DNA from: a virus | Reading direction: 5' to 3' (one strand) | Virus record (IMG/VR): IMGVR_UViG_3300009509_000015 | Span: 1-64,000 of that record | Length of the DNA stretch: 64,000 nucleotides | Shown: positions 1-64,000 of the stretch, piece by piece | How the letters are laid out: each line of letters opens with the position of its first letter | Numbering within the stretch: the stretch's first letter is position 1 | Notes under the pieces: model-generated | The model's input: only the letters and a program-made list of their open reading frames with translations | Told to the model about the DNA's origin: nothing | Databases searched by the model: none | Position numbers and translations under genes: made by a program

Positions 1-7525: not shown

Positions 7526-7600
7526 CCTGATGTGAAGGGAATTGGCATACCTGGGGTACTCAAAATACCTCGTTTGGTGGTTCGACTCCACCCATCAGGA
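7526..7600 (+). tRNA. tRNA-Leu(CAA), short variable arm
   Basis: GGGTA-CTCAAAA-TACCT; 5-nt V-region. Confidence 0.85.
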
Positions 7601-7612
7601 CTGGAGGATTAA

Positions 7613-7813
7613 ATGAAGAACAGAAATTGGATTATATATTTGTCAAAACTTTTCTATGTCCTGGCTGGCATGAGTTTATTTGCTAGCCTTGATGCTTTTT
7701 TACACGACATTCATTATGCAGAAGGAATAGCAACAGCTATATTATTTATAGTTCTCGTTTACTGTGGACATAAGATTATGTGCGCATGGAGAACCATAAA
7801 CTGCGTTAGTTAA
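7613..7813 (+). CDS. small two-TM membrane protein
   Basis: GGAGG RBS; two hydrophobic segments. Confidence 0.6.
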   Translation: MKNRNWIIYLSKLFYVLAGMSLFASLDAFLHDIHYAEGIATAILFIVLVYCGHKIMCAWRTINCVS

Positions 7814-7822
7814 GGAGCAATT

Positions 7823-8494
7823 ATGGGTGTACTGATATATCAAATGGGAAGAGTAGGATCAGTAGCAATAAACAGGGCACTAAAAAACGTAGGAGTTGAT
7901 ACACTACATGCGCACTACCTAGCTAATGGAGGAGAGCACTATAAAAGACTTCTTGCTGGTGACGATTTAATAAAAGCTGCAACGTATGACATAGTTACTC
8001 TTGTTCGTGATCCCATAGCACGTAATCTATCCGAGTATTTTAGGCGCATGAGTCCTAAAGTTGAGTATGATTACCAGTGGTTATACAAAAAGTTCATGAA
8101 AGACTTTAACCACATATGGCCTTTAGTATGGTTTGACCTAGAGTTTCTACCATTTACTGGTTTAGACCTGCTATACTGGGGCTTTCCTATAGAGCATACA
8201 GATACATTTCAAACAGCAATAGGACGTAACGTACTTGTGCTTCGCACAGATAAGCTAAACCAAAAATCAACCAGTGAAGCACTGTCAGAGTTTACTGGAA
8301 AAGAAATAGCAGAAATTCCAGTGGCTAATAATATATCAGAGAGACCTGGGCTTGATGTAATATACGATGCGTTCCTTTCTCAAGTGTGCTTTCCTGAACC
8401 TTTTGTAGAGTTCTTTTATAATAGTGCATACAGCATAGTATTTTTTACTGCAAAAGAACGAGAGCGCTTTATGAAGAGGTGGACATGCCAATAG
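7823..8494 (+). CDS. NKWYS-family (capsular polysaccharide synthesis) sulfotransferase-fold protein
   Basis: YQMGRVGS and TLVRDPIARNLS motifs; YNSAYSIVFFT...RW. Confidence 0.75.
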   Translation: MGVLIYQMGRVGSVAINRALKNVGVDTLHAHYLANGGEHYKRLLAGDDLIKAATYDIVTLVRDPIARNLSEYFRRMSPKVEYDYQWLYKKFMKDFNHIWPLVWFDLEFLPFTGLDLLYWGFPIEHTDTFQTAIGRNVLVLRTDKLNQKSTSEALSEFTGKEIAEIPVANNISERPGLDVIYDAFLSQVCFPEPFVEFFYNSAYSIVFFTAKERERFMKRWTCQ

Positions 8495-9168
8495 TGGTAT
8501 ACCAACCAGGGAAAGTAGGATCACAGGCAATAGCAAAAACACTAAATGATATGGGCAAAAAAGTATACCATGCCCACTATATTTATAACATAGCAGGTGA
8601 GTACTCCTCTGCTGCAAACTATAAACTAAAGAAAACATTATCAGAACTTAATCAACCATTACAAATTGTTACACCTATACGTGAGCCAATAGCAAGGAAC
8701 TTATCTGCGTACTTCTGGTCATTACCAAAGGATGCAAAGTATACGCCAGATATATACAAGCACCAGTTTATTAATAACTACCAACATGAATGGTTACTTA
8801 ACTGGTTTGACCACGAGTTTAATAATCTGTTTGAGATGGATATTTATGAACTAGCGTTCAACCAGCACAGGGGGTACTCAATCTATGAAGGCATGTGGAA
8901 TAAACAACCCCTCAGTATCTTGATCGTGCAGCAAGAAAAGCTTATGTTTAACTTCAAGGAAATACTGGTAAGGTTCTTTCACACTGATGCCTATCCAGTA
9001 GTACCTAGAGTTAATGAAACTAAGCAGTGGTTTTATAAAGATTTTAAATGCTGGTTGAAGTTACCTGAAGATTTCCTAGAGAAAATATATACATCTAAAT
9101 ATGCCAGACATTTTTATGGTGAGCATGATATAACTCACTTCAAAAATAAATGGCGTGAGCTAGCGTGA
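8485..9168 (+). CDS. NKWYS-family sulfotransferase-fold protein
   Basis: YQPGKVGS, TPIREPIARNLS, YTSKYARHFY...KNKW. Confidence 0.8.
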   Translation: MPIVVYQPGKVGSQAIAKTLNDMGKKVYHAHYIYNIAGEYSSAANYKLKKTLSELNQPLQIVTPIREPIARNLSAYFWSLPKDAKYTPDIYKHQFINNYQHEWLLNWFDHEFNNLFEMDIYELAFNQHRGYSIYEGMWNKQPLSILIVQQEKLMFNFKEILVRFFHTDAYPVVPRVNETKQWFYKDFKCWLKLPEDFLEKIYTSKYARHFYGEHDITHFKNKWRELA

Positions 9169-9233
9169 AGGGAATTGGCATACCTACTTTACTTAAAATA
9201 AAGTGCTTGGTGGTTCGAATCCACCCGTTAGCA
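9159..9233 (+). tRNA. tRNA-Leu(TAA), short variable arm
   Basis: CTTTA-CTTAAAA-TAAAG; D-arm identical to Leu(CAA). Confidence 0.85.
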
Positions 9234-9337
9234 TAGGGGCAAATTCCCCAAACGTAAATAGGGAACTACTCATATTGACAATTAGCCGATAGTATGTCAT
9301 AATAAATTTATATATTGACATAGGAGGCAATTATCAA

Positions 9338-9439
9338 ATGACACCTATTTTAGTAATAACGTTCTTTGCTATTACCATTTTGGTAAGAGCATTAATAGGA
9401 AGGGTGATCGAATGGCAAGATGCTAGTCTAGAAAACTAA
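9338..9439 (+). CDS. 33-aa hydrophobic peptide running into tRNA-Ser
   Basis: AGGAGG RBS; MTPILVITFFAITILVRALIGRVIEWQDASLEN*. Confidence 0.45.
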   Translation: MTPILVITFFAITILVRALIGRVIEWQDASLEN

Positions 9440-9482
9440 GGCTGCGGTCAACCGCATGGGGGTTCAAATCCCTCCCCTTCCG
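9398..9482 (+). tRNA. tRNA-Ser(AGA)
   Basis: GGAAGGG/CCCTTCC-G; long V-arm; loop CTAGAAA. Confidence 0.8.
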
Positions 9483-9486
9483 CAGA

Positions 9487-9571
9487 GGAAAGTTGGCAGA
9501 GAGGCAATGCGTCGGCTTGCTAAGCCGTAGCCATCCGTAAGGATGCAAAGGTTCGATCCCTTTACTTTCCG
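9487..9571 (+). tRNA. tRNA-Ser(GCT)
   Basis: Type II; loop TTGCTAA. Confidence 0.9.
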
Positions 9572-9575
9572 CTAA

Positions 9576-9917
9576 GTCAAGATGGGTGGCTCTACGCTGG
9601 TCTAAATTTAGACTGGAGGAAGCTCAGGACTACACTGCTTAAGGTAGGAGGATATATGACTCAAGTTACATTAGTTAGCTCAGAAGAACCTGATCCAAAT
9701 TGTAAGCACAAAAGACAAACAACATTTACTTATAGACAAGGCAGAATAAAAGAAGTAGAAACGTATTGCCTCGACTGTTCGAGAACTTTATCCGTTAGCA
9801 CTACCGAGGTAGCAAGTGCAAGCAGCCTAGCGGGTGAGCAGCGCAACGATGGCGGGTAGCACGCATAGATAGATGTAGGGCTTAAATGACAGAATCCTGG
9901 CTATAGCCCATCTTGAC
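9576..9917 (+). ncRNA. rnpB: minimal RNase P RNA (catalytic domain) containing an ORF
   Basis: P1 GTCAAGATGGGT/GCCCATCTTGAC; CR-I GAGGAAGCTCAGGAC; CR-IV AGATAGATG; CR-V ACAGAATCCTGGCTATA; P2, P4, P5, P6 and P7 pairings present. Confidence 0.88.
9656..9859 (+). CDS. 67-aa putative Zn-binding protein inside the RNase P RNA
   Basis: AGGAGG RBS 5 nt before ATG; CKH...CLDC. Confidence 0.65.
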   Translation: MTQVTLVSSEEPDPNCKHKRQTTFTYRQGRIKEVETYCLDCSRTLSVSTTEVASASSLAGEQRNDGG

Positions 9918-9941
9918 AAACTACTTTAATTATGGTATAAT
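9913..9941 (+). promoter_or_regulatory. sigma70 promoter overlapping the RNase P 3' strand
   Basis: TTGACA-17-TATAAT with TG extension. Confidence 0.85.
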
Positions 9942-9948
9942 TAATAGT

Positions 9949-10098
9949 ATGTTAGCAGACAAATTATTACACCAGTTCTTTATGTGGATGGCAAGCATTA
10001 CAGGTATGACTAATCAAGAAGTGGCAACATGGACACTCCTTGGTATACTAGCGCTATTCATATTTATAGGAGTGGTTAGAAAAGCAGATATTTATTAA
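9949..10098 (+). CDS. small membrane protein (probably leaderless)
   Basis: ATG about 7 nt after the -10; one TM segment. Confidence 0.55.
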   Translation: MLADKLLHQFFMWMASITGMTNQEVATWTLLGILALFIFIGVVRKADIY

Positions 10099-10170
10099 GG
10101 CTCAGTAGCCAAGATGGTAAGGCGGGTGGCTGCAACCCACTGATCGCTGGTTCAAGTCCAGCCTGGGCCT
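10099..10170 (+). tRNA. tRNA-Cys(GCA)
   Basis: GGTGG-CTGCAAC-CCACT; U73. Confidence 0.92.
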
Positions 10171-10189
10171 CTATGTACCAATAGTTCGT

Positions 10190-10310
10190 GCTCCTGTGGA
10201 TACTAACCAGAACACATTAGGGGTTGACTTTTGTACTTACTGGTAAGCGGAACGGGGTGGCAGGACTGCGTGTGGGTGGATTCTGGTCTACGAACACGAC
10301 AATCAGGAGC
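10190..10310 (+). ncRNA. rod-like structured RNA candidate
   Basis: Nested helices GCTCCTG/CAGGAGC, ACCAGAA/TTCTGGT, CACAT/GTGTG. Confidence 0.45.
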
Positions 10311-10314
10311 GAGT

Positions 10315-10506
10315 ATGAAATTTTATTTGAAATGTAAAAGCTGTGGTAGAGAAGAAGAAGTGTCAGAACTTAGGTTCTGGTGTAGTGGTGGTAGGATTGT
10401 TGGCAGAGGTATAGCAGAGAACCTTGAATTTTGCAATACCTGTATAACAGACAATAGATCAAGACTACCTTGGAGTAATACAGCAAAGGAAAGGAGTGAT
10501 GAATGA
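10315..10506 (+). CDS. Zn-ribbon protein
   Basis: CKSC...CNTC; AGGAG RBS. Confidence 0.6.
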   Translation: MKFYLKCKSCGREEEVSELRFWCSGGRIVGRGIAENLEFCNTCITDNRSRLPWSNTAKERSDE

Positions 10507-10886
10507 AATACTTTGTGATATGTGCAGTGAGAAAAGCAGATAAGGAGTACAGTGACTACATAGCAGCTTTAGTAAATAAGTATGAAGAAGAAGGACACGA
10601 AGTTTATTGGCCTGCTAGAGACACTGATCAGGATGATCCCATAGGATATAGAATTTGTGTAGATAATAGAGCAGCTATAGAAAACGCAGACGCTATATTA
10701 TTCGCATGGGATGGAGAATCAACAGGATCATTGTTTGACCTTGGCATAGCTTGGATGGCAAGAAAAGAGATAGTTATTATCCCTTACTTTATGCCACCAG
10801 TTGTTGAAGGTAAGAAATCTTATCAAGCAATGGCAGCGTTATGGGAAGATATTGGAGCTAACGGGCAACACCCGCCATTTCCGTAG
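10503..10886 (+). CDS. nucleoside 2-deoxyribosyltransferase-family protein
   Basis: EVYWPARD...NRAAIENADAILF...STGSLFDLGIAW. Confidence 0.75.
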   Translation: MKYFVICAVRKADKEYSDYIAALVNKYEEEGHEVYWPARDTDQDDPIGYRICVDNRAAIENADAILFAWDGESTGSLFDLGIAWMARKEIVIIPYFMPPVVEGKKSYQAMAALWEDIGANGQHPPFP

Positions 10887-10960
10887 GCACTTGTAGCTCA
10901 ATGGACGAGAGCACTTGGCTTCGAACCAAGGGGTTGGGAGTTCGAATCTCCCCAAGTGCT
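10887..10960 (+). tRNA. tRNA-Arg(TCG)
   Basis: CTTGG-CTTCGAA-CCAAG. Confidence 0.9.
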
Positions 10961-10974
10961 CCTAGGAGAAATTT

Positions 10975-11397
10975 ATGAGCATAAAAAATTTTGCTATTAT
11001 ATTAATTCTGTTGGTTGTGGCACTGTTAGTAGTAGCCTATATACCAATAGGCGAAAGGGATAGTGGAAGTCCTTACCCACCACCAGAGGCTACAGCAACT
11101 ATAAGGCATGATCCTTATCCACCACCAGAGGCTACAGCTACACCAAAACCAACAAAAGAAAAAGATGATAACGATCCTTATCCCGCACCAACATCAACAC
11201 AATACATACCGACCAGTGCGCCAACAGAAACTATTCCTGAGCCAACAGAGCAGGGAAGTAGCACATGTGAAGATATAAAAATGAGCGACGGAGGCACAGT
11301 TACACTATGCCCTGGAGAAAAACCTAGTTGTGGCACATGTATGACAGTCTATGATAAAATAGATGATCTTTGGGGCTGTTACTGTTCGGAGGAATAA
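10975..11397 (+). CDS. secreted/membrane Pro-Thr-rich protein with Cys-rich C-terminus
   Basis: N-terminal TM; PYPPPEATAT twice; 6 C-terminal Cys. Confidence 0.7.
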   Translation: MSIKNFAIILILLVVALLVVAYIPIGERDSGSPYPPPEATATIRHDPYPPPEATATPKPTKEKDDNDPYPAPTSTQYIPTSAPTETIPEPTEQGSSTCEDIKMSDGGTVTLCPGEKPSCGTCMTVYDKIDDLWGCYCSEE

Positions 11398-11399
11398 TA

Positions 11400-11618
11400 A
11401 TGGCAATAGACTATAAGAAACTAACTGATGAAGAACTAGCTTTTCTTCTATATGCAGCAGAGGAGGAGGAAGAATCTGTAGGATTCTATAGATATACTAC
11501 TACTGAGTACTGCTGTGCTGGTTTGAAGATAAAAAAACAACTAGAAAAAGAGTACGATAGAAGAGGGCTTCATCAGGACTTGTTTCTTTCTCCTGAGTAT
11601 TATGACTCAGAGGAATAA
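11400..11618 (+). CDS. hypothetical protein
   Basis: GGAGG RBS before MAIDYK. Confidence 0.6.
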   Translation: MAIDYKKLTDEELAFLLYAAEEEEESVGFYRYTTTEYCCAGLKIKKQLEKEYDRRGLHQDLFLSPEYYDSEE

Positions 11619-11623
11619 TAAAT

Positions 11624-11695
11624 GCCCCTGTAGTTCAAAGGACAGAACAGGGGGTTCCTAACCCCTAGATACCAGTTCGAATCTGGTCGGGGGTT
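11624..11695 (+). tRNA. tRNA-Arg(CCT)
   Basis: GGGGG-TTCCTAA-CCCCT. Confidence 0.88.
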
Positions 11696-11699
11696 CTAT

Positions 11700-11771
11700 G
11701 CTCCTGTGATGTAACGGAAAGCATACTTGTCTTCTAAGCAATGAGTCTAGGTTCGAGTCCTAGCAGGAGTA
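11700..11771 (+). tRNA. tRNA-Arg(TCT)
   Basis: GCTCCTG/CAGGAGT; loop CTTCTAA. Confidence 0.85.
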
Positions 11772-11774
11772 CCT

Positions 11775-11984
11775 ATGAGTGTATTTTGGATGGTAATAGT
11801 TTCTTTAATAATAACAATACACGTAATTGGTATGCTGGTAGTAGGAACAACACTAGCTATTGTTGCACTACAAGATGGGTGGTGGTTTACTTGGGATATA
11901 ATTAAACCCTGGAAGTGGAACTGGTCTGTTGTGTTTCGTGGGTTTCTTGTAATATTTATTTGGGAAATTATTTTGTTCCTGTAG
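11775..11984 (+). CDS. small membrane protein
   Basis: Hydrophobic; RBS AGGAG lies in the upstream tRNA acceptor, stop lies in the downstream tRNA. Confidence 0.6.
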   Translation: MSVFWMVIVSLIITIHVIGMLVVGTTLAIVALQDGWWFTWDIIKPWKWNWSVVFRGFLVIFIWEIILFL

Positions 11985-12047
11985 TTCAGACGGACAGAAC
12001 GTTACCCTGCGAAGGTAGAAATGGTGGTTCGAATCCACCCAGGAACT
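11975..12047 (+). tRNA. tRNA-Arg(GCG)
   Basis: TTACC-CTGCGAA-GGTAG. Confidence 0.88.
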
Positions 12048-12050
12048 TAG

Positions 12051-12131
12051 GGCGAATCTGCCGAGTGGGATCGGAGCTTGGCTGTAAACCAAGTGTCGTT
12101 TGACTAGGTTGTTCGATTCAATAATTCGCCA
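12051..12131 (+). tRNA. tRNA-Tyr(GTA), degenerate D and T arms
   Basis: CTTGG-CTGTAAA-CCAAG; type II V-arm. Confidence 0.78.
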
Positions 12132-12136
12132 CTCAC

Positions 12137-12208
12137 TGCTAGATAGCTTAATGGTAGAGCGTTCGGCTGTTAACCGAGAAGGCGCAGGTTCGACCCCTGC
12201 TCTAGCAG
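12137..12208 (+). tRNA. tRNA-Asn(GTT)
   Basis: TTCGG-CTGTTAA-CCGAG. Confidence 0.92.
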
Positions 12209-12222
12209 CCTAGGAAAATCTT

Positions 12223-12531
12223 ATGAGACTTGAGGAACTTTTTATGTGGCCTAATAGAACATTGTGTGATGCACTGTCTGAAATGCGAAAAGCGTACGAG
12301 ACAAGAAATTTTTCTTATCTACTTGGCTTGATAGAAGAAGTACAAAGTATGGGCAATAAAATGGAGGCTGCACTTGGAGATAAGAAGGATGTTGAAACAT
12401 TCACTAGAGATCGTGCTAAGCTAAAGAAAGAAATCAAAGAATTAGAAGCACAGAAATATACTTTAGAAGAAACAATTGCTGATCTTGAAGAAGAGAAAGA
12501 AAGAAAACTTGGTGAGATAAGAAAGTTATAG
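12223..12531 (+). CDS. coiled-coil hypothetical protein
   Basis: Heptad-rich C-terminal half. Confidence 0.65.
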   Translation: MRLEELFMWPNRTLCDALSEMRKAYETRNFSYLLGLIEEVQSMGNKMEAALGDKKDVETFTRDRAKLKKEIKELEAQKYTLEETIADLEEEKERKLGEIRKL

Positions 12532-12534
12532 TAA

Positions 12535-12608
12535 CAGAGTGTAGCTCAGTCTGGTAGAGTGACCCGTTTGGATCGGGGGGGTCGGAGGTTCGAATCCTTC
12601 CACTCTGA
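12535..12608 (+). tRNA. tRNA-Pro(TGG)
   Basis: CAGAGTG/CACTCTG-A; loop TTTGGAT. Confidence 0.87.
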
Positions 12609-12621
12609 CTGGAGGTAAAAT

Positions 12622-13104
12622 ATGTCAACACGAAAGCTAACAACGTGGGAGATGGCAGAGTTTTACCCGATCTTTGGTAGTAATATAAAGTTTGGTGATA
12701 TAGTAGTACACGAAAGCAGCCCAATACCTAACCTAATTGACAGGATCGGTAGCTTTTTTACAGGAAAAGAACCCTATGCTAACAACGCAATTACTATAGG
12801 GAATAATGTTATGTTCCCAATGCCTATAGGCACAGACAAGGTATACTGGTTAATACATGAGGTAACACACGCTTGGCAGTATCAGCACATAGGGTGGAAG
12901 TACCTGTGGGATGCTGTCGTTGCACAATTTAGGGGCAAACCTTACGATTACGGTGGGGAAGATGGCTTGAATAGCCATACTAGTATATACGAATTTAATC
13001 CAGAACAGCAAGCGCAGATCGTACAAGACTATTATATACGAGTAGAGAACGGTGTGAACGCTGATGCCTGGAAACCATACATTGAGGAGATAAAAAATGG
13101 GTAG
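12622..13104 (+). CDS. DUF4157-like zincin
   Basis: AITIGNNVMF...LIHEVTHAWQY...NPEQQA. Confidence 0.75.
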   Translation: MSTRKLTTWEMAEFYPIFGSNIKFGDIVVHESSPIPNLIDRIGSFFTGKEPYANNAITIGNNVMFPMPIGTDKVYWLIHEVTHAWQYQHIGWKYLWDAVVAQFRGKPYDYGGEDGLNSHTSIYEFNPEQQAQIVQDYYIRVENGVNADAWKPYIEEIKNG

Positions 13105-14107
13105 TAGCTTAGTAGATGAGGGATCAGTTATTAGAAAGTTTAAATACTTTCTTGTTGTTGAAGCACCTAATGAGCTTGACGAACATGGAAACCCTAGGAA
13201 AACATGGCAAGTAGTAAGCACTACTAGGGCAATAGTATCTGGAGAAAATGTAACACAAATTCTTAACGACTTTTGTATACGTTATGAGATTACCCCTCCT
13301 ATTTTACCATTAAGCTTAACGTTTATTGGAGAAGAGCTTATAGACTTATCTGAAAAGCAAACTCTCCTGCTTTATCAAATGGGTAAAGTAGGTAGTGTAT
13401 CAATAAGATCGGCTCTTGAAAAGCTGGAATGGTTAGAAACAAGGCATATGCACTACCTAGTTAACGAGGGAGAGTACGGTACACGCTACGATCCTGTATG
13501 GTTACGTAGATTGGAGACAGAAGATACTATATGGAAAGTAATCACGTTGGTTAGAAACCCAATAGATCGCTGCGTATCTGGTTTCTTCTGGAGTATGATA
13601 GGAAAAGAAGAACCATTCCATGAGGGTATGTTGGACATGTTTGTGAATGAGTATAATCACAACTGGACTGTAGACTGGATGGAGAATGAGCTTAATAAAG
13701 CACTCAACACTAACATTTATAATTATCCGTTTAATAAAAATCGTGGCTACTCCCTATACCATAGGACTGCTGACAATGTAAGACCATACTTTCATTTGCT
13801 AGTTATCAGAACAGAGGATATGAGTCAAGTAGCTAGAACTGCTATAGCAGAACTACTACCAGAAGCTGATGTTGGAAATATTAACACGCTAAACTCCTCT
13901 ATAAAAAGAAAGCCGATAGCAAATGCGTACAGCCAATTCAAAGCTCAGGCAGTATTACCAGATGACTATGTTGACTGGATACTTAACACAAGATATGCCA
14001 AGCATTTTTATTCTGATGAGGAGCTTGCGGTTTCTAGGGCTATGTGGACACTACCAGCAGAAGAAAGGCTATCTTTCTTAAAGGATATGATAGAAAAAAA
14101 TAAATAA
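13097..14107 (+). CDS. NKWYS-family sulfotransferase-fold protein with N-terminal extension
   Basis: YQMGKVGSVSI, ITLVRNPIDRCVS, TRYAKHFYS. Confidence 0.78.
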   Translation: MGSSLVDEGSVIRKFKYFLVVEAPNELDEHGNPRKTWQVVSTTRAIVSGENVTQILNDFCIRYEITPPILPLSLTFIGEELIDLSEKQTLLLYQMGKVGSVSIRSALEKLEWLETRHMHYLVNEGEYGTRYDPVWLRRLETEDTIWKVITLVRNPIDRCVSGFFWSMIGKEEPFHEGMLDMFVNEYNHNWTVDWMENELNKALNTNIYNYPFNKNRGYSLYHRTADNVRPYFHLLVIRTEDMSQVARTAIAELLPEADVGNINTLNSSIKRKPIANAYSQFKAQAVLPDDYVDWILNTRYAKHFYSDEELAVSRAMWTLPAEERLSFLKDMIEKNK

Positions 14108-14114
14108 GTAATTA

Positions 14115-14187
14115 GGCCCTGTCAGCTAAAGGTTAGGCTAGTGGGTTTTCACCCCACCAATGTACGGTTCAAGTCCGACCAGGGTCA
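14115..14187 (+). tRNA. tRNA-Glu(TTC)
   Basis: GTGGG-TTTTCAC-CCCAC. Confidence 0.85.
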
Positions 14188-14196
14188 CTACGGGAG

Positions 14197-14439
14197 GTGT
14201 CCATGATACAAGATGCTTATAATAATATAGCTGGCTTCTTGGATAAGACTAGGAAGCCGATTGTAGAGAGCACATTCAAAACAAAACTGTTTAAAGCTTA
14301 CGGTATATCTGATCACCCTAAAGCAGAAGAGGCATACAGAATTTCAGTAGAGCTTGCAGGAAAAGAAAATTACTATGACATACTTAATGTGCTACATATA
14401 ATCTATCCACTATTATGTGAAAGGAATGGTAATGGCTAA
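14197..14439 (+). CDS. hypothetical protein
   Basis: ORF after tRNA; GGAGG nearby, true start probably ATG 14203. Confidence 0.6.
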   Translation: MSMIQDAYNNIAGFLDKTRKPIVESTFKTKLFKAYGISDHPKAEEAYRISVELAGKENYYDILNVLHIIYPLLCERNGNG

Positions 14440-14704
14440 ACAACAAAACGCTTATGTAAGACCAGTAAGACAAGAAAAGTTTCAACTACCTGAGTATATA
14501 AAACCCATTAATTCTATTATTAAAGAAGCCAAAGTAGGAAGTGAAGTTAACCTAACTGTAAGAATTATGAGAGATGATAATAAAGGCTGGACAACTACAG
14601 AAGTTAGTGGTATAATTAGTGAAGTTGCACCAAACGCATTAATGCTACATGGAAAGTCAGTAGGAGTACCCTACTATACAGTACACGACTGGGAGATTCT
14701 ATGA
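14432..14704 (+). CDS. hypothetical protein
   Basis: Operon overlap. Confidence 0.6.
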   Translation: MAKQQNAYVRPVRQEKFQLPEYIKPINSIIKEAKVGSEVNLTVRIMRDDNKGWTTTEVSGIISEVAPNALMLHGKSVGVPYYTVHDWEIL

Positions 14705-15141
14705 TAATTTTTACTATACTAGATAAGGATGCTACTGCACCCACCAGAAAATTTTCTGATGACGCTGGTATTGACATTTATTCTTTATATGACATTAGGT
14801 TGTTAGCTAGATCATATCACATAGCACATACTGGGATAGGTATAAAAGTTCCGAAAGGTTATGTTGGTCTGATGAAACCCAAAAGCAGGGATAGGTGGTT
14901 GGTAGGATCAGGTGTAATAGATACCTCCTACGTTGGTGAGCTTCTTATCGAGTTAGTTAATCCTTATGATCGTGTGTTTACTATACCAAAAGAGTACCCA
15001 ATAGCACAGATGCTTATACTATCAGGACTAATGGAGCCTTTACAAGAAATATCAATAGTGGAATGGGAAAAAATTAAAACGGACAGAGGTGCTACTGGAG
15101 GAATTGTAGGTAATAGTAAGGCTGTGTCAGCTAACGGTTAG
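14701..15141 (+). CDS. dut: trimeric dUTPase
   Basis: DAGIDIY, GVIDTSYVGE, IAQM, TDRGATGG motifs. Confidence 0.92.
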   Translation: MIIFTILDKDATAPTRKFSDDAGIDIYSLYDIRLLARSYHIAHTGIGIKVPKGYVGLMKPKSRDRWLVGSGVIDTSYVGELLIELVNPYDRVFTIPKEYPIAQMLILSGLMEPLQEISIVEWEKIKTDRGATGGIVGNSKAVSANG

Positions 15142-15191
15142 GCTATATCCCTCTCAAGGATACAATGGGGGTTCGATTCCCCCCACAGTCA
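15120..15191 (+). tRNA. tRNA-Glu(CTC)
   Basis: TATCC-CTCTCAA-GGATA. Confidence 0.88.
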
Positions 15192-15194
15192 TAG

Positions 15195-15266
15195 GCGTTC
15201 ATAGTTTAATAGGTAAAACTTTAGTTTGCCATACTAACATTACGAGTTCGAGTCTCGTTGAACGCT
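15195..15266 (+). tRNA. tRNA-Gly(GCC)
   Basis: TTAGT-TTGCCAT-ACTAA; U73. Confidence 0.88.
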
Positions 15267-15277
15267 CAGGAGATAAG

Positions 15278-15565
15278 ATGGAAAAAATTCTTTCAGTAGA
15301 TACTAGAGCACTTGACATAATTCTTAATCAGGCTCACTGGCCTTACAGTGTACTGGAAACTAGACGACCATATTTAGTGTATGTTACTAATATAGGCTAT
15401 CAACCAGATACTAAGATGTTATTCAAAGCTGTCAAGGAAGATGGTGGTGTAAGCTATATAGAAGATCAAGAATTAAATACAGCACCAGTGCTAGGTATCA
15501 TGGAATCGGAAGATGAAGTACCAGCTACCATTTCGTGGCTAGCATTATTTCAACGGGAAGGATGA
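15278..15565 (+). CDS. hypothetical protein
   Basis: AGGAG RBS; stop inside tRNA-Ser. Confidence 0.65.
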   Translation: MEKILSVDTRALDIILNQAHWPYSVLETRRPYLVYVTNIGYQPDTKMLFKAVKEDGGVSYIEDQELNTAPVLGIMESEDEVPATISWLALFQREG

Positions 15566-15642
15566 CCGAATGGTAAGGTAACTGTCTTGAAAACAGATGT
15601 TATCCTTAACAGGATATGGGGGTTCGACTCCCTCTCCTTCCG
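15556..15642 (+). tRNA. tRNA-Ser(TGA)
   Basis: Type II; loop CTTGAAA. Confidence 0.9.
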
Positions 15643-15647
15643 CTAAT

Positions 15648-15719
15648 CGTGGGGAAGTTTAACGGTAGAACACCTAGCTGATAACTAGGAGGAACAGGGT
15701 TCGACTCCCTGACCCACGA
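15648..15719 (+). tRNA. tRNA-Ile(GAT)
   Basis: CCTAG-CTGATAA-CTAGG. Confidence 0.85.
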
Positions 15720-15735
15720 CCTTTAGGAGGTAGAT

Positions 15736-16245
15736 ATGGCACATACACCAGATATATTAAACTCTTTAGCAGGCACACACCCACCTAAACCAGTAGCTAA
15801 AAAACTAGACCTGACAGTTAATGGTAGTGGTACACCAGTTAATGTTGCTGTGTCAGTAGATGACTTTACATACATTGTTAGATTGATTTGGAAATTTGAA
15901 TTTGCTGATCTATCAGTTGAGTGGACTAACTTTGGTGCTGGAAACGCATTAGCAAACGGTATAAATATATACTATCATGATGCAAATATTTTTCCAGCAG
16001 CCATTAAATCAAACTCAGACTTCTTTGATTATGGTTATGATGTTAATCTACAATCAGATGGAGCAGCAACACCTGGGAATGTGCTGTCATCACGTTGGTC
16101 ATTTAATAAATGGGTTCCTAACGGTCTTGGTATGTGGAACGCAGAGGCATTTGCAGTACGGGTTAGTGATGACCTACGAACAGCGACACGCACAGATATT
16201 ACCAGCCTGTTCTGTATAGTAGAAGGTTGGAAAGCACATGAGTAA
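15736..16245 (+). CDS. hypothetical protein (possibly virion-associated)
   Basis: AGGAGGT RBS; beta-rich composition. Confidence 0.7.
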   Translation: MAHTPDILNSLAGTHPPKPVAKKLDLTVNGSGTPVNVAVSVDDFTYIVRLIWKFEFADLSVEWTNFGAGNALANGINIYYHDANIFPAAIKSNSDFFDYGYDVNLQSDGAATPGNVLSSRWSFNKWVPNGLGMWNAEAFAVRVSDDLRTATRTDITSLFCIVEGWKAHE

Positions 16246-16316
16246 GCCCTCTAAGCATTAAGGTGATGCAGTGGTCTTTTAAACCACAGAAGGAGGTTCG
16301 ATACCTCCAGGGGGTA
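16246..16316 (+). tRNA. tRNA-Lys(TTT)
   Basis: GTGGT-CTTTTAA-ACCAC. Confidence 0.87.
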
Positions 16317-16320
16317 CTAG

Positions 16321-16391
16321 GACACGTGGCTCTAAGGCAGAGCAGCAAGCTCATAACTTGCAGGGAGTTGGTTCGATTCCAACCGTGTCCA
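16321..16391 (+). tRNA. tRNA-Met or Ile2 (CAT)
   Basis: GCAAG-CTCATAA-CTTGC; identity not resolvable by eye. Confidence 0.82.
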
Positions 16392-16420
16392 CTGTGCGAT
16401 AAACACCGAGCTTTGTCCAG

Positions 16421-16450
16421 TAAAATCCCTCCAGAAATGGGGGGATTTTA
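16421..16450 (+). terminator. intrinsic terminator ending the first RNA block
   Basis: TAAAATCCCTCC-AGAAAT-GGGGGGATTTTA. Confidence 0.75.
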
Positions 16451-16515
16451 CATTTATTTTAGTCTTTCGATTGTAGAACTTAGATTACTAGTAATTTACT
16501 ATCGGAGGATTTACT

Positions 16516-16890
16516 ATGAGTATCTCAAACTTTCTTGAAAACGAACTGCTAGACACTGCTTTAGCAACAGGCGCATACAGCACAGCAAACGTGTATGTAT
16601 CTGTCCACACTGCTGACCCTGGAGAAACAGGAGCTAGTGAGGTAACTGGTGGTGGCTATGGTCGTCAAGGCCCTACTACCTTCTCTGCTGCTGCTTCTGG
16701 CACAACTTCCAACACAGCACAGATCGACTTCACAAACATGCCTGCTGTAACTGCCACACACATTGGTTTGTGGGATGCTGCAACTGCTGGTAACTTCTTG
16801 TGGGGTGGTGCTCTAACTTCTAGCAAGACGCTAAATGGTGGAGACACTTTCCGCATTGCTGCTACAGATTTGGACGTTTCTCTAGACTAA
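16516..16890 (+). CDS. small virion fibre/structural protein
   Basis: SNFLENELLD...VSVHTADPGETGASEVTGGGYGRQ...HIGLWDAATAGNFL, a widespread phage structural family. Confidence 0.75.
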   Translation: MSISNFLENELLDTALATGAYSTANVYVSVHTADPGETGASEVTGGGYGRQGPTTFSAAASGTTSNTAQIDFTNMPAVTATHIGLWDAATAGNFLWGGALTSSKTLNGGDTFRIAATDLDVSLD

Positions 16891-16919
16891 TAAAATATTG
16901 GAAAAATATCTATGCACTT

Positions 16920-16952
16920 ATAAGCAGCATATGTGTTCTACTATGCTGCTTA
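16920..16952 (+). terminator. intergenic hairpin (terminator or processing site)
   Basis: ATAAGCAGCATA...TATGCTGCTTAT. Confidence 0.55.
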
Positions 16953-16979
16953 TTGTGGTTAGATTAGCGGTGGTGAGAA

Positions 16980-19673
16980 ATGACCTTAGCGCAACCCTAT
17001 TGGCGGTTTAGAAATGATAATTATGGCTTAAACGTAGATAACGGGTGGTTAGCAGCCATAAATACTGCCCCAAGTTCACTAGATATGGGGCAGCAATTTC
17101 GTTTGCGAATAGAAGTTGCAGAAACTGCTGGTACTTCTACCACAGATGGCTTTAAACTACAAGTAAAAGTAAATGCAGGCTCGTGGAATGACTGTGGTAC
17201 ACAGTCTAATGGTAGTAATACTGCTGTAATTGTTACTAACTCATATCAATACGCTGATCAAGATGCAACAACTAACTTATTATCTGGTTCTTCAGAAACA
17301 TTTGAAGCTGGTGAAGGTTTATACGACGATAACCTTACAGCCTCACACACCCTACAAAACGAGCATACTGAATTTGAGTGGGCGCTATTAACCCTAAAGA
17401 ACTATTATGACTTCGCTGTTTTAGCAGACGGAGACACAATATATTTAAGAGTTGTTAGGGATGATGGTACTGCTCTTGATAGCTACCAAGATATTTCATA
17501 TACAGTTAATGAGCCTGCTGGTTTTATTGGTGGTACATTTGTAGAAAGCGCACATTCATTAGGCCCAATTCAAGACAGCAACGGAAACCTATACTTTTTT
17601 GGTGAGCACAACTCACAGAACAACCCAACAAATAACAACGAACCATGTATGTGGAAGTCTACTGATGATGGTGTAACTTGGGATGAAGTAGACGGTACTA
17701 ACAGACCTGTAGGTTCTGACTTTGAATCTGCTGACATGCAAGTTATCAACGATATTATTTATATAGCACAGCATAGAGGTAGTGCTGGTATCAGGCTACA
17801 TGTTTTCAACATGAGTGCTGCTTCTAGTAACCAAGATACATGGACAACAACAGACGAAGTAGTAGATAGTTCAACTCCAGAAGCAGACCAAGCAGTAGCA
17901 TTAGCCGTTCTTTCTGATGGAGATATGTGGTGCTTTTACAGAACTACAGTAAGCAGTTACGAAAGCATAGTTTATAAACGTCGCACATCTGGATCATGGG
18001 GATCGAGAAACACACTAGACACACAGGCAACTACGAACTTTACCTGGGTAGCTTGTGTTGTTGGCGAGAGCAACCTTACACACGTTTTCTACCAAGAAAT
18101 CACTAACGGTACTGGTAATATCTGGCATAGATCATTGTCAAGTGGTGGCACATTATCTGGTAGGGAAAGCATTTCTACTGCATCTGGCACAAACAACAAC
18201 AACTCAAAAGGTATTGCCAAACCTTTATATTGGGATGACGCTGGTGATGAAATTATTTTTGTTGTTTACCGTGAAAGTGATAACGATGCGTGGTCACGTA
18301 CCATTACAAACGACGGTACTCCAAGCTCAGCTACAGGCCCAATAAACACCTATTCTATGGATCGTTCTTTAGGTGGTAGCGCCCAAGCAGCCATGCAATT
18401 AGTAGGTGATGGTACTGGAAATGCTTGGTTAATTTATCTAGACAATGTTAACCAACACCCGTACTTACTTGAGTATGTTTATGGTACTGGTTGGGGAAGT
18501 GAGATAACACTAAGCAGTACATTAACAGCAAACTTTCAACAAATTGGTCATTACACTATTTCAAATGGAGATGAGGTCGTTGGTTATGTACTAGAAACTC
18601 ACCCATATTGGGATACAGCAGGTGCTTATGGTGACGATGGCTTGATGTGGTACTACAGCTATGTCTTAGTGCCTGGAGGAATAGCTTCGTTATCTGGTAC
18701 AGGATCATTAAGTGCAATTGGATCAGTTATTGCTGGTTTTGCTACAGTTACTGGAGCAGCAGCCTTAACAGGTACAGGTACATTAAGCGCAACAGGACTG
18801 CAAATACAGCCTAGACAACCAGTATTACTAGATACAGTTACTAGTGAGGCTAATGGAGTCTCACTAACAAGTGCCACAATAACACCACAACCAAACTCTT
18901 TATTAATAGTAGTAGTTACTAATGCACATGGAAGCTCTCCAATAGGGTGGTCTACGTGTTCCGACACTCTTACAGGAACAGGCTCGTGGACTAGAAATGC
19001 TGATATAGATGATAATCAGTCAAACAACTATGGTATAGCTGTTTGGACAGCGCAATGTGGAGCAACCCCAGGTAGTGGAACAGTAACACCAACATGGACT
19101 AATAGCACATCCAACAGAAAAGTAATGTTTGTATTTGAAGTACCTTTTGGTTTTGATACAACTACACCAATAAGACAAACAAAAACTGGATCAAATGCTA
19201 CAGCAACACCATCATTAACATTTGATAATACCCCTCTTGCTTCTTCAACGGTTTTTGGTGCTATAGGTTCTAAAAGTGATCCTGACTCAGTTATTACGCC
19301 AGGAACTGGCTTTACTGAAGTAGCTGAAGACGTTAGTGGTGTGTCTAGTCCGACAAATACAGGACAAGCAGAGTATGACTTAACACCTGTAGATGGGGTA
19401 GTAGATTGGTCTGGTGCTGGAACTCTTAATAATGTATTTTTAGCTATTGAAATACAAGAAGCTGCTGATGAAGTTGGGGCAGCAGCTTTAACTGGAACAG
19501 GTACATTGTCAGGAGCAGGAATTGGCATAGCACCAAGCGCCGTAGCTATGACAGGTACAGGTACGCTAAACGCAATTGGTAAACAACTATTATGGCCTTT
19601 CTCTGATGACTTCACAGGATCAAATGATGATCCTTGGGCAGCAGGAAAGTGGACAACGGGCGCAAGCCCATAA
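16980..19673 (+). CDS. large virion fibre protein with BNR/propeller-like region and SGTGTL repeats
   Basis: KSTDDGVTW Asp-box; Ser/Thr/Gly-rich repeats. Confidence 0.7.
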   Translation: MTLAQPYWRFRNDNYGLNVDNGWLAAINTAPSSLDMGQQFRLRIEVAETAGTSTTDGFKLQVKVNAGSWNDCGTQSNGSNTAVIVTNSYQYADQDATTNLLSGSSETFEAGEGLYDDNLTASHTLQNEHTEFEWALLTLKNYYDFAVLADGDTIYLRVVRDDGTALDSYQDISYTVNEPAGFIGGTFVESAHSLGPIQDSNGNLYFFGEHNSQNNPTNNNEPCMWKSTDDGVTWDEVDGTNRPVGSDFESADMQVINDIIYIAQHRGSAGIRLHVFNMSAASSNQDTWTTTDEVVDSSTPEADQAVALAVLSDGDMWCFYRTTVSSYESIVYKRRTSGSWGSRNTLDTQATTNFTWVACVVGESNLTHVFYQEITNGTGNIWHRSLSSGGTLSGRESISTASGTNNNNSKGIAKPLYWDDAGDEIIFVVYRESDNDAWSRTITNDGTPSSATGPINTYSMDRSLGGSAQAAMQLVGDGTGNAWLIYLDNVNQHPYLLEYVYGTGWGSEITLSSTLTANFQQIGHYTISNGDEVVGYVLETHPYWDTAGAYGDDGLMWYYSYVLVPGGIASLSGTGSLSAIGSVIAGFATVTGAAALTGTGTLSATGLQIQPRQPVLLDTVTSEANGVSLTSATITPQPNSLLIVVVTNAHGSSPIGWSTCSDTLTGTGSWTRNADIDDNQSNNYGIAVWTAQCGATPGSGTVTPTWTNSTSNRKVMFVFEVPFGFDTTTPIRQTKTGSNATATPSLTFDNTPLASSTVFGAIGSKSDPDSVITPGTGFTEVAEDVSGVSSPTNTGQAEYDLTPVDGVVDWSGAGTLNNVFLAIEIQEAADEVGAAALTGTGTLSGAGIGIAPSAVAMTGTGTLNAIGKQLLWPFSDDFTGSNDDPWAAGKWTTGASP

Positions 19674-19681
19674 GGTGATAT

Positions 19682-22600
19682 ATGACTTGGGCAGTAGATA
19701 CCTCAACTCAGGGTACATATGGAACTAGTAACCCTAATACACTAAGCCACACATGTTCAGCATCTACTAAGTTGCTGGTGCTGGCTATATTTGTCAATGG
19801 TACAACTGCCAGGACAGGAGGAGCACCAACCTACAATGGTACTCCTATGACTGATAGTGGTCAAGGTTTCGTTTTCTTATCTGGTGGTGAGGCTGGTGTT
19901 GAAGTATGGTATTTAATAGAACCTGATACTGGAAGTAGCTATACTGTTAGTGTTCCTAATACGGGGGCAGTAAACTGTGACTTATCTGTAACATCATTTG
20001 AAGCTACTAATAATGCTGCTTTTGATAACTCAAATAGTGCGTCTGCTGATTCAGGAACTTGGAGTGTATCAGTAACTGTTTCCAACAACAACTGTTTAAT
20101 GTTCGGTGCGGTTGGATCAGGCGAACGTGACACGCCTACTGCTGGAACAAACTATACTCTCATCCATACTTATGACGCAGGAAACCAAGTTTGGGGATCA
20201 GAGTATGACCTTGATGCGGGTAGTTCAGGGAGTATTACAGTAGATTTCACCCCTGCTCGTGCTGATGACTGGGGCTTAATCGGTATAGGCTTCTATGAAA
20301 CAACAACAGCTACTGTAACAGGTGCTGCTGCACTAACTGGTACTGGTTCTTTATCTGCTATTGGAAAAGGTATAGCAAGTTCTGCTGCTGCTCTATCAGG
20401 AACAGGAACAATTACTAATGTTCCAGCTTATGCTATTACTAGTTCTGCTGGAGCTTTATCTGGAACTGGTACGCTATCAGCAATAGGGTTCAGGTTAATT
20501 ACTGGTGTAGCTGCACTATCTGGTACAGGCACGCTATCAGCAATAGGTGCTAGAGTAGCATTGGGAGTAGCTGCATTATCTGGCACAGGTACATTATCTG
20601 CTGCTGGCTATATAGTATTTCCATCAGAAGTAACAATACAAAATAACCAAGGTAGACTATCATTTGCTGATAGTGCTCAAGCATATGCTAGAGCTATATC
20701 TACTATGGCAGATCAATCTAATGCAGAACTTACAGCTAAGTTTACTTTTGGTGATCTTGTTTCTGAAGGTTTACTAAGATTTCATCTACGTGGTTCAGGA
20801 GACTGGGCAGACTGGCAAACACCTACAACAGCCTACGAAGTAGAGATTGCCAACACTGGTGACTGGAAAGTTTATAGGATTCAAAGTGGTAGCCGTACAC
20901 AAATAGGCACTACACAAACTTGGACTTCCACAACAGAACAACACTCTATTAAATTTCAAGTAGTAGGAACAGATATACGTGCTAAAGTATGGCGCACAAT
21001 TGACTCAGAACCTGGGTGGCAGAAAGATATTGACGACTCTACCAGTGGATTTACTACAGCAGGTACATTACAGCTAGGCTATTTCCGTGTAGCTGGATCA
21101 CATTATGTTGATCTTGATGATGTTTCTGTGCAATCTCCAGAATCTGTAGAATTTGGTGTTGCTGCCCTAACGGGTACAGGTACTTTGTCTACATCTGGAC
21201 TAGGCATAGCTTATGGTACAGCAGCAATATCTGGAACAGGTACGCTAACAGCTAAGTATGCTCATATACCACTTACAGACTTAATATATTGGCTAGACTT
21301 TTCTGATCAGACTGCTATATGGAAAACTTCTACAGAACGTATAGGTGCAGATAATGACACAATCTATGAAATAAAAGACAAGTCTGGCAATAACTATGGT
21401 GCAACACAAGCAACAGAAGGACTAAGACCTACTTGGAAAACTAATATACAAAATGGCCTTGCAATGTCTTTGTGGAATCCAGCTACTACTACAAACATGC
21501 GTGGGCCTTATGGAGACATGAGTAGTGTTTTACCAACAAATACAGGTACAGCTTTTGTTGTACTCATCCAAGATGGAACAAATGCAAATAACACTGTTAT
21601 AAACACTACTATAGCCTCTGTTGCTGGTGATAACCAGATAACAATACACGCAACATACTCAAATAACCTGTACTTTGATATGGGTGATTATGCTGGTGGT
21701 GGACGAATTTACGGAGCACAACCATCTGGTTGGGATGACGTTGCACATATCTATTCTGCATATAGATCAGGGTCTAGTGGAGAAATATCTGTTGATGGTG
21801 CTCCTATAGTTTTAACAGTGGACACTTATACAGATGACTTTGAGCCTGGAAGAGATGTTGGATATTTGTATACGATAGGAGCAAACTTCCCAGGAAACCA
21901 AATCAACTTTAAAGGATATATTGGCGAAATAATCTTTTATAAAACAAAACTTTCTGCTGCTGAAATACTACAAGTACAGAGATACCTAACAGATAAGTGG
22001 AGTGTAACATTAATACAAACTAGCGCAGCTTCTTTATCAGGCACAGGAACTCTATCAGCAACAGGATCAGCTATAGTATCTGGTGCTGCAAGTTTGACAG
22101 GAACTGGAACATTAACAAGCTCAGGTACAGGAATTGCTTCCAGCGCAGCTACATTAACAGGTACTGGTACACTAACAGGCATACCACTTGTAATATCATT
22201 TGGTGTAACTTCATTAACAGGTACTGGTACGTTATCAGCAATTGGAACATTCTTTAGTGTACAGCAAACTTCTGCTGCTTTAACGGGTACTGGTACACTA
22301 AGCGCAATAGGTTATGCAATTGCATCAAGCGCTGGTACTATGTCTGGTACTGGAACACTAACAGGCGTACCATTTGTATTATCATTCGGTGTGTCTGCTC
22401 TAACAGGTACTGGAACATTATCAGCAATAGGTAGTGCTGCTGGTATAGAACAAAGTGCTGCTACACTTTCAGGAACAGGCACATTATCAGCAATTGGTGA
22501 AGCTACTGCTTTTGGTGTGACCGCATTATCTGGCACTGGCACGTTATCGTCAGCATCATATGCTATAACATCAAGTGCTGGAGCACTTTCAGGAACAGGC

Positions 22601-23203
22601 ACATTATCAGCAATTGCTACAACACTTGGACTTAAGACTGGCGTTGTATCAATGAGTGGTACTGGTACATTATCCGCTATACCACAAGTCTTCGCAATAG
22701 CTACCGCTTCGCTAACAGGTACTGGTACGTTAACTACAGCAGCCTATCAGATAAGCATAAACAATACAGCAAGCTTGTCTGGCACTGGCACAATGTCTGT
22801 TATTGGCTCAGTAGGTGGTATAATTCAAGGTGTTGCTACACTAGATGGTACTGGTACATTATCAGCTATACCATTCGTTGTTAGCTACGCTGTAGCCACA
22901 ATGTCTGGAACGGGTACGTTAGTTAGCTCTAGCCTAATTATCGTGCCTGTAAGTGTGACAATGAGTGGTACAGGTACATTAAGTGCTACAGGATATGCAC
23001 TAGCCCTTGGCGTAGTTGCCATGACAGGAACTGGCACACTAAGCGCAATTGGCTCAGGTATAGGAATTGAGACTGGCGTAGCCTCATTAACAGGTGTAGG
23101 TACGCTAACAGCAGATTACAGATTATGGCCTTTCACAGACGATTTCACATTCAGTGATGATTCTGTTTGGGATGTAAGCAAGTGGGAAGTAACAGAGGTA
23201 TAA
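19682..23203 (+). CDS. large virion fibre protein with SGTGTL repeats and lectin/LamG-like domains
   Basis: ~19-aa A-x-L-S/T-G-T-G-T-L repeats; LIYWLDFSD...FKGYIGEIIFY...QVQRYLTDKW LamG-like domain. Confidence 0.75.
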   Translation: MTWAVDTSTQGTYGTSNPNTLSHTCSASTKLLVLAIFVNGTTARTGGAPTYNGTPMTDSGQGFVFLSGGEAGVEVWYLIEPDTGSSYTVSVPNTGAVNCDLSVTSFEATNNAAFDNSNSASADSGTWSVSVTVSNNNCLMFGAVGSGERDTPTAGTNYTLIHTYDAGNQVWGSEYDLDAGSSGSITVDFTPARADDWGLIGIGFYETTTATVTGAAALTGTGSLSAIGKGIASSAAALSGTGTITNVPAYAITSSAGALSGTGTLSAIGFRLITGVAALSGTGTLSAIGARVALGVAALSGTGTLSAAGYIVFPSEVTIQNNQGRLSFADSAQAYARAISTMADQSNAELTAKFTFGDLVSEGLLRFHLRGSGDWADWQTPTTAYEVEIANTGDWKVYRIQSGSRTQIGTTQTWTSTTEQHSIKFQVVGTDIRAKVWRTIDSEPGWQKDIDDSTSGFTTAGTLQLGYFRVAGSHYVDLDDVSVQSPESVEFGVAALTGTGTLSTSGLGIAYGTAAISGTGTLTAKYAHIPLTDLIYWLDFSDQTAIWKTSTERIGADNDTIYEIKDKSGNNYGATQATEGLRPTWKTNIQNGLAMSLWNPATTTNMRGPYGDMSSVLPTNTGTAFVVLIQDGTNANNTVINTTIASVAGDNQITIHATYSNNLYFDMGDYAGGGRIYGAQPSGWDDVAHIYSAYRSGSSGEISVDGAPIVLTVDTYTDDFEPGRDVGYLYTIGANFPGNQINFKGYIGEIIFYKTKLSAAEILQVQRYLTDKWSVTLIQTSAASLSGTGTLSATGSAIVSGAASLTGTGTLTSSGTGIASSAATLTGTGTLTGIPLVISFGVTSLTGTGTLSAIGTFFSVQQTSAALTGTGTLSAIGYAIASSAGTMSGTGTLTGVPFVLSFGVSALTGTGTLSAIGSAAGIEQSAATLSGTGTLSAIGEATAFGVTALSGTGTLSSASYAITSSAGALSGTGTLSAIATTLGLKTGVVSMSGTGTLSAIPQVFAIATASLTGTGTLTTAAYQISINNTASLSGTGTMSVIGSVGGIIQGVATLDGTGTLSAIPFVVSYAVATMSGTGTLVSSSLIIVPVSVTMSGTGTLSATGYALALGVVAMTGTGTLSAIGSGIGIETGVASLTGVGTLTADYRLWPFTDDFTFSDDSVWDVSKWEVTEV

Positions 23204-23204
23204 T

Positions 23205-26200
23205 ATGTCTTGGACTTTAGATACTTCAACTCAAGGAACTTATGGAGCAAGCGATCCTAGTACACTAACGCATACGTGTTCTAGTGCTACTCGCTTGCTA
23301 GTCCTTGTTATCTTTGTTAATGGTACTACTGCTCGTACTGGTGGTGCTCCTACTTACAACGGCTCTTCTCTAACAGATAGCGGTCAAGGATTTGTGTTTG
23401 ATACTGGCGGTGAAGCTGGTGTAGAAATATGGTACTTAATAGAACCAGATACAGGCAGTGGATATACTTTAAGCGTTCCTAATACAGGAGCAGCAAATAT
23501 TGACCTATCTGCTATGTCATTTGAGCCTACATCAGGCAACACAGCAGCATTTGATGGAGCAAATAGTGCAAGTGGTACAACACAGAACCCATCAGTATCT
23601 GTTACAATCTCAAATAACAATGCCCTAATGGTCGGTGGCTTGGGATCAGGAGATCGTGATGCCCCTACTGCTGGAACAAACTATACGCTGGTTCATACGC
23701 AGGATGCTGGAAACCAAACATGGGGAAGTGAGTACGATCTAGACGCTGGAAGTTCTGGTTCTATAACTGTATCTTTTAGCACAGCACGAGCAGACGACTG
23801 GGGCTTGATTGGTATAGGTTTCTATGAAACCGCAGGAACAACTGTTGTTACTGGAGCAGCAGCCCTAACTGGTACTGGATCGCTGTCAGCTATAGGCTCA
23901 TTCTTTTCAATAGAAACTGGTGTTGCACCACTAAGCGGAACAGGAACATTATCCGCAGCCTCTTACGCTATCGCTAGTTCTGCTGGCGCTATGTCTGGAA
24001 CTGGCACATTAAGTGCCATTGGTACACTAATTACTATATACGGGGCTGCTGCACTAACAGGTACTGGATCACTAACTGGTATAGGTTATGCAATTTCCTT
24101 TGCAGTTGCAACAATTAGTGGCACAGGTACGCTTTCTGCAATTGCAAAGGGTATAGTACAGGGGGTTGCAAATCTAACAGGCACAGGTACGCTTTCTGCA
24201 ATCGGAACTTTCTTTACACCAGCACAAACTATCACAGGAGTAGCAGCACTTTCTGGTACTGGAACATTATCTAGTAGTGGTATTGCAATTTCTATTGCAA
24301 CAGCTAGCCTATCTGGTACAGGAAGTCTAGTTGCTATTGGTGCTCCTGTAGGCGCAGATACTATAGTAGATGTTCAAACTAACCAAGGTAGAATTTACTT
24401 ACCTGATAGTGCTGGCGTATATGGGCGTGCTATAGCCAAGAGAATGTTAAAGAAAACAAACTCTGAAGTATTACTATACTTTAAGTTTGACGATACAAAC
24501 GCAGAGGGTGTGTTCCGAGTATTTATGCGTGCCTCTGGTGATTGGAACACAGCAGACAAACCTACAGATGGTTATGAAGTAGCTATCTCAAACTCTTCTG
24601 GTGGTTTAACACTTAATAAAATACAAAGTGGTACACGGTCTAATATAACAAGCGGTAGCTGGACAGCAACGACTGCTGCTCAGTGGTTGAGATTCCAAAC
24701 AAACGGTAACGCACTTAAAGTAAGAGTGTGGGCAGATGGTTCTGGTGAGCCTGGAACATGGGATATTGATACAACTAATGCAGACATTTCTACTGCTGGC
24801 GTGCTACAGGTAGGTTTCTGGAGGGTATCTGGAACACATACAATGTACATCGACAGCATCAATGTCCATGATGTTGTAGGTTTCCAGTACGGAGCAGCAG
24901 CCTTAACAGGAACTGGAACACTATCTGCTATTGGATCAGCAATTGTCTACGGAGCAGCAGCCCTTTCTGGAACGGGCACGTTAAGTTCTGCATCAACAGC
25001 AATAACATCTAGCGCTGCTAGCTTAACAGGTACAGGCACACTAACAGCTATTGGTGAAAAGGTAACAGCTATTGTTACTGGTGTTGCAAGCTTATCAGGT
25101 ACAGGTAGCCTAGCTGCTACTGGATATGCTATAGTCTCTAGCGCAGCTACATTATCTGGAACGGGCACGCTAACAGCTATTGCTACTTACTTCTCTGTTG
25201 GAGCAGCCTCACTAACTGGAACTGGTACGCTATCTGCTACTGGTTATGCTATTGTCTCTGGTGTAGCCTCACTAACTGGAACTGGTACGCTAACTGCAAT
25301 AGGCAATCCTGCTGGAGTAATCCAGGGCAATGCCAACCTAACAGGCACAGGCACACTATCTTCAAGTGCTACAGTAGTTGTCTATGCTACAGCAGCATTA
25401 AGCGGAACAGGAACATTAACTTCAGCAAGCCTAGCCATAACAAGTAGTGCTGCAAGCCTAAGCGGTAATGGTACTTTATCAGCAATTGGTACTAGGATAC
25501 AGCTTGGAGTAGTACAATTGTCAGGTACTGGTACGCTAGCTGCTGTACCATTTGTAATAGTACCTTCAGCAGCTACACTAAGCGGAACTGGCACACTAAC
25601 AAGTGCTGCTTATGCTATAACAACTGGAGCAGCATCATTAACTGGTGTGGGATCACTAATTGCTAGACCAGAGATCGAGAACTTAATCACTGGAAGGGCA
25701 GCCCTAACTGGAACTGGTACGTTATCTGCTATTGGATACGGTATAGCTTCAAGCACAGTTTCAATGAGTGGTACTGGAGTTCTAACAGGTGTAGGCTACG
25801 CAATAGCAAGCACTACAGCAAGCTTAAGTGGCAATGGAACATTAACTGCTACACCATTTGTATTATCATACGCTACAGCAGCCCTATCAGGACAAGGAAC
25901 ATTAACAGCCACTAGCTATGCTATAGCTTCTGGAGCAGCTAGCTTAACTGGACTTGGCACATTAGTTGCTAGACCAGAAGTTGAGGGATTATTAACTGGC
26001 GTTGTATCTATGACAGGTACTGGTACAATGTCTGCTATACCATTTGTACTATCTTATGGTAATGTGTCTATGTCTGGACTAGGCACACTAACTGCAAAAG
26101 CATCAGGAGAAATTACTGGAGCAGCTACCTTATCTGGTACTGGCGTACTAACCGCAAGCAGCCTAGCAATAACTTCAAGTGCTGTAACAATGAGTGGTAC

Positions 26201-26600
26201 TGGTGCTATGAACGTAGTTGGTATAGGTGTGTCAGAAAGCGCTGTATCAATGTCTGGCGCTGGTACATTAGCAGCCATACCACAAGTGTTTGCACTAGGT
26301 ACTGTATCAATGTCTGGTACAGGAGTTCTATCTGGATCAGGTTATGGTATATCAATAGCAAATGCTTCGCTATCTGGACTAGGCACACTAACATCAACAG
26401 GTATTGCAATTGCTTACGCTGGCGCAAGTCTAACAGGACAAGGTACATTACTCGTAGTTATAAGAGCTATACCAGCTACTTGGTTCTTAGAGGGATCGTT
26501 CATATTAACCATAGAGCTAGATGGTACGATTGTAGATACTGTAGAGTTAGATGCCCAGTTTGAGACTATTGAACTAGAGGGTAATACTTTCGAGGATTAA
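23205..26600 (+). CDS. large virion fibre protein, paralog of 19682..23203
   Basis: N-terminal ~200 aa highly similar to the previous gene; extensive repeats. Confidence 0.75.
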   Translation: MSWTLDTSTQGTYGASDPSTLTHTCSSATRLLVLVIFVNGTTARTGGAPTYNGSSLTDSGQGFVFDTGGEAGVEIWYLIEPDTGSGYTLSVPNTGAANIDLSAMSFEPTSGNTAAFDGANSASGTTQNPSVSVTISNNNALMVGGLGSGDRDAPTAGTNYTLVHTQDAGNQTWGSEYDLDAGSSGSITVSFSTARADDWGLIGIGFYETAGTTVVTGAAALTGTGSLSAIGSFFSIETGVAPLSGTGTLSAASYAIASSAGAMSGTGTLSAIGTLITIYGAAALTGTGSLTGIGYAISFAVATISGTGTLSAIAKGIVQGVANLTGTGTLSAIGTFFTPAQTITGVAALSGTGTLSSSGIAISIATASLSGTGSLVAIGAPVGADTIVDVQTNQGRIYLPDSAGVYGRAIAKRMLKKTNSEVLLYFKFDDTNAEGVFRVFMRASGDWNTADKPTDGYEVAISNSSGGLTLNKIQSGTRSNITSGSWTATTAAQWLRFQTNGNALKVRVWADGSGEPGTWDIDTTNADISTAGVLQVGFWRVSGTHTMYIDSINVHDVVGFQYGAAALTGTGTLSAIGSAIVYGAAALSGTGTLSSASTAITSSAASLTGTGTLTAIGEKVTAIVTGVASLSGTGSLAATGYAIVSSAATLSGTGTLTAIATYFSVGAASLTGTGTLSATGYAIVSGVASLTGTGTLTAIGNPAGVIQGNANLTGTGTLSSSATVVVYATAALSGTGTLTSASLAITSSAASLSGNGTLSAIGTRIQLGVVQLSGTGTLAAVPFVIVPSAATLSGTGTLTSAAYAITTGAASLTGVGSLIARPEIENLITGRAALTGTGTLSAIGYGIASSTVSMSGTGVLTGVGYAIASTTASLSGNGTLTATPFVLSYATAALSGQGTLTATSYAIASGAASLTGLGTLVARPEVEGLLTGVVSMTGTGTMSAIPFVLSYGNVSMSGLGTLTAKASGEITGAATLSGTGVLTASSLAITSSAVTMSGTGAMNVVGIGVSESAVSMSGAGTLAAIPQVFALGTVSMSGTGVLSGSGYGISIANASLSGLGTLTSTGIAIAYAGASLTGQGTLLVVIRAIPATWFLEGSFILTIELDGTIVDTVELDAQFETIELEGNTFED

Positions 26601-26601
26601 T

Positions 26602-26967
26602 ATGACTAAACGAAAACAAGACTTTGTAACTTGGACAGGCAACGACGAAAAGATAGAGTTCACTGTTTATCAAGATGACGGTGTTACTCCTTTAAACATT
26701 TCTGCTGGCACACTTTCTTGGATAATGAAAGAATCAAGAACAGCAACAGCAGCATTAATTGAAAAGGAAACTGGTGGTCAAGGTATTTCCATTACTGATG
26801 GTGCTAATGGAAAGTGTCAAGTAGACCTTGATCCAGCAGACACTAATGGTTTAGAGGGCGCAAAATACTTTCATGAACTGAAACTAACTCTTTCTAATGA
26901 AACCAAAACAGTATCAGAGGGTACGGTCACGATCCATAGAAGTGGTTTCTCTGATCTTACCCCTTAA
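26602..26967 (+). CDS. BppU N-terminal-like Ig-fold virion protein
   Basis: GNDEKIEFTVYQDDGVTPLNIS...ITDGANGKCQVDLDPADT...YFHEL. Confidence 0.6.
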   Translation: MTKRKQDFVTWTGNDEKIEFTVYQDDGVTPLNISAGTLSWIMKESRTATAALIEKETGGQGISITDGANGKCQVDLDPADTNGLEGAKYFHELKLTLSNETKTVSEGTVTIHRSGFSDLTP

Positions 26968-26970
26968 CCC

Positions 26971-26999
26971 TTGACAAATATTTTCAATTGTAGTATAAT
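26971..26999 (+). promoter_or_regulatory. sigma70 promoter for the second tRNA block
   Basis: TTGACA-17-TATAAT; nearly identical to the 3852 promoter. Confidence 0.9.
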
Positions 27000-27068
27000 G
27001 CTAATCGAGAGAACAGAATGTCAATGGTTAGGAGTTTCGGGAGGTCTCCACAAAACCTCCCACTTTTT

Positions 27069-27139
27069 GCCTTCATCGGTTAATGGTAAACCGTGTGGCT
27101 TCCAACCACTGACTGCGAGTTCGAGTCTCGCTGAAGGCT
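27069..27139 (+). tRNA. tRNA-Gly(TCC)
   Basis: Loop CTTCCAA; U73. Confidence 0.87.
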
Positions 27140-27163
27140 CAGTAAAATTTTGAGGAGGCAACT

Positions 27164-27379
27164 ATGCCATTATATGAGTACAAGTGTGGTAATCCTAGCT
27201 GTAATAACATTCACGAAGAGGGTAGACCCTCTGCATATAGGGATGTTTCAGCAGAGTGCCCCATATGTGGGAGTGAGGCAGAAAGAATTTATTCAACAGG
27301 GCAAACGTTTGTTATCCCACATGACAAACCAGCAGTTTATAAAAACGCTGCTGGTGAGACAGTACGCAGGGTAACTTAA
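27164..27379 (+). CDS. FmdB-family Zn-ribbon protein
   Basis: MPLYEYKC...CPICGS.AERIYS. Confidence 0.85.
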   Translation: MPLYEYKCGNPSCNNIHEEGRPSAYRDVSAECPICGSEAERIYSTGQTFVIPHDKPAVYKNAAGETVRRVT

Positions 27380-27386
27380 CAACTTC

Positions 27387-27463
27387 GGGGGTGTAGCTCA
27401 GTATATGGTTAGAGCAACATTCTTACAAAATGGAGGTCGCTGGTTCGAGTCCAGCCATCCCCA
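27387..27463 (+). tRNA. tRNA-Val(TAC)
   Basis: Loop CTTACAA. Confidence 0.88.
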
Positions 27464-27520
27464 CTAGCCTTATCTACCATGTGTAGAAAAAGATCAGAGC
27501 ACCTTAAGGGTGCTCAGCTA

Positions 27521-27592
27521 GCCTTCAAAGCATTAATGGTGATGCAGTCGGCTCTTAACCGATAGATTCAGGTTCAAGTCCTGATGAGGGCA
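27521..27592 (+). tRNA. tRNA-Lys(CTT)
   Basis: GTCGG-CTCTTAA-CCGAT. Confidence 0.88.
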
Positions 27593-27594
27593 CT

Positions 27595-28128
27595 ATGCTA
27601 GTACGTGATAAGCTTACTAAAGAAGTTTTAGAAGATTATAAACGCCAGGGTTTATCAACCCATCAAATAGCAAGACTTATAGGTTGTAGCCAACCCTATG
27701 TCTCTAAAGTTGCTATACAAAGAGGCATACATTTTACTAGAGAAAAAGGAACTTGTATCGTTTGTGGTAATACATTAAATAGAGGTAAAAAATATTGCTC
27801 TCACCAGTGTCAAAAGAATGAACAACACCAAAAACTTATAAGCCAATGGTTGTCTGGTGAATGGAACGGGCTTAGAGGAAAAAAAGTTACTGCCCTTTCT
27901 AAAACAATAAGAGATTATTTGTTAAAGCAAGCAGACTACAAGTGTTCTAAATGTGGTTGGGCAGAAGTAAATGAATCTTCTGGTATGATACCGTTAGAAA
28001 TAAATCATATTGATGGTAATCACAAAAATAATAGACCAGAAAATTTAGAAGTTGTATGTCCTAACTGCCATGCACTAACACCAAACTTTAGAGGACTAAA
28101 TAAAAACAGTACTCGCACGCACCGATAG
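27595..28128 (+). CDS. HNH homing endonuclease with N-terminal HTH
   Basis: CSKCGW...LEINHIDGNHKNNRPENLEVVCPNCH. Confidence 0.9.
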   Translation: MLVRDKLTKEVLEDYKRQGLSTHQIARLIGCSQPYVSKVAIQRGIHFTREKGTCIVCGNTLNRGKKYCSHQCQKNEQHQKLISQWLSGEWNGLRGKKVTALSKTIRDYLLKQADYKCSKCGWAEVNESSGMIPLEINHIDGNHKNNRPENLEVVCPNCHALTPNFRGLNKNSTRTHR

Positions 28129-28192
28129 TTCTAAGTAGGCAAAACGCATGTCTTGTAAACATGATTTGTGGGATCGTGGCCCACTCGGTGCT
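28119..28192 (+). tRNA. tRNA-Thr(TGT), atypical T-loop
   Basis: CATGT-CTTGTAA-ACATG; T-loop ATCGTGG. Confidence 0.82.
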
Positions 28193-28201
28193 CCTTAAAT
28201 T

Positions 28202-28240
28202 AAAAACCCCCTTGCAAAATAGGGGGTTTTGTGGTATAAT
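28202..28240 (+). promoter_or_regulatory. terminator hairpin overlapping a sigma70 promoter
   Basis: AAAACCCCCT...AGGGGGTTTT containing TTGCAA, then 17 nt to TATAAT. Confidence 0.75.
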
Positions 28241-28248
28241 CAGTTATT

Positions 28249-28560
28249 ATGGCACACGAAATAAATACAACCAGTAGGAAAAACTTATACGAAGGCCCTT
28301 TTTATACAGAGGGTACTGCCTTTCAGGTTAATATAAGGTACAAAAGGACTGATGAGCTTGTAGCTTCCAGAGGTTTTGTGCCTGATCCTTTATACCCACA
28401 CTTTGTTTGTCTAGACTTTAGGGGAATAACTGTACAAACTGCCCTCACTGTAGAAGATGCAGACTACATTATTTCTAATATGATCAATGACTGGCTACGT
28501 AATGGCGGTGGTATAAAACAACAGGAGGAAGAGTTGGATGCCGATAGGGAGGGTGCATAA
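28249..28560 (+). CDS. hypothetical protein
   Basis: ATG just after the promoter (leaderless). Confidence 0.6.
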   Translation: MAHEINTTSRKNLYEGPFYTEGTAFQVNIRYKRTDELVASRGFVPDPLYPHFVCLDFRGITVQTALTVEDADYIISNMINDWLRNGGGIKQQEEELDADREGA

Positions 28561-29029
28561 AAAAATATGGAAGAGGTATATTGTTATAGCAGTTCCACTA
28601 GCATTAAGTATACAGTACTACACGATTACAAGACTCCCACTAGGATGGTGGCAGTCTGTTGGCGTGGCTACTATATTGGGATACTTATTGGGGTATTATC
28701 TTGACCCCGATTATGACCAGAATAAATTTACAGATGCAAGACGGAGGGTAATAAATGACTTATGGATAATTGGTTGGCTACTAGTTGTGTGGTTTATCCC
28801 CTACGAGAAGATGTTCAAGCACAGGAGCAAGTATACACATTTCCCTATATTATCAACGGTTTTAAGGTTTGGGTGGTTATTACTCTTTCCTCCAGTTCTA
28901 TTACTACTGTGGTACACTACTCCCTACCTGATCCCTGATTATTATCCTATACTGGTAGGGATTTTTATTGGGCTGTCAATAGCCGATACAGTACACATAT
29001 TAGCAGACTACGGAGTTTTAAATGAATAA
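28538..29029 (+). CDS. DUF2227-like metal-binding membrane protein
   Basis: MP.GRVH...LDPDYD...PY..MFKHRS..THFP..ST..R...H..AD. Confidence 0.75.
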   Translation: MPIGRVHKKIWKRYIVIAVPLALSIQYYTITRLPLGWWQSVGVATILGYLLGYYLDPDYDQNKFTDARRRVINDLWIIGWLLVVWFIPYEKMFKHRSKYTHFPILSTVLRFGWLLLFPPVLLLLWYTTPYLIPDYYPILVGIFIGLSIADTVHILADYGVLNE

Positions 29030-29444
29030 TACTAGACAGCAGGTAGTACTAAACGAATTAAAGATGAAACAAAAAATTGTAGAAATGAGGCGACTTCTTC
29101 CCCTGGCATGGTGTAAAGAAACGGCAACCAATGAAGACTGGGATGAAAACAATCCTGCGTTAAATCAATGTGCGGTTACAGCGCTGTTAGTACAAGATGA
29201 GCTTGGTGGTGACTTGCTTCGATGTAGCATGACTAATGGTGATAGTCACTATTGGAACAGGGTAGGCAATTATGAAATAGACTTAACAGCAGAACAGTTT
29301 GATCACATAGAACCACAACCACTAAAAGATACTGCTGTTGTAAGGAATCGGTCATATGTGTTAGACCCAGAAAGATTTCAAAACACCATTAATAGGTACG
29401 AGCTTTTAAGAAAACGATATGATGTATTGAGGATACTAGAATAA
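29022..29444 (+). CDS. YunG-like protein
   Basis: NPALNQCAVTALLVQDELGGDL...SHYWN...DLTAEQF. Confidence 0.75.
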   Translation: MNNTRQQVVLNELKMKQKIVEMRRLLPLAWCKETATNEDWDENNPALNQCAVTALLVQDELGGDLLRCSMTNGDSHYWNRVGNYEIDLTAEQFDHIEPQPLKDTAVVRNRSYVLDPERFQNTINRYELLRKRYDVLRILE

Positions 29445-29695
29445 TGCTAACTTATTATACACTTTCATTTGATAATACTATGATAAAAGATGGGGATAAG
29501 GTAACAGTTTATAAACTTGTTCCAATATCCCCTAATCAGATAGATGATAGTACAGCTTCTTGGCCTAGCCACCCAGAACTTAAGCCTGGGGATAAACATT
29601 TACTTAGAGTAAATGGACAGTTCGAAATTGTTATGGCGCTAACCAACAATAAAGTTCGTACACTATCAAGAAGAGAACTGGATGCTAATAAGTAA
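29444..29695 (+). CDS. hypothetical protein
   Basis: Operon packing. Confidence 0.55.
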   Translation: MLTYYTLSFDNTMIKDGDKVTVYKLVPISPNQIDDSTASWPSHPELKPGDKHLLRVNGQFEIVMALTNNKVRTLSRRELDANK

Positions 29696-30053
29696 AGAAG
29701 TTTACTACGTTGTTTTAGAGCTACCGTTTGATACTCTCTTGGTACACTATTACGGGTTTGCCAATTTGTCAGACGCAGAAGACTTGCAAGCAGACAAACT
29801 TCCTTGGTTTTCTATTTGGGATCAGAGTCAACTTGATGGGTGGGTTGGAGAAAAAATACTTATCCCATTAAAGACAGCCAAGAATGTTGACAATAGATAT
29901 ACCTTTAATGTTACCTATGATACAATACTGTCAGCAGAAAGTTCTAACACAGCACACAAACAACTGCGTAGGGCTATAGCAAAAGCTGGATTAGCTGTAA
30001 ATAATCTAAAGACTAAGATAACAAGAAAAGAAGTAAACTTAAGGAGCCAATAA
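29682..30053 (+). CDS. hypothetical protein
   Basis: Operon packing. Confidence 0.55.
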   Translation: MLISKEVYYVVLELPFDTLLVHYYGFANLSDAEDLQADKLPWFSIWDQSQLDGWVGEKILIPLKTAKNVDNRYTFNVTYDTILSAESSNTAHKQLRRAIAKAGLAVNNLKTKITRKEVNLRSQ

Positions 30054-30361
30054 TGACCAAGTTTTTTCTATGGGGAATAAATGAAGATACATCTGAAAAG
30101 TTCTTATATGCTATAAGAGAGGCTATGCAACGTGCAACAGAACGTTTCTCATATGACGCATACTTACACAAACAGCCTTTAGGGGAAGAAATAGCAGAAC
30201 TGTATGAAGTAATAGAACCTACTAAGCTACACTACGCACCAAATTTATCTGAACATATAGGTTCTGTAAGAGAAGAACTATCGGTTAATTTTTCTAGTCT
30301 AAATATAGACACAGAGCCTGATGAACAACTTACTCCATATCATATAGCGTTCTCCCTATAA
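30053..30361 (+). CDS. hypothetical protein
   Basis: AAGGAG RBS. Confidence 0.6.
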   Translation: MTKFFLWGINEDTSEKFLYAIREAMQRATERFSYDAYLHKQPLGEEIAELYEVIEPTKLHYAPNLSEHIGSVREELSVNFSSLNIDTEPDEQLTPYHIAFSL

Positions 30362-30398
30362 ACAAACCTTAAAAAATTCACGAGTTTTCCACATACCC

Positions 30399-30427
30399 TT
30401 GCTAAGTAAAAGGGTATGTGGTATAAT
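30399..30427 (+). promoter_or_regulatory. sigma70 promoter of the replication operon, within an inverted repeat
   Basis: TTGCTA-17-TATAAT with TG; IR CCACATACCCTT/AAGGGTATGTGG. Confidence 0.75.
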
Positions 30428-30445
30428 TGGGTATTGGAGGTTGAT

Positions 30446-30919
30446 ATGCCAATTTGTCCATACTGTAACAAAGAATCTAAAACACTACATAGTAAGTTCT
30501 GCCCTAAATGTGATAGGTTATTATATGAGTACGAGGGTAACTGGTACACATCTAACCCAATTCTAGCAATGATGGATAAGTACTCAGAAAGAATGAGCAT
30601 ACTTATGAGCGCAAGTAAACCTTTTGATGTTAAGTTCAGGTTTAAAACAAAAAGCCTCATGTACAAAACAGAAATTGCTAGGACTAAACAGCTATTCAAA
30701 GAGGCAGAACTTGATATTGATGTAGCACTAGAGGCTATTGATCTAGCGTTCTATGAATTTTCATGGAGAATGAACGGGAACATGGCAGACTTAGTTCCTG
30801 TGTTTCCTGCTTGCGTAGCTAGAGCTAAGGCAAAGGTTGAGTATGAAAGAGAGCAGTTAGAAAAACAAAAAATCTACGAACAAATGTTACGAGATAGGGA
30901 GAGTGCACTAAATGGCTAA
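30446..30919 (+). CDS. Zn-ribbon protein preceding polA
   Basis: CPYC...CPKC; GGAGGT RBS. Confidence 0.7.
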   Translation: MPICPYCNKESKTLHSKFCPKCDRLLYEYEGNWYTSNPILAMMDKYSERMSILMSASKPFDVKFRFKTKSLMYKTEIARTKQLFKEAELDIDVALEAIDLAFYEFSWRMNGNMADLVPVFPACVARAKAKVEYEREQLEKQKIYEQMLRDRESALNG

Positions 30920-32780
30920 AGAAGTTCATATGGACTTTACTTTACCAAAGCTTGCACACACTATCATTACTGATGGGAGTGACCTACCAAAGTTTTATGA
31001 AGAGATAGGAAATTGGCCTATGCTATCATTCGACTTTGAGACTACTGGGCTGGATTATTATAATGACAACCCAGTAGGAGTAGCCATAGCTAATGGTAGG
31101 CACGCTTGGTATATACATGGCAGCGCCTTTATGGAGGTAACTCCTTGGCTAAAAGATAAGATGGGTAGAACAGATATAGAATGGGCAGGGCATAACCTAA
31201 AGTTCGACTTCCACCATCTTATGAACGCTGTAACAGACGAGCTACCAACTAAATATTTTGACACACAAATAGCACAATGGATGATAGATGAAAATGATTC
31301 TCTTGGGCTAAAACATTTAGGTAAAGTGCGACTTGACGCACAAGATGACATACCATCTTTCAGCGATTTGCTGATGTACACTAAAAAATTACGTGGAATT
31401 GCACGAAAAGACCTAGTAACTATCTGGGATATACCTGTAGAAGTACTTGGAACGTACGCAGCATACGATGCACGGCTAACCTATGATCTAGTTGATCTAT
31501 TAAAGAAAGATTTAGGTGACGAGGGCTTAGATAAGATATACTACGAACAAGAAATGCCATTCCTTGCTATGCTATTACGTATGGAACGTGCTGGAATTAC
31601 AGTTGACCAAGAGAAAGCTGCTATCTTAAAGGATAAATATGATATTATTATCAAAGATGTTCTATATAAGTTTGATAAGCGGGTAGCAGATATAAAATCT
31701 AAACTAGGAAAGCCAACAGAGGTTAATCCAAACTCTCCTCAACAACTAGCAGAGCTATTGTTCGAGGATATGGGTTTGAAATCTACTAAGAAAACAGCAT
31801 CAGGTGCTTTGTCTACCGCAGCCCTAGTATTACAAAGAATAAAGCGACAAGATAAGACTGGAATTGTTGAGCTTTTGATGGAGTATAAGAAGTATGAAAA
31901 GGTTGTCAACACATATCTTGTAAACATGCTTAGCAAGACAGATGCAGATGGTAGAATAAGAACCAACTTTAATCAAACTGGTACTGTTACTGGTAGGTTA
32001 AGCTCTAGTGGTAATCTAAACCTACAAAATATCCCTGCTCGTGGTGATACTGGTGCAGATGTACGTGATCTTTTTATTGCAAAGGCGGGGCATTTATTAA
32101 TAGGAATCGACTACTCACAGATCGAGCTACGTATTTTGGCTCATTACAGTAGAGATGAAAATTTAGTAAGAGCCTTTTATTGGGGTTCTGATCCACACCA
32201 GCTTACTGCTGATAGAATGGGTGTGCCTAGATATGTTGGCAAGTCAGTAAACTTTGGTACAATCTATGGGCAGGGTGCGCCAACACTAGCAGATCAAATA
32301 GAAAAAGCTGGAAAGCCAAGACCAAAAGAATCTCAAGCTGCCCAGTGGCTAAGAGCATATGATAAGCTATACCCATCTATTCCTAGGTGGAAAAAGATGG
32401 TACTAATAGAGGGTAGAAAGTACGGTTTTATTGAAACCCTTGGTGGTCGCCATAGGCACGCAGAGGGCTTAGATCATTATGATAATTATATAAGAGCAAG
32501 AGCAGAACGACAGCTTATTAATAGCAAAATTCAAGGTAGCGCTGGTGACGTAATCAATAGTGCTATGTTAAAAGTAGATAGGGATCAACATAATTTTGGA
32601 GCTACTACCTTATTACAAGTGCACGACGAGCTAACCCTAGAAGTACCAGAAGAGTATGCAGATGAGGCAGCAGTCTCAGTGCAGCGTAGAATGGAGGGTG
32701 AGCGAGAAGTATTTGGTATTTCAGTTCCTGTAATAGCAGAGCCATCAGTAGGACGTAGTTGGGCAGAGGTGAAAGGATGA
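30912..32780 (+). CDS. polA: family A DNA polymerase with 3'-5' exonuclease
   Basis: DFETTG, GHNLKFD, YAAYDA; TGRLSS, DYSQIELR, KSVNFGTIYG, QVHDEL. Confidence 0.97.
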   Translation: MAKEVHMDFTLPKLAHTIITDGSDLPKFYEEIGNWPMLSFDFETTGLDYYNDNPVGVAIANGRHAWYIHGSAFMEVTPWLKDKMGRTDIEWAGHNLKFDFHHLMNAVTDELPTKYFDTQIAQWMIDENDSLGLKHLGKVRLDAQDDIPSFSDLLMYTKKLRGIARKDLVTIWDIPVEVLGTYAAYDARLTYDLVDLLKKDLGDEGLDKIYYEQEMPFLAMLLRMERAGITVDQEKAAILKDKYDIIIKDVLYKFDKRVADIKSKLGKPTEVNPNSPQQLAELLFEDMGLKSTKKTASGALSTAALVLQRIKRQDKTGIVELLMEYKKYEKVVNTYLVNMLSKTDADGRIRTNFNQTGTVTGRLSSSGNLNLQNIPARGDTGADVRDLFIAKAGHLLIGIDYSQIELRILAHYSRDENLVRAFYWGSDPHQLTADRMGVPRYVGKSVNFGTIYGQGAPTLADQIEKAGKPRPKESQAAQWLRAYDKLYPSIPRWKKMVLIEGRKYGFIETLGGRHRHAEGLDHYDNYIRARAERQLINSKIQGSAGDVINSAMLKVDRDQHNFGATTLLQVHDELTLEVPEEYADEAAVSVQRRMEGEREVFGISVPVIAEPSVGRSWAEVKG

Positions 32781-33793
32781 CAAAAGAGTATAATAAGTAC
32801 CCTGGATATGATCCTAGCATCGGTAGATTTGCTAGAGAGGCTAAGGATAGGTGGGGTAATCCAGAAGAAAATAGAATGTCCATTGTTAAATATGGCGTAC
32901 CATTTCTTGATAACCAATTGTATGGTATAGATATAGTTTCTGGTGAGCTAGTCCTAATTATTGGTGAGGAAAAGAACAGAAAGACAACCCTTACTGTTAA
33001 TATGTGGGTTAATATAATGACTGCCGAACTACCAGCAGAAAAACCACGTATTGTAATAGATACTTTGGAAAGTGGCTTACCACCAGAAGTATACCAAGAT
33101 CAAATTATTTCTAACCTAGCATCCAGATACTTAATGCAAAATGGGCATGTACCACCAACACATAGTATGGTATGTCCAGCCTGCAATAATGGCAAACCGT
33201 GCAAAGAATTAATAATTAGCCCTAAGTTTCTACGGTTTATGAACCGCACACCACAGCAGTCTGCTGTAATAGATAGGGCACTTGATGAAGTACAAAACTG
33301 GCCTATAGATATTTGGGGTGCTAATCTCAGTGAGGGAGATACACGTAATTTACATGCTACCATCAGCAAGATGGATCAAACCTCACGGTGGGTATGGGCA
33401 ACAGAGGAGTTGGGAGCTAAGATATTTGCAACAGATCACGTACAACAATACAGGTCTGAAGAGGCTTTCCTAAACGACTATGAGAAATTAATACGTGCTG
33501 TACTTGCAGTAGGTAACTTTGTTGCTGCTTATAGAACTGTAGTATTTATGGTATCTCAAATCTCGATGGGCACATTAAGAGAGGCTAAATCTGGCGGGAA
33601 AGTAAAATCTGCTGGAGGTAAAAAACCACACGAAGAAAGTAACGCAATCATTAAGACAAGCTATGAGCAACTGTCTGGGCAGCTAGGCATACATCTTGAG
33701 GACAGTAGATCAAGCGCCTCTGCAAGCTCAGCATTTATTCCAATAGACGATGTATCAGGAGCATTTTCACCAAATGAGTATCAAGACTACTAA
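32777..33793 (+). CDS. RecA/DnaB-like ATPase (putative replicative helicase)
   Basis: GVPFLDNQLYG...GELVLIIGEEKNRKTT...IDTLES...TDHVQ...MVSQIS. Confidence 0.65.
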   Translation: MTKEYNKYPGYDPSIGRFAREAKDRWGNPEENRMSIVKYGVPFLDNQLYGIDIVSGELVLIIGEEKNRKTTLTVNMWVNIMTAELPAEKPRIVIDTLESGLPPEVYQDQIISNLASRYLMQNGHVPPTHSMVCPACNNGKPCKELIISPKFLRFMNRTPQQSAVIDRALDEVQNWPIDIWGANLSEGDTRNLHATISKMDQTSRWVWATEELGAKIFATDHVQQYRSEEAFLNDYEKLIRAVLAVGNFVAAYRTVVFMVSQISMGTLREAKSGGKVKSAGGKKPHEESNAIIKTSYEQLSGQLGIHLEDSRSSASASSAFIPIDDVSGAFSPNEYQDY

Positions 33794-34190
33794 TCCAACA
33801 GAAGAGGAAATACAACAGTTACTTGAGTATGAGGCAGATGATCTACAAGCCTCAATACATCAGCGCTATGGTGTTCCAATAGAAGAATGGGCAGTACCTC
33901 ACTTCTATGGGTATATGCGTAGAATGAAAAAACAGGGGGTTAGCGCCCGTAAAAGCTGGAATAGGTATTTGGAGTCATGTGACAGACAGTTTGGAGAGCC
34001 TTGTGGATGTTCTGTTGAGCCTGCACATTATTCTATTGACTTTGTGTATGACAATAAGAGAGTTGCCAATCTTTGTCCATATCATTGGTGGGTTAAAATG
34101 GTAACATTAAATCACGACGAGGGATCAGCAAGCAAGTTTGTTGAGGGTACACCAATCGGGAAATTTATGGAGGTTTATAAAATAAAATGA
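33774..34190 (+). CDS. hypothetical protein, Cys/His motifs
   Basis: Operon packing. Confidence 0.6.
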   Translation: MSIKTTNPTEEEIQQLLEYEADDLQASIHQRYGVPIEEWAVPHFYGYMRRMKKQGVSARKSWNRYLESCDRQFGEPCGCSVEPAHYSIDFVYDNKRVANLCPYHWWVKMVTLNHDEGSASKFVEGTPIGKFMEVYKIK

Positions 34191-35239
34191 TAAGTGAAAT
34201 GTCAATTACTTTTACAGATAATGCAGAGCAGGAACTTAAACAGCTTGCTGACGAATTACAATTAGTACCTATTGTTAAGTACATGAGCAACAACAAAGAA
34301 ATTCCAGAAGAGTTTCAAAAACTGGTTGTTGGCATGGTTGATACACTGTCCGATATGTTTGGTAGTGGGATACCAGTTGTTAGTAGTGACCCAATACATA
34401 CTCTTCGTGTAGCTAGCAGGGATATTAATCTATCTAAAGTACTAAGAGAACGTGGTATTGTTCGTCTGTACATGATGGCTAAAAGTTACACGGATGTTGA
34501 AATACCTAGTCTAGACGGTGGCACAGAAACAGTCCAAGTTAAAACCTACCAAACACTAATCAATCCAGATAGTGAACGTGGTGAAAACTTTGGTACTCAA
34601 GAAGATTTCTTGGGGTGGTTCTGTAGATCAGCACACGTATCACGAGCACTAGTCTTTATGCGCTTTGCTGCATATGATAGACTAATGAAACTAGAGTACT
34701 CACTTGAAGAGGCATTTAAAATATTAATAACTAAACCTTCGGTGATAACAAGAACAATTGAAAAGCTTGCTAGCTATAATAAAGATGGTAGTATCAAAGA
34801 GATCGACCCAGAAGTAGCTAGGTCTATGGCTAAGAAAGTTTTAACGGGGGAAGAGCAAGACTACCTACTTGAATTAGCTGAGCGTGTTATAGAAGAGGGA
34901 AATCCAGAGGATATACTGGATATGTATGATGCCTCGATCCCTGCTATTAGGAAAATCTTAGAAGAAGTTGCCATGCACGATAGCGCTAGAGATGCTGGAG
35001 AGATGGTTGAAGTTGATATTTTAAATGCTCCAGAAATATCTTATGGTTGGGATCATGATATAGGAGGCTTAGCTATACAGATGATAAAGAAAGGATATGA
35101 TGAAAATGATGACCAGTATATCTCATCAATCTATAACACCATCTTGCTGCCAGATACAATGGACGAATTACCTAAAGAGATATTAGACGATCTGGTTCGA
35201 CGTATCCCCATCAGATCATTCTCAGGTATTGACGACTAA
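34187..35239 (+). CDS. hypothetical protein (350 aa)
   Basis: Long ORF; GGAGGT RBS. Confidence 0.75.
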   Translation: MISEMSITFTDNAEQELKQLADELQLVPIVKYMSNNKEIPEEFQKLVVGMVDTLSDMFGSGIPVVSSDPIHTLRVASRDINLSKVLRERGIVRLYMMAKSYTDVEIPSLDGGTETVQVKTYQTLINPDSERGENFGTQEDFLGWFCRSAHVSRALVFMRFAAYDRLMKLEYSLEEAFKILITKPSVITRTIEKLASYNKDGSIKEIDPEVARSMAKKVLTGEEQDYLLELAERVIEEGNPEDILDMYDASIPAIRKILEEVAMHDSARDAGEMVEVDILNAPEISYGWDHDIGGLAIQMIKKGYDENDDQYISSIYNTILLPDTMDELPKEILDDLVRRIPIRSFSGIDD

Positions 35240-35258
35240 GTAAAAGTATGGTAAAATA
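35229..35258 (+). promoter_or_regulatory. sigma70-like promoter
   Basis: TTGACG...TGGTAAAAT. Confidence 0.55.
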
Positions 35259-35280
35259 TTAATTACTACAGGAGGCTTAA

Positions 35281-36075
35281 ATGAAGAACATATATAAAGC
35301 AATAGGTAACGTAATGCAAGCACTAGGATCGGTAGAAAAAACTGGTCAAATGAAAGGTAAGGTGCAGTATGCTTACTATTCAGAGAATGATCTACTTAAC
35401 GCATTACGTCCATTATTTAAGACTAATGGGCTAGTAATTTTTCCTAGTGGTGTTAAGGAACGTGTTGTAGAAACTTACGAAACCAGCAGGGGTAACACAC
35501 AAAACCACATTGTTGCTACCTATCAGTTTACAATAGGGCATATTGACTCTGGTGAATCAGTCACTGTTGAAGTACAGGGTGAGGGTGCAGACTCTGGTGA
35601 CAAAAGTGTTAATAAAGCTGCAACAGGGGCTATGAAATACGCTCTACGACAAACTTTCATGGTTGCTACTGGTGATGACCCTGATGCTACCGACTCTGAT
35701 GCGCAAGCTCGTTCTACTAAGAGTGATCCAGCAGATGATAAAAAGAAACCTGATGCTAAGCAAACGCAAAAACAACAAGCTCCTAAGCAAGAACCAGAAA
35801 AGGTAAATCCAGAATGGATGGAAAAAGCGCTTAGCTACAAAATTCCTGAAGACGCACTATTTCCTGGGAAAGAACTGCGCTATTTACTAAAAGATAAGAC
35901 CGCAGGCCCAATGGTCATAGAGTACTTATGTGGTCATGATCCTAACGGCGACGGTAATATGTTTGAAGTTAAAACAGAGGAGGACGAAAGCTTACAAAAC
36001 GCTGCTCTATATGTCCACAAGTTCAATGAAGACTACAAGAAAATGTTGGAGGAGTATAAGGCAACTGTTAATTAG
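35281..36075 (+). CDS. ERF-family single-strand annealing protein
   Basis: YAYYSENDLLNALRPL...GEGADSGDKSVNKAATGAMKYAL...DDPD. Confidence 0.88.
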   Translation: MKNIYKAIGNVMQALGSVEKTGQMKGKVQYAYYSENDLLNALRPLFKTNGLVIFPSGVKERVVETYETSRGNTQNHIVATYQFTIGHIDSGESVTVEVQGEGADSGDKSVNKAATGAMKYALRQTFMVATGDDPDATDSDAQARSTKSDPADDKKKPDAKQTQKQQAPKQEPEKVNPEWMEKALSYKIPEDALFPGKELRYLLKDKTAGPMVIEYLCGHDPNGDGNMFEVKTEEDESLQNAALYVHKFNEDYKKMLEEYKATVN

Positions 36076-36092
36076 TTTGATCGGCGGTGAAA

Positions 36093-36127
36093 CAAAAAGC
36101 CCCTGGTTTTTAGCCAGGGGTTTTTGC
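36093..36127. terminator. bidirectional terminator between convergent operons
   Basis: CAAAAAGCCCCTGG...CCAGGGGTTTTTG. Confidence 0.85.
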
Positions 36128-36143
36128 TTTATCTATTTATGAT

Positions 36144-37604
36144 TTAGTATCTATACTTTTTTCCTCTGCTCTTTGCGTGCTCACGCAACATTTCTAAGTA
36201 TAGTTCCTCATTAGATGAATTATAAACAGTACCATTAACTAATGCTTGTCCTTCATTAATAGGTATGTGAATAATATTGGTATCAGCCTCCGTATAGTGC
36301 ACCAAAGCGAGTCCTTGACTCCATTGCTGATCTTTCTTTCTCCCAGGTACTGTACCATCTACTTTACAAGCAGCCCCTGGAGTGTAGGCAACAACAACAT
36401 AGTAACCATATCTACCATAAATTGTTTTGCTTGCCATTTCACCACGATGAATGTGACCAAAAATAACATTACAGTCTTTATCTTTTAGCATCTTAATTGC
36501 TGTAGTGCCTGGAGCGCCAGCAATATCACCATGTACTGCAACAGTGGTATCGTTGATCCATACCTGTCCATTAGGATAGTCACCAACCCACTCAATACCC
36601 ATACTCTGTAAACCTAACAGGCTAGGTATACTCCACGCCTCTGGTTCGTCTATAGCCTGGGCAGACTGTAGTGTATATGCTGCTGGAATTTGTTTGATAA
36701 TAGCATTGTCAAGTCTAACATCATGATTACCTTGGAGAACGTACATTTCGGTCTTCTTACCAGCAGCACTACGCATCATCCCCAACCACCACGCAGCCTC
36801 AAATATAGCAGGTTGTGTAGTATGTGTTAATTCTGGAGATCGTAGAAACTTATCACTAAAATCTGGTAAGTCAAGCATGTCTCCAAGGAAAATAATTTTA
36901 TCAAGCTTGTAAGATGCTACAATATCTAAAGCAATACTTAATACCTTTCTGTCGTGAAAAGGTGTTAGCTCACCAGAAAATAAGTCTCTATAAAAACCAA
37001 AGTGCGTATCAGGTACAATAAGGGCAGTCTCCAAACCTTTAGGAGCACTAAATTCTTTTTGTGTATGCGGATAAGATACGTGCATTTCCACTGGAGTAAT
37101 TACTGGAAACACAGGAACTGGTTTCTTACGAATTAGCCAAGCTTTAACTTGGAGTAGCTGCTGTACATACATACCACCAGAGTCGTATACATAGCTCCCA
37201 TCACCAATTGTTCCAGAGCCATCCCAGTGTATATCTTTTTTAACATCTTTACGGGGAGTTTCCCATTTATTTACTACATGCCTCTCTACTTCCCAAACAT
37301 CTAAGTCAACTTGGCAAAAAGCAAGCAACTCTTCAAGCGTGGTAATTCTTGGATCAGATGAAGTTAATGATGCGTGATTAGCGTCAGTCGAGGATTCTTT
37401 AACATTAAACATGCCCTCGTCCTGTTCTGGTTCATAACCAGTTTCTTTTATCCATGCTCTAAGATAGCGTCTCAAGGTACTATCTGCTATCCCCTCAACC
37501 TCAATTGCTAAGCCATTCTTGTAGCGCCATGCTAGTTCTCTCTTTTGTTTTTCTGTTAGTAAATTCCAAAGAGAGGTGTGTGGATTGTGCCTTCGTTTTG
37601 TCAC
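36144..37604 (-). CDS. calcineurin-like metallophosphoesterase with N-terminal extension
   Basis: PDTHFG, LGDMLD, GNHD, HGD, GHIH. Confidence 0.88.
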   Translation of the reverse strand: MTKRRHNPHTSLWNLLTEKQKRELAWRYKNGLAIEVEGIADSTLRRYLRAWIKETGYEPEQDEGMFNVKESSTDANHASLTSSDPRITTLEELLAFCQVDLDVWEVERHVVNKWETPRKDVKKDIHWDGSGTIGDGSYVYDSGGMYVQQLLQVKAWLIRKKPVPVFPVITPVEMHVSYPHTQKEFSAPKGLETALIVPDTHFGFYRDLFSGELTPFHDRKVLSIALDIVASYKLDKIIFLGDMLDLPDFSDKFLRSPELTHTTQPAIFEAAWWLGMMRSAAGKKTEMYVLQGNHDVRLDNAIIKQIPAAYTLQSAQAIDEPEAWSIPSLLGLQSMGIEWVGDYPNGQVWINDTTVAVHGDIAGAPGTTAIKMLKDKDCNVIFGHIHRGEMASKTIYGRYGYYVVVAYTPGAACKVDGTVPGRKKDQQWSQGLALVHYTEADTNIIHIPINEGQALVNGTVYNSSNEELYLEMLREHAKSRGKKYRY

Positions 37605-37612
37605 ATAGCCTC

Positions 37613-37966
37613 CTAGTTGTTTTCCCTATTTTTTATAGCGTGATACAAGGCAATGAAATCCCCCACAGTTATCTTGTTTTCATTGAAGTTTAACGCCACA
37701 GCTTTCCTAGGATAGTCTTCCTCATAGGTATTAGCATAAGCTTTACCTACAGGAATGAAAGGGTCTAGTGCTCTATCAAACTCATCACGACATAGTTCTT
37801 TTACTTTAAGAACGTCTTCTTTTCTCAAGCCTGGACAAGGATAAAGCTCTTTGTATGTGGCTTCAACTACACTTTGTCTAGTTGGAAAGCCAAAGTCTAC
37901 AAGAGCTTGTGCCGTGTCTTCAGGTAGTACGTCAAATAGATCGCTAGGCTTGTCAGTATTTACCAT
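37613..37966 (-). CDS. hypothetical protein (HhH-like N-terminus)
   Basis: GGAGGT RBS; upstream promoter. Confidence 0.6.
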   Translation of the reverse strand: MVNTDKPSDLFDVLPEDTAQALVDFGFPTRQSVVEATYKELYPCPGLRKEDVLKVKELCRDEFDRALDPFIPVGKAYANTYEEDYPRKAVALNFNENKITVGDFIALYHAIKNRENN

Positions 37967-37987
37967 AATCTATACCTCCAGAACAGT

Positions 37988-38016
37988 ATTATACCACAAA
38001 AGTTCTGGAAAAGCAA
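37988..38016 (-). promoter_or_regulatory. sigma70 promoter
   Basis: TTGCTT-17-TATAAT with TG extension. Confidence 0.7.
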
Positions 38017-38019
38017 GGG

Positions 38020-38379
38020 TTAAGGTACACGTAAAACAGCAAGCGTTACTGATGTAACCTGATCGTAAGTTAATTTAACAGCACGTTCGATGCTGTTATC
38101 TGCATCATTGCCTTCATAAGAACCAGTAAATGGGCCTATAAAGCGCTCTTCACCTGCTGTACAAACAACTGTTCTATCTGCAACAGCTAGGTCAGAGTCA
38201 ACAACCTGTGGTGTGTGAATCGTAATTGTGCAATCAGAACCACCACCATTAACAATATGTACGAATGTGTTCTTCTGAGAGTTGTCAAAAACATTTCCGT
38301 CACCAGAAGCTGCTGCTGAATAAGTAGCCTCAAGTCCTGTTCTTACAATATCCTGTACGGTGATTTGAGTAGTAGCCAT
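38020..38379 (-). CDS. putative virion structural protein
   Basis: TGLEATYSAA...GNVF.N...DRTVVC.AGEERFIGPF, seen in phage structural clusters. Confidence 0.6.
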   Translation of the reverse strand: MATTQITVQDIVRTGLEATYSAAASGDGNVFDNSQKNTFVHIVNGGGSDCTITIHTPQVVDSDLAVADRTVVCTAGEERFIGPFTGSYEGNDADNSIERAVKLTYDQVTSVTLAVLRVP

Positions 38380-38681
38380 TAGTTATCCTCCAATATTTTT
38401 TTAGCTTTACCATTTGCTAGCTCAGCTAACTCTTTTATAATATTATCTTTGTCCTTAGCTTGTTTTCTAAGTTCTCTGTTTTCTGATCTAAGGTCTGAAA
38501 TCTCCTCTTTTAGATAAGAGATAGTTTCTTGAGCAGCGCCAGCAATCTCATCAATAGAAGTTAAAGATGTTGAAAGAGTATCAATCTGATTCTTTCTGCT
38601 AGCCATAAATAGATCAAAGATTTTGGTTAATATCAGCGTGATTAAACTAGCAATGATTGGAAATAATACTTCGTTAGTCAT
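38379..38681 (-). CDS. membrane-anchored coiled-coil protein (lysis-associated?)
   Basis: N-terminal TM plus heptads. Confidence 0.6.
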   Translation of the reverse strand: MTNEVLFPIIASLITLILTKIFDLFMASRKNQIDTLSTSLTSIDEIAGAAQETISYLKEEISDLRSENRELRKQAKDKDNIIKELAELANGKAKKILEDN

Positions 38682-39108
38682 ACCTTAACCTCCAATAAGC
38701 CCATCCTCCGAGAATGGAGACGATTGCGTATGTACCGCCAGGAAAGCTTATTGTGTTAAGAGTAATTAATAACGCCGACATAAAAGACCAGACTCCAACG
38801 GATACTAGTACAATAATTCTTTCAACGTTAAGCCACCCCGCAAACCTAGACGATACTAGTGCTATGCCAAGAAACAAAAAAACTCCAGCCCAAAACTCAA
38901 CACCACCATGTATGTTAAGGATGCGCTCGAATCCTGTTCCTGTGACATAAGTCCTTCCTAATATTAAAACAAATGCCCACCACAAAGCAAGCAAAGACAA
39001 TAGTGCCTCAACAGGTGATGGATCGGCTATTAGTAGGGGTGCTATGAAACGATCAAAGAACCTTCTAGACCATTTATCTTTAACAGGAGTCTTCTCTTCT
39101 ATTTTCAT
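38674..39108 (-). CDS. multi-pass membrane protein
   Basis: Four hydrophobic segments. Confidence 0.7.
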   Translation of the reverse strand: MKIEEKTPVKDKWSRRFFDRFIAPLLIADPSPVEALLSLLALWWAFVLILGRTYVTGTGFERILNIHGGVEFWAGVFLFLGIALVSSRFAGWLNVERIIVLVSVGVWSFMSALLITLNTISFPGGTYAIVSILGGWAYWRLRYD

Positions 39109-39133
39109 TTATACCTCTTAATACTACAATTGC

Positions 39134-39538
39134 TTAGTCAGCAGGCATGTCAATTAAGAAGGCAATAGTCATGTAGTCACCAACGTTTAGTGGGTCATGT
39201 TCTTCTGGAATTGCTTCTACTACCTCTATAGGTATAGGGCTAGTTTGAATAACTACTTCTTCGTCAAGCAATACTGACATGGCTTCTTGAAACTCCTTGT
39301 TCTTTTCTTCTCCAGCATCCTCTACAGACGCAGACCAATTACCGTCATCTAACTGCACACCATAATCTTGCAATAAAGCATTACGCCTTTTAGTAAATAT
39401 GTCTAGCTCTAGATTAATTTTGTCTAAAACAATTCCAGCTTTAATCTTAGCTTTCGCTGGCATTTTTGTTACAGTTGCAAGTTTATCTAGTGCTGGTTTT
39501 GCTGTCAGAATTTCTTTAAATGTTGCTTTTATTGTCAT
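39134..39538 (-). CDS. DUF1617-like phage protein
   Basis: KMPAKA...RNALLQDYG...EFQEAMSVLLDEEV. Confidence 0.6.
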   Translation of the reverse strand: MTIKATFKEILTAKPALDKLATVTKMPAKAKIKAGIVLDKINLELDIFTKRRNALLQDYGVQLDDGNWSASVEDAGEEKNKEFQEAMSVLLDEEVVIQTSPIPIEVVEAIPEEHDPLNVGDYMTIAFLIDMPAD

Positions 39539-39558
39539 CTCTCACTCCATAGAAATAC

Positions 39559-39587
39559 TGGCAGGGCAGATTGTCTACCCTGCCAGC
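39559..39587 (-). terminator. intrinsic terminator after holin
   Basis: CTGGCAGGG...CCCTGCCAG. Confidence 0.6.
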
Positions 39588-39612
39588 GTAGATGTATCTA
39601 AATTTAGACTTT

Positions 39613-39918
39613 TTATCCTGATCCATACCTACCAAAAAGGCTAACAGCAGAACCCTTCAACAGCTTGTAATATAGTGTTGCTGCTGTAAAGATCAAGCCG
39701 ATTAAAGCAGGCAGTGTTTCCCATGTTAGATCGCCAAAACCAAATGCACCAGATAGGAAAATCTGAAGAGCACCTAACACAGCAGCGATAACACCAGTTA
39801 GTACAACTGCTGCCTTCTCATCCCAACCAAGCTTGTTCTTGAAATACTCAGTCAGTCCTGATCCCAATACACCGATGATAAGCGTGATCAGTATAGTAAA
39901 AATTTCTTGCCATTCCAT
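39613..39918 (-). CDS. holin
   Basis: Three TM segments; adjacent to endolysin. Confidence 0.7.
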   Translation of the reverse strand: MEWQEIFTILITLIIGVLGSGLTEYFKNKLGWDEKAAVVLTGVIAAVLGALQIFLSGAFGFGDLTWETLPALIGLIFTAATLYYKLLKGSAVSLFGRYGSG

Positions 39919-39940
39919 AATATTTTCTCCTTATAAAAAA

Positions 39941-40990
39941 TTATTCTACAGGCTCAGCCAATCTCTGCGCCCTATAGCTTACAGCAATAAAGTTGCCTGC
40001 AAACTCACCTTCTTTTATTTCGCCCCAACCCTCATAACCATGAATGTTTTCAGTTAGGACAACTTTAGTACTCCTCTTTAACTTCCCTACAATACTACCG
40101 TAGGTACTTGGTTTACTACGCACATTCAAAGTATCCGTAGTAACTACAAACTCCATACATTTATCAGATGGTACAGGTGGATCAGGTGGATCAGGTGGAT
40201 CAGGTGGATCAGGCTCATCCTTAAGAAGTGGATTCTCAACCTTCTGCGGAACAGCCCCATTAAACATCTTATAGAAAGCTGCGTTATCGCCAACAAATCT
40301 TAATAGGTCAATGCTAGCAGATGCTACACCAAACACGTCGCCTAAACCATTACCATCGGCAGAGTGTTGCCATACGTGCCACCTAGTTCCGTACACTGGA
40401 TTGTTAACATCTTTCCAATCAGCAGGCAATCCAATAACACTATCGTATGGTACGGGTATACCGTCGTGATAACGAGCGATCATCAGCTTTGTTTTCTTTG
40501 GGTAATCGGTCTTGTAACCACGAAGTACATAATCCCAAAATGTAGTTCTAGTGTACGTTGTAATATGCTCTTCTCCCCATTCTTGGAAACACCAGTTGTA
40601 ATATTTGGCAAGCACATCACCAAAGACAGTCTTAGAAAGATTATCTGGATTTTCCTCAATATCCAAAACCAAACCAAGTGCTGGCATACCGTACTGATCC
40701 ACTAACCACTGTAGCTTCTCGAATTGTGTCTTCATCCGTGTGCTTGAACCACGTACCTTTAAGTACTGATAGTACCCCACAGGTAGCATAGGATAGTTCT
40801 TTAGATTATTGTAGTAGTCCTCGAAATCATAATCTAAATACTTTGTGTATAATCCTCGAAGAAAAAGAAATGCAACCCTACTTGACAATAAATCCCAATC
40901 AATCCTTTCGCCCTCTGATTGCTGCCATGTAGATATGTCTGCTCCTTCAATCTCATACAGGTAGTCGTATGTAAAATAATTATATGACAT
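39941..40990 (-). CDS. endolysin: GH25 muramidase, (PPD)n linker, SH3b
   Basis: GADISTWQ, LVLDIEE, VWQHS, IDL; TLNVRSKPST; RBS favours start 40990. Confidence 0.88.
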   Translation of the reverse strand: MSYNYFTYDYLYEIEGADISTWQQSEGERIDWDLLSSRVAFLFLRGLYTKYLDYDFEDYYNNLKNYPMLPVGYYQYLKVRGSSTRMKTQFEKLQWLVDQYGMPALGLVLDIEENPDNLSKTVFGDVLAKYYNWCFQEWGEEHITTYTRTTFWDYVLRGYKTDYPKKTKLMIARYHDGIPVPYDSVIGLPADWKDVNNPVYGTRWHVWQHSADGNGLGDVFGVASASIDLLRFVGDNAAFYKMFNGAVPQKVENPLLKDEPDPPDPPDPPDPPVPSDKCMEFVVTTDTLNVRSKPSTYGSIVGKLKRSTKVVLTENIHGYEGWGEIKEGEFAGNFIAVSYRAQRLAEPVE

Positions 40991-41016
40991 TCTAACCTCC
41001 AGTAAACATAGTAATA

Positions 41017-41048
41017 TTAATTGTACCACAAAAATCTAAAATTGTCAA
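41017..41048 (-). promoter_or_regulatory. sigma70-like promoter upstream of endolysin
   Basis: TTGACA...TGGTACAAT on the minus strand. Confidence 0.6.
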
Positions 41049-41051
41049 GAC

Positions 41052-41354
41052 TTATGGAGCCAGTATAGATGCCTCAACACTATCACGAAAATTTTGTATA
41101 AACGTTTGTATAGTCTGTAGTTGCTGTGTCGTCATAAGACCAAGAGATATTAATCTTTGGTAGTCAGCCTCATGTTGAGCCATGATATTTCCATCTTGAT
41201 CCTCAACAACAGCGTAAGCAATAAGATTTTCAGTTTCTACTTCAGTGAAATCACCAAGATCATCGTAAACTTTTTCAATTACAGACTCAACATTAATTCT
41301 AATTTCCCTAACTTTTGTAGGTACTTGATTTCCATAAGGCTTAAACCCTTCCAT
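41052..41354 (-). CDS. hypothetical protein (fibre-associated?)
   Basis: AGGAG RBS before MEGFKP. Confidence 0.55.
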   Translation of the reverse strand: MEGFKPYGNQVPTKVREIRINVESVIEKVYDDLGDFTEVETENLIAYAVVEDQDGNIMAQHEADYQRLISLGLMTTQQLQTIQTFIQNFRDSVEASILAP

Positions 41355-41365
41355 ATCTCTCTCTC

Positions 41366-44300
41366 CTATACAACACGAGCACACCAGAACTCTGGTGAAT
41401 AATATAAAGCCCTGTTGATACTAACAGTTGTTCCAGCATTACAATATGCTTGTAATTCAACATAGTCAGTTGATCCGTTTAAGTAGATCATACCAGTAAC
41501 TGCCTCATCGTGAACTAGTCCGTTATTAGCAGTGTGTAATGATCTAGCAAAAACAGTACTTCCATTTTGTCTAAGTGCTACTCCTCTAAACCCTGTTGAA
41601 TTAGATGCAAATTGAACCTGTCCACCAAAAATATATAAACCAGCACCAAGAGTTGGTGTTATTCTAGTTGGGTTTGTACTATTGCTATGCCAGTTATAAG
41701 TATCCTGCCATTCTACGTCAAAACTTATTACCTCCCACCCACCACCAGCATGAGAATGTGCTGTAGATTTATTTACTTTACAAGCAGCAGACTGACTAAT
41801 GTTAATTGTATTTGATACACTGATATAACCAGAGACAGGATTAGACCCTGCACTACCAATATATAGTCCACCACCAGCAGCAATATCAGCAGTTACTCTT
41901 AAATCATTTGCAGTAGCACCAGTAGAAGTTCCAACATAAATACCATAGCTACTTGGTATGTATAAGTGTTTATTAAGTAAGAAAGCGTTTCTATCAGTAT
42001 AAATATGCCCGTATGAAGTACTTTGTGCTCCTATATCAATATACCCACTGTTTGTTTCTAAACGTATGGCATTATTAGAGCCTTCTGTAATTTTTGTATT
42101 ACCATCTACTAGATAAATAGGCCCAATAAATTGATTATAGCCTGCTGTATAAAGTATACGGTTAGTGCTGGTTGACGTACCACCATAAATAACTAATGAT
42201 GCAGTAGAAACAGTTCCTTGTGCTAGAAGATAAACAGCAGGAGTTCCTGTAGCTGGAGCATTAGCCCACAATGTTACAGAACCATTAAGAACACCAGACA
42301 TAGAGGTTTGAGTTGCGTCTGCTTGAAGCTGTATATCTACTCCATATCCAGAAGAAATCCTACCCAGTAGATAAGCTACTTCATCGTTGTTGCTGTCATA
42401 CCAACTAATCTTTCTATTTGCTACCCAGTCAGCAGCTAATTTAAACCTAATCCCTGAAACGCCTATATCTAGTCCACCAGCACTAGTATAAAAACGCAAG
42501 CCATTAGTAGGATCAAAGGTTAAGTACTCATCAGAAGCGTAATCTCCTATACCTACACCGTATGTATCAGTTGCGTAACCATATAAACCATCTAGATTAC
42601 CTATTGCCCAACGTGATGATAGGTCACTATACCATTCAGTATCTCTAACCCACCCCACTATAGTAGGCCCAGTTTGTGAAGACCCTAGAATAGAATCATA
42701 TGAATAAAGATCAATAAACCCATAACCGACATTACCAGTATTAAATATGGCATCTCCAGCATACCAGCTATTATATCCAGTACCATCAAGATTTCTTTGT
42801 ACAAAATATATACCTGATCCTCCTAGGTCATCATCAACAACATAGAAAAATTCAACACTACCACTACCCTCTGAGTATAATATATCTCCAACAGAAAAAG
42901 CATTAGCGTGCTCTACATAAATAAGTCTGCCTTTCATTACTAAAACATCATCAAAGTAAGCTATGTCTGCACTTGTATCAGGACAATAAAAAAATATACG
43001 CAAACTAGAGCAGCCCACTGGAACAGTTACAACATATTTATTAAAGAACCAATCGGTAGAAGTATTATCATAACTTTCTATTGTTGTTAATGCTATAACT
43101 TCACTAGTATTTGTAACATCATACACCCTAAATCTTGGAGGTGACGTATTTGCACCAGAACCCCTTGCCCAAAACGAAAATACTAAAGTATCTTCTGCTG
43201 TTACTGAAAGAGTCTGATATACATTTGTAACACGAGTTGCTCCAGCAGTAAGTGCTGCACTATATGTACCAGCATACTTAGTAGTACTTCGAACAATACT
43301 ACCATCACCAGCATTTTCAGTCCAGTTTGCAAATACATCAGCACCACCACCTCCAGCAGTTTCAAACCCAGGATTTGATACATACTGTTCTACTAAGTTT
43401 GTTGAGCTTGCTGGTAAGTCTTGTGAAAATGTAGTTGTTGGCCCTACTAATACTCTGCCACCAATAGTAGCAATAGTATCTTGTGCAACTAGCGTTTCTA
43501 CTCGTAATTCCGCAGCATATAAAGTTAAATACTTTTTGTTTACAGAACCAAGATTTATATCATAGTTGTTATTAGGAAGAACGTCGTCGCCTGTAAGATT
43601 AAAAATAAAGTCACCTGCTGCTGAGACCGTAAAGCTACCTGTAGGGCTGTATAATGTTAGATCACCTCCAGAATTTATATAAAAATCCCAGTAGTTTGAA
43701 TCGTCATATTGTAGTCTTAATGGTGCTGTAGTATGTTGAACCCTAAGAGGTTGTGAGGATGACGGTGACATGTTTAAACCCAACCCTATTAGCTGTAAAA
43801 GTCCACTACTGTTAGTTGCTAGTATAGCTGCTGTAGTAGATGGGTTAGAGCTTGTACTGATAGCGTGTGTATGATCACTCCTAGAAAAACTAGTAGCTGA
43901 TCCTTCTGCTGACGAACTAGTAACATCAAGTCCAGAAGCGCTTGCTGCAACAATGGAATGAACGTGATCAACACGAGCAGCATATGATGACGAACCTCCA
44001 GCAGCAACATCATCTGGCTCTATAGTAGTAGGTGTTCCAGAAAAAGCTAATTCAATATTGTCTCCATTAAAACCAAGACCAGTTCCTAGAGATACTGTTA
44101 AAGTAATGGATGAACCAGTAGTTAGAAGACCACCACCAGTTAAACCAAGACCAGCGATAACTTCCTTATTAACATGGTCTGCTAGCAAACCTGTAACAAC
44201 TTGCCCTTGAGCATTAGCTCCCAAAGTAAATGGTGCGGTTGTTGTGCCTGGAGAGAATGAGTGTTGTGCAGTAATAGTTCTAGCAGTAGATATATGAACA

Positions 44301-44536
44301 TACTGGGTATGATCATCTTGATCAAGACCAGCAAGACCGCTATGTGATCCAGTAGGAGTTCCTGATAATGAGTCTGCCACCACAGCACTAGCATAGATAG
44401 TATCCCATCTTTGTGCTGGTCTACCAAGATCATAGGTATCAGTAGTCTTTGGGGTAATTTCTCCCTGTGCAATATTGTCACCCCTCGTTGTAATAAAATA
44501 TGATTTTAGTCTCTCTATATCATTTCTTGAAATCAT
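41366..44536 (-). CDS. tail fibre / receptor-binding protein with CBM-like domain
   Basis: YDLG.P.QRW repeats; NPGFE CBM-like domain; C1q-like C-terminus. Confidence 0.75.
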   Translation of the reverse strand: MISRNDIERLKSYFITTRGDNIAQGEITPKTTDTYDLGRPAQRWDTIYASAVVADSLSGTPTGSHSGLAGLDQDDHTQYVHISTARTITAQHSFSPGTTTAPFTLGANAQGQVVTGLLADHVNKEVIAGLGLTGGGLLTTGSSITLTVSLGTGLGFNGDNIELAFSGTPTTIEPDDVAAGGSSSYAARVDHVHSIVAASASGLDVTSSSAEGSATSFSRSDHTHAISTSSNPSTTAAILATNSSGLLQLIGLGLNMSPSSSQPLRVQHTTAPLRLQYDDSNYWDFYINSGGDLTLYSPTGSFTVSAAGDFIFNLTGDDVLPNNNYDINLGSVNKKYLTLYAAELRVETLVAQDTIATIGGRVLVGPTTTFSQDLPASSTNLVEQYVSNPGFETAGGGGADVFANWTENAGDGSIVRSTTKYAGTYSAALTAGATRVTNVYQTLSVTAEDTLVFSFWARGSGANTSPPRFRVYDVTNTSEVIALTTIESYDNTSTDWFFNKYVVTVPVGCSSLRIFFYCPDTSADIAYFDDVLVMKGRLIYVEHANAFSVGDILYSEGSGSVEFFYVVDDDLGGSGIYFVQRNLDGTGYNSWYAGDAIFNTGNVGYGFIDLYSYDSILGSSQTGPTIVGWVRDTEWYSDLSSRWAIGNLDGLYGYATDTYGVGIGDYASDEYLTFDPTNGLRFYTSAGGLDIGVSGIRFKLAADWVANRKISWYDSNNDEVAYLLGRISSGYGVDIQLQADATQTSMSGVLNGSVTLWANAPATGTPAVYLLAQGTVSTASLVIYGGTSTSTNRILYTAGYNQFIGPIYLVDGNTKITEGSNNAIRLETNSGYIDIGAQSTSYGHIYTDRNAFLLNKHLYIPSSYGIYVGTSTGATANDLRVTADIAAGGGLYIGSAGSNPVSGYISVSNTINISQSAACKVNKSTAHSHAGGGWEVISFDVEWQDTYNWHSNSTNPTRITPTLGAGLYIFGGQVQFASNSTGFRGVALRQNGSTVFARSLHTANNGLVHDEAVTGMIYLNGSTDYVELQAYCNAGTTVSINRALYYSPEFWCARVV

Positions 44537-45687
44537 TAGTTAACTGATCCTCCACTAAAACCTAGCTGAGCTAATAACAAATCAAATGACTGTGTTTTTG
44601 ATCCAGGGGTTAAGGTCATTGTTCTAGAGCTTATATTATAACTTGTCTTTGCTACAATAGCCTTTGTTGTACCTGAACCAGCAGGAGGTACTGATAGCCC
44701 AGTAATACCAAAACGGCTAGAATCATCTATAGATATAATATCACCAGCCCTTATAAGATATACAGGCTTATGACCAAGAACAACACTGTCATTTGTTGCA
44801 TCTATAGTTAAACCTCTTGTTTGTTCTGGTCTACTATGAGCAGCTAGTGCGATTTCTGCCACTAATATTGCAACAGCCTCACTTACTTGACCAGCATTAA
44901 TAGTTCCCTCTCTTACACCCCAGTTTTCTTGACTTTGTGCGTCCTCTTCAAATGGGTCTGTAAATGTTTGACCAGCATCCTCATCATCATATATAGCCTG
45001 TATTTTGTTGTATACCTGTTCTATACTAAGTGTACTACTATATCTAGCCCTATCCTTTCCAACTTTTACTATAAATTTTGGAAGTTCTTCGCTAAGGTCT
45101 GGCGGTTCTGCGACTAGGTTACATAGCCCATCTTCCCATACCTGAAAGTGTAGAGCATCTGGAGGTGTGCTATCATCACCAAACTTTACAACTTCTTTAA
45201 TAGCCTGGTTTACTTTAACGTCTCCAAAAAAATCTAGAGGAGTAATGTCTGTAGTAGTAATTTCTATTTCTCCTTTCTTCCACACGCTTATTAACGATAT
45301 AGCATCAATAATAATATCACTAGCAGATGTTGGAACACTCGTCGGATAAATAAGACCCATCAACGTATCGTTGCCTATAATATAGTTTCCCAAAGAAGAT
45401 AGTGTTAGTTGATCTTCTGATAACTGTGACCTTTCTATTCTTCCTTCGTGAACAATACTACCGTCAACAGCGTACAATCTACAACGTTTTCCAAGAGCTT
45501 TTGTATATAAATAGTTAGACATTTCTGCACGTATATCCAATGTTACAGAGCACTTTCCAAAGCCACCATCTAAGTGTGTTTCAAAAGTACCACTAGTTAC
45601 AGATGATACAAAAGCAACATCTTGTATTGTTAGGTCAAAATCATTGTATAATGCTAACGTGAAAGGATCACCTTGTAGTACGCCCAT
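44536..45687 (-). CDS. baseplate hub / minor tail protein
   Basis: Position after Dit-like gene; IRAGDIISI. Confidence 0.6.
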   Translation of the reverse strand: MGVLQGDPFTLALYNDFDLTIQDVAFVSSVTSGTFETHLDGGFGKCSVTLDIRAEMSNYLYTKALGKRCRLYAVDGSIVHEGRIERSQLSEDQLTLSSLGNYIIGNDTLMGLIYPTSVPTSASDIIIDAISLISVWKKGEIEITTTDITPLDFFGDVKVNQAIKEVVKFGDDSTPPDALHFQVWEDGLCNLVAEPPDLSEELPKFIVKVGKDRARYSSTLSIEQVYNKIQAIYDDEDAGQTFTDPFEEDAQSQENWGVREGTINAGQVSEAVAILVAEIALAAHSRPEQTRGLTIDATNDSVVLGHKPVYLIRAGDIISIDDSSRFGITGLSVPPAGSGTTKAIVAKTSYNISSRTMTLTPGSKTQSFDLLLAQLGFSGGSVN

Positions 45688-45699
45688 AGTAGCTCCTTG

Positions 45700-47241
45700 T
45701 TAATATACTGAGTGCTTGTAGGAAGGTAAATAATATACCGTCACAGTCGCTCCCATATCCCTAGGAGCCATTCTATCGGCAGGCCCAAAACCATAATCTT
45801 CAAATAAGAAAAATATCTTGCAGTTTAGCCTGTTTGGTTCTAAAAATATAGGAGAAAAGAAAGCATCTACATTATCCTGATAGTAATGGCTAGCTGAGTC
45901 ATCTTCCATATATGCAAAACCTCGCCATCCGTCATCAATAATTTGATCCTGTATAGTATAGTACCCCAAAGGAGTTGAGTGCAAGTCTAAAACTCTGAAC
46001 CCTTTATCTATTGGCATAAAGAATAGTCTATCCAGAGACACTTGCTGTGTTGATCCAGAAGTAGAGGAACCGTGAAGAGTAGCAAGCCATTTACTTTGTT
46101 CTCCTGCCCCCATAATATCTGGCAATCCTTGTAGTGTTGGAGGTAGTATAAACATACCAAGATCAACTATATAAGATGTGTCTGTTCTTGAGTGATAACC
46201 AATAGGAACAACACGCTCACCATAAATAGTTTTACCAACCAAGTTTGAAGTACCTGTTTGAACTTGTGAAAGCCTTAATTGCCAAGCTGTTGACTCTGGA
46301 AATGTAGTACTTCCTGATATTAAGAAGGCTCTAAATATGCCTTCTTTAATAGTTCCTTGTGTTTGATAACATAGTGGTTGAACAGTCTCATTTGCAGGAA
46401 GTGTAACTAATTCTGCTTCACCATCAGAATAGTGTGAGTTTGTCTGACCACTGTGCGTTATGCTACCAAAGTAATTTGTATAAGCATTTGTATCTTCTAA
46501 TTCCCAAATATAGTCAGGAGCACTTATGTATTGTTTTATAGTAGACCCAATAAATACTTTGCCTACTGAACCATATGCACTACCATTATATTTAATCTTT
46601 ATTATTGTAGGTAAAGGCATGTCTCCCTGTAAGTTGCCAAACGAAACATAATGACAATAACTGCTATCCCATGTATTATCTACTTGTATACCAGTAGTAA
46701 TATTATTACCGTGACAATTGCTTAAAGAAACAGACGCTGGAGTACCATCAACAGGAGAGTACTTTGTAATTCTTGGTTTGCATAAAAGTTCTATAGTTAT
46801 GTTCTTTATTTTGTAATAACCATCTACAGCATCCTGCAACACCTGATTAACAGACATAATATCTTTAGGTAGTTTAATTTTTCCATAAAGAACCTCAAAG
46901 TAACTAGGAGTACCTTGGTCAAAAGCAAACTTAAATTCTGTTCTATCTGCTGCTCTACCACCAGCTAAATAATAATCTGTAGCTCGTCTAAGCAAATCTT
47001 CTATGACGGAAATCCTAGTCCATACATTATATCTAGTAGTATCAAGAACAGAAATTATAATTTCTACTTTCCTACCTTCTTGATATACATTTGCTGGAAC
47101 ATCTCCATCAGGCGAAGAAGTCCAGTTTATCTTTTCATCCACTGGATGTATAATAACACCAGCATCTTCAAGATGGTAATAGTTACTACCAATAAAATCT
47201 ATGGTTGTGTTTAATGTACTAATCTCAGCTATATATGCCAT
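45700..47241 (-). CDS. distal tail (Dit-like) protein
   Basis: Directly after tape measure. Confidence 0.6.
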   Translation of the reverse strand: MAYIAEISTLNTTIDFIGSNYYHLEDAGVIIHPVDEKINWTSSPDGDVPANVYQEGRKVEIIISVLDTTRYNVWTRISVIEDLLRRATDYYLAGGRAADRTEFKFAFDQGTPSYFEVLYGKIKLPKDIMSVNQVLQDAVDGYYKIKNITIELLCKPRITKYSPVDGTPASVSLSNCHGNNITTGIQVDNTWDSSYCHYVSFGNLQGDMPLPTIIKIKYNGSAYGSVGKVFIGSTIKQYISAPDYIWELEDTNAYTNYFGSITHSGQTNSHYSDGEAELVTLPANETVQPLCYQTQGTIKEGIFRAFLISGSTTFPESTAWQLRLSQVQTGTSNLVGKTIYGERVVPIGYHSRTDTSYIVDLGMFILPPTLQGLPDIMGAGEQSKWLATLHGSSTSGSTQQVSLDRLFFMPIDKGFRVLDLHSTPLGYYTIQDQIIDDGWRGFAYMEDDSASHYYQDNVDAFFSPIFLEPNRLNCKIFFLFEDYGFGPADRMAPRDMGATVTVYYLPSYKHSVY

Positions 47242-47242
47242 G

Positions 47243-50200
47243 TTATGCTCCTAAATATCGGTATCCTAATGAGGTGTCTTCCTCAATTGCTTTCTTAACT
47301 TCTTCAACTATGGTATTAATATCATCATCATCTCTTACTACAGGGTCATTAATATTTATATTAATAGTCTTTACAGCACTCTCTGGTGCAGCAAAAGGAA
47401 CACCACCATAAGTAACGGCAGGATAATTTTGACGTGCTAAGGCATCAAGTAAAGCTAGTCTATTAGTTCCACCAACAAATGAAATATCATCCATACCAGC
47501 TTTGATACCCATTGCTAAACTTAAAGAAACGTTTTCTCCCATCTCAATAAATATCTTAGATGGAGAATGAAAGTCTAAAGCATCTTTAAGCTTCTTAATA
47601 ATTTTTTTTGCAAGATCAGAAACATAGTCCATAATTCTATTAGCCATAGACTTGATACCGTCTAGCAAGGATTCCATTACACTAGCACCAGCAGCTTTTA
47701 GTTGTCCACCAATACCTTTGACTTTTGCTACCACATTCTGCATTGAAGATTGAACTGTACTTACTATAGCATTTAGTACTGATGTAAATATTACTTTTAT
47801 TGCTGACCAAATCATATTAAAGTACGCTTTGACTTGATTCCATGTTCCAGTTATATTTGATTTAATAGCATTAAACTTAGCTACTAAGAATGAAGCTATA
47901 GCAGTAGCTATACCCATGATAGTAGACTTTATTAAATTCCACACACCAACTACTATAACTTTAGCTGCGTTCCACACAACAGTAAATATAGTTTTAATCC
48001 TATTTAATGCTGATAGAATTGCATTACTAATACCAGATAATGCAGTAGAAATAACTCCTAATATTGCTGACCATACAGCGCCTGCTGCTGCTTGAAGTGC
48101 TCCCCATATAGCAGCCCAAGCTCCAATAAGCATTTGTATCCAACCCATAACCCAAGTTAATATCTGTGTTAGCATAGTTGTAAACCACGACAACATAGCA
48201 TTAAGCATATCTGGAATAATACTACCACCAACAAGAGCTTGGAATAAGTTTATAAAGTACTGTATGATTGTTTCAACAAAGTGAATTACCCAACCAATTA
48301 TAGCTTGGAACATAAAGGTGAAAATGGCAACTATCTTTTCTTTAAGTGAGGTACTAGAGTTTCCTAATACCTCTACCATGACTGTCCACTGTTCGGCTAG
48401 CCACATAATTGTTTCAATAAATGATGTAACTAAACCAACAACTACGTTAATAATACCAATAAGTAATGCAAAACCAGCAGTTAGACTAACTTTAGCCCAT
48501 ACTTTTACAATCTCTCCTATACCAGTAGCGATAAACCCAAAATATTGCCCCAATGTTTCTAGTATTGGTTGTAGTGCACCACCTTCACCACTTATTCTAG
48601 CCCAGGCTTCACTAAGAGAATCAAACGCTGGTTGCAGTGTACCAGTAATTGCCTCTTTTATAGCCTCAAAGTTTTTACCAAAAATTTCTCCCATTGATTG
48701 TATTAATGGTTGAAACTCTTCCCAAGTTGATTTAACACCTTCCCATACACTGCCTAAGAAAGCCCATGCTTCAGCTACACCAGCAGGAACTTCTATTCCT
48801 TCAGTTGAAAATCCAGTAAGTGTGTTTACAGCAGAATCCCATATACCTTTAATGGTTTCCCATGTTCCTTTAACGGTAGTAAAGGCACTATTTATTTGTA
48901 ATCCCCAGTCATATGCTTTAGCAAGTAGTGCTACGTCTTCATCGGCAACACCAAACAATTCTTGGAGATCACCACCTATTTTTTCTCCCCTTATTCCAGC
49001 TAAGAAGGCATCCCATATACCTTCCTTTGATTTTATCTTAGCTTCAAACTCAATAATAGGAGTACCCAATTCATCAAGCATTTCTTGAACATCAGGAAGA
49101 TCACCGAACATTCCTCCAGCCTCAATTTCAGGAAAGCCTCCACCTATATCTCCAATAGCTCCAGCCAGAGCTTTAATAGAATCTATTAGTCTAGCTTGAA
49201 TGTCATCCTGTTCTTGCATAGCCTCGATCATAGCTCTTTGAAGTTCTAGCTGTTCTTCAATTTGGTTCTTTTGTTTCTCTAGTTCTTTTTCTTCGTCAGC
49301 AATTTTCTTTAGTTCTTTATCACGTTCTTTAGCTGCCTGCCTTATTGCTTTAACTCTTTCTGCTGGACTTCCACCACCAGAAGCTATATCATCTATAGTA
49401 TCAGCAAAGTTTTCTTGTGTTTGTGCACGTCTTTCTTCTAATTTAGCTAATTCCTCATTAATCTTCATGTACTCAAGTTCTAACTTAATTAATGTCTTTA
49501 CTTCATCTGCTGCTTCTCCTAAATTTTTAACAACGTCATTAAGTACGTCCTCAGCAATCTTACCCGTATCCCTAAATATAGAAAGAAGTTTAGCTAAATC
49601 TTGGCGTGCCTGTAGCAAATTCTTAAACTGAGCTTTCTCTCCCATCAACTTACTAAGGGATAGGTTCTTAAATATATTTTGAATAACATTTGATACACGC
49701 TTTAATATATCAAAATCTGCCTTCATCATTCCGCTAAAGAAAGTATCAATTAAGGTTTTACCCCACTCATCAATATGAGATAGGGGGCCTACTTTAGGTG
49801 GTGAGTGCCCTTCAAAGAAACTTGCAATTAAGTTGGCAACCCACTGTATAGCAGCAACAATATATCTTATTGCTCCAGCAACAAAACCATTAGCTATGTT
49901 TGCAGCTAGGTTTTCTCCCCAAGCCTTTGCTTTGTTCCCCAACTGCCTAAAATAATCTGCAATATCTACTCCAGCACTTGATATTACTTTAAGCAATAAA
50001 ATAAATCCACCAACAACAGCAGCAACAAGTAGTATAACCCACCCATTAGCAGCAGCTAGTGCACTACCAAGTAAACTTAAACCTTTTATAGTCCAGAAAA
50101 TACCTTGAGCAGCTTTCATAATACCTAGCAAGAACATAGAGAAACCAAAAGTTACCTGTGATACCATAAACAAAACAGGGCCTAATGCGACAGCAAAGGC

Positions 50201-51538
50201 TAACGCAGCAACAATTATAAGTTTAGTTCTATCATCTAGTTGCTTGAAATAGTCAGACAGTTTTCTTATTCCTGGGATCAATAGTTGAATAGCATTGTTA
50301 ACTGCGGGTAATAAACTATTAGCAAATGATAAACCTACATCATTTACATTGTTCTTTAAAATCTGCATTTGAGAACTTGCAGATTCAAGCTGCCTATTGT
50401 ACTCTTCAATTAATGATCCAGCTTCTTCCCACTCCATTCTGGCTTCTTTAATAGCGTCTTTAAGAGTGCTTTCACCACTTGCTAAAGCACCTAGAGCACG
50501 ACCACCACGTATACCAACCAATTCAAATGATTCAGCAAGAGCCTTTGCTCTGTTATCTTCTGCCTCCATCATTGTTATTAAATCACCAAGAACCGATACA
50601 GCATCCTCATTAATAGCATTTAACACATCCTGTTCTGTGGCATACTGTTCTGTATTTGATGCAAGTACAGCAAATTTGTCTGCGTTCTGTGTCATCTTAA
50701 TGTACATAGTACCAAGACGAGTACCAGCAGAGTCAGCAGATACACCAAGAGAGATTAGTGCAGCAGATAAAGCAGCAGCATCAGCAGCGTGTATACCTAA
50801 CTGGTTAGCAACTGGAGCAAATCTAAATAAAGCATCAGCAATTTCACCAGCAGTAGCAGCCGTTCGGTTTTCTAGAATGTTCATTACGTTAGCTAATCTA
50901 GCTACTTGATCTACACTTTCGTTAATGTTCCAACCAAATGCAGCAGAAATCTTACCCATTGTATTAACGACTTCATCACCAGAAATGTTGGTAGATGTTG
51001 CCATTATTTCCATCCAACGAATAAATTCAATAATTCCCTTTGGGTCTCTAACGCCTAACTGTCCTGCTTGTTCAGCCATAGCAAGTAAGTCTGCTGTAGC
51101 GGTAGGCGCACTAAGAGAAATGTCTCTAATTGCTTGCCCAAGGTCGTCAAGTTGTTTACCTGATATTTCGGTAGTCTTTCCTACCCTGATCAAGCCATCC
51201 TGAAAGCCCATAACATTTGTGCTGGCTTGTCTTAAAAATCCTAGTAATGGAATAGTTACAAAGAATGTCATTGCCCTACCAGCACTCATCATACCTTGAG
51301 TCATTAAACGGAAACCGTCAACAAGACCTCGTACACCCATCCCAAGGGTTTTAATAACATTCATAAAACCAGACCAACTACTAGCTGAGCTAGTAGCAGC
51401 AGTTTTATTTGCTTTTCCCATACCCTTTACGGTTGTATTAAGTTTGTTGACGGTATCATTAAGACTATTTACTGCGCTAAGCGCTTTAGAGGCATCTCCA
51501 CCAAATATTAATACCGCATTTAATTGTTTATTTGCCAC
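47243..51538 (-). CDS. tail tape measure protein (TP901-type)
   Basis: MAEQAGQLG...AGTRL; Trp-periodic amphipathic repeats; FHSPSK. Confidence 0.93.
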   Translation of the reverse strand: MANKQLNAVLIFGGDASKALSAVNSLNDTVNKLNTTVKGMGKANKTAATSSASSWSGFMNVIKTLGMGVRGLVDGFRLMTQGMMSAGRAMTFFVTIPLLGFLRQASTNVMGFQDGLIRVGKTTEISGKQLDDLGQAIRDISLSAPTATADLLAMAEQAGQLGVRDPKGIIEFIRWMEIMATSTNISGDEVVNTMGKISAAFGWNINESVDQVARLANVMNILENRTAATAGEIADALFRFAPVANQLGIHAADAAALSAALISLGVSADSAGTRLGTMYIKMTQNADKFAVLASNTEQYATEQDVLNAINEDAVSVLGDLITMMEAEDNRAKALAESFELVGIRGGRALGALASGESTLKDAIKEARMEWEEAGSLIEEYNRQLESASSQMQILKNNVNDVGLSFANSLLPAVNNAIQLLIPGIRKLSDYFKQLDDRTKLIIVAALAFAVALGPVLFMVSQVTFGFSMFLLGIMKAAQGIFWTIKGLSLLGSALAAANGWVILLVAAVVGGFILLLKVISSAGVDIADYFRQLGNKAKAWGENLAANIANGFVAGAIRYIVAAIQWVANLIASFFEGHSPPKVGPLSHIDEWGKTLIDTFFSGMMKADFDILKRVSNVIQNIFKNLSLSKLMGEKAQFKNLLQARQDLAKLLSIFRDTGKIAEDVLNDVVKNLGEAADEVKTLIKLELEYMKINEELAKLEERRAQTQENFADTIDDIASGGGSPAERVKAIRQAAKERDKELKKIADEEKELEKQKNQIEEQLELQRAMIEAMQEQDDIQARLIDSIKALAGAIGDIGGGFPEIEAGGMFGDLPDVQEMLDELGTPIIEFEAKIKSKEGIWDAFLAGIRGEKIGGDLQELFGVADEDVALLAKAYDWGLQINSAFTTVKGTWETIKGIWDSAVNTLTGFSTEGIEVPAGVAEAWAFLGSVWEGVKSTWEEFQPLIQSMGEIFGKNFEAIKEAITGTLQPAFDSLSEAWARISGEGGALQPILETLGQYFGFIATGIGEIVKVWAKVSLTAGFALLIGIINVVVGLVTSFIETIMWLAEQWTVMVEVLGNSSTSLKEKIVAIFTFMFQAIIGWVIHFVETIIQYFINLFQALVGGSIIPDMLNAMLSWFTTMLTQILTWVMGWIQMLIGAWAAIWGALQAAAGAVWSAILGVISTALSGISNAILSALNRIKTIFTVVWNAAKVIVVGVWNLIKSTIMGIATAIASFLVAKFNAIKSNITGTWNQVKAYFNMIWSAIKVIFTSVLNAIVSTVQSSMQNVVAKVKGIGGQLKAAGASVMESLLDGIKSMANRIMDYVSDLAKKIIKKLKDALDFHSPSKIFIEMGENVSLSLAMGIKAGMDDISFVGGTNRLALLDALARQNYPAVTYGGVPFAAPESAVKTINININDPVVRDDDDINTIVEEVKKAIEEDTSLGYRYLGA

Positions 51539-51549
51539 AGTTAACTCCG

Positions 51550-51972
51550 TTATCCTTTACCAGCTATTTTAGCACCCTTAAACAAAGGATTTAGTGCACT
51601 GTCTCCAGAGTCTATTTGAACAACAACCTCTCCAGGCTTTAACCCACGAGCTTTTGCTGCTTCTATTCTAGACTGCATAGTACTCTTCCAAGGAGTTAGA
51701 CTGTCCAACGCTTTATGAACACTCTCTGAATAACGCTTTAAGGAGTCAGCTTCTTTCTTTGACATAGGACTCCTATGTAACGGGGCTAACATAGCTAGTG
51801 TTTTATACTCCCGTTGTTCACCTTCCATAACAAACTTGTAGGTTTCCAACAACCACTCAGCACCCCATAATTCAACTTGGTCTAGTATTTGTTCGTCAGT
51901 CCATCCGTATGCTCTACGAATTTCGTGCAGAATAGCACCGTGCTTTTCTCTTAGTTTTGAGTGGAGAAAAAA
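51550..51972 (-). CDS. tail assembly chaperone GT extension (-1 frameshift)
   Basis: Overlapping -1 frame lacking its own good start; T TTT TTC at 51972-51966. Confidence 0.75.
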   Translation of the reverse strand, partial: FFLHSKLREKHGAILHEIRRAYGWTDEQILDQVELWGAEWLLETYKFVMEGEQREYKTLAMLAPLHRSPMSKKEADSLKRYSESVHKALDSLTPWKSTMQSRIEAAKARGLKPGEVVVQIDSGDSALNPLFKGAKIAGKG

Positions 51973-52316
51973 CGGTTTACTAAGTTCCTTAGTCCAGGCT
52001 GTTCTTCCCAAATAATTAAAATGGAATCAACCAGTATACCAATGTCGAACTCTTGTTCTGCAACTCTTTTTGAACAGCCTATTACTAAAACAAAAAGTTG
52101 TATTAAGGCATCAGTAGAAAGATTATTTAAGACTGCCTTAAACAACTCAGTATTAGTTGTATCGTCATCCCCACCAGATAGTTCTTCAAAGATAGGAAGA
52201 CCGTAAGTTGCTAACCACTTTGATAAGTTAGTTACTTGCTCAGCTTGTGCTAAACCTTTCTTAATAAGCTCATACTCTTTATCACCAACAACTACAATAT
52301 GCTTTTGTTCAGACAT
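51951..52316 (-). CDS. tail assembly chaperone G
   Basis: Between major tail and tape measure; AGGAG RBS before MSEQK. Confidence 0.75.
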   Translation of the reverse strand: MSEQKHIVVVGDKEYELIKKGLAQAEQVTNLSKWLATYGLPIFEELSGGDDDTTNTELFKAVLNNLSTDALIQLFVLVIGCSKRVAEQEFDIGILVDSILIIWEEQPGLRNLVNRFFSTQN

Positions 52317-52344
52317 TTTTCTCACTCCTAAAGTATATAAATAT

Positions 52345-52375
52345 GCCAAGACAGCCTAGTGGACAGTCTTGGCTT
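52345..52375 (-). terminator. hairpin terminator after major tail gene
   Basis: GCCAAGAC...GTCTTGGC. Confidence 0.55.
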
Positions 52376-52408
52376 TTAGTATTATTTATCTGTATTAATC
52401 AAGCACTA

Positions 52409-52828
52409 TTATGGAGCAGTTCTTGATAGAGCACCGTTGCCTTCGAAGTCAACAGATAGTGTTGCGAAGTCGTCGGTAGTAGTGCCATGATCAACAGATG
52501 TTAAAACTGCTTGACCTTCCCAATAACGAGTCAAATCATTTCGTGTGTCATAGAAGCGAAGCAAAAGAATTTCACCTGCAACAACTGAATCAAAGATATA
52601 GTCATTGGCTGTGTCAAGGTAGCCTGATAATGATCCAGACCAACTCATCCATGTTCTTGCCTTCTCTACCCAAGCATCTGAAATGCTGGCTACGAAAGGC
52701 TTATGCTCTGCAACATCAACACTAACATTGATCGAAAACTCGTTACGTTCCGTGAACGCTGTCCATGAAGGTGTTAGCAAATCCGTAGAATAATCTACTC
52801 GTGCGTCAATTCCAACTATTGCACTCAT
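52409..52828 (-). CDS. major tail tube protein
   Basis: SWSGSLSGYLD...YWEGQAVLTS...SVDFEGNGAL. Confidence 0.85.
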   Translation of the reverse strand: MSAIVGIDARVDYSTDLLTPSWTAFTERNEFSINVSVDVAEHKPFVASISDAWVEKARTWMSWSGSLSGYLDTANDYIFDSVVAGEILLLRFYDTRNDLTRYWEGQAVLTSVDHGTTTDDFATLSVDFEGNGALSRTAP

Positions 52829-52940
52829 TTTAAGTTCCTCCTAAATATGTATATGCACCTCCTGTATCTCACACTCGTAGGAGAAGTCTCATCTTTTCTA
52901 AATCTCTCTTAATTCTACAATTGACTTGTACAATGTTTTG

Positions 52941-53402
52941 CTAAATTTTCTCCCAAAACTCCATAGTAGCAGTGAAAGACATGAAAGGAAAATCATTTAT
53001 TAGCACCTCTTCTGGAGGCCCATCAATGTTTTGTATTTCTGCAAACACTACCGTATCACCAAGTCTTGGATCATCATCCAGCAAACCTTTAACAACATCG
53101 GCAAACTCTCTAATATCTGTTTCTATTTGAACAGAGTCTCCCAGGTACTTTACAAAAAATATAAAACCTAAACGCCATTTCCAAATTCTTCCTTTACCGC
53201 CAGCACTTCCGAACGGCTCTTCTGGAGGCCTAGCACCACCACCAAATACATAGAGAACCCCATTCTTCTCACCATCTGGAGGCCCTATTACCCTTATTAA
53301 ACTATCTATGTCATTAGTGCAAGCTTCCTCTTTAAATTCAAGAGCAGTGTTTGCAACAAACTTCTCAGTTATTTTAGCCTCAACGTCTTCATATAAACTC
53401 AT
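52941..53402 (-). CDS. tail terminator/completion protein
   Basis: Synteny; LLDDDPRLG. Confidence 0.6.
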   Translation of the reverse strand: MSLYEDVEAKITEKFVANTALEFKEEACTNDIDSLIRVIGPPDGEKNGVLYVFGGGARPPEEPFGSAGGKGRIWKWRLGFIFFVKYLGDSVQIETDIREFADVVKGLLDDDPRLGDTVVFAEIQNIDGPPEEVLINDFPFMSFTATMEFWEKI

Positions 53403-53411
53403 TAATAACTC

Positions 53412-54140
53412 CTAGAATGTTCTGTTTGCTTTACCCATAACTGTACTTGCAACAACTTTACTACCCTTACCATGTTTACCAGTACGTAAGTAAGCAACAA
53501 ATGAGGGCCATCTTGTTAACCCTAGATCATATGTTACTTCTTTGGCAGCTTCCTTTAACATACCACGCTGCTGTACCATATACGCAACATAATCAAATCT
53601 TTTCTGCCCCTTTGGATACAGTCTCTTGTGATCCACAGATGTACCTTTTCTAGCTATTCCTCCAGAAATTCTCCAAGCAAGTTCTTCAACAGGATTAGCT
53701 GCACGGTTCATACTAGTTCCTGTTTGCACTATAGTTTGTATAGCGTTACCAAATCTCGATAAGCCTTTTTGATAAATCCATGCTTTAATAGTTTGTACTG
53801 GTGGTCTTTTCTGTTTCTTTCCACCAAGCCTCATAATAGCATTGGCATTAGTTACATCGCCTTCATATATAGCATATGAAGCATCTGACAGTGAACCAAC
53901 ACCTTTAACTTTTGCAACAAATAAGTTTCTTGATGATTTTCCAGAAGCAGCTACTTGCGACCAGCCCGACCAGCTAAGTTCCTCAGTCAACTTCCTATGT
54001 GAATAAGCAGCCATAAGAGCAACAGCAGGAGATACCAGCGTGTTGTTCATTGCCTCCGAGAAATCCCACTGACCTACCATAGTCTTCATTCCAGAAACAT
54101 CCAACTTTACATCTAACTCTACATTTGAAAAACTTGGCAT
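53412..54140 (-). CDS. neck / HK97 gp10-like protein
   Basis: RPPVQTIKAWI..KG...IARKGT. Confidence 0.6.
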   Translation of the reverse strand: MPSFSNVELDVKLDVSGMKTMVGQWDFSEAMNNTLVSPAVALMAAYSHRKLTEELSWSGWSQVAASGKSSRNLFVAKVKGVGSLSDASYAIYEGDVTNANAIMRLGGKKQKRPPVQTIKAWIYQKGLSRFGNAIQTIVQTGTSMNRAANPVEELAWRISGGIARKGTSVDHKRLYPKGQKRFDYVAYMVQQRGMLKEAAKEVTYDLGLTRWPSFVAYLRTGKHGKGSKVVASTVMGKANRTF

Positions 54141-54715
54141 TATAATCTAACCCTTACTTTTTCTCTGCGTAGGAAACCCTTCATAATAGCTCTAAGGTGC
54201 GTAACAAGACCAACGTTTATATTAGGGCTTACCTGCCCCTCTTCTGGAACTGCACTAGCAAACTTTACAGATGAGTCTGATCCCAACCTACCACGATAGT
54301 TAATTATGGCTATGATCATAGCGATAGCAGCAAACCTAACATTAGGATCATCGCTAGTTCCTGGCGTACCAGAAACATAAGTAATCTTTACGTTAGCTCT
54401 ACCCTCTTTAATTGTACGTGATATAAGCTGGATTGAATGAGTGTAAACAATGTAGTCTGCTGAAGTTAGTAGAGCACCATCAACAGTAACACTAGTTACT
54501 GAACTGATAGGGGGTTTCTTAACTGTAATAATATCTGTTCCTTCCACGCCATTGTGATACTCATCTGTTACAGTTGTTGCAATTCCTAGATAAGGAGTGC
54601 CTTTATATGTTCTGATAAGCCCCTCAACAAGTTCACTCCATGTATCATCAAGATTAGCTTCATCTATCGGATACAGTGACGTTACATCTTCTTTTGTACA
54701 TAGTGTCCAAGCCAT
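54140..54715 (-). CDS. head-tail connector protein
   Basis: LCTKEDV...PISSVTSV...KITYVSG. Confidence 0.75.
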   Translation of the reverse strand: MAWTLCTKEDVTSLYPIDEANLDDTWSELVEGLIRTYKGTPYLGIATTVTDEYHNGVEGTDIITVKKPPISSVTSVTVDGALLTSADYIVYTHSIQLISRTIKEGRANVKITYVSGTPGTSDDPNVRFAAIAMIIAIINYRGRLGSDSSVKFASAVPEEGQVSPNINVGLVTHLRAIMKGFLRREKVRVRL

Positions 54716-54780
54716 AGTACACTCCGTTTTGTCTAAGTTTATACTACTAACTACAATCGCATACTATGTTAAAAGATAAA

Positions 54781-54809
54781 GAAGCCCCATCCCAAAGAGA
54801 CAGGGCTTC
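54781..54809 (-). terminator. terminator after major capsid gene
   Basis: GAAGCCC...GGGCTTC followed by U-rich tract on the minus strand. Confidence 0.65.
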
Positions 54810-54841
54810 CATTCTATTCTTATGCGGGTTCAAATTTACGC

Positions 54842-56179
54842 TTATGCTAACTTAGCGTGGCGAACAAGAGCAAACAAGTTAGGATGTACGAAACGTGATG
54901 CAAGGTAACCTTTCATCATATAGTCGTAAGTATCCTTCACACGAGCAAGTTCGACAAAGCGGAACAATTGATCCTGTGGTCGCCCCATATCGTCAACCAA
55001 GCCAAGGATAGCTGCACCCCTGGTGCTGTTGCGGTTTACTAAGAAAATGTTCTGCTCACCAGTGCTCAAAGGCTTAATGGCAACAGGAGTTCTTGCGCCA
55101 GTATCCTTATAAGTTGCTACAGTACCATTTACAGTACCTTCAGCATTGTAGGTTAAAGCAGGAATAATGTCTAGTAACTGCAAGTTAGCATTACCAGTTG
55201 CTAGTCCTCTCCAGATCATGTAGAGAACGGCATTAGCGTCAGCAGTCCAAGAAAGATCAATAGCATCAGAACCACCAGTTACGGCTACGTTAGCTTCTGT
55301 TCCAGCGATTTCCTCGCCATATACAGACACAGAAGAAATGTTGTAGTAGTACGTATCGGCAGCTAGAGCACCATTACCACTATCTTCAACAGCAGCCAAG
55401 TCAGCAGGACTTGTGCCTACACCAGAAGGTGCAACATAGTCAGACTCCAACATAGGAATGTCGTCATATGCGTTCATGCGAATCTTACCATCAGCAAGAT
55501 CAATGCTAGTGATAGGAATTTGGACAGCAGACTGCAAGCCATCAACAACTTGGCGCATACGTGTGCTCATAACCCACATCTTTGGGTCGTTGCGAACGCC
55601 ACGAAATGCAGCAGCTTTAGCAATAGCTTCGTCTAGATCACCAAGAGCAATCTTGTTTCCACCAGCGTCAATAACATTACCAACAGCGTTGTTCAACAGA
55701 GTTGGGAACAAACCACTGTATTGGTATGCGTCGCCTGTGAATCCCTGATCTGTAGCAGCGCCCCATAGGAAGCCGTACTCAAGGATATTAGCCATACCCT
55801 CAACAGAGCCTTCTAGTTCGGTAGCAAACGCATCAATGAAAGCAGCGTCAACAGCCTGTGCAAATCCAGTTACAGAACCCCAAATCCTTTGGATTTTGGT
55901 CTGTACGGTCTTGCGTGCGTACACGCTGTTCTTAGCGTTAGCAGGAGTTGTTTCACCTTCGAACCAAGCCTGTGGGTGGCTAGAACGTACATTATACTCG
56001 TGGGTCTTTCCACCAGCAGGCTTAATATCAATAAGCTCTGCAAGCGGTTGCAGCTTCAAAAGTTCCTCGTGTAGCATAGGGTCTAGATCATAAGGATTAA
56101 GAGCAGCCCCATCGCCAGCAGAGGTTAAGGCCTTCTGAAGTTGTGTTTCAACGTTTTTCTTAACGTTAATTTCGGCCAT
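54842..56179 (-). CDS. major capsid protein (HK97 fold) with inserted Ig/Fn3-like domain
   Basis: After protease; AWFEGET, GSVTGFAQ; insertion YYYNISSVSVYGE...LSWTADANA. Confidence 0.88.
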   Translation of the reverse strand: MAEINVKKNVETQLQKALTSAGDGAALNPYDLDPMLHEELLKLQPLAELIDIKPAGGKTHEYNVRSSHPQAWFEGETTPANAKNSVYARKTVQTKIQRIWGSVTGFAQAVDAAFIDAFATELEGSVEGMANILEYGFLWGAATDQGFTGDAYQYSGLFPTLLNNAVGNVIDAGGNKIALGDLDEAIAKAAAFRGVRNDPKMWVMSTRMRQVVDGLQSAVQIPITSIDLADGKIRMNAYDDIPMLESDYVAPSGVGTSPADLAAVEDSGNGALAADTYYYNISSVSVYGEEIAGTEANVAVTGGSDAIDLSWTADANAVLYMIWRGLATGNANLQLLDIIPALTYNAEGTVNGTVATYKDTGARTPVAIKPLSTGEQNIFLVNRNSTRGAAILGLVDDMGRPQDQLFRFVELARVKDTYDYMMKGYLASRFVHPNLFALVRHAKLA

Positions 56180-56216
56180 AATAACACCTCGTTATTTAAA
56201 TTTTTAGTTTAGTTTA

Positions 56217-57596
56217 TTAGCGAGTCTTCATGAAACGCTCAGCAGCCTCACGTAATGACTTAGGCTCCTCAACAACTTCCACTTCTTCCTCACTATCTAC
56301 TACTTCCTCTTCTACCTCTAAGGGTTTAACGGCAGACTTTCGGTTTGCAGGCTTTTTAAGTTCTGCAAGCTCAGTAGTAAGAGCCTCAACTTTTTCAGAC
56401 AGCGCTTCGATAGTACCTTTCAATTCGTCAACTTCAGAAACATCAGTCTCGTCAACTTCGTCAACCGTCTGTTCCTCGGCCTGGGGAACCTCTGCGGTAA
56501 CCTCTAGTGACTTCTTAATGTCCTCTAAAGCTGTAACAATTGCGTTGGCAAAATCTGCAAAAGCGCCAGCTTCAACAAATTCAGGAGCAGGTTCGTCTTC
56601 GTCTTCAACGATAGCTTCGGCTTCGATTTCCTCTTCAGCCTCTTCGTCAATAGACATTTCCACATCGGCTTCAACCTCTGCGGTTTCATCGACTTCTGCT
56701 TCAGCTTCTACCTCAGCCTCAAGGTCTTTATCTTCTTCTTCGATAACCTCTTCAGCTTCAGCAACAGGCTCCTCAACTTCTAAGTCTTTCTCCTCTTGTG
56801 TAACCTCTTCGGTTACCTCTTCTTCTAAGATATTTTCTTGAGTGTCAGGCATAGCATCCTCCTTGATAATAGACTTACTTTTCTCCGAGCAAGGCTCTTC
56901 GCACATACTGTGCGCTATGGCGATTGCTTGATCCTGTGACATTTCTGGATCATCATTCATGATCTCAGGAATCTTTCTGGATACACAATCATCAACGGAT
57001 TCGCCTTCTTGCCTGCACTCTGGAGACTTTTCTATGTCTTGTGTTTGAGTTTTTGGCAGACCAAATTTCTTAATAGCAGATACCATACCCATCTCACGTG
57101 CTGCCATACGAAAATCATCAGTCATGAGATTATAATCAAGTTTAGCATCATAGTTAGCTGGATGGTCTACTAATGAAATTTCTGCCAATGAATAATCATT
57201 AATGATCCAGCCACCGTTCTCAGTCATTTCAATGTCGTCTAGTGCAATAGCAATGCCGACACTCAATGCACTAAGTAAACCATTTTCTACTTCAAACGCT
57301 GCTTGTGGATCAATAACTTTAATTTCTACTTCGTTCCAATCTAATCCGTCACCTTTACCAATAGCTGAAACCTTTCCTACTGGTCGAGGCTGGTGCATAT
57401 ACCTGATGTTGCCCCACTGTTTATACTTTGGTATAGCCCTTTCAGTAGCTTCCCTTGTAATAACGTCACCAACTTCGTCTATGTTGTCGGAGGTAAATTT
57501 CCCTCTAACAATTAAAGGTTCGCCAGGATCACTACTCTTGTAGTGTTTTGTTAGCGGAACGCCAATAACCTTGTTTCTTACTGTTCTATCTGACAT
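56217..57596 (-). CDS. prohead protease fused to acidic scaffold
   Basis: D..GDVI, YMHQ, ALSVG, EISLVDHPAN. Confidence 0.9.
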   Translation of the reverse strand: MSDRTVRNKVIGVPLTKHYKSSDPGEPLIVRGKFTSDNIDEVGDVITREATERAIPKYKQWGNIRYMHQPRPVGKVSAIGKGDGLDWNEVEIKVIDPQAAFEVENGLLSALSVGIAIALDDIEMTENGGWIINDYSLAEISLVDHPANYDAKLDYNLMTDDFRMAAREMGMVSAIKKFGLPKTQTQDIEKSPECRQEGESVDDCVSRKIPEIMNDDPEMSQDQAIAIAHSMCEEPCSEKSKSIIKEDAMPDTQENILEEEVTEEVTQEEKDLEVEEPVAEAEEVIEEEDKDLEAEVEAEAEVDETAEVEADVEMSIDEEAEEEIEAEAIVEDEDEPAPEFVEAGAFADFANAIVTALEDIKKSLEVTAEVPQAEEQTVDEVDETDVSEVDELKGTIEALSEKVEALTTELAELKKPANRKSAVKPLEVEEEVVDSEEEVEVVEEPKSLREAAERFMKTR

Positions 57597-57873
57597 GTGT
57601 TTTATTTTCCTCTGCTACTGCAAGTAACTTTTTAGCAAAGTGAGGGCCATAAACCTTGGACAGTTTTCCATAACCGACTTCTATAATGTCTTTGCACATA
57701 AGCGTTTCTGTTCCACCCCTATGTGAGGTTCGTTCAGGCCAATCATCTTGCCATCTATCGTGTAACTTTGCTGTATCTTCTTCAGATAAAAATCTATCAA
57801 TAATGGTTCCAGTTCTCGTACCTAAACCACTTACTACATTTAGTCTCTGCCCACTTTTACTGGTTGTATACAT
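57586..57873 (-). CDS. hypothetical protein
   Basis: GAGGT RBS before MYTTSK. Confidence 0.6.
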   Translation of the reverse strand: MYTTSKSGQRLNVVSGLGTRTGTIIDRFLSEEDTAKLHDRWQDDWPERTSHRGGTETLMCKDIIEVGYGKLSKVYGPHFAKKLLAVAEENKTHVR

Positions 57874-57930
57874 ATAACACCTCAATAAACTACAATTACA
57901 TTAATGTGCAAGTTGTCAAATTTACTTGCT

Positions 57931-58212
57931 CTAATGCGATTTTTCACCGATTTCCTTCATCATCCTTGCTGCCATTATACTTACAGTGGCATCAACAAGC
58001 TGATAAATTGATCGGACAATAGGATCAGAAGTGTACCAAACCTTTTGTGTTCCACATGACCCACACTTAACTACAAGATTAGGGCCTCTTGTTTGAACTG
58101 ATTCAACTGTGCTATCTTTACTTACTACTAGTTCCGATCCGAGCACTGTACCAAGTACTGCACCACAAGAATGATTAATGCAATACCAATCTATTACTTT
58201 TTTCTCTGGCAT
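57931..58212 (-). CDS. Zn-ribbon protein
   Basis: C..SCG...KCGSCG. Confidence 0.65.
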   Translation of the reverse strand: MPEKKVIDWYCINHSCGAVLGTVLGSELVVSKDSTVESVQTRGPNLVVKCGSCGTQKVWYTSDPIVRSIYQLVDATVSIMAARMMKEIGEKSH

Positions 58213-59809
58213 AACTCATCTCTCCTATGAGATAATCAAACAGGCTTTTTACAGTTTCTACATCTGCCTCTCGCTGATTAATCTCTTCTGTCATAGCCCT
58301 CACCATATAATCTGGTATAATATCGGACTCGAACACTCTAAGTGCCTTGCCCTTACTAACCCTATTTATAGCGAATGACTTGAATTTTTTAAGTTCTGAT
58401 ACTAACGCACGCTCTTCATCATCATGGTTATCCCCCCTTGGTGGGTCTTGATCGTCGTTAGTAGGTTCTCCAGTTTCTGATGGATCATCTGGTTCTGGTT
58501 CACGACCTTCTGGTGGTGATCCAGTATCAGGATTTTCCAATGGTGTATTAGATTGTGGAGACACTTCTTCAACTTGATCAACGTACAAATCACCGTTCTC
58601 ATCATCTCTTGGCTCTTCGCCAAGTTGGTTTCTAATCTCGTTAGGATTGTAAACACCCAATGAGTGGTAGCGCATATGTACTGTTGCTTGTTCGACAGCA
58701 GTTAAGAAATCTGGTTTATTAAACTTAAATTCCCAACCTATAATACCAAACTCTCTAACATGAATTTGTTCATAAAGAGCGTTCTCGATAAGCTTAAAGA
58801 TCGGAACCATAGTTGTTTCATGGAACTCACGCCTTAATTCACGTAGTCCACCAGAACTTATGCTGTCATCAATTCCTAGCTTTGCGCCAGGAGTACCAGT
58901 TACCGCTAACGTTTCCGTACGGGTATCATTACGAGCTTCTTGGTAAGGTAAATCTTCTGGAAGCCTGGAAACATTCTCGATCTGTAATTCACCTTGAACA
59001 ACGACAGGATTCTTTCCAACATTTGAAGCACCTCCATATTTAGATTCAAGAGCATCAACAAAATCATCAAACGCTTCATCACTAATATCTGGAGATAAAA
59101 TGTAAAAAGCTTCTGGAGTACTTCTATTACGTACATACTCCCTTGCTGCTGTCTGCAAATAAATATCCAATGGTAAAGCGAAGTCTGTTACAGATTCTAG
59201 ATCAGTACCACCAGTTGGATAGCCTTCCCAATCTGGGTTTACGATGTACACAATATCATGTATATCAGTGTACTCAACATAATCCTCTGTATCTCTGCTC
59301 ATGTACTGCATAAAAGCTACTTCTTTGAAGTAGCCTTCTTCATCAACATTAGGCACAACGAATCCGTGCATAAAGTCTAATCCTATTGGATTTCCTGTAC
59401 CATCTCGTACAATGTGAAAAGCTGCTTGACCAAAATACTTCAGGTACATAGCAGCAATCATTAGCTTATATGCTAAGCTGTAAAAATCCTTGATGTTAGT
59501 CCAGTCTCTGTTTGAGAAATTATAAAAGTTTAGTAGCTTCTTTCTGTGTAATTCCCTAGCCTGAGATTTAAATTCTAGATTCTTCTTTAACTTCCACCAA
59601 GTTCCTACAGTAGTTCTACCTAGTGTACTAATAGATGCACGTACATAACCGTGAATCTTTATAGTATCCATCAAATCCCAAAAAAGCGTGAACTTCTCGT
59701 TCACGACATATCCTTCTGTTTCTAATTCTTTTATTGGCGCTTGGTTACTAGGTTCAATTATTTTAACTTTCGTAGTTTTAGGAACAGTTCCTAACATAAC
59801 TGCCTGCAT
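58175..59809 (-). CDS. portal protein
   Basis: FGQAAFHIVRD.GNPIGL...GTPGAKLG...NPNEIR.LG.EP. Confidence 0.9.
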   Translation of the reverse strand: MQAVMLGTVPKTTKVKIIEPSNQAPIKELETEGYVVNEKFTLFWDLMDTIKIHGYVRASISTLGRTTVGTWWKLKKNLEFKSQARELHRKKLLNFYNFSNRDWTNIKDFYSLAYKLMIAAMYLKYFGQAAFHIVRDGTGNPIGLDFMHGFVVPNVDEEGYFKEVAFMQYMSRDTEDYVEYTDIHDIVYIVNPDWEGYPTGGTDLESVTDFALPLDIYLQTAAREYVRNRSTPEAFYILSPDISDEAFDDFVDALESKYGGASNVGKNPVVVQGELQIENVSRLPEDLPYQEARNDTRTETLAVTGTPGAKLGIDDSISSGGLRELRREFHETTMVPIFKLIENALYEQIHVREFGIIGWEFKFNKPDFLTAVEQATVHMRYHSLGVYNPNEIRNQLGEEPRDDENGDLYVDQVEEVSPQSNTPLENPDTGSPPEGREPEPDDPSETGEPTNDDQDPPRGDNHDDEERALVSELKKFKSFAINRVSKGKALRVFESDIIPDYMVRAMTEEINQREADVETVKSLFDYLIGEMSYAREKSNRLVLH

Positions 59810-59870
59810 GTGTGCCTCCGCATAAGATACATCTACACTGTACTACAATCATAATGTATATAAAAATGCA

Positions 59871-59900
59871 AAAAGGCAAGCTAAAAAGCCTGCCTTTTCA
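59871..59900 (-). terminator. intrinsic terminator
   Basis: AAAAGGCA...TGCCTTTT. Confidence 0.65.
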
Positions 59901-59922
59901 AAAAATGTTCGTGTAAGTTACA

Positions 59923-60777
59923 CTAAACGGTAGTTAACTTGATCAAAATTGGTGGTGACCCTGCTGCATAAGACCACCTAATTCCATCTGGATCGACAAA
60001 TTGATGAGCATCAACAGCAACTTGCGTCCACCCAAGCTTTTTTGTAGCAGCCTCTACCCATTCTTTGAATGTATTACACTGGACTGGTAAAAGAATTGCG
60101 TTACCATTAACCCCTTCTATAGCATCCTTTCTGTACGCATCAATTACTTCAGCAACCTTAGCATGGATACCATTGAAGTTCCTGTACACAACTCTTGCAC
60201 CACCTATAGCCGTATGTACTACATCCTCTTCCTCAACACCAATAGCTCTTGATATTGAGTGACCCTTATTATCTGGAGAATTAATAGTAGGATCAATTTT
60301 CTTTAAAGCCTTGAACAAGTCAATATTATCAAGAACATCATTCCAAGGAAAACCAACAAAGTCAAGCTCAGGCTTCATAAAGTACTTAAAAAACTTTAGG
60401 TCGAACTTTGGATTTTGTCCTACCAAAAAAGTATCAGTACCATTTCCTACCCTACCACGTAGCCAAGAAATAATTTTCATCTTAGCCTCGTCTAATGGAA
60501 CACCCTCTTTTTCTAGGTACTCCCAAGTGATCCCGTTAACTTTAAGAGCACCAGGGCTAGCGTTCTTCCACTGTTCTTCTGTTGGTAGGATAACAACCTC
60601 AAGTTCTTCTAATGTTGATTCATCAGAGTTTGGCTCATGCTTCTCATGTATAAAAGCAATGGAAAAAATACAAGCCCCTTCTGTTGGTTCAAAACCAGAA
60701 GTCTCAATATCTAAATAAAGTTTGTCTCGTAGCTTCATAAACACACTTTCTACCTTTACGGGGTCTGGTTTAAACAT
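59923..60777 (-). CDS. DEDDh 3'-5' exonuclease
   Basis: LDIETSG, VGQNPKFD, HTAIGG (last Asp absent). Confidence 0.8.
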   Translation of the reverse strand: MFKPDPVKVESVFMKLRDKLYLDIETSGFEPTEGACIFSIAFIHEKHEPNSDESTLEELEVVILPTEEQWKNASPGALKVNGITWEYLEKEGVPLDEAKMKIISWLRGRVGNGTDTFLVGQNPKFDLKFFKYFMKPELDFVGFPWNDVLDNIDLFKALKKIDPTINSPDNKGHSISRAIGVEEEDVVHTAIGGARVVYRNFNGIHAKVAEVIDAYRKDAIEGVNGNAILLPVQCNTFKEWVEAATKKLGWTQVAVDAHQFVDPDGIRWSYAAGSPPILIKLTTV

Positions 60778-60976
60778 ACTGCCTCTCTTCCTTCAGTTCT
60801 TCCAATTCCATTGCCCAGCCTTCTCTGTTCTTCTTAGCATACTTGGACATGAACTCTACAAATTCGTAATACTCATCAGGCTCAAGTAGCTCAGAAAAGG
60901 ATGATGGAAAAGAACTAAATATCTCGTAAAACCATTCAATGAATTTTACGGCTTGATTAAACTTTACACTAGCCAT
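60770..60976 (-). CDS. hypothetical protein
   Basis: GAGGAG RBS before MASVKF. Confidence 0.55.
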   Translation of the reverse strand: MASVKFNQAVKFIEWFYEIFSSFPSSFSELLEPDEYYEFVEFMSKYAKKNREGWAMELEELKEERQYV

Positions 60977-61247
60977 TATACTCCTCTGACTCCATAGCAG
61001 CACAGGCTAATAGGTCAATTGCCACTTCATCCCAACTCCATTCATCAGTATTTTTATACTTAGCAAAAGCAAAAAGAACCCGTTCAACAAAAACATCTTT
61101 CATATCATAAGGGTCTACCTCTGGATTTCTATCTGATCTGTCTAAAGCAAAGGTCATTATTACTTCATCCAAGTGAGGATTCATCATTAATAAAGATATT
61201 TCTAAACCATCGTATAAATTATTCACATCTTGTTCAAATGACGACAT
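60969..61247 (-). CDS. hypothetical protein
   Basis: Operon packing. Confidence 0.55.
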   Translation of the reverse strand: MSSFEQDVNNLYDGLEISLLMMNPHLDEVIMTFALDRSDRNPEVDPYDMKDVFVERVLFAFAKYKNTDEWSWDEVAIDLLACAAMESEEYNG

Positions 61248-61477
61248 TAGCTTATCTCCATGATTTTAATATTGTCACCAACCAAAAAAGCCATCCTTAC
61301 ATTAGTCTTCTCAAGCTCTAATGTTCGCAGGGCTTGCTCTACGGAATCGGCTAGATTTTCATTTTCTACTGGAAGTATGAGAATGTACCTGTTTTCTGGC
61401 TTTAACTCTACAATGGACTCTTTGATAGCTTTTACCAAATCTTGATATAGCTCTTCTCTTCTATTAAAAATTGACAT
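61247..61477 (-). CDS. hypothetical protein
   Basis: AAGGAG RBS. Confidence 0.6.
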   Translation of the reverse strand: MSIFNRREELYQDLVKAIKESIVELKPENRYILILPVENENLADSVEQALRTLELEKTNVRMAFLVGDNIKIMEIS

Positions 61478-61569
61478 ACCTTCTCCTTCTATACTACGTC
61501 GTACTTCTTAAGTACTATGAGTAGTACATTAGTACTTATAAGTTCTAATATACTATTTTGTTATAGTTG

Positions 61570-61940
61570 ATCACTTGGATACACTCCCCCCATCTAGCAT
61601 GAGTACACATTTAGATAAATGCCACGAGTACTCACGAAAGATGGGGGGAAGATGATCTACATGTTTGATCTTACAGTGCGGTAAGATAGGGAGGTTAAAG
61701 GTCTAGGAAGACCACATGATCCCTCTAACACGTCGCATCTACTAAGTGCTATGAACCGAAGTTCAACTGTCCAGGCGATCCGTTACCAGTTGGTATTAGC
61801 ACTCATCCCCTTGCCCGTAGGCAGATCGGCGGTGACCCATCAAGGTTTCTGGAAGTCCGTGTATGTCTGTCGGTGACGGAGTGGGTGTTACCCACCAAAT
61901 GATTTTTTATCTATCACAACTTACCGACGTTAGTTGTGAA
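61570..61940 (-). ncRNA. structured ncRNA candidate downstream of terminase
   Basis: Own promoter; cUACGg and cUUCGg tetraloop hairpins on the minus strand; TCCCCCCATCT/AGATGGGGGGA helix. Confidence 0.6.
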
Positions 61941-61948
61941 TTTTTTAC

Positions 61949-61977
61949 ATTATACCACATGTGTTTATTTACGTCAA
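61949..61977 (-). promoter_or_regulatory. sigma70 promoter
   Basis: TTGACG-17-TATAAT with TG extension. Confidence 0.8.
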
Positions 61978-63837
61978 GGTTGCTCGTTGCCAAATTATAT
62001 ATTTTGCTACTTCTTTAATCTGATCTTCAGAGTAGTCATCGTGCATAGCAAGTTTAACTTTATGGGATAGGGGAAATGGCATCTCACCTGTACTATTTTC
62101 TACGTACCATATAAGTTGTTTTGTTGGAACTTCTGCTAACAGCCTGGATATACCAAGTGTTACAGTATTTGGTAGCTCATTTATTATTCTTACATCTTCT
62201 CCACTAACATTTTCTTTACTACCAACAACAGCAGTTCTAAAGGCTTTTCCACGATCTATTTCAATAGCAGTTTTTAAATATAACCAAGCGTGTGCAAAGT
62301 GAGAAGCTCGTAGTTCACGGTATACTGCTACATCCTTTTCTCCAGATGGGGTCTTTCTTTTTTCAACATCACGCTTTATAGCAGTGATATGGTCAATGAT
62401 TGTTTCTGTATCAATAGGTAAGTTAGGAAGCTCTCCAGGCAATGTCCATTCACTGTCTTTAATACTTGCTATCAAACGATCAAACCCCTCAGACCTTCCG
62501 ATAACTACGTTTGTCTTTACACCACGATCATCTGTTTTAGTTGACCAATCAACAGTAGTGGCAGAATAGTCAGCAAGTAAAATTTTGCCAAGGAAATCTT
62601 TTTGTAAGTCTCTTGCTGCGTGTCTGTTAGGATCAGCGTCAATAACCATCCTTTTAATTCTGAATAGCTTCATAAGCTGCCCCAACCTATCAAACCCTTT
62701 ATCGAATGGTATTGACTCAAGATGTACAATCTTTGGGTTGCCACCACCTCTTGGAACTTTACCAATAAGCAACTGTAGTTCATTACCTTGGTCAACGCCC
62801 ATGTAATAAGTTGACTTACCATCGGTGAAGTCCTCGTATTGTGCCTCTTCGTTGAAGCAGTTAATAAGCATATCTTCACGTTCAAGTGAGCCAATACCAA
62901 GCTCCCTAGGTTTACCCAGGTTCTTTCTATAGAACTCAGTTATATCTGTAAGCGGATCAAGAAAGATTGAATAAAGGTGCTCTGGTGTGTGTGTCATCAT
63001 TTGAGATACATGAAAGCCAATATGGTCTTTAGATTTTTCAGGATACTCAGGAACCCAAAATCCTTCCTGTATCTGCTCAAGCGTCAATGGTGTATCACAC
63101 TTTAGGCATCCAAAGAAAACTTCCTTTGGTCGTTGAAGAGGGCCTATTACACGTAGATTTTTATCCCAGTCAAGTTCTTGTAGGTGTCCACATTTAGGAC
63201 ACTTAACAAACCATTCACGTTTATCACTGTTATTAAAAGTTGCATTTACACCATAGTTAGGAACAGTGGGTGTTGAAAAGAAATATGTCAATCTCCAAGA
63301 CGAGTCATCCATACGGTTCTGTGCGGTAGCAACATTTTTCATTTCAGATAAATCGAACTCATCAATAAACACTGCATCTGCTGGCATCATACGAGGTTCT
63401 ACAGTGGACTCCATAAAGAATAAGTATGAACCACCAAATCTTTTTGAGCGTGTTGAATCTGGAAAACCCAGTAGAGTTGACAATCTTTCAGAGTTTCTAA
63501 TCATTGGATCAACACGAGTTGTAACAAAGTCAATATAGTCTTGCTGTCGTGGAAGCATATAGATAATACGAACAGGCCAAAAATCTGCAAAATGAAACAT
63601 ACGCACTGCTGCCATTGTAGACATACCACACTGCGTAGACTTTTGTATTGACATTGTTCTGGCTATACCAGCAGGGTTTTGTTCTATGTTATATGGATTA
63701 GAGACAGCATAGATTTCTTTCATCCATTTTCTGCTGCCAACTTTCCATTCTTTGTTTTCTAACAAATCAACATAGGAAATTCCGTAAGCTAAAATATCCT
63801 TAGTCGCTAAGCTCTCTATCCTCTTCTGACTTATCAT
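61969..63837 (-). CDS. terL: terminase large subunit (lambda GpA-like)
   Basis: QKSTQCGMST, FIDEFD, STPT, CPKCGH, MGVDQG. Confidence 0.92.
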   Translation of the reverse strand: MISQKRIESLATKDILAYGISYVDLLENKEWKVGSRKWMKEIYAVSNPYNIEQNPAGIARTMSIQKSTQCGMSTMAAVRMFHFADFWPVRIIYMLPRQQDYIDFVTTRVDPMIRNSERLSTLLGFPDSTRSKRFGGSYLFFMESTVEPRMMPADAVFIDEFDLSEMKNVATAQNRMDDSSWRLTYFFSTPTVPNYGVNATFNNSDKREWFVKCPKCGHLQELDWDKNLRVIGPLQRPKEVFFGCLKCDTPLTLEQIQEGFWVPEYPEKSKDHIGFHVSQMMTHTPEHLYSIFLDPLTDITEFYRKNLGKPRELGIGSLEREDMLINCFNEEAQYEDFTDGKSTYYMGVDQGNELQLLIGKVPRGGGNPKIVHLESIPFDKGFDRLGQLMKLFRIKRMVIDADPNRHAARDLQKDFLGKILLADYSATTVDWSTKTDDRGVKTNVVIGRSEGFDRLIASIKDSEWTLPGELPNLPIDTETIIDHITAIKRDVEKRKTPSGEKDVAVYRELRASHFAHAWLYLKTAIEIDRGKAFRTAVVGSKENVSGEDVRIINELPNTVTLGISRLLAEVPTKQLIWYVENSTGEMPFPLSHKVKLAMHDDYSEDQIKEVAKYIIWQRATLT

Positions 63838-64000
63838 CTTCCCTCATCGCATCTCTTATTGTTCCAGCGTCAAGCATAAACATTACTTCGTACATATCCG
63901 CAGATACACCCTCTTTCACACGAAGATGAATGTCAAGTCTCTTAAACCTTTGACCACATATATGACATAACATGCCATCATCAGTGCTATCAAGAATCCC
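63800..64000 (-). CDS. partial Ros/MucR-like Zn-finger protein
   Basis: MLCHICGQRFKRLDIHLRVKEGVSADMY, open to the window edge. Confidence 0.5.
   Translation of the reverse strand, partial: GILDSTDDGMLCHICGQRFKRLDIHLRVKEGVSADMYEVMFMLDAGTIRDAMREDDKSEEDRELSD

Follow-up and report, generated by a model that had tools for sequence, protein, structure and literature searches.

RNase P RNA, which trims new tRNAs, is a textbook trans-acting ribozyme, and finding an open reading frame inside its core raises the question of whether a single RNA can serve as enzyme and messenger, and whether the frame took the place of a lost specificity domain (S-domain). We analyzed a locus of this kind in a window of 64,000 nucleotides (the whole stretch studied, positions 1 to 64,000 of the IMG/VR virus record IMGVR_UViG_3300009509_000015). 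A sequence-only reading of this window had described a phage RNase P RNA in which a gene replaced the S-domain; its observations were partly confirmed and largely hold, and its interpretation was supported in part.

By homology and covariation, positions 9576–9917 of the plus strand are an RNase P-like RNA encoded by a marine-sediment phage. A search with RNase P models, which the sequence-only reading had named as a check, gave a match of RF00010 to 9578–9919 over the full model (positions 1–367) with 66.2 bits, which is below the Rfam gathering score of 100 (E 5e-20; E 1.8e-21 in the whole-record search). RF00010 was the best match of the RNase P clan in the window; one overlapping clan match of lower score was also present. 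The MFE fold of the whole RNA was uninformative (z = −0.88).

P1 closes the RNA at both ends, as delimited by RF00010 and family covariation, and all elements of the RNA lie on the plus strand. They include P1 of 12 bp (9576–9587/9906–9917), P2 (9589–9595/9875–9881), P3 (9597–9604/9609–9616), P5 (9630–9633/9809–9812), P7 (GGUAG/CUACC, 9643–9647/9801–9805), P15 (9816–9819/9859–9862), P16 (9825–9827/9851–9853), and P17 (9830–9832/9842–9844). The 5′ strand of P4 is held by CR-I, GAGGAAGCTCAGGAC = GAGGAAGCUCAGGAC (9616–9630), and its 3′ strand (9895–9902) by CR-V, ACAGAAUCCUGGCUAU (9889–9904); positions 9621–9623 and 9625–9629 are paired, and U9624 is bulged. CR-IV, AGATAGATG = AGAUAGAUG, was located at 9867–9875, and the GGU at 9855–9857 was assigned by analogy with E. 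coli G292–U294, which we take to be its counterpart. The P18 hairpin is absent, just 4 nt (9863–9866) lying between the P15 3′ strand and CR-IV; in a relative, L102, this position is taken by a CCC-GCAA-GGG hairpin. P1, P2, CR-I, P4, P5, P7, CR-IV, and CR-V had already been placed correctly by the sequence-only reading, and the helices among them are also supported by covariation in relatives. P6 had been misplaced: its 5′ strand CUGCU in J5/7 (9635–9639) had been paired with AAGCAG at 9820–9825, a conserved J15/16 stretch (family consensus CAAACAG) that is complementary in this window alone, whereas AGCAG at 9837–9841 in the P17 loop (L17) covaries with it. The P6 pairs are CCGCU/AGCGG in L007, L080, and L102, UCGCU/AGCGA in L252, CUUCU/AGAAG in L256, GCCGA/UCGGC in L135, and others elsewhere.

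About 35 distinct relatives were found on phage contigs by motif scans. As judged from these, the window RNA is a member of a large, almost phage-only family, in which P4 is rewritten but covarying and the S-domain is small or absent. The family motifs are exact in the window (CR-I, GAGGAAGYUCAGGA, 9616–9629; CR-V as above), and only 1 of 120 CR-V motif matches in genome contigs had a CR-I partner. The pattern TAGGAGGATATATGAC gave about 100 chance matches; the pattern GCACTACNGAGGNAGCRA revealed one further relative without the ORF, L256. The RF00010 scores of relatives are graded, from L104 (170.3 bits) and L115 (100 bits), both with an S-domain, through L252 (69.6 bits) to L007 and L102, which were unmatched. 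RNaseP_arch was the best model for L253, with 42.4 bits, well under the gathering score of that model.

All pair counts were taken from MAFFT alignments. In 14 ORF-less relatives, the helices of the window were paired at 87.3% of positions as against 66.3% in shuffled alignments (0 of 500 shuffles reached 87.3%) and 32–41% with slid partners; in the same relatives, aligned by MAFFT without guidance, compensatory changes were present at 40 of 55 pairs. With the window counted in, P4, P5, and P7 were paired in 19–20 of 20 sequences, and all eight P4 pairs formed in 20 of 20, with compensatory changes in L252, L253, L079, and L256. P15–P17 and P6 of the window were misaligned in alignment A3 and were read by hand against A4. 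In about 35 phage lineages, the core is conserved with compensatory changes, which fits a catalytic core under selection. A phage family of miniature RNase P RNAs was not found in Rfam 15, and neither phage RNase P RNAs nor an ORF inside an RNase P RNA were found described in the literature searched, subscription journals being outside its scope.

At the site of the S-domain, the family shares the layout P7–GA–stub hairpin–GUNNNNA–P7′, with a 7-nt junction. The window has GGUAG-GA-GGAU...AUCC-GUUAGCA-CUACC: the P7 5′ strand GGUAG, the GA junction, and the stub-stem 5′ strand GGAU (9650–9653) occupy 9643–9653, supported by P7/stub covariation, and contain AGGAGG (9646–9651), while the stub 3′ strand AUCC (9790–9793), the junction GUUAGCA, the P7 3′ strand CUACC, GAG, and the P5 3′ strand GUAG occupy 9790–9812. 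The stub loop is 136 nt long as against 4–30 nt in relatives. This loop (9654–9789) is a weakly structured coding insert, absent from L252, L253, L256, and L007. The AT-rich sequence that the sequence-only reading saw inside P7 is therefore there, as the loop of the stub stem; P7 also encloses GA, this stem, and GUUAGCA.

The insert is not an S-domain, P8–P14, CR-II, and CR-III all being missing. Its fold was no better than that of shuffles (z = +0.73), and the inserts of the window and of L102 fold differently. ORF-less L252 scores higher with RF00010 than the window (69.6 and 66.2 bits), so the RNase P score gains nothing from the insert. These data support the earlier description of a phage RNase P-type RNA without P8–P14, but not the claim that the ORF replaced the S-domain: L252, L253, and L256, the closest relatives, are ORF-less and already without an S-domain, having a 3-bp stub with a GAAA or AAAA loop together with AGGAGG. 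The first two carry identical AAGGTAGGAGG. AGGAGG is a structural motif, and since it is present in these ORF-less RNAs, it alone gives no evidence of a ribosome site.

The ORF at 9656–9859 of the plus strand (67 aa; stop UAG at 9857–9859) was judged to be real from its protein relatives, frame statistics, and the AF2 model. Searches of 5.8e9 clustered proteins and 1.84e9 cluster representatives gave nine related proteins in six clusters; seven of the nine (P0002–P0006, P0008, P0009) are known as predicted proteins only. All nine have the pattern M-x(1-14)-C-x-H...F-x-Y...C-x-x-C and run on into one core-encoded tail, (S/R)TT(E/Q). Every indel among them is in frame, an argument that carries an ascertainment bias because the protein search could find intact frames only. 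C16, H18, F24, Y26, C38, and C41 are invariant, with C-x-H and C-x-x-C kept in 7 of 7 aligned sequences, and the spacings change by whole codons only (19–21 residues from CxH to CxxC, 5–14 residues from CxxC to TTE). P0006, P0008, and P0009, which are close variants, have an identical core and differ by one codon in the N-terminal linker. L102 is the sole DNA relative with the ORF (65 aa); it keeps GTAGGAGGATATATGAC and an identical AGGAGGATATATG. A conserved protein-coding frame in this slot, as had been proposed, thus stands.

Frame 0 is open, and the remaining five frames have 2–7 stops (2–6 in the window); in shuffles, an open frame had a probability of 0.014 (window) or 0.046 (L102). Codon-level tests cover these two DNA sequences. 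Their differences were evenly spread over codon positions (17/14/16) with dN/dS of about 0.93, a pair that is saturated and therefore gives no codon-level support. For the check on ORF conservation proposed earlier, the frame was seen conserved in six clusters, and dN/dS yielded no coding signal. Protein-pattern scans returned L102 alone in viral contigs and nothing in metagenome contigs or genome contigs, and a six-frame search of the other family loci, L110 included, found no ORF remnant. The spacer between AGGAGG and the ATG at 9656 is 4 nt, not 5 nt as had been counted, a short distance that counts against the dual reading. As the sequence-only reading described, the 67-aa frame passes through P7′ and P5′ to 9859; beyond them it crosses P15–P17, the earlier P6′ being misplaced. 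It ends inside the GGUAG of the CCA-binding loop.

The AF2 model of the protein has a three-stranded sheet (residues 21–51; pLDDT 72–85 over residues 11–50), and positions 9790–9812, read in frame as (L)SVSTTEV, form its third β-strand. The C-x-H ... C-x-x-C site looks zinc-binding and zinc-finger-like, with C16 (9701–9703), H18 (9707–9709), C38 (9767–9769), and C41 (9776–9778) as putative ligands. No family could be assigned to the protein from Pfam (at its cut-off), PHROGs, PDB sequence search, Foldseek, VIA-align, or ESM Atlas, so it is an orphan, and no RT, maturase, or LAGLIDADG domain was found in the Pfam, PHROGs, and PDB searches. The best structural matches were weak, with Foldseek E of at least 0.2 and a VIA Z of 3.0 to the NrdR zinc ribbon; Rpp21 (Foldseek E 0.67–0.98) and NrdR are within noise as relatives and were not used as support. 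The pI of the proteins is 4.5–6.7 (acidic to neutral, mostly acidic).

The RNA lies in an array of 31 tRNAs, and the window also has a tmRNA. A sigma-70-like promoter (TTGACA-17-CATAAT, 11/12, consensus match only) at 9275–9303 of the plus strand likely starts a unit of a small ORF, two tRNA-Ser genes, and the RNase P-like RNA; tRNA-Ser(GCU) (9487–9572, plus strand) ends 3 nt before P1. A second putative sigma-70-like promoter on the same strand (9913–9941), a perfect 12/12 consensus match with a TG extension, has a −35 hexamer that overlaps the end of the P1 3′ strand and points toward the small ORF and tRNA-Cys that come next. RNA libraries of three studies hold contigs that match parts of 9449–9992 with 99–100% identity, weak evidence of transcription since DNA carry-over is possible; at a depth of 2–3, with 9599–9637 uncovered, ends, strand, and level are not readable. 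One of them spans 9638–9816, across both insert junctions, without a break. We failed to find an RnpA gene in the phage record, which is 85% complete; ribozyme activity would thus depend on host RnpA.

Our preferred explanation, which we regard as probable, is that 9576–9917 is one gene with two products, a ribozyme and a messenger. Homology, covarying structure, and ORF conservation are seen at the locus; from them we infer catalysis, translation, and the sharing of time between the two. The ribozyme would be a phage RNase P RNA that kept the catalytic half (P1–P7, P15–P17, the P4/P6 pseudoknots, the bulged U, and the GGU loop) and would most likely cut the 5′ leaders off the phage's own pre-tRNAs with host RnpA. 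For the messenger, the tetraloop of the vestigial stub hairpin would have grown in this lineage to an unstructured loop of 100–136 nt and fused in frame to the already open downstream core frame, yielding a protein of 58–71 aa with C-x-H ... C-x-x-C. AGGAGG, presumably used as the Shine–Dalgarno sequence (SD), spans P7, the GA junction, and the stub stem, and translation would stop at the UAG of GGUAG, past P7′, P5′, P16, P17, and P6. From this arrangement, folding into the ribozyme should bury the ribosome-binding site, and translation would require the ribosome to open that fold; the competition between folding and translation suggested earlier is thus supported by structure, the two states being mutually exclusive on one molecule. 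As transcription passes the SD and AUG about 150 nt before it reaches their pairing partner, translation most likely takes place on nascent transcripts, after which the RNA would fold into a stable, translationally silent ribozyme.

What the protein might do is a separate matter. Its pI, atypical for RNA-binding cofactors, weakens the earlier suggestion of a cofactor replacing the S-domain and favors contact with a protein over generic RNA binding. Our leading guess, still a minority possibility, is that its target is the phage RNase P particle or the tRNA pathway, reached through protein contact, e.g., with the very basic host RnpA. The boldest version, that the mini-protein is a cis-encoded, maturase-like partner or regulator of its own ribozyme, seems rather unlikely to us; it would be made from the nascent transcript, bind the RNase P particle (the RNA or basic host RnpA), and either take over part of the job of the lost S-domain or retarget the enzyme to phage pre-tRNAs, with SD burial in P7 and the stub making its synthesis self-limiting.

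Among the rival explanations, the one with most to recommend it, to which we give a considerable chance, somewhat short of even, accepts the ORF as real and its protein as unrelated to RNase P. The ORF would have arisen in place, for another phage purpose, in a permissive loop of a gene for a stable, highly transcribed RNA, and would stay only because its last β-strand is encoded by the ribozyme core. The third strand and tail are indeed translated from the junction, P7′, P5′, and beyond. ORF-less L252 and L253 already have this frame open, so the two can share a place without any link in function; the proteins are also acidic and without an RNA-binding signature. However, no free-standing homologue was found among 1.84e9 representatives, sensitivity being limited for a 36-aa core, so an independent hint of another role is missing. 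The RNA, for its part, might be a non-working RNase P, a decoy or sponge for host RnpA or pre-tRNA, or a relic, leaving the ORF as the sole present function. The lack of an S-domain, of P18, and of a detected phage RnpA and the score under the Rfam threshold agree with this, but we hold it to be distinctly unlikely in view of P4 with its bulged U, the P6 pseudoknot, CR-I, CR-IV, CR-V, and GGU, which are kept with compensatory change in about 35 phage lineages; moreover, bacterial C-domain constructs are known to cleave pre-tRNA when given the protein subunit.

It is very unlikely, in our estimate, that the frame is untranslated and the insert an expansion that is neutral or acts at the level of RNA, with an open frame and a Cys/His pattern that follow from RNA constraints and from the bias of a protein-database search. 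The dN/dS without third-position excess between the two DNA copies, the greater age of AGGAGG relative to the insert, a possible UUUACUU/AAGUAGA pairing in the window (partly in L102), and the insert of about 400 nt without a homologous ORF at the same site in L110 would all suit such an expansion. It is harder to reconcile with a frame, start, and four metal-ligand residues kept in six clusters despite many whole-codon indels, with the one-codon linker change beside an identical core in P0006/P0008/P0009, with an insert that has no stable or shared fold, or with the low shuffle probabilities of the open frame. Hardly credible is a selfish mobile element or an intron removed from the RNA. L079, L095, and L096 do carry a 211-aa GIY-YIG/NUMOD3 gene in the P16–P17 region of their RNase P-like RNA, which marks this RNA gene as a landing site for mobile ORFs. 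In the window, however, a nuclease or intron signature was not found, neither a group I nor a group II intron would fit into 136 nt, and the ORF cannot move as a unit because its C-terminus is core sequence; no second copy was found elsewhere in the phage or in the databases searched, and the RNA-library contig over both junctions has no visible joints. Group I intron models gave no match on the inserts of L095 and L110.

If translation and catalysis by the two-product gene are confirmed, it would offer a compact natural system for the sharing of an RNA between the ribosome and a ribozyme fold, an apparent gene birth in which a ribozyme loop expanded into an already open frame, and a test of whether proteins fill the space of lost RNase P RNA domains, as is thought for archaea and eukaryotes. 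The cis-partner reading, if true, would make it the first RNase P RNA to encode its own holoenzyme subunit and a live example of protein replacing RNA within a ribozyme gene. With this locus there is further evidence that phages carrying many tRNAs supply a tRNA-processing ribozyme themselves.

Compared with bacterial type A RNase P RNA (RF00010; E. coli M1 RNA/rnpB, T. maritima), the window RNA has P1–P5, P15–P17, the bulged-U P4, the J5/7–L17 pseudoknot P6, CR-I/IV/V, and GGU before the P15 3′ strand in common; it differs in lacking P8–P14 (CR-II, CR-III) and P18, in the exchange of 3–4 P4 base pairs relative to the bacterial consensus, and in being phage-encoded with a protein-coding insert. 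With the other phage miniature RNase P RNAs it shares CR-I, CR-V, the P7–GA–stub–GUNNNNA–P7′ layout, and the tRNA-array setting, whereas its 136-nt stub loop and 70 nt of core together form a conserved ORF, shared among DNA copies by L102 only. Archaeal type T RNase P RNAs (Pyrobaculum and relatives; RF02357) and engineered C-domain-only "mini" RNase P RNAs likewise work, or were designed, with almost no specificity domain; the loss of the domain in archaeal type T, whose partners are archaeal proteins, was an independent event, and we know of no ORF in either group. An RNase P RNA with a protein-coding frame was not found reported in the literature searched; what is new here is the ORF at 9656–9859 within the RNase P-like RNA, so that a single RNA seems to serve as enzyme and messenger alike.

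An ORF in a peripheral ribozyme loop is familiar from the group II intron LtrA (domain IV) and from group I maturases and homing endonucleases. In Ll.LtrB, the SD and start lie within a structure bound by its own protein, which leads to autoregulation and is the model for the boldest reading here. Those systems, however, are mobile introns that splice themselves and encode large proteins of the RT, maturase, or nuclease kind, whereas the window would have a trans-acting ribozyme, a protein of about 60 aa without a known domain, and an ORF reaching into the catalytic core. A single transcript also combines structured RNA and messenger in tmRNA, SgrS/SgrT, RNAIII/delta-haemolysin, and SR1/SR1P; to our knowledge, none of these is a ribozyme, and their coding and functional RNA parts are mostly separate. 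In the window RNA, by contrast, about 23 codons of a conserved small protein overlie conserved helices of the catalytic domain, and the putative ribosome-binding site doubles as a structural part of the ribozyme.

Judged from its sequence, an RNase P-like RNA is present in the window at positions 9576–9917 (+), beginning 3 nt beyond the end of a tRNA-Ser gene (9572). Rfam at default thresholds gave no match at this site; with permissive filters, the bacterial class A RNase P model RF00010 was covered in full by 9578–9919 (66.2 bits, E 5e-20), below its gathering score of 100 bits. Sequence reading of the plus strand placed helices P1 (9576–9587/9906–9917), P2 (9589–9595/9875–9881), P3 (9597–9604/9609–9616), P4 (9621–9623 and 9625–9629 with 9895–9902, U9624 being bulged), P5 (9630–9633/9809–9812), P7 (9643–9647/9801–9805), P15 (9816–9819/9859–9862), P16 (9825–9827/9851–9853), and P17 (9830–9832/9842–9844), as well as GGU (9855–9857) and CR-IV (9867–9875). 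P6 has the canonical type A topology, CUGCU of J5/7 (9635–9639) pairing with AGCAG (9837–9841) in a P17 loop of nine bases; its strands covary among relatives (CCGCU/AGCGG, UCGCU/AGCGA, CUUCU/AGAAG, GCCGA/UCGGC, GGAAC/GUUCC, GACAC/GUGUC, and others). The sequence-only reading had put the 3' strand of P6 at 9820–9825, where the AAGCAG corresponds to J15/16 of the family (CAAACAG) and is complementary in the window only; this assignment was abandoned for the covarying partner.

The window RNA is a member of a family of phage miniature RNase P RNAs, on which no paper was found in a literature search. Scanning IMG/VR for CR-I, CR-V, and a P17 motif yielded 33 distinct relatives; two more came from a JGI metagenome scan and one from a P7' motif scan. 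The distance from CR-I to CR-V varied from 89 to 767 nt among the members. MAFFT, run unguided on 14 members lacking the ORF, gave an alignment in which the structure of 11 helices, including both pseudoknots, was 87.3% paired, against 66.3% in shuffles (0 of 500 reached the observed value) and 32–41% with slid partners, and 40 of the 55 pairs showed compensatory changes. When 20 sequences including the window were aligned, every pair of P4 and P5 was formed in 20/20, and P7 had four of its five pairs in 19–20/20. P4 has exchanged pairs relative to the bacterial consensus and itself covaries within the family: GC[U]CAGG/CCUGGC, GG[U].../...GCC in L252, AC[U].../...GGUU in L253, AAG[U] in L256 (the three closest ORF-less relatives), and CGGGA/UCCCG in locus L079.

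RF00010 scores were 170 bits for L104 and 100 bits for L115, in which S-domain motifs are kept, and 69.6 bits for L252; L007 and L102 gave no match. The L104 (3063–3440; 265 kb) and L115 (3970–4308; 119 kb) RNAs are phage-contig RNase P RNAs that pass the gathering score and have the P4 variant of the family, which therefore spans complete to miniature forms. The CR-V motif had 120 matches in 185,579 prokaryote genomes, and only 1/120 had a CR-I partner, so the family is essentially viral. This match, L325 (JALOAT010000060.1, a 20.7-kb MAG contig, CR-I and CR-V 245 nt apart), probably represents either a prophage or a phage contig that was binned with a Gammaproteobacteria MAG. Other RNAs were found near some members: a GOLLD RNA in L145 (3479–3941, −; 172 bits, above the gathering score), separated from its RNase P-like RNA by a few hundred bases, and a YrlA-like match in L104 (3857–3968, −; 44.6 bits, below threshold). 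An additional CR-I-like motif, GAGGAAGTTCGGGT, precedes the CR-I of the RNase P-like RNA by 247 nt in L135 and L143 (− strand 4877 and + strand 12539, respectively) and may be a second or broken copy.

Inside P7 of the window RNA are GA, a stub stem, GGAU (9650–9653)/AUCC (9790–9793), and GUUAGCA, a junction of 7 nt. In the closest ORF-less relatives, GGUAG-GA-GG... and ...GCA-CUACC recur, with a stub of 3 bp capped by GAAA or AAAA. It had been claimed that P7 encloses coding-like sequence instead of P8–P14 and that a gene replaced the S-domain. The S-domain is indeed absent, but the insert is not bare in P7 and sits on the stub stem; replacement is contradicted by L252, L253, and L256, which already have only the 3-bp stub there. 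Because these relatives show the stub and the same motif, S-domain loss and AGGAGG, as a structural motif, predate the insert. At the sequence level, the 136-nt insert (9654–9789) is an expanded tetraloop. A degenerate S-domain was rejected as its identity: L252 without the insert outscores the window with it on RF00010 (69.6 vs. 66.2 bits). Predicted folding of the insert was no more stable than that of shuffles (z = +0.73), and the insert of L102 had a different predicted fold. At the equivalent position, L110 (6370–6780; 482-kb phage contig) has an insert of ~400 nt, in which neither an ORF related to the CxH...CxxC protein nor an Rfam match was found.

The ORF at 9656–9859 encodes 67 aa. 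In L102, the sole DNA relative sharing it (101.7-kb phage contig with terminal repeats), the 17-mer GTAGGAGGATATATGAC is kept and the ORF has 65 aa. Searches of 5.8e9 and 1.84e9 proteins found only similar small proteins, nine in six clusters (58–71 aa; JGI, ENA, and Logan assemblies). All share the N-terminus M-x(1-14)-C-x-H, F24, Y26, C38-x-x-C41, and a tail, (S/R)TT(E/Q)(V/A)A, which is the translated junction, P7', GAG, and P5'. None terminates ahead of the core-encoded (S/R)TT(E/Q), and spacing changes by whole codons only (19–21 residues between the two knuckles, 5–14 from CxxC to TTE; one-codon indel before the first Cys separating three close variants), protein searches being able to find only unbroken frames. 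The ORF frame is open in the window and L102, and the remaining five frames contain 2–7 stops; the probability of an open frame in shuffles was 0.014 and 0.046, respectively. Between these two DNA copies dN/dS was ~0.93 with no third-position excess; the pair is therefore saturated. The frame of the ORF tail is also open across the catalytic core of L252 (1038–1157) and L253 (− strand), without insert or start codon. The comparison points to a gene that would have been born in place through loop expansion, which may have been able to create it because the core frame was already open.

AlphaFold2, run with seven sequences, gave a three-stranded sheet (residues 21–51, pLDDT 72–85) with disordered ends; conserved sequence of the ribozyme codes for the third predicted strand (SVSTTEV). 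Pfam, PHROG, and PDB gave no assignable sequence matches, structural matches were not significant, and no paralogue was found in the phage; the protein is an orphan. The ESM Atlas returned unnamed clusters only, with zinc-ribbon families at 0.85 as a lead only. A role as RNase P cofactor is possible and is weakened by the acidic composition (pI of the proteins 4.5–6.7, acidic to neutral).

The window covers the opening 64 kb of an IMG/VR virus record of 75,360 bp (completeness estimate 85%). It has genes for a large terminase of the gpA type, a portal, a major capsid protein (SU10-like), and a DNA polymerase of family A, together with 31 tRNA genes and one tmRNA. Identical DNA was present in metagenome runs of six studies, labeled marine sediment, sediment, soil, or simply metagenome; no resembling phages were found in the GenBank phage collection. 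At 5576–5650, ARAGORN predicted a tRNA whose anticodon has four bases (tctg), with no amino acid given; the stretch scored 58.8 bits as Rfam tRNA. The NKWYS domain (PF10364, putative capsular polysaccharide synthesis protein) occurs in three paralogous genes (7823–8494, 8479–9168, and 13097–14107) that are interspersed among the tRNA genes.

The best reading of 9576–9917, and a fairly probable one, is a dual ribozyme/mRNA. An RNase P-type RNA with a conserved frame and a putatively occluded Shine–Dalgarno sequence survives from the original proposal; its P6 partner and S-domain replacement do not. On the catalytic side, homology and covariation suggest that this S-domain-less RNA would serve the phage tRNA array, probably with host RnpA. 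C-domain constructs are active when the protein subunit is present; an RnpA gene was not found in the 85%-complete phage record. AGGAGG (9646–9651) takes A9646 and G9647 from P7, its middle GA from the junction, and G9650 and G9651 from the stub stem, with AUG 3 nt past the stem, so the folded ribozyme would occlude the ribosome site. The frame closes at the UAG within GGUAG (9857–9859), past P7', P5', P16, P17, and the strand of P6, and the last base of this codon is also the first of the P15 3' strand; a ribosome reading the ORF would thus have to melt most of the catalytic domain. Since the Shine–Dalgarno sequence and AUG emerge early, ~150 nt ahead of their pairing partners, in the simplest scheme the ORF would be translated from nascent RNA first, and the RNA would then fold into a stable, silent ribozyme.

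Promoter-like sites matching the consensus were found on the plus strand at 9275–9303 (11/12) and 9913–9941 (12/12; sigma-70-like TTGACA-17-TATAAT with TG extension), the −35 hexamer of the latter sharing bases with the end of the P1 3' strand. No terminator-like site followed the RNA on this strand. Downstream of the second site, a small hydrophobic ORF (49 aa from in-frame ATG 9949, stop flush with tRNA-Cys at 10099) may be leaderless, because its ATG is only 7 nt after the −10 hexamer. RNA-library contigs from three studies covered parts of 9449–9992 with 99–100% identity; one, from 9638 to 9816, crossed both insert junctions, and no joints skipping the insert occurred among them. These contigs are weak evidence, DNA carry-over being possible.

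The window RNA would work like the bacterial type A catalytic domain, from which it departs in scoring below the Rfam threshold and in lacking the S-domain and P18. Another coding insertion was found in L095 (2094–2729; identical in L079 and L096), where the P16–P17 region of the RNase P-like RNA holds a 211-aa GIY-YIG + NUMOD3 homing-endonuclease gene that stops at the TGA of the GGUGAGC loop motif; group I intron models gave no match to this insert. The layout of an ORF within a ribozyme resembles intron-encoded proteins and dual-function RNAs; unlike in those, the ORF here lies in a trans-acting ribozyme and shares sequence with its conserved helices.

Follow-up and report, generated by a model that had tools for sequence, protein, structure and literature searches.

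Fiber genes at the locus

The window analyzed is a stretch of 64,000 nucleotides (positions 1 to 64,000 of IMG/VR virus record IMGVR_UViG_3300009509_000015) that carries three consecutive large fiber genes, P1, P2, and P3. The positions of the genes and of the parts discussed below are listed in Table 1. P1 is composed of an N-terminal beta domain, a propeller-like region (the family support for which is a weak BNR match only), short GxGTL repeats, a domain distantly similar to the N-terminal domain of P2 and P3, and a C-terminal peptide called here the plug. The N-terminal domain of P2 is shared with P3, with P0011, and with the gene that follows the plug gene of L016. P2 contains a further LamG-like domain, which matched PF13385 at E 6e-5, under the gathering score. 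P3 consists of the N-terminal domain, 8 repeats, an internal domain called here the socket, 26 repeats, and an acidic C-terminal tail without a plug. About 65 repeats with a period of 20 aa were counted in P1–P3. The window phage is siphovirus-like and has a tape-measure protein.

Table 1. Position and content of the fiber genes, plugs, sockets, and accompanying features in the window
Feature	Position	Strand	Remark
124-aa protein, homolog of the GP4 fiber-dimer ("bead") protein	16516..16890	+	PDB 8JOU chain a
P1, plug carrier, 897 aa	16980..19673	+	plug only
Plug 1, C-terminus of P1, LLWPFSDDFTGSNDDPWAAGKWTTGASP	19587..19670	+	N-segment HMM, E 4e-5 to 7.5e-5
P2, socket and plug carrier, 1173 aa	19682..23203	+	
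N-terminal domain of P2	19682..20302	+	no family match
Socket 1, headless lectin-like domain, P2 aa 314-484, predicted strands beta3 to last	20621..21133	+	
Second LamG-like domain of P2, complete, outside the split	21251..22012	+	weak Laminin_G_3 match
Plug 2, C-terminus of P2, RLWPFTDDFTFSDDSVWDVSKWEVTEV	23120..23200	+	N-segment HMM, E 4e-4 to 7.3e-4
P3, socket-only protein, 1131 aa	23205..26600	+	
Socket 2, headless lectin-like domain, P3 aa 382-556	24348..24872	+	

The 124-aa protein matched 8JOU chain a at E 7.8e-13 over 112 residues (residues 3-114 onto 4-130), and copies of it were found in G001 (76% identical) and L007 (47%). The bead gene and GTGTL repeats occurred together in 3/3 records. 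The 124-aa protein is part of the same fiber island as P1-P3 and, by analogy with the known fibers, probably decorates their 20-aa repeats. The repeats were modeled as low-confidence hairpins and are also weakly similar to a self-folding GSG beta-helix (3JX8, E 0.004).

C-terminal plugs and headless internal sockets

P1 and P2 end in peptides of the form WPF[ST]DDFT..W...KW. These plugs are 27-28 residues long, lie at the extreme C-terminus, and stop 6 (plug 1) and 5 (plug 2) residues past the second Trp. Both sockets follow 20-aa GxGTL repeats and lie roughly a third of the way into their proteins; socket 1 begins at SEVTIQNNQGRL (P2 aa 314, nt 20621) and ends in DLDDVSV, and socket 2 begins at TIVDVQTNQGRI (P3 aa ~385, nt ~24357) and ends in IDSINV. 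The original prediction had noted the tail peptides of P1 and P2 and the homologous internal domains of P2 and P3, and both were confirmed: 13 positions are invariant between the two plugs, and the two beta-rich sockets share 41% identity.

A profile HMM was built from the N-terminal segments of 97 homologs with a contiguous domain, and ~230 kb of phage DNA, comprising the window and parts of G001-G003, was scanned with it in all six frames. The HMM matched the C-terminus of P1 (E 7.5e-5) and that of P2 (E 7.3e-4), with no other match below E 1 in this DNA, so the plug match is beyond chance. In total, 14 plugs were found, every one C-terminal and ending 5-9 residues past the second Trp. The first Trp is replaced by Leu in two of them, the 771-aa protein of G001 and P0049. 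The proteins that carry plugs have unrelated bodies with four repeat types, and some are not fiber proteins.

Unsplit relatives and the predicted fold

A profile of the internal domain matched 1996 proteins. In the best 150 of these, the N-segment HMM (consensus lFsDdFtG..GsaWd..skWtTt) matched directly ahead of the domain in 99 domain copies, which refutes the possibility that the two parts are separate in every homolog. After a confident N-segment match, the sequence continued with the remainder of the domain or ended at a stop codon; the exceptions among the 150 matches were two, both of them weak (E 0.13 and 0.19). The fiber-like relatives L015, L017, and L018 carry "PF.DDFTG..DPW" contiguous with the domain. 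A quick IQ-TREE search on 152 domain copies from the best 150 of the 1996 profile matches placed the 36 headless sockets and one truncated copy in a single clade (SH-aLRT 93).

The contiguous homolog P0137 was modeled at pLDDT 92.9. Its N-segment forms beta1 (residues 2-7) and beta2 (residues 22-27) in the model at pLDDT 96-98, and W17 and W22 of this segment rank among the fifteen most conserved positions. The model aligned with ERGIC-53 at Z 19.1 (rmsd 3.0, 194 residues, 1..206 onto 44..268) and with legume lectins and GH16 at Z 17.5-18 each; the predicted fold of the contiguous domain is thus a two-sheet jelly-roll sandwich of the L-type lectin/ConA-like kind. The expectation that tail and domain, once joined, read as a ConA/lectin-like start agrees with this fold and with the contiguous arrangement in most homologs.

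The model of a homologous socket matched CBM66 (Z 17.6) and ERGIC-53 (Z 17.3). Its alignment begins only at residue 71 of ERGIC-53 and at residue 20-23 of legume lectins; therefore, the socket is without the initial 18-27 residues of the fold. According to these models, the sockets lack exactly strands beta1 and beta2 and start at beta3. The original prediction regarded the tail as the first beta-strand. It correctly located the missing part at the N-terminus of the domain, but the tail covers beta1, the loop, and beta2, two strands and not one.

Pfam, NCBIfam, and PDB sequence searches gave no match for the sockets or the contiguous homologs, and no family was found in Pfam, PHROGs, or NCBIfam for the plug, the socket, or the N-terminal domain. 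The lectin-like family, with about 2000 members, appears to be uncurated. In GenBank phages, tblastn with P2, P0002 (a member of a 450-aa socket family), and P0027 found no relatives, only weak repeat matches in Methylophilales phages. The related-locus search of viral contigs with A1, P0027, and P0004 gave no match; with A3, it gave none in metagenome contigs and only the L003 contig in viral contigs.

Occurrence of the split in other phages

The split site is conserved and the numbers of plugs and sockets are matched in other phages. In whole records, the plug:socket counts were 2:2 in G000, 3:3 in G001, 1:1 in G002, and 1:1 in G003, a rule that covers four records, of which G000 and G001 are related phages and two were retrieved through the socket alone. 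As an a priori test, L024 and L025 were found by the socket pattern only, and the gene upstream ends in a plug in both cases (2/2). Both parts occur in one polypeptide in four lineages (P2, the 771-aa protein of G001, P0027, and P0011), and they lie on separate proteins in G002, G003, and L019. One plug of G001 is located ~6 kb and six genes upstream of the nearest socket.

Recoding, splicing, or DNA rearrangement is highly improbable as a way of fusing the two halves into a single polypeptide; the idea was suggested by the abutting gene ends and starts, and nothing in its favor was found. A TGA (19676-19678) lies in the P2 frame directly before the P2 ATG, which rules out a P1-P2 frameshift fusion, and Shine-Dalgarno-like sequences are present at both starts (AAGGTGA upstream of P2). 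Moreover, ~950 nt of conserved coding sequence, namely the N-terminal domain and repeats, separates plug from socket, and the distant plug of G001 argues against joining as well. Reading frames, stop codons, and distances led to the rejection of frameshift, readthrough, and splicing, and no pattern of tandem or inverted repeats that would account for a rearrangement was found.

Proposed docking of plug and socket

Based on the sequence comparisons and the structural models, plug and socket probably join by completing one lectin-type fold, which would bind the fiber proteins together. One ConA-like beta-sandwich would thus be encoded as two pieces, a C-terminal plug and an internal socket: the plug of P1 or P2 would supply the first two strands with the Trp-bearing loop, and the socket in P2 or P3 the remaining strands. 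After translation, the plug would enter the socket and complete the fold, tying the long repeat proteins, plus accessory proteins in related phages, into one fiber complex. We infer physical docking, action in trans, and, from gene order, the partner assignment of P1 to P2 and P2 to P3. The simple head-to-tail chain that had been predicted was not upheld: since the attachment point lies about one third along the acceptor, the joint would run from tail to side, and the proteins would form a branched or staggered complex, not one linked strictly end to end.

Some observations count against docking: the Leu in place of the first Trp in two plugs, the small number of records behind the count rule, and the structural prediction of a natural chain with both parts (L003:11881-13206), which also bears on two other readings. 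AlphaFold2 left the plug undocked in cis, as coil at pLDDT 39-50, and modeled the socket at pLDDT 91-98 without it; the linker ahead of the socket forms a short strand near the beta2 position.

One of these readings is that the plug of a two-part protein folds into the socket of its own chain, or of a sister chain in a homo-oligomer, and loops out the repeats, with only plug-only proteins such as P1 docking in trans, onto socket-only proteins such as P3. Such closure in cis would be consistent with the four lineages that have socket and plug in one polypeptide, and counts of 2:2 and 3:3 fit it equally well. However, AlphaFold placed no plug in cis, and in gene order each plug immediately precedes a gene with a socket. 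G002, G003, and L019 encode plug and socket on separate proteins, and therefore docking, where it takes place, must occur in trans in the family. We consider this reading unlikely.

The high confidence of the socket modeled alone, with its own linker near the beta2 site, and the existence of contiguous fiber relatives could also point to a relic without docking. A fiber gene would have been cut by an inserted stop, start, N-terminal domain, and repeats; the sockets would fold by themselves; and the tails would be leftovers or would be kept for another reason, for example, as a fiber end cap. A useless C-terminal tail, however, would be lost through an earlier stop codon, whereas 14 tails with an overall divergence of 25-45% have retained the motif, and it always ends at the beta2 boundary. 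The plug has also moved onto unrelated carriers, and plug number equals socket number in 4/4 records. These observations make a relic quite unlikely. As the alternative to strand donation, the original prediction had offered that a start module broke up an ancestral gene. Such an interruption is probably the evolutionary origin of the split and does not compete with the docking reading; the fiber-like L015, L017, and L018 keep the motif contiguous with the domain.

Discussion

If docking is real, the joint would be conserved and recognizable in sequence as a C-terminal motif and a headless lectin domain, and the assembly order and stoichiometry of large fiber complexes could be read from the genomes of uncultivated phages. 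Joints between separately encoded fiber or receptor-binding proteins are known in few phages. The work would also define the uncurated lectin-like family of about 2000 members, and the pair might be used in protein engineering as a natural non-covalent peptide-domain pair.

As a more tentative proposal, which we regard as possible yet doubtful, plug and socket could be a portable "tag and catcher" connector for rope-type fibers, with the order set by specificity and the lectin gated by the plug. Any protein gaining a 27-residue tail could then hang at the lectin sockets along the repeat scaffold, and the propeller-bearing P1, a 73-aa adaptor, and a 500-aa enzyme-like protein would be examples of such cargo. 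The specificity between plug and socket would set the assembly order, and the lectin site would be competent only once plugged, so that glycan binding would be gated by assembly.

Comparison with known systems

The subunits of chaperone-usher and type V pili have an incomplete beta-sandwich to which the neighboring subunit adds a strand, and ordered non-covalent polymers result. In the chaperone-usher case, an Ig-like pilin without its last strand receives one from the N-terminus of the subunit that follows, with a chaperone and an usher taking part, whereas the joint in the window would have a lectin-like fold without its first two strands, a C-terminal hairpin as the donor, and heterologous partners. 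We considered the class of chaperone-usher donor-strand complementation and set it aside on the ConA-like fold, the missing N-terminal part, and the C-terminal donor. The same fold, presumably for glycan binding, is found in distal tail proteins of siphophages, contiguous and terminal, namely in the central fiber gp20 of mycobacteriophage Douge (PDB 8ZDP, Z 18.4) and in the receptor-binding domain of TM4 gp23 (PDB 9N6A, Z 17.7), with no split described for either, and our search of the literature found no described split lectin joint in phage fibers.

In phage A1002, a nozzle domain is partitioned between the neighboring genes gp39 and gp42 and rebuilt by strand complementation, and in the fibers of GP4, VP1, and A1002 a "rope" protein binds small dimers by beta-sheet augmentation (PMC13730344). 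The window likewise has a domain divided between neighboring genes, and its 124-aa protein is, by sequence, a homolog of the GP4 fiber-dimer protein gp80. In contrast, the split domain of A1002 is a beta-propeller/platform and not a lectin domain, a portable C-terminal plug is not described there, and A1002, GP4, and VP1 are podophages while the window phage is siphovirus-like.

In phage Tuc2009, a C-terminal 25-residue hairpin of BppU completes the sheet of BppA domain 2 in the crystal structure, and the BppU-BppA composite equals a normal single domain and attaches a carbohydrate-binding accessory protein to the adsorption device (PMC4742702). The C-terminal extension of ~25 residues is comparable to the 27-28-residue plugs, both being beta-hairpins (predicted for the plugs). 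The two joints have no sequence relation, and the small titin/Ig-like sandwich of Tuc2009 differs from the 200-residue ConA/L-type-lectin-like sandwich predicted here. Unlike the Tuc2009 joint, the sockets lie inside long repeat proteins, up to three per genome, and the same protein may be donor and acceptor; docking is inferred here, whereas the Tuc2009 joint was seen in a solved structure. Because solved structures already show one virion protein completing the fold of another, the surprise of a joint of this type would be limited.

Phage and fibre gene layout

The window belongs to a 75,360-base IMG/VR virus record (G000, ~85% complete). The phage behind it is siphovirus-like, with a tape-measure protein, major head protein, portal and DNA polymerase, and it carries 32 tRNA genes plus a tmRNA, whose tag is long and ends in PQVV. 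Three consecutive fibre proteins, P1 to P3, form an island within the tRNA array; the main virion module (36-64 kb) is encoded on the other strand. P1 begins with an N-terminal beta domain, followed by a ~380-aa region with only a very weak BNR/sialidase-like match (E 0.72).

Positions of the features in the window and in the related locus L003
Feature	Position	Strand	Description
tRNA array	window 3954-28194		tRNA genes and tmRNA
Bead homolog	window 16516-16890	+	124 aa; just upstream of P1
P1	window 16980-19673	+	897 aa; in tRNA array
P1 N-terminal half	window 16980-18680		beta domain, then ~380-aa region
P2	window 19682-23203	+	1173 aa; in tRNA array
P3	window 23205-26600	+	1131 aa; in tRNA array
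Paralogs and small ORF	L003 6959-9995		two ~470-aa proteins, then overlapping 73-aa ORF
Modelled stretch	L003 11881-13206		442 residues; socket, repeats and plug

The C-terminal tails are the missing head of the domain

P1 ends in LLWPFSDDFTGSNDDPWAAGKWTTGASP and P2 in RLWPFTDDFTFSDDSVWDVSKWEVTEV, and the two tails share 13 invariant positions. Internal beta-rich domains occur in P2 (aa 314-484) and P3 (aa 382-556) and are 41% identical; the original prediction had described these tails and domains correctly. The remainder of P2 and P3 consists of a ~207-aa N-terminal domain and ~59 20-residue repeats (GxGTLsaiG), and P2 has an additional complete LamG-like domain (PF13385, E 6e-5).

A profile of both internal domains was scored against 1.8 billion representative proteins and matched 1996 of them at E<=1e-3. 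Domain copies were examined in the best 150 of these proteins: in 99 copies, an HMM match placed the segment lFsDdFtG..GsaWd..skWtTt directly upstream of the domain, 3-10 residues ahead of its vDIQsNqGrL start, and ~10 further copies had a degenerate head segment. An HMM of this N-segment, built from 97 contiguous homologs, had only two matches in the window, one at the C-terminus of P1 and the other at that of P2. Among the 150 best proteins, its matches continued into the rest of the domain or ended at a stop codon, with just two exceptions, both weak (E 0.13 and 0.19). Judged from these sequences, unsplit homologs are the rule, clearly the opposite of what the original prediction had named as evidence against itself, namely the absence of any homolog in which both parts are joined.

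The contiguous homolog P0137 (215 aa) was modelled by AlphaFold2 from a 48-sequence alignment with a pLDDT of 92.9. In the model, beta1 (residues 2-7), a loop and beta2 (22-27) make up the segment, at pLDDT 96-98, and both of its Trp residues rank among the domain's fifteen most conserved positions. The model superposes on ERGIC-53 (Z 19.1, rmsd 3.0, 194 residues), on legume lectins, GH16 glucanases and CBM66, and on the ConA-like domains of mycobacteriophage Douge gp20 and TM4 gp23, with alignments beginning at model residue 1. As modelled, the domain is superposable on L-type lectins. Sequence searches of Pfam, NCBIfam and PDB gave zero matches for this lectin-like family, which therefore appears uncurated.

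We refer to a C-terminal peptide matching the head (beta1-loop-beta2) as a plug and to an internal headless copy of the domain as a socket. For a socket model from a related phage, the ERGIC-53 alignment starts at residue 71, compared with 44 for the contiguous model, and the legume lectin alignments at residue 20-23, compared with 2-3; the initial 18-27 residues of the canonical fold are therefore missing from sockets. In the ConA-like fold, the N- and C-terminal strands are neighbours within one sheet, so removal of the head should leave an edge and some of the core uncovered.

Distribution and origin of the split

Fourteen plugs were found in all: on P1 and P2; on three proteins of G001, a 101.7-kb contig with terminal repeats and the source of L003 (500 aa, 73 aa and a 771-aa repeat protein); on the database matches P0049, P0027 and P0011; in L014, L016, L019 and L020 from a DNA pattern scan of metagenomes; and once each in the phage records G002 and G003. 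All 14 lie at the extreme C-terminus and end 5-9 residues past the second Trp, the end of beta2 (5-6 residues in 13), and the first Trp is replaced by Leu in two. The bodies of their carriers are unrelated and use four different repeat types. The 73-aa ORF, which contains little beyond a linker and the plug, may serve as an adaptor or may be a tail that has come off the gene before it; the ~470-aa paralogs that precede this ORF resemble right-handed beta-helix proteins on visual reading.

Six-frame scans of four whole records, two of them related phages, gave equal numbers of plugs and sockets: two of each in G000, three in G001, one in G002 and one in G003, which is 100% complete. L024 and L025, the loci in G002 and G003, were retrieved by the socket pattern alone, and in both a plug closes the gene immediately 5' of the socket gene. 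In L019, the order is a plug gene, one small gene and a socket gene. The protein encoded by the last is headed by the N-terminal domain type of P1.

A quickly computed maximum-likelihood tree covering 152 domain copies groups 36 headless sockets and one truncated copy in a single clade (SH-aLRT 93), with the 99 contiguous copies and the ~10 with a degenerate head outside it. Headless P0104 adjoins this clade at a node where the tree does not settle the branching order. Because the sockets group together, the tree suggests one old split, retained across much divergence. Contiguous fibre-like proteins with a PF.DDFTG..DPW signature (L015/L022, L017/L023 and L018) likely represent the ancestral state. 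Since such relatives exist, interruption of an ancestral gene, previously raised as the alternative to docking, is the probable evolutionary origin of the split and not a competitor to docking. The closest database relatives of the window sockets are a ~450-aa family (P0002, P0003, P0004, P0008, P0010, P0015 and relatives) with a C-terminal headless socket and an unrelated N-terminal part carrying a conserved YPRIMGhR.

Proposed joint between fibre proteins

We consider it fairly probable that the conserved split lectin-like domain connects phage fibre proteins to one another as plug and socket. In this reading, one protein's C-terminal hairpin would insert into the headless lectin domain of another, completing the fold and locking both proteins together. 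Gene order suggests that P1 would dock on P2 and P2 on P3; closure of P2 on itself, with P1 docking on P3, fits equally well. From their gene arrangements, docking in G002, G003 and L019 would have to occur in trans. The sockets lie about one third along P2 and P3, so the assembly would be branched or staggered. We retain from the original prediction the joining of proteins by a split domain, but not its simple head-to-tail geometry; the split-off head, the unsplit homologs and the conserved split bear its interpretation out in part, and docking itself is predicted.

In a model of the natural L003 stretch, the socket had pLDDT 91-98 and the plug was a coil at 39-50; close to where beta2 would lie, the linker ahead of the socket folded into a short strand. 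AlphaFold often gives truncated domains high confidence, so this model neither proves socket self-sufficiency nor supports docking.

Rejoining of the halves by recoding or splicing was excluded by a TGA in the P2 frame directly ahead of the P2 ATG, Shine-Dalgarno-like sequences at both starts, ~950 nt of conserved coding sequence between plug and socket, and one G001 plug ~6 kb from the nearest socket.

Repeats and the bead homolog

The 124-aa protein is homologous to the 'bead', the fibre-dimer protein of phage GP4 (PDB 8JOU chain a, E 7.8e-13). GTGTL repeats of 20 aa accompany it in the window, in G001 (copy 76% identical) and in L007 (47%); G002 and G003, where the fibres have other repeat types, lack it. 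P1, P2 and P3 hold 6, 25 and 34 repeats (~65) with a strict 20-22-residue period, modelled by AlphaFold as hairpins at pLDDT ~60. The repeats could possibly be a self-folding solenoid, in line with their weak match to the GSG-repeat beta-helix lipoprotein 3JX8 (E 0.004). The homology suggests that this siphovirus-like phage has a rope-and-bead fibre with P1-P3 as its rope proteins; because the bead homolog co-occurs with the GTGTL repeats, these ropes may be bead-decorated, and they may be interlinked by the split lectin domains.

Comparison with known systems

A literature search for a lectin joint of this type found no description, and the principle has solved precedents in Tuc2009 and A1002. 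BppU of Tuc2009 has a 25-residue extension at its C-terminus, a hairpin that completes one beta-sheet of BppA domain 2 and so yields a composite similar to a titin domain (PMC4742702). Podophage A1002 divides its nozzle between gp39 and gp42, and strand complementation restores it; in the fibres of this phage, sheet augmentation attaches small dimers to a rope protein, as it does in GP4 and VP1 (PMC13730344). Donor-strand complementation in pili works similarly to the predicted joint, but its defining features differ from those found here. Compared with Tuc2009 and A1002, the split fold, the portable C-terminal tag, the sockets serially embedded in repeat scaffolds and the 1:1 bookkeeping are new in the present joint, as known from sequences and models.
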